Of a stretch of 10,203 nt of DNA, positions 1 through 10,203 are shown in pieces. Under the pieces are notes generated by a model that made no database searches, was not told where the DNA came from, and saw only the letters and a list, made by a program, of their open reading frames with translations. How positions within the stretch are numbered: the stretch's first letter is position 1; the number at the start of each line of letters is the position of its first letter. Both the position numbers and the translations under genes were made by a program. This DNA is from an archaeon (lineage in GTDB: Archaea > Iainarchaeota > Iainarchaeia > Iainarchaeales > CSSED10-239), in NCBI GenBank assembly GCA_037147375.1, contig JBAWVI010000028.1, positions 1-10,203 on the forward strand. Reading direction: 5' to 3'.

Positions 1-2
1 AA

Positions 3-779
3 GAATATTTATATTTTTCAAATAATTCAAATTTATTAAATGCAATATATGATGATGCATTTATTGACCAATACCAGATATATTTGAAAAGGCAATATCC
101 TGAGCTTGCAATAAATAATGTAATTGAGTCGAAGGATTATGTTACTACAATAATTAAAAAAGTAATTTATGAAGATTCAATTAAATATTATCCAGATATG
201 GATATAGAAATTTTATTAAGTTTATTGAAAATTATATTAAAAGATCCTGGGCAAATTATAGATTATGTTGATTTAGCAAATGAGTTAGGTACAGATAGAA
301 AAGCAATATCTAAATATTTAGATTATTTAATTAATTCTGGTCTTGTTAGAAAAACATATCATTTTTCAAATAATGCTAGAAAAGTTGAAAAGATGTCTAA
401 AAAGTTTTATCCATTTTGTACAACTTTAATTTCCTTTGTAAATGATAATCCAAATGAAAGTAAATTGATTGAGACAGATGTTGCATTTCAACTAAATGCA
501 GAATATTTTTGGGATGATAAAGGCACAAGAGAAGTTGATTTTATAATTTTTGATGATATCTCTTCTAAAAAGATTGGTGTTGAAGTGAAATATAGAAATC
601 AGATTACTGCAAAAGATATTAATAATTTTAAATTAAAAGCTATAGAAAAATTAAGTTTAGATAAAAAGTATTTAATTATTAAAGATGGATCAATAATTGA
701 TTTTGATCCAAAAAAAGAAAATATTATTTTATTAAAATATTATTTAGTTTGGAGAGATTTTAATAATTTAAAGAATTAA
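3..779 (+). CDS. AAA+ ATPase of the COG1373/DUF4143 type, C-terminal portion only (5' end outside the window)
   Basis: The frame of the 84..779 ORF has no stop codon back to position 3 (EYLYFSNNSNLLNAIYDDAFIDQYQIYLKRQ...). The TTG at 84 is therefore an artefact of the window edge. There is a wHTH-like segment (IIDYVDLANELGTDRKAISKYLDYLINSGLV, then KKFYPFCTTL). The C-terminal nuclease-like motif (REVDFIIFDD...IGVEVKY) matches my recollection of DUF4143 ATPases. Confidence 0.7.
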   Translation, partial: EYLYFSNNSNLLNAIYDDAFIDQYQIYLKRQYPELAINNVIESKDYVTTIIKKVIYEDSIKYYPDMDIEILLSLLKIILKDPGQIIDYVDLANELGTDRKAISKYLDYLINSGLVRKTYHFSNNARKVEKMSKKFYPFCTTLISFVNDNPNESKLIETDVAFQLNAEYFWDDKGTREVDFIIFDDISSKKIGVEVKYRNQITAKDINNFKLKAIEKLSLDKKYLIIKDGSIIDFDPKKENIILLKYYLVWRDFNNLKN

Positions 780-815
780 ACTAAAACACAGTGTGTTATA
801 TTTGTTGGACAGTTT

Positions 816-1385
816 ATGCTTACAAAAATCTCTGAAGGAATATACAAAATATCAAATTCATCTAACCTCTTCTATTTATCAGATTTTCAAACATTAATTG
901 ATGCAGGGGATAGAATAGATAGAGATGAAATTATTTCTGATTCTATTTCTATCTTTCAGCCAACAGAGATTAAGCAAGTTATCTTTACTCATCTTCACTA
1001 TGATCATATAGGTAACTTTGATATATTTACTAAAGCAAATTTCTTTGCATCAGGAAAAGAAATAAAAACTTTAAAAGAAAATAGAGAAGGAACTATTCTT
1101 GATCCCTCTCTTTCAAAAATATTTAATTGTAAGATAAAGAACATCTCTGGTATTAAGCTTCCTTTCAATAGATTCTTAATTTTAGAAACTCCTGGACACA
1201 CAATAGGAAGTATGTGTATATTTGATAAACAAGAGAAGATACTTTTTTCTGGAGATACTTTGTTTGATAACGGAAACATAGGAAGATGCGATCTTGAAAC
1301 ATCAGTTCCAGGAACTATGAAACAAAGCTTACAAAAACTAAAAGCACTTGATTATAAGATTCTTTGTCCTGGGCATGATTATTAA
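816..1385 (+). CDS. small MBL-fold metallo-hydrolase
   Basis: It carries the classic metallo-beta-lactamase motifs in order: HLHYDH (HxHxDH), TPGHTIGS, FSGDTLF and a C-terminal CPGHDY. It has an ATG start and lies 37 nt after the upstream gene. Confidence 0.88.
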   Translation: MLTKISEGIYKISNSSNLFYLSDFQTLIDAGDRIDRDEIISDSISIFQPTEIKQVIFTHLHYDHIGNFDIFTKANFFASGKEIKTLKENREGTILDPSLSKIFNCKIKNISGIKLPFNRFLILETPGHTIGSMCIFDKQEKILFSGDTLFDNGNIGRCDLETSVPGTMKQSLQKLKALDYKILCPGHDY

Positions 1386-1393
1386 TCTCAAAG

Positions 1394-1465
1394 GTATGCT
1401 TGGCCAGCTACCCCCCCGAAAAGAATATATAAGCAAATAATTATATATTAATGGTGATACTTAAG
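1394..1465 (+). repeat. R1 copy A (1394-1430) plus R3 extension (1431-1465)
   Basis: GTATGCTTGGCCAGCTACCCCCCCGAAAAGAATATAT is followed by AAGCAAATAATTATATATTAATGGTGATACTTAAG. R1 recurs at 3051, 4149, 4960 and 6369. The R3 extension recurs almost identically at 6406-6441. R1 starts 8 nt after the stop codon at 1385. Confidence 0.9.
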
Positions 1466-1563
1466 GATAGGTTGATAATAATTACAAGCAAAAAAATGTT
1501 TAATTAATAATATGTAGGTAATATTTATAATATTGCGTAATTGCTTATAGGTAAGGAAAGTAT

Positions 1564-1571
1564 TTAAATAC
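1564..1571 (+). promoter_or_regulatory. candidate archaeal TATA box for a leaderless transcript starting near ATG 1593
   Basis: TTTAAATA is centred about 26 nt upstream of ATG 1593. No Shine-Dalgarno motif lies in between. TATA-like strings are frequent in DNA this AT-rich, so support is weak. Confidence 0.35.
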
Positions 1572-1592
1572 CTTTTGTTACTTACACATAGT

Positions 1593-2192
1593 ATGCTTGC
1601 AAGAAATATTAAACAATTAAGAATAATTAGAACACTTTTAGATAATCCTATAGGGTCTTTAACAAAATATAGAATTGCAAAGATCGTAGGTTGTTCGACA
1701 CCAAGAGTAATCCAAGTTATACACAAACTAGAACAACAAAAATTAGTTGCAGGTACAACTGTTATTGACTTAAATAAATTAATAGATTATTATATTAAAA
1801 TAAACACCCAGAAATTAAAAAAATATTATTATCATCTTTCAAACCCAATGGATTTCTTTAAAAAAATAAAACTAGATTATGCTTTTACAACATATATTGC
1901 AGAGAACATAGTGAATCATCACTTATTTCCAAATAAATTTGAATTATATGTGTCTAAAAAAGATATTATGGCCTGGGTGGAATTATTAAAAGATAATGCA
2001 TTAATAGGAAAAGGAAATTTAGTATTAATTGTTTTAGAAGATGATGATGTATTAAAAGAATCTAAAAAGATTGATAATTATAATATTATATCTATTCCAC
2101 AATTATTGATTGATCTTAAACGCGAAGGTGGAGTATGTATAGAAGCATATAATATTTTATTAGATAAATATGTACGACAAAAGAGAAACTGA
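1593..2192 (+). CDS. wHTH DNA-binding protein, AbiEi-like antitoxin/regulator candidate
   Basis: The N-terminal wHTH is LRIIRTLLDNPIGSLTKYRIAKIVGCSTPRVIQVIHKLEQQKLV. The C-terminal part (YAFTTYIAENIVNHHLF...ELYV, IISIPQLLIDLKREGG) resembles the AbiEi C-terminal domain pattern. I prefer ATG 1593 to the TTG at 1575 used by the ORF track. The gene overlaps the downstream gene by 23 nt. Confidence 0.6.
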   Translation: MLARNIKQLRIIRTLLDNPIGSLTKYRIAKIVGCSTPRVIQVIHKLEQQKLVAGTTVIDLNKLIDYYIKINTQKLKKYYYHLSNPMDFFKKIKLDYAFTTYIAENIVNHHLFPNKFELYVSKKDIMAWVELLKDNALIGKGNLVLIVLEDDDVLKESKKIDNYNIISIPQLLIDLKREGGVCIEAYNILLDKYVRQKRN

Positions 2193-2931
2193 TATAAGTT
2201 ATAAATACTTGAAATCAATAATATTAAAACTACATGAACCAATTATAATTATAGGTGGTTGGGCAACCTACTTTACAGTAAATAAAAACTATAAAAAAGA
2301 ATTTGGTGTTAATTATATTGGTTCTAGAGATGTAGATCTAGGATTTAATAATATAAAATCCTTTAAAGAAACAAGTACTATCCTAGAAAAAGATGGATTT
2401 GAATTTATATGTTTTAGATATTTAAAAGAAATAAGTTATGAGACTGGTAAAGAATTAACTAAAAAAGAATCTATGATTATTCCAATATATAATATTTTTT
2501 CAATGTATGTTGATTTAATAATTTCAGAAACAGATTTGAAAATAGAAAAAGAACTTGGATTTGTTCCTGTTGATGAACCATTAATTAAATTGGTTTTTAC
2601 AAATAAAAAACATAGAACAGAATTAATTGAATTTAGAAAAAAATTATGGTTACCATCTCCATACCTATTATTAACTACAAAAATTAATGCTATAGTAAAC
2701 AGAACCAAAGATCATAAGAGAGTTAAAGATTATTGTGATATTATTGCAATTTGTTTATATTCTGGAGAAAACACAAATAATTTAATTTTTTTTGTAAAAG
2801 AGAACGCGATTAAAGAAAGAATATTAAAACTTAAAAAAATTATTAATCAAGAAGAATTAAAGCAAGTTTCTAATATATTAAAAATAGATATAGATATAAT
2901 AAATAAAGTAATAAATAAAATAGTAAATTAA
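2170..2931 (+). CDS. minimal nucleotidyltransferase-fold protein (AbiEii/DUF2204-like toxin candidate)
   Basis: NTase signature: IIIGGWATYF ... GSRDVDLGF (G-G/S ... DxD), then a hydrophobic strand with Asp (MYVDLII). A C-terminal KRVKDYCDI mirrors the VRDIFDI motif of the AbiEii at 7325..8272. The 23-nt overlap with the upstream wHTH gene suggests an operon. Confidence 0.62.
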   Translation: MYDKRETDISYKYLKSIILKLHEPIIIIGGWATYFTVNKNYKKEFGVNYIGSRDVDLGFNNIKSFKETSTILEKDGFEFICFRYLKEISYETGKELTKKESMIIPIYNIFSMYVDLIISETDLKIEKELGFVPVDEPLIKLVFTNKKHRTELIEFRKKLWLPSPYLLLTTKINAIVNRTKDHKRVKDYCDIIAICLYSGENTNNLIFFVKENAIKERILKLKKIINQEELKQVSNILKIDIDIINKVINKIVN

Positions 2932-2986
2932 CTTAATTAACTTAACAGATATTTAAATATAATAACATTTTATACTACTACACTAC

Positions 2987-3018
2987 TTTTCCTTATATTA
3001 TATATTCAATAATATCCT
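2987..3018 (+). repeat. R2 copy 1 (TATA-rich repeat)
   Basis: The sequence is TTTTCCTTATATTATATATTCAATAATATCCT. Positions 2992-3018 are identical over 27 nt to 8438-8464, and 18 nt are shared with 4869-4886. It lies 33 nt upstream of R1 copy B. It could be a BRE/TATA promoter, but I cannot establish that. Confidence 0.85.
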
Positions 3019-3050
3019 ATCCCTTCTCAACCAATCTAATTCTGGTTCAA

Positions 3051-3090
3051 TGATGCTTGGCCAGCTACCCCCCCGAAAAGAATATACACC
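3051..3090 (+). repeat. R1 copy B
   Basis: TGATGCTTGGCCAGCTACCCCCCCGAAAAGAATATAC is followed by ACC. The right flank ATATACACC and the left flank TTCAAT..GATGC are shared with copy D. Confidence 0.9.
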
Positions 3091-3122
3091 CCAAATTCTA
3101 TAATATATCCGGTGACTTGTGT

Positions 3123-4148
3123 ATGGGTAATAATAAAAGTATTGTGAATAAAGAATATATTCTTTTTTTAAACGATATTAAGCAAAGAATAATAACATCT
3201 CAATATACTGCACTAAAAGCAGTAAATAAGGAATTAATTAATCTTTATTGGGATATAGGAAAAAGGATAGTTGAAAAACAAAAAGAACTTAAATGGGGTA
3301 AATCAGTTGTTGAAAACCTCGCAAAAGATTTACAGAATGAATTCCCAGGCATCAAGGGTTTTTCTTCCAGAAACTTGTGGAATATGAAGCTATTTTATGA
3401 CATTTATAAGACAAACACAAAACTGCAACCATTGGTTGCAGAAATTAGCTGGGCAAAGAATATAGTTATTTTAGAGAAATGTAAAGATGATCTTGAAAAG
3501 GAATTTTATATTAGAGTTACTTCAAAGTATGGATGGACTAAAAACATATTAATTAATCAAATTGAAAATAAATCTTATGAGAAGTTTCTATTAAATCAAA
3601 CAAATTTTGATAAAGCTATTCCTGAAAAATATAAAGATCAAGCCAAGCTTGCAGTAAAAGATGAATATACTTTTGATTTTCTTGAATTAGGAGAAGAACA
3701 TTCAGAAAAAGAACTTGAAAATTCTTTAATTAAAAACATAAAAGAATTTCTAAATGAAATGGGTGGATACTTTTGTTTTATTGGAAGTCAATATCGTCTA
3801 AAAATTGATAATGAAGAATATTTTATTGATTTAGTTTTATATCATCGTAAGTTAAGATGCTTAATGGCTCTTGAACTGAAAATAGGTAAATTTAAACCAG
3901 AGTATGCTGGCAAGATGCAATTTTATTTATCAGCATTAGATGATTTAGTAAAGCTTGAAAATGAAAATCCATCAATTGGAATTATTATATGTAAAGAAAA
4001 AAACAGAACAACAGTTGACTATGCATTAAAAGATGTTAAAAAACCAATCGGGATATCAACCTATAAGATGACTTCAACTTTACCAAAAAGTCTTATGAAG
4101 TATTTACCTTCAAGAGGAGATATAGAAAGAAGAATATTTAAAATATAA
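3123..4148 (+). CDS. YhcG-family (DUF1016) PD-(D/E)XK nuclease domain protein
   Basis: The N-terminal region (FLNDIKQRIITSQYTALKAVNKELINLYWDIGKRIVEKQ) and the nuclease core (FIDLVLYHRKLRCLMALELKIGKFKPEYAGKMQFYLSALDD) are typical of the YhcG family. GGTGA at 3111-3115 lies 7 nt upstream of ATG 3123. The track's start at 3057 is a TTG inside repeat R1, so I reject it. Confidence 0.88.
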   Translation: MGNNKSIVNKEYILFLNDIKQRIITSQYTALKAVNKELINLYWDIGKRIVEKQKELKWGKSVVENLAKDLQNEFPGIKGFSSRNLWNMKLFYDIYKTNTKLQPLVAEISWAKNIVILEKCKDDLEKEFYIRVTSKYGWTKNILINQIENKSYEKFLLNQTNFDKAIPEKYKDQAKLAVKDEYTFDFLELGEEHSEKELENSLIKNIKEFLNEMGGYFCFIGSQYRLKIDNEEYFIDLVLYHRKLRCLMALELKIGKFKPEYAGKMQFYLSALDDLVKLENENPSIGIIICKEKNRTTVDYALKDVKKPIGISTYKMTSTLPKSLMKYLPSRGDIERRIFKI

Positions 4149-4186
4149 GTATGCTTGGCCACACAACCCCACTGAAAAGAATATAC
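4149..4186 (+). repeat. R1 copy C (most divergent copy, 1-nt longer)
   Basis: The sequence is GTATGCTTGGCCACACAACCCCACTGAAAAGAATATAC. It begins right after the TAA at 4146-4148. It fills essentially the whole 42-bp gap between the convergent genes 3123..4148 (+) and 4191..4712 (-). Confidence 0.85.
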
Positions 4187-4190
4187 AAAT

Positions 4191-4712
4191 TTAATTGAAC
4201 GCAGGAATACCAATATTTACTTTTGTTTTAGTATTTATAAGATATTTATCAAGAATTGGTACAAGTACAATTATGAAGATACACACGGTTGCTAAATGAA
4301 GTAACGTAAACGGAATTTGTCCTACAAATGCAACTATAAAGCTCATATGAAATAAAAACGAACTCATTATTGGTCCTGTAATAAAATCAAATATTAAAAC
4401 TCCAAAAACTCCACCAGTAATATAGTTTAATAACGTTAATCTTTCTTTATTTCTATAAATATATGCAAAAAACCAACCAAGAAGACCAAATGTTGTTGCA
4501 GTTACAATTGTCCATATTCCAACCTTGTTTGTGATAATATCGAAAGAAAACATTGTGATGAATGCAAATATACCTGCTGATAATCCATTATCTCTTTTTG
4601 CAAATGGAAGCATGGTTCCCATTATTGGATCTGCATTAGGTATATGAAGTAATCTAAAAAGGTTGCAGAAGATTCCTGCGATTACATATTTAAATATTTT
4701 CTTGAGACCCAT
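4191..4712 (-). CDS. small polytopic membrane protein of unknown function (possibly a transporter substrate-capture component)
   Basis: Its 173 aa form about five hydrophobic segments (IAGIFCNLF, GIFAFITMFSF, IWTIVTATTFGLLGWFFAYI, GGVFGVLIFDFITGPI, FTLLHLATVCIFIIVLVPI). A strong RBS, GGTGAT (complement of 4717-4722), lies 4 nt before the ATG. It is the only credible minus-strand gene in the window. Confidence 0.72.
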   Translation of the reverse strand: MGLKKIFKYVIAGIFCNLFRLLHIPNADPIMGTMLPFAKRDNGLSAGIFAFITMFSFDIITNKVGIWTIVTATTFGLLGWFFAYIYRNKERLTLLNYITGGVFGVLIFDFITGPIMSSFLFHMSFIVAFVGQIPFTLLHLATVCIFIIVLVPILDKYLINTKTKVNIGIPAFN

Positions 4713-4857
4713 CTACATCACCAACCCAGGTTATACTTATTGCTATAAAAATAAATTTAATTTGTTTAAATATTACTTCCAACAAACTTAAAAATAGATT
4801 TATACAGAAATCAAAAAAATAAGAAATTTATAAAAAAAAGTTAAATACAAAAATGAA

Positions 4858-4936
4858 TATATAATATAATATATTCAATAATATCCATCTTTTCCTAAAA
4901 CCCACATCAATAAGTAAATATCAGGATATTCTTTCA
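4858..4936 (+). repeat. R2 copy 2 (4858-4886, partial) plus R2b box (4909-4936)
   Basis: ATATATTCAATAATATCC (4869-4886) matches R2 copies 1 and 3. AATAAGTAAATATCAGGATATTCTTTCA (4909-4936) matches 8504-8531 at 26 of 28 positions. It contains the small inverted repeat AATATC-AG-GATATT. Confidence 0.8.
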
Positions 4937-4959
4937 GGGCACAGCTATTGATTCAATAA

Positions 4960-4999
4960 TGATGCTTGGCCACGTACCCCCCCGAAAAGTATATACACC
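4960..4999 (+). repeat. R1 copy D
   Basis: TGATGCTTGGCCACGTACCCCCCCGAAAAGTATATAC is followed by ACC. It lies 46 nt upstream of ATG 5045. Confidence 0.9.
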
Positions 5000-5044
5000 A
5001 CTTTATACATTATATATTTATTTCTCAAATCCAATAGGATAAGT

Positions 5045-6361
5045 ATGCAAGAAAATGAAGTAATTGAACTCAAAAAATCAACATCTGAAAATAAAGAAGC
5101 AGTTATATCTATCTGTTCAATTCTAAATAAACATAAAAAAGGAGAATTGTATTTTGGAATAAATAATAAAGGTAATTCTATTTACCAAACAATTACTGAT
5201 AAAACATTAAGAGATATTTCTCAAGTAATTTCAAGCAACATAGAACCAAAGATATATCCTATTATAGAAATAATAAATATAAATAATATTGATTGTATAA
5301 AAGTATCTTTCCAAGGAGAAAATCAACCTTATTTTGCATATGGAAGAGCATATAAAAGAGTGGCTGATGAAGATAGGCAGTTATCAGCAAAAGAGCTTGA
5401 ATTAATGATTCTTGATAAACATAAAGAAAAATTAAGATGGGATACACAAATAAATGATAAATGTAAAATTAATGATATTAGTAAAACTAAAATTAAACAA
5501 TTTTTAATAAAATCAGGAAATAAGTTTGATAACCTAAGCAATTCACTTACTAAACTTGAACTTATCAAAGAGAATAGGCTTGTAAATTGTGCAATTGCAT
5601 TATTTAGTAAAAATCCAAGATCTTTTTTCCCAAATATTAGATTAAGATGTGCAATCTTTGCAAGCGATGATACAACAACTCCAATTGATATGCAAGAATT
5701 TGATGGAGATATATTTAATTTAATTGATGAAGCTGAAAAATATGTTTTTAAAAATATACACACCGGGATGAAGCTTGATGGGTTAGTAAGAGTTGATGTT
5801 CCTGAAATAAATAAAGAAGCATTAAGAGAAGTTATAATTAATGCATTTTGTCATAGAGATTATTGGAAATATGATTCTGTAAATATTGCAATTTTTAAAA
5901 ATAGAATTGAAGTAAGAAGTCCTGGTCTTCTTTATCATGGGCTTACTATAAAAAAAATAAGAACAGAGCAGGTTTCTGAAAGAAGAAATGAAAAAATTGC
6001 AGAATTATTTCATCTGATTCATTATGTTGAAAGATGGGGAAGAGGGATAAGTTTAATATTATTAAAAGAACCAGAAACTGAGTTTAAAGAAGTAGGAAGT
6101 CAGTTTATAGTTGTGTTTAAAAGAAAAGTAAGCTCAACAGAAACTGTGGCAAAAAGTTCGGAGAAAAGTTCGGAGAAGAGTTCGGAGAAAATATTAACAT
6201 TAATTAAAGTAAATTCTTTAATTTCCGCAAAAGAGTTAGCTATTAATTTAAAGATTAGTTCGAGAGCAGTAGAAAAACAAATTTCAAAATTAAAACTTGA
6301 AGGGAAGATAAGAAGAATAGGTTCAGATAAAGGTGGGCATTGGGAAATAATTTCAAAGTAA
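5045..6361 (+). CDS. AlbA_2 (Schlafen-like) + HATPase_c_4 + C-terminal wHTH protein ('putative DNA-binding / RecG-like ATP-binding' family)
   Basis: The N-terminus (EVIELKKSTSENKEAVISICSILNKHKKGELYFGINNKG) fits the AlbA_2 pattern. REVIINAFCHRDYW...IAIFKNRIEVRSPGLL...RRNEKIAELFHLIHYVERWGRGISLI fits HATPase_c_4. The C-terminal wHTH is ISAKELAINLKISSRAVEKQISKLKLEGKIRRIG. A weak SD (AGGAT) lies 5 nt upstream of the ATG. Confidence 0.85.
   Translation: MQENEVIELKKSTSENKEAVISICSILNKHKKGELYFGINNKGNSIYQTITDKTLRDISQVISSNIEPKIYPIIEIININNIDCIKVSFQGENQPYFAYGRAYKRVADEDRQLSAKELELMILDKHKEKLRWDTQINDKCKINDISKTKIKQFLIKSGNKFDNLSNSLTKLELIKENRLVNCAIALFSKNPRSFFPNIRLRCAIFASDDTTTPIDMQEFDGDIFNLIDEAEKYVFKNIHTGMKLDGLVRVDVPEINKEALREVIINAFCHRDYWKYDSVNIAIFKNRIEVRSPGLLYHGLTIKKIRTEQVSERRNEKIAELFHLIHYVERWGRGISLILLKEPETEFKEVGSQFIVVFKRKVSSTETVAKSSEKSSEKSSEKILTLIKVNSLISAKELAINLKISSRAVEKQISKLKLEGKIRRIGSDKGGHWEIISK
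6155..6190 (+). repeat. 12-bp x 3 in-frame tandem repeat (AGTTCGGAGAAR) encoding (SSEK)3
   Basis: The units are AGTTCGGAGAAA, AGTTCGGAGAAG and AGTTCGGAGAAA. They sit in the linker between the HATPase_c_4 region and the C-terminal wHTH of the 5045..6361 gene. Confidence 0.9.
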
Positions 6362-6368
6362 ATCAGAT

Positions 6369-6441
6369 TGATGCTTGGCCACCTACCCCTCCGAAAGGGA
6401 TATATAAGCAAATAATCATATATTAATGGTGGTACTTCAAG
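6369..6441 (+). repeat. R1 copy E (6369-6405) plus R3 extension (6406-6441)
   Basis: TGATGCTTGGCCACCTACCCCTCCGAAAGGGATATAT is followed by AAGCAAATAATCATATATTAATGGTGGTACTTCAAG. The extension differs from 1431-1465 by two substitutions and one 1-nt indel. R1 starts 7 nt after the stop codon at 6361. Confidence 0.9.
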
Positions 6442-6599
6442 AAATTGTATGAAAAATGATTATTAATAATAAAAAATTAGATTATTTAATTTAATAAAAT
6501 TTATAATAAAAAAAAGTGATATTTAAATTATAAAAACATTTAAAAATTATTGTAGTCAGATAATATATAATTATCCAAAATAGGTTAATTTGATTAAAT

Positions 6600-7346
6600 A
6601 TGACTATTATAAAAAAACAAACAAATATAAGTAAATTAATATCTGCAATGGAATATTATTCAGTTAGATATATTTCTAAAGACCAATTACTAGATATTAT
6701 TACAAAATTAAATATTAAAAGTAATCCTAATACTCTTATCTATAAAATGATATTAGGGAAGCATATTGTAGTTATAAAACAAAACACTTATTTGTATATC
6801 CCAATAAGTTCAATAGATAGGATACCACAAATAACAGAATATGAATTAAATGAAGCATATTTAGGTGAAAATGAAAAATATTATATTGGTTTGTGGAATG
6901 CCTATAATTATTATGGATTTACAACCCAAGTATCAAATAAATTATTTGTTTTTAATAAAAAAATAAACCTTAATAAAAAAATATTATCTAAAGAAATTAA
7001 ATACATTAAAGTTTCAAATAATTATATGTTTGGAATAACCAAAGATAAATATCCATTATCAGATAAAGAAAAAACAATAATAGATATATTGAATTATTTT
7101 AAAGATATTGGAAATTTAAAAGATATTATTTTAGAAATAAAAAAGCATAGTTTTGATGTAAACAAACTAATAACTTATGGTAAAGAAACTAAATCAATAA
7201 AGATGCTTAAATTAATTGGCATAATTACAGATAATTTAGATTTATATAATTATTTAAAGTCAAAAAATAAATTAAGTTATTATACTTATATTAGAGGTTC
7301 TACAAAAAAGGAGATATATCCAAAATGGAAATTAAAACTAATATAA
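6600..7346 (+). CDS. abiEi: AbiEi-family antitoxin / transcriptional regulator (type IV TA system)
   Basis: It lies immediately upstream of a clear AbiEii gene and overlaps it by 22 nt. The central segment (YYIGLWNAYNYYGFTTQVSNKLFVF) resembles the AbiEi 'ALxxHGLTxQxP...xxV' region. The N-terminal region is compatible with a wHTH. Confidence 0.72.
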   Translation: MTIIKKQTNISKLISAMEYYSVRYISKDQLLDIITKLNIKSNPNTLIYKMILGKHIVVIKQNTYLYIPISSIDRIPQITEYELNEAYLGENEKYYIGLWNAYNYYGFTTQVSNKLFVFNKKINLNKKILSKEIKYIKVSNNYMFGITKDKYPLSDKEKTIIDILNYFKDIGNLKDIILEIKKHSFDVNKLITYGKETKSIKMLKLIGIITDNLDLYNYLKSKNKLSYYTYIRGSTKKEIYPKWKLKLI

Positions 7347-8272
7347 ATGAATTATTAAAAGAAATATCAAGTAAAAATGGATATTCTTTAGCTGTAATAT
7401 TAAAAGAAATATCAAGTAAAAATGGATATTCTTTAGCTGTAATAGAAAAAGATTATTATCTTACACAAATATTATTGGAATTATCAGTTAATCCAATTCT
7501 TGATATAGTATTTAAAGGTGGAACCTGTTTGAATAAATATTATCTTGGATACTATAGGATGAGTGAAGATCTTGATTTTATATATAATGTTGATTTATCA
7601 AAGTCCACAAATAGATCTATTAAAGTTAAATCAGAATCAATTCGTAAATTATTTTATACTCTATTAACTAAACTTAATTTAGAAACAAGTGATGAATTAG
7701 GTCTTGGTTGGGAAAAAATCACAGATAATAAAAGTAAAAGAATCCTTAATTTAAAAATAATTACAAAATATAAATCAATAATTACAGAGAGAAAAGAAAG
7801 ATTAATAATTGAAATTTCATTTAGAGGCAAACTAGTTTTAAAACCCAAAAATAGGAAAATTATTCATTTGTTTTATGATGCTATAAATAATCCAATCCTT
7901 GATTCAAACAAAAAAATAATTTGTATAGATCTTGTAGAAAATATAGCAGAAAAATATAGAGCACTGATTACAAGAAAGAATATAGCAGTACGAGATATTT
8001 TTGATATTTATTATGTTTTAAAATTTAAAAAGAAATTAATACAAATAGATGATTCATTTATAGATTTAATATTAAAAAAGATAAGAGAATCTATTCCTGA
8101 TTACACAAAGAAGAAATTGATAGAATATTTACGTTCAATAGATCCAAATAAGATAGATATTCAACCTATACAAGTAGTATTAAAACAAAGTTTAATTGAT
8201 AAAAGCAACAAGAATATACTTGTATCAACAGAGAAGATGTTAAAGACGATAATAAAACCAATAATAAAGTAA
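7325..8272 (+). CDS. abiEii: AbiEii/AbiGii-family nucleotidyltransferase toxin (DUF1814)
   Basis: Hallmark motifs are IEKDYYLTQILLEL, FKGGTCLNKYY...RMSEDLDF, AEKYRALITR and VRDIFDIYYV. GGAG at 7310-7313 lies 11 nt upstream of ATG 7325. Confidence 0.9.
   Translation: MEIKTNINELLKEISSKNGYSLAVILKEISSKNGYSLAVIEKDYYLTQILLELSVNPILDIVFKGGTCLNKYYLGYYRMSEDLDFIYNVDLSKSTNRSIKVKSESIRKLFYTLLTKLNLETSDELGLGWEKITDNKSKRILNLKIITKYKSIITERKERLIIEISFRGKLVLKPKNRKIIHLFYDAINNPILDSNKKIICIDLVENIAEKYRALITRKNIAVRDIFDIYYVLKFKKKLIQIDDSFIDLILKKIRESIPDYTKKKLIEYLRSIDPNKIDIQPIQVVLKQSLIDKSNKNILVSTEKMLKTIIKPIIK
7353..7444 (+). repeat. perfect 45-bp tandem duplication (2.04 copies) inside the abiEii coding sequence
   Basis: Positions 7353-7397 are identical to 7398-7442, and the match continues 2 nt further. 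The duplication is in frame and repeats the 15 aa LKEISSKNGYSLAVI just before the conserved EKDYYL motif. Confidence 0.95.
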
Positions 8273-8357
8273 GAATAACTACAAACAAAAAATAATTATA
8301 AAATAATAATTAATAAAGCAAAGATATCTTGTAAAAATTCCAATAATGAAATAAACG

Positions 8358-8385
8358 ATCATTTTGTTGACGTCAACAAAACGAT
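8358..8385. repeat. 28-bp near-perfect palindrome (perfect 20-bp core TTTTGTTGACGTCAACAAAA at 8362-8381)
   Basis: ATCATTTTGTTGAC|GTCAACAAAACGAT has one mismatch in its 14-bp arms. It lies 86 nt downstream of the abiEii stop. It could be a hairpin, a terminator-like element or a dimeric protein-binding site. Confidence 0.85.
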
Positions 8386-8431
8386 AAATATGCCTAAGGG
8401 AGCAACTAAAGAAATAAATAAGACAGATATT

Positions 8432-8531
8432 ATTTCCCTTATATTATATATTCAATAATATCCTTCTTTCATTAAAAATCTTTTTTTCACCAAAATTTAT
8501 ATGAATAAGTTAATATCAGAATATTCTTTCA
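8432..8531 (+). repeat. R2 copy 3 (8432-8464) plus R2b box (8504-8531)
   Basis: ATTTCCCTTATATTATATATTCAATAATATCCT matches copy 1 over 27 identical nt. AATAAGTTAATATCAGAATATTCTTTCA matches 4909-4936. Unlike copies 1 and 2, it is not followed by an intact R1. Confidence 0.85.
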
Positions 8532-8667
8532 TTATGTCCAGTCCAATATATTCTCCCCACCCTTGTCCAACATTTTCTTCTTTTTTCAGCACAATTATTA
8601 AATGTTACTTTTTAATTAAAAATAGTTATTCAAAAAGGAATTTTGGTGCACCTTTTAAAAAGGTATT

Positions 8668-8811
8668 GTCTCCATAATTATAGGTAATTAGTTTTTTTTA
8701 AGATTATTTTTTTCAAATAATTTTAAATAAAATAAAGGGGTTGATATAACAAAACTTATATTGCTATACATTGGATATGCCTTACGAGTCTCCATGAATA
8801 TAGGTTTTGAG
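8668..8811 (+). repeat. two ~24-nt direct repeats 120 bp apart in the long intergenic region
   Basis: GTCTCCATAATTATAGGTAATTAG (8668-8691) matches GTCTCCATGAATATAGGTTTTGAG (8788-8811) at 19 of 24 positions. Each is followed a little further on by a related A/GGATTAT..TTTC stretch (8699-8713 and 8830-8847). Confidence 0.6.
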
Positions 8812-8957
8812 GGATTATATTTATTAAAAGGATTATCTTTCATTTCTTTTTTTTATATGAGGGAAGATAGTTCTTTTATATTAGAATAAAGATAAAACAA
8901 ATAACAAATGAAATTTAAAAAAAAGTTAGGATATTTTATATTGGGAGATGATGATAG

Positions 8958-10203
8958 ATGGTATTTTTAAATAAAGAAAAGGTAAATAAATATAGGAATA
9001 TATTTTTACTATTTTTTATAATGATATTTATGGTAGGTGCAATGGGGCTAGTAAATGCTGCCTGTACAATAACAGAGGTAGACATCACTGCACCCACAGA
9101 TGGAAATTCATGGAGTGGAACACAAAGTATTACTTGGACTCCAGTGGTTGATGAAAACCATGATGGGAACAGTTGTACTTATGCTGTTTTGCAAAGTGTA
9201 GATAATGAGAATTGGTATCAAATTACTGGGATTACAAATCCAGGAGTAACAACTAAGTCTTGGAATACTACAACAGTAACTGATGCTGCAACTTATCAAG
9301 TTAGAATACAAAATTATCCAGTGGGAACAGTATATGATACTACTGGGCAATTTACAGTTGATAATAATCATCCAACAATTGCAGAAGTAACTGCTGTAAC
9401 AACACCAACAAAAGATAATACACCAGATTATACTTTTAGTAGTAATCAAGCAGGAACAATAGCTTATGCAGGGGGTTGTGATTCTAATACAACAAGTGCA
9501 ATAGCTGGCGATAATCCTATTATATTTAATACCTTAGTAGATGATGAATATAACGATTGTACAATCACAGTAACTGATGTAGCATTAAATGTATCTAATA
9601 CATTAGATGTAACTGATTTTACAGTTGATACAGTAGAACCAACATATGTAATTTCATATAATCATTCTAGTCCTGTAAAAGCAGGAACTATAGTTAGAAT
9701 AACTTCAACCTTTAATGAGGATATGAATCTAACTCCTCTTCCAAAGATTGCATTATCAGGTGGTAATACTGTAGGTGCAACAGATATGACAAGAAGTAGC
9801 GCAACATCTTATTATTATGATTGGAATGTAGGAGCAGGAAATGGAGTAACTACTCCAGTAGTGACTACAGGAATTGATCTTGCAACAAATGATATAAATG
9901 CAACTGGTTCAACACCAACAACAATAACAGTTGATAATGTTGCACCAACAATAACTTCTGCAGATATAACAACAGCTGATAATTCATATAAAGCTGATCA
10001 AAATATAAACATCACAGTTACTTATGATGAAAATGTTACTATAACTGGTTCTCCAAGAATAACTTTGAATGTTGGTCCAACAACCAGATATGCTACATAT
10101 AATAGTGGTACTGGAGGAACAGAAATTGTGTTTAGATACACAGTAGTAAGTGGAGACACTATTGGAGATTTAGGAGCTGCAAGTGTTAGTTCTCTTGGAT
10201 TAA
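8958..10203 (+). CDS. secreted cell-surface protein with tandem Ig-like domains (adhesin / S-layer-associated type), 3' end outside the window
   Basis: I translated this frame by hand from ATG 8958 to the window end and found no stop codon. It is absent from the ORF track because it has no stop in the window. The N-terminus (MVFLNKEKVNKYRNIFLLFFIMIFMVGAMGLVNAAC) looks like a signal peptide. The body is Thr/Asn/Val-rich with recurring domain-boundary motifs: FTVDNNHPTI (9351), FTVDTVEPTY (9618) and ITVDNVAPTI (9924), spaced 89 and 102 aa apart. GGAG at 8944-8947 lies 10 nt upstream of the ATG. Confidence 0.8.
   Translation, partial: MVFLNKEKVNKYRNIFLLFFIMIFMVGAMGLVNAACTITEVDITAPTDGNSWSGTQSITWTPVVDENHDGNSCTYAVLQSVDNENWYQITGITNPGVTTKSWNTTTVTDAATYQVRIQNYPVGTVYDTTGQFTVDNNHPTIAEVTAVTTPTKDNTPDYTFSSNQAGTIAYAGGCDSNTTSAIAGDNPIIFNTLVDDEYNDCTITVTDVALNVSNTLDVTDFTVDTVEPTYVISYNHSSPVKAGTIVRITSTFNEDMNLTPLPKIALSGGNTVGATDMTRSSATSYYYDWNVGAGNGVTTPVVTTGIDLATNDINATGSTPTTITVDNVAPTITSADITTADNSYKADQNINITVTYDENVTITGSPRITLNVGPTTRYATYNSGTGGTEIVFRYTVVSGDTIGDLGAASVSSLGL

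Follow-up and report, generated by a model that had tools for sequence, protein, structure and literature searches.

A repeated promoter-like element upstream of radA and defence-type genes in a DPANN archaeon

Five R1 copies in a variable island

The window, i.e., the whole stretch of DNA analyzed here, comprises 10,203 nt of AT-rich DNA from a DPANN archaeon. R1-bearing contigs encode the archaeal ribosomal proteins S3Ae, S8e and L3, and the source names of homologues are “archaeon” or “Candidatus Woesearchaeota”. Downstream of a conserved MBL-fold hydrolase gene, the window contains direct copies of a GC-rich repeat, R1, and copies of a second repeat, R2 (Table 1). A search for ATGCTTGGCCANNNNCCCC with up to two mismatches finds R1 five times, whereas dinucleotide-preserving shuffles give 0.00 matches (n = 200).

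These copies, their common orientation and their spacings (1657, 1098, 811 and 1409 bp) had been described in an earlier sequence-only reading, and the pattern search reproduces them. The gene content is likewise as described, with one gene or one overlapping pair per interval and one gene inverted. Three copies start 0–8 nt from the upstream stop codon (8 nt for copy A, 0 nt for C and 7 nt for E), and copy C takes up the whole gap between two convergent genes, whose stop codons are at 4148 and 4191. The limits of R1 need redrawing. It had been put at ~37 bp, but conservation extends further: copies A and E have 72 nt in common (89%), a likeness that runs on to ~1467 and ~6442, respectively, and copy B has ~70 nt in common with copies on other contigs, reaching the ribosome-binding site. 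The left edge, said to be abrupt, is fuzzy, with WWTK preferred just upstream.

Table 1. Genes and repeats of the island, in order of position
Feature	Coordinates	Strand	Details
MBL-fold hydrolase gene	816–1385	+	Conserved core gene; left border of variable island
R1 copy A	1396–1431	+	GC box 1396–1417 (ATGCTTGGCCA GCTA CCCCCCC)
R1 copy A, core signals		+	BRE-like GAAAAG 1418–1423; TATA AATATATA 1424–1431
Module A cargo	1593–2931	+	Overlapping pair: 199-aa HTH protein and 253-aa protein
R2 copy 1	2995–3017	+	TATTATATATTCAATAATAT core; second intergenic repeat
R1 copy B with full promoter/leader	3053–3122	+	GC box 3053–3074; GAAAAG 3075–3080; TATA AATATACA 3081–3088
Copy B leader		+	AT-rich proximal box TATAATATAT 3099–3108; ribosome site GGTGA 3111–3115; YhcG ATG 3123
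Module B cargo, YhcG/DUF1016 PD-(D/E)XK nuclease gene	3123–4148	+	PADLOC candidate PDC-S02
R1 copy C	4151–4187	+	Sole copy without a co-oriented downstream gene
173-aa membrane protein gene, inverted	4191–4712	−	Own promoter
R2 copy 2	4864–4886	+	
R1 copy D	4962–4997	+	GC box 4962–4983; GAAAAG 4984–4989; TATA TATATACA 4990–4997
Module D cargo, Schlafen/AlbA_2 + HATPase_c_4 + wHTH protein gene	5045–6361	+	
R1 copy E	6371–6406	+	GC box 6371–6392; GAAAGG 6393–6398; TATA GATATATA 6399–6406
Module E cargo	6600–8272	+	AbiEi 6600–7346; AbiEii 7325–8272
R2 copy 3	8441–8463	+	Right border of island

Two AbiE-type TA modules had also been proposed. The module E pair matches AbiEi and AbiEii models; the module A pair has a TA-like organization, yet matches no AbiE model. 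Module A shares 90.6% nucleotide identity with the orthologous module at the related locus L035, and the YhcG protein of module B is 67–70% identical to bacterial homologues. R1 does not drive the inverted membrane protein gene. Copy C, just to the left of that gene, is the most diverged copy (score 29 versus about 50 for the others) and the positional orthologue of R1 #6 of L035, located upstream of a Bro-N gene. A rearrangement breakpoint falls directly after the copy C TATA box, at about 4189. We interpret copy C as an orphan promoter in decay, its gene having been lost.

Anatomy and putative promoter geometry

R1 consists of a 22-nt GC box (TGCTTGGCCA, four variable nucleotides and a C-tract), a purine-rich BRE (GAAARG) and a TATA box (RATATAYA). 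The consensus of 32 copies is T..TGCtTGGcCA..taCCC.ccc.aaa...AtATA.a. The GC-box core, GCTTGGCCA(A)GC, is a partial or perfect dyad followed by the C-tract; the copy at L048:2580 has a perfect 12-bp palindrome, GCTTGGCCAAGC.

The sequences themselves show the anatomy, spacing, orientation and gene associations of the copies, as well as where they are present or absent among relatives and how they change together across loci. With related contigs included, 31 of 32 distinct copies have a co-oriented downstream gene (in the window, for example, copy D is upstream of the Schlafen/AlbA_2 gene), and the minus-strand copy L035:3158 is paired with a minus-strand ORF6N gene. The distance from the TATA box to the start codon is either 21 nt (leaderless) or about 31–33 nt (with a GGTGA ribosome site). 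Most non-leaderless copies have the 31–33 nt spacing, with GGTGA 22 nt past the TATA box. In mapped promoters of M. jannaschii, the TATA edge is 23 ± 2 nt from the start site in 94% of cases, the TATA pattern is TWTATATA, and a 9-nt BRE lies just upstream (PMC2699501). Start sites at R1 are predicted from spacing; the M. jannaschii rule (PMC2699501) predicts a start for copy B at ~3110–3113.

Some aspects of the geometry fit a promoter less well. The genes that follow copies A and E begin 142–192 nt further on (142–160 nt for copy A), and each has a proximal TATA box of its own. Another conserved AT box, TATAATATAT, follows the R1 TATA box at a distance of 10 nt and may itself be the genuine TATA box in some of the copies. 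Lastly, the TATA-position histogram for ordinary genes of this 75% AT genome has only a weak mode at 21–24 nt.

R1 in related genomes and the shuffling of modules

The 146 kb of related DNA examined contains 29 full R1 copies. R1 is found upstream of the core gene radA at L012 (Rad51 Pfam E = 4e-91) and L018, with lineage variants upstream of radA at L042 and L048. It also precedes radA at L049, where radA sits right next to PPDK and no accessory gene separates the two. A Hef-like DEAD/ResIII helicase gene has a diverged copy upstream. None of the 29 copies precedes any other housekeeping gene, in a contig sample biased toward R1, most contigs having been retrieved via R1 itself or R1-linked genes.

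The GC box varies in step at unlinked loci of the same genome. In the window lineage, it reads ATGCTTGGCCA. All copies seen in the L031/L042 lineage, whose MBL and YhcG proteins are probably from one genome, read TTGCGTGGCCAGCAC, upstream of Bro-N, YhcG and radA at two separate loci. At L035, five of seven copies, across two loci, read TTGCTTGGACA.

The R1 array occupies a variable island. The same MBL gene is followed by no module at L039, one at L031, six at L035 and five in the window. R1 is missing from the empty site, L039, where an R2 element lies immediately 3′ of the MBL stop codon, and past R2 copy 3 the window runs collinear with L024 and L039. The strain-level changes envisaged in the sequence-only reading are real: R1-bounded modules have been gained, lost and reordered.

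Homologous recombination between R1 blocks probably shuffles modules. Near-identical promoter blocks of 40–70 nt, together with R2, would act as portable homology by which modules are added, deleted and reordered. More tentative is the broader proposal that R1 blocks and R2 constitute dispersed homology for RadA-dependent recombination, which would build the arrays, and carry modules from one hotspot to another, through unequal crossovers or the Campbell-type integration of excised circles. We regard it as possible, with the odds somewhat against it. It is compatible with R1 being an operator and promoter, and does not exclude it. Blocks of 60–70 nt are 85–98% identical between unrelated genes, modules turn up again beside other R1-bearing genes (ahead of radA, ahead of Bro-N-DisA and past a DGR reverse transcriptase), and direct R2 copies bracket two multi-gene segments (2995–4864 and 4864–8441). 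R1 variants are homogenized within each genome, which suggests gene conversion, but selection by a co-evolving binding protein could give shared variants instead. Moreover, R1 is unusable for the first insertion into an empty site, the gene after each array's last module (the DisA or S-layer region) has no R1, and direct evidence for recombination events was not found.

Integron-like recombination, as first proposed, would make R1 the non-attC attachment site of a site-specific recombinase that moves single-gene cassettes. We consider this unlikely. R1-bounded modules do differ in order, number and chromosomal hotspot among related genomes, gaps between upstream stop codons and R1 are very short, R1 has a palindromic core (TGGCCA), and the relic copy C is at a rearrangement breakpoint. 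However, the window contains no recombinase, in line with the integrase gene already noted as missing, and none occurs within ±10 kb at six related loci. The lack of attC architecture also stands: there is no attC-like or otherwise conserved hairpin, with single-stranded DNA fold z-scores from −1.5 to +1.5 on both strands. R1 direction is set by each downstream gene rather than by the array, including the minus-strand L035:3158; R1 is present within the radA promoter at L049 without cassettes and absent from the empty site. Breakpoints occur also at R2, in the last MBL codons and past the TATA box, and the orphan copy C decays instead of staying conserved. With no attC-like fold, no recombinase nearby and R1 at radA, the integron-like reading, in which R1 is a new type of recombination site, is unsupported. 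R1 arrays resemble integron attC arrays (Vibrio VCR super-integrons and archaeal integrons; PMC9668308) in that direct repeats part one-gene modules, module content differs among relatives, and TA and defence genes are among the cargo, part of which is bacterial in origin. Unlike integron arrays, they have no IntI, attC hairpin or R/L core sites, and R1 is at the 5′ end of each gene, carrying the promoter and oriented with the gene, and is present at a core gene too.

It is very improbable that R1 and its 70-nt block are a selfish, MITE-like mobile element with an outward-facing promoter by chance. The intergenic copies are numerous, near-identical and lineage-specific in sequence, but they have neither terminal inverted repeats nor target-site duplications, and the block is fuzzy on its left side, while on the right its limit depends on the subtype. 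R1 always lies as far from a co-oriented start codon as a promoter would, is conserved at radA in four lineages, and is absent from viral, phage and plasmid collections. Least credible of all is a function as RNA (a terminator, a 3′-end stabilizer of the upstream mRNA or a structured small RNA): R1 starts 0–17 nt past many upstream stop codons, but it folds no better than shuffled sequence on either strand, has no T-tract or Rfam match, and at copies D, L011 and L035:3158 follows divergent genes or non-coding DNA, so that there is no upstream transcript to terminate.

A candidate radA and defence regulon

On balance, we favor a reading in which R1, as the upstream half of an archaeal promoter, supplies the operator and core promoter for a radA/defence regulon. 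The sequence-only reading had offered, as a fallback, a conserved RNA or protein-binding element reused between modules; the protein-binding half of that suggestion is the one favored. The 22-nt GC-rich box is fused straight onto the BRE and TATA box, which would be bound by TFB and TBP, with transcription starting ~22 nt downstream, at the start codon (leaderless) or at a short GGTGA leader. A putative sequence-specific DNA-binding protein, which we infer together with its inducing signal, would read the GC box at about −38 to −60 and co-regulate a lineage-specific regulon. Because its site adjoins the BRE, this protein is probably an activator, with a repressor as the alternative. Two further points weigh against the operator-promoter reading. 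First, no candidate regulator for the GC box was identified. Second, near-identity over ~70 nt among promoters of unrelated genes exceeds the needs of a binding site, which implies that the blocks share an ancestor or undergo gene conversion. The five-copy array would result solely from a hypervariable island past the MBL gene, in which each gene that is inserted arrives with, or retains, an R1 promoter.

There are precedents for parts of this arrangement. At the Methanococcus fla promoter, the cis element of EarA lies just upstream of the BRE and is thought to aid TFB recruitment (PMC5512572). The R1 GC box similarly abuts the BRE, but EarA serves a single operon through short repeats, whereas R1 has a 22-nt GC-rich box at tens of promoters, and its mechanism is predicted from its position. 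At the SIRV2 termini, small unrelated single genes each follow a highly similar regulatory sequence with a strong BRE/TATA; for early genes, the shared sequence is BRE/TATA plus a presumed Aca8 operator (PMC11065993). Both systems have similar promoters before dissimilar genes, with cargo tied to defence or counter-defence. Unlike the SIRV2 sequence, R1 sits on the chromosome of a DPANN archaeon, has no virus genes in its neighborhood and no matches in viral collections, carries an additional 22-nt GC box upstream of the BRE, and includes the core gene radA in its set.

A further parallel comes from bacterial DNA-damage regulons whose control extends to defence genes. These use the LexA SOS box or the WYL activators DdaA, PafBC and DriD, with DdaA linking DNA-damage and defence networks (PMC12392091, PMC6789036). 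As in those regulons, one conserved motif occupies a fixed promoter position before the gene for the recombinase (recA in bacteria, radA here), before other repair genes and before genes of anti-phage or mobile-element type. The R1 promoter differs in being archaeal BRE/TATA rather than sigma-70, in having no identified LexA or WYL regulator, and in its conservation across the whole promoter block, beyond a binding site; damage induction of the R1 set is putative. The proposed members are radA, the Hef-like helicase gene, and the defence-island-type genes YhcG, RhuM, Bro-N, ORF6N, Schlafen/AlbA_2 and AbiE. With radA, a helicase and defence-type genes together, the regulon is therefore a candidate for a DNA-damage and/or anti-virus response.

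R1 sequence, distribution and spacing

The sequence-only reading described five direct copies of a GC-rich repeat, R1, separating gene modules. All five copies are on the plus strand, and their spacings of 1657, 1098, 811 and 1409 bp were reproduced. A pattern with 15 specified bases, allowing up to two mismatches, has exactly five matches in the window and none in 200 dinucleotide-preserving shuffles. The GC box within R1 is conspicuous because the window is only 25% GC. The gene content of each interval is as originally described, except that two AbiE pairs had been proposed: only the pair at 6600–8272 matches AbiEi/AbiEii, while the pair at 1593–2931 (199 and 253 aa) matches neither.

Four public contigs, including MAG GCA_964445425.1, share the layout of the window and encode an identical copy of its MBL protein, an MBL-fold hydrolase whose gene marks the left border of the variable island. 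The sources of homologues are named “archaeon” or “Candidatus Woesearchaeota”, and other R1-bearing contigs encode the archaeal ribosomal proteins S3Ae, S8e and L3, as well as SecDF and a DGR (Avd and reverse transcriptase). The host is thus an AT-rich DPANN archaeon, to which archaeal promoter rules apply. A metagenome scan yielded 13 AT-rich contigs with true R1 copies, and a profile search of 146 kb, including contigs fetched via orthologous genes, yielded 29 full and two partial copies; the aligned set comprises 32 distinct copies. In GTDB species-representative genomes, a collection from which the source lineage is absent, there were only 7 single matches, all in GC-rich bacteria, approximately as many as we would expect by chance for a collection of this size and a pattern of this length. 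No copies were found in viral, phage or plasmid collections. Distant relatives have neither R1 nor an array, i.e., L040, with an MBL orthologue of 53% identity, and L044 and L046, archaea of 40% GC with YhcG homologues. R1 is confined to one clade.

The 32 aligned copies have the consensus T..TGCtTGGcCA..taCCC.ccc.aaa...AtATA.a, the parts of which are listed in the table. In most copies, the downstream sequence consists of ~10 nt, an AT box (TATAATATAT), GGTGA, and a start codon 5–8 nt further on. [quoted passage not shown] Mapped Methanocaldococcus jannaschii promoters have a TWTATATA motif immediately preceded by a 9-nt BRE; in 94% of them, 23±2 nt separate the TATA edge from the start site (PMC2699501). 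Since the sequence and spacing of R1 fit this rule, its 3′ third can be read as a BRE/TATA core promoter. With starts predicted from this spacing, the mRNAs would be leaderless or have a very short leader, and the GC box would be positioned at about −38 to −60. Ordinary genes on the same contigs have TATA-like octamers with a weak mode 21–24 nt before the ATG; in AT-rich DNA, such a mode is supportive, not decisive. All 32 copies of the GC box, at separate loci, abut the predicted BRE. Copies A and E are 140–190 nt ahead of genes that have their own TATA box. One copy, L048:2580, contains a perfect palindrome, GCTTGGCCAAGC.

A co-oriented ORF is found downstream of 31 of the 32 copies, and the only minus-strand copy found, L035:3158, lies at another locus, ahead of an ORF6N gene on the minus strand. 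R1 orientation follows the gene, not the array. The exception is copy C of the window, the positional orthologue of the R1 copy driving Bro-N in L035. The window and L035 resemble each other across YhcG and R1, up to a point directly past the copy C TATA box at 4189, and copy C is the most diverged (29 bits, versus ~50 for the others). Copy C looks like a promoter that has lost its gene, unlike a recombination site under selection.

Features of R1, its cargo genes and neighboring elements; Lxxx denotes related contigs and other positions refer to the window
Feature	Position	Description
R1 copies A–E	1396, 3053, 4151, 4962, 6371	
GC box	5′ part of R1	TGCTTGGCCA + ~4 variable nt + C-tract
Dyad	within GC box	GCTTGGCCA
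Purine run	3′ of GC box	GAAARG
TATA-like octamer	3′ of purine run	RATATAYA
YhcG/DUF1016 nuclease	3123–4148	R1 cargo; PADLOC PDC-S02
RhuM		R1 cargo; PDC-S05
Bro-N		R1 cargo; PDC-S13
ORF6N; Schlafen/AlbA_2-HATPase_c_4; AbiE		R1 cargo
276-aa protein		R1 cargo; uncharacterised
AbiEi	6600–7346	E = 3.5e-24
AbiEii	7325–8272	Pfam E = 6e-23; PADLOC E = 2.5e-31
Tandem duplication in AbiEii gene	7348–7437	45 bp, 96% identical
Repeats in Schlafen-family gene	6141–6188	12-bp unit AAAAGTTCGGAG, ~3×
R2	2995–3017, 4864–4886, 8441–8463; L024, L035:13283, L039:10577	core TATTATATATTCAATAATAT; direct orientation in window
radA leader	L012:1790–1917; L018; L042:11455–11586; L048; L050:9870–10000	~130 nt
DGR	L025:160–2027, L026:588–2456, L048:695–2560	directly upstream of R1 modules
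ArsR/Sso10a-like wHTH protein	L035:3182–3517, L009, L031:2083–2427, L039:4035–4367	conserved; 110–114 aa
Non-coding stretch	8273–8957	690 nt
Secreted/surface protein	8958–10203	runs past window end

Genes downstream of R1

R1 is not confined to mobile cargo. It is found ahead of radA in L012 (Rad51 Pfam E = 4e-91) and L018, as lineage variants ahead of radA in L042 and L048, and in a degraded form, CGGCCAGCTACCCTACC-AAAAAAC-ATATATTC, ahead of radA in L049, where PPDK and radA are adjacent with no accessory gene between them. A diverged R1 precedes a Hef-like helicase gene (DEAD/ResIII/Helicase_C) in L026. Housekeeping genes without R1 on the R1 contigs include those for aminoacyl-tRNA synthetases, Trm5, DisA, CSD, CTP synthase and MBL. 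The 5′ leader of radA contains a hairpin (CCAGAAGTTAACCTAACTTCTTTGG) that is conserved, as well as a block (GTGAGGCGARAAACACAAGAAATAAAACGCAA) that persists even in L050, which has no R1. The leader has no match in Rfam; it may be a regulatory RNA or leader element.

The cargo genes listed in the table are all accessory genes of types common in defence islands. Several have features of their own. The pair at 6600–8272 combines an AbiEi antitoxin with an AbiEii nucleotidyltransferase, the composition of an AbiE toxin-antitoxin system. The duplication at the 5′ end of the AbiEii gene doubles 15 codons (…LLKEISSKNGYSLAVI…), and because it is in frame, the protein may be intact. In the Schlafen-family gene, the 12-bp repeats correspond to a SEKSSEKSSEK linker before the C-terminal wHTH. 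The DNA at 5834–6404 is 87% identical to L035:13804–14365, matching the C-terminal half of the AlbA_2 gene (HATPase_c_4 and wHTH) to that of an ORF6N-HATPase_c_4 gene; such shared C-terminal halves indicate swapping of N-terminal domains between R1-driven genes. The YhcG nuclease is 67–70% identical to homologues named from Trichlorobacter, Nitrospirota, Deltaproteobacteria and Elusimicrobiota, which points to recent cross-domain transfer. The window ends in a gene for a large protein whose N-terminus resembles a signal peptide and which has repeated Ig-like segments, without a match in Pfam or NCBIfam; the non-coding stretch upstream of it is unusually long for such a compact genome.

Variable islands and possible recombination

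The gain, loss and reordering of modules proposed from the sequence are real among relatives. After the same MBL gene, there are (i) no modules in L039, where R2, a second intergenic repeat, comes at once after the MBL stop codon and is followed by DNA collinear with window 8440–8623; (ii) one module in L031, R1-Bro-N, followed by DisA; (iii) six modules in L035, i.e., RhuM, the 199/253-aa pair, ORF6N-HATPase, YhcG, YhcG and Bro-N; and (iv) five modules in the window. Cargo genes are also found at other hotspots, with YhcG upstream of radA in L042 and L048, and a Schlafen gene upstream of radA in L018 and after a DGR reverse transcriptase in L025. The site downstream of the DGR, a diversity-generating retroelement made up of an Avd four-helix-bundle protein and a reverse transcriptase, is another recurrent insertion hotspot, seen in three contigs. 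Orthologous modules of the window and L035 are ~91% identical, and the flanking MBL genes 85%. The breakpoints had been expected exactly in R1; they are not limited to a single point there and fall within a few nucleotides upstream of R1, past its TATA box, at R2, or in the last MBL codons.

The three R2 copies in the window flank two multi-gene segments. R2 looks like ancestral sequence at the island border, because L039 has it immediately after the MBL stop codon, without an R1 module; its role could be that of a promoter, a terminator or mere homology. The promoter blocks of unrelated genes are 85–98% identical across 60–70 nt. Together with the direct R2 copies around multi-gene segments, this identity suggests that modules may be shuffled by homologous recombination between promoter or R2 blocks. 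The 40–45 nt upstream of copy D (4919–4961) resemble the MBL 3′ end (1353–1395), with ~70% identity over 77 nt including R1, and the same is true of some copies in L035 (L035:13350–13392) and L024, which gives the impression of a duplicated MBL-end/R1 junction.

The modules had also been likened to an integron cassette array. An attC site is an imperfect inverted repeat, R″-L″...L′-R′, that folds as single-stranded DNA; IntI, a tyrosine recombinase encoded beside the array, is needed for an integron, not for a CALIN. When the five copies were folded with flanks on both strands, z-scores ranged from −1.5 to +1.5 and there was no shared structure, and RYYYAAC/GTTRRRY cores are absent from the 32-copy alignment. 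The cassettes of integrons and CALINs are mostly promoterless, and their repeats share one orientation set by the array; every R1 carries a predicted BRE/TATA at promoter distance from its gene, and L035:3158 is on the minus strand together with its gene. Neither the window proteins nor the gene tables covering ±10 kb around related arrays contained a recombinase domain. With no recombinase within that range, no attC-like fold, and a repeat that follows the gene and not the array, the integron reading is not supported. A recombinase dedicated to R1 would have to be encoded elsewhere in the genome, which we regard as quite improbable.

Other candidates fit poorly. A MITE or small mobile repeat is opposed by the lack of terminal inverted repeats and target-site duplications in repeat-finder output and alignments. 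As coding sequence, R1 is continuous with the gene in some copies, yet in L008 and L009 a TAG interrupts the reading frame ahead of the ATG. For a split tRNA or a tRNA-derived att fragment, the minus strand (GGGGGGGTAGCTGGCCAAGC) resembles a tRNA acceptor and D arm, a likeness that does not continue; ARAGORN found no tRNA in the window and a single, unrelated tRNA-Asn in 17 related loci. Rfam gave two sub-threshold chance matches elsewhere in the window and none at R1. An archaeal origin-recognition box, a box C/D RNA and a DNA uptake sequence do not seem to fit, given the order of dyad and G-string, the copy distribution and the missing C/D boxes.

A candidate operator and its regulon

The evidence best supports reading R1 as an operator joined to a core promoter. 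Its left half is specific to each lineage and recurs at unlinked loci: ATGCTTGGCCA for the window lineage, TTGCTTGGACA for L035 (five of its seven copies, spread over two loci) and TTGCGTGGCCAGCAC for the L031/L042 lineage (at Bro-N, YhcG and radA). MBL and YhcG of the last lineage are probably from one genome, since each lists a longest contig of 977,747 bp. Coordinated substitutions at many sites fit co-evolution of a binding protein with its sites; gene conversion among R1 copies would also produce them. As would the operator of a transcription-factor regulon, similar to an SOS box, the motif occupies one set position with respect to the predicted core promoters of several unlinked genes, is kept at orthologous radA genes across lineages (L012/L018, L042, L048 and L049), and changes in step across sites within a genome.

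Under the operator reading, the R1 regulon would join radA and a helicase with a changing set of nucleic-acid-targeting or defence genes. The putative reader of the GC box would more likely be an activator, judging by its position beside the BRE; the GC box of R1 adjoins the BRE as does the site of the activator EarA (PMC5512572). Alternatively, the reader could be a repressor that occludes the BRE. The ArsR/Sso10a-like wHTH protein, whose gene borders a further variable hotspot occupied by ORF6N in L035 and L009 and by Fic in L039, is a possible candidate regulator. The two closest published parallels are the SIRV2 termini, where a shared regulatory sequence lies ahead of unrelated early genes (PMC11065993), and DdaA, a bacterial activator of both DNA-damage and anti-phage genes (PMC12392091).

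A further reading, which we consider unlikely, is that R1 blocks are parts of a novel archaeal gene-capture system, in which incoming genes recombine at R1 into a few chromosomal hotspots and gain, in the same step, the archaeal promoter of a radA-linked damage/infection regulon. Some incoming genes are demonstrably bacterial in origin by sequence identity (e.g., YhcG, 67–70% to bacterial homologues). If true, this would be a functional analogue of the integron built from promoter homology or a novel R1-specific recombinase, not from attC and IntI.

We know of no SOS-type regulon in archaea, and, to our knowledge, gene regulation in uncultivated, small-genome DPANN archaea is almost entirely unexplored. 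As one readily recognisable cis element that ties radA and a fork-repair-type helicase to changing nuclease, toxin-antitoxin, Bro-N, ORF6N and RhuM genes, R1 would make a damage and/or anti-virus response of these archaea accessible to testing. It could also serve to find new defence genes through their promoters, an approach already used for anti-defence genes of archaeal viruses. The R1 islands would be a concrete case of horizontally acquired genes, bacterial ones included, being expressed and shuffled in an archaeal host. Should R1 be nothing more than a strong shared promoter, it is nonetheless useful for marking variable islands in the lineage.
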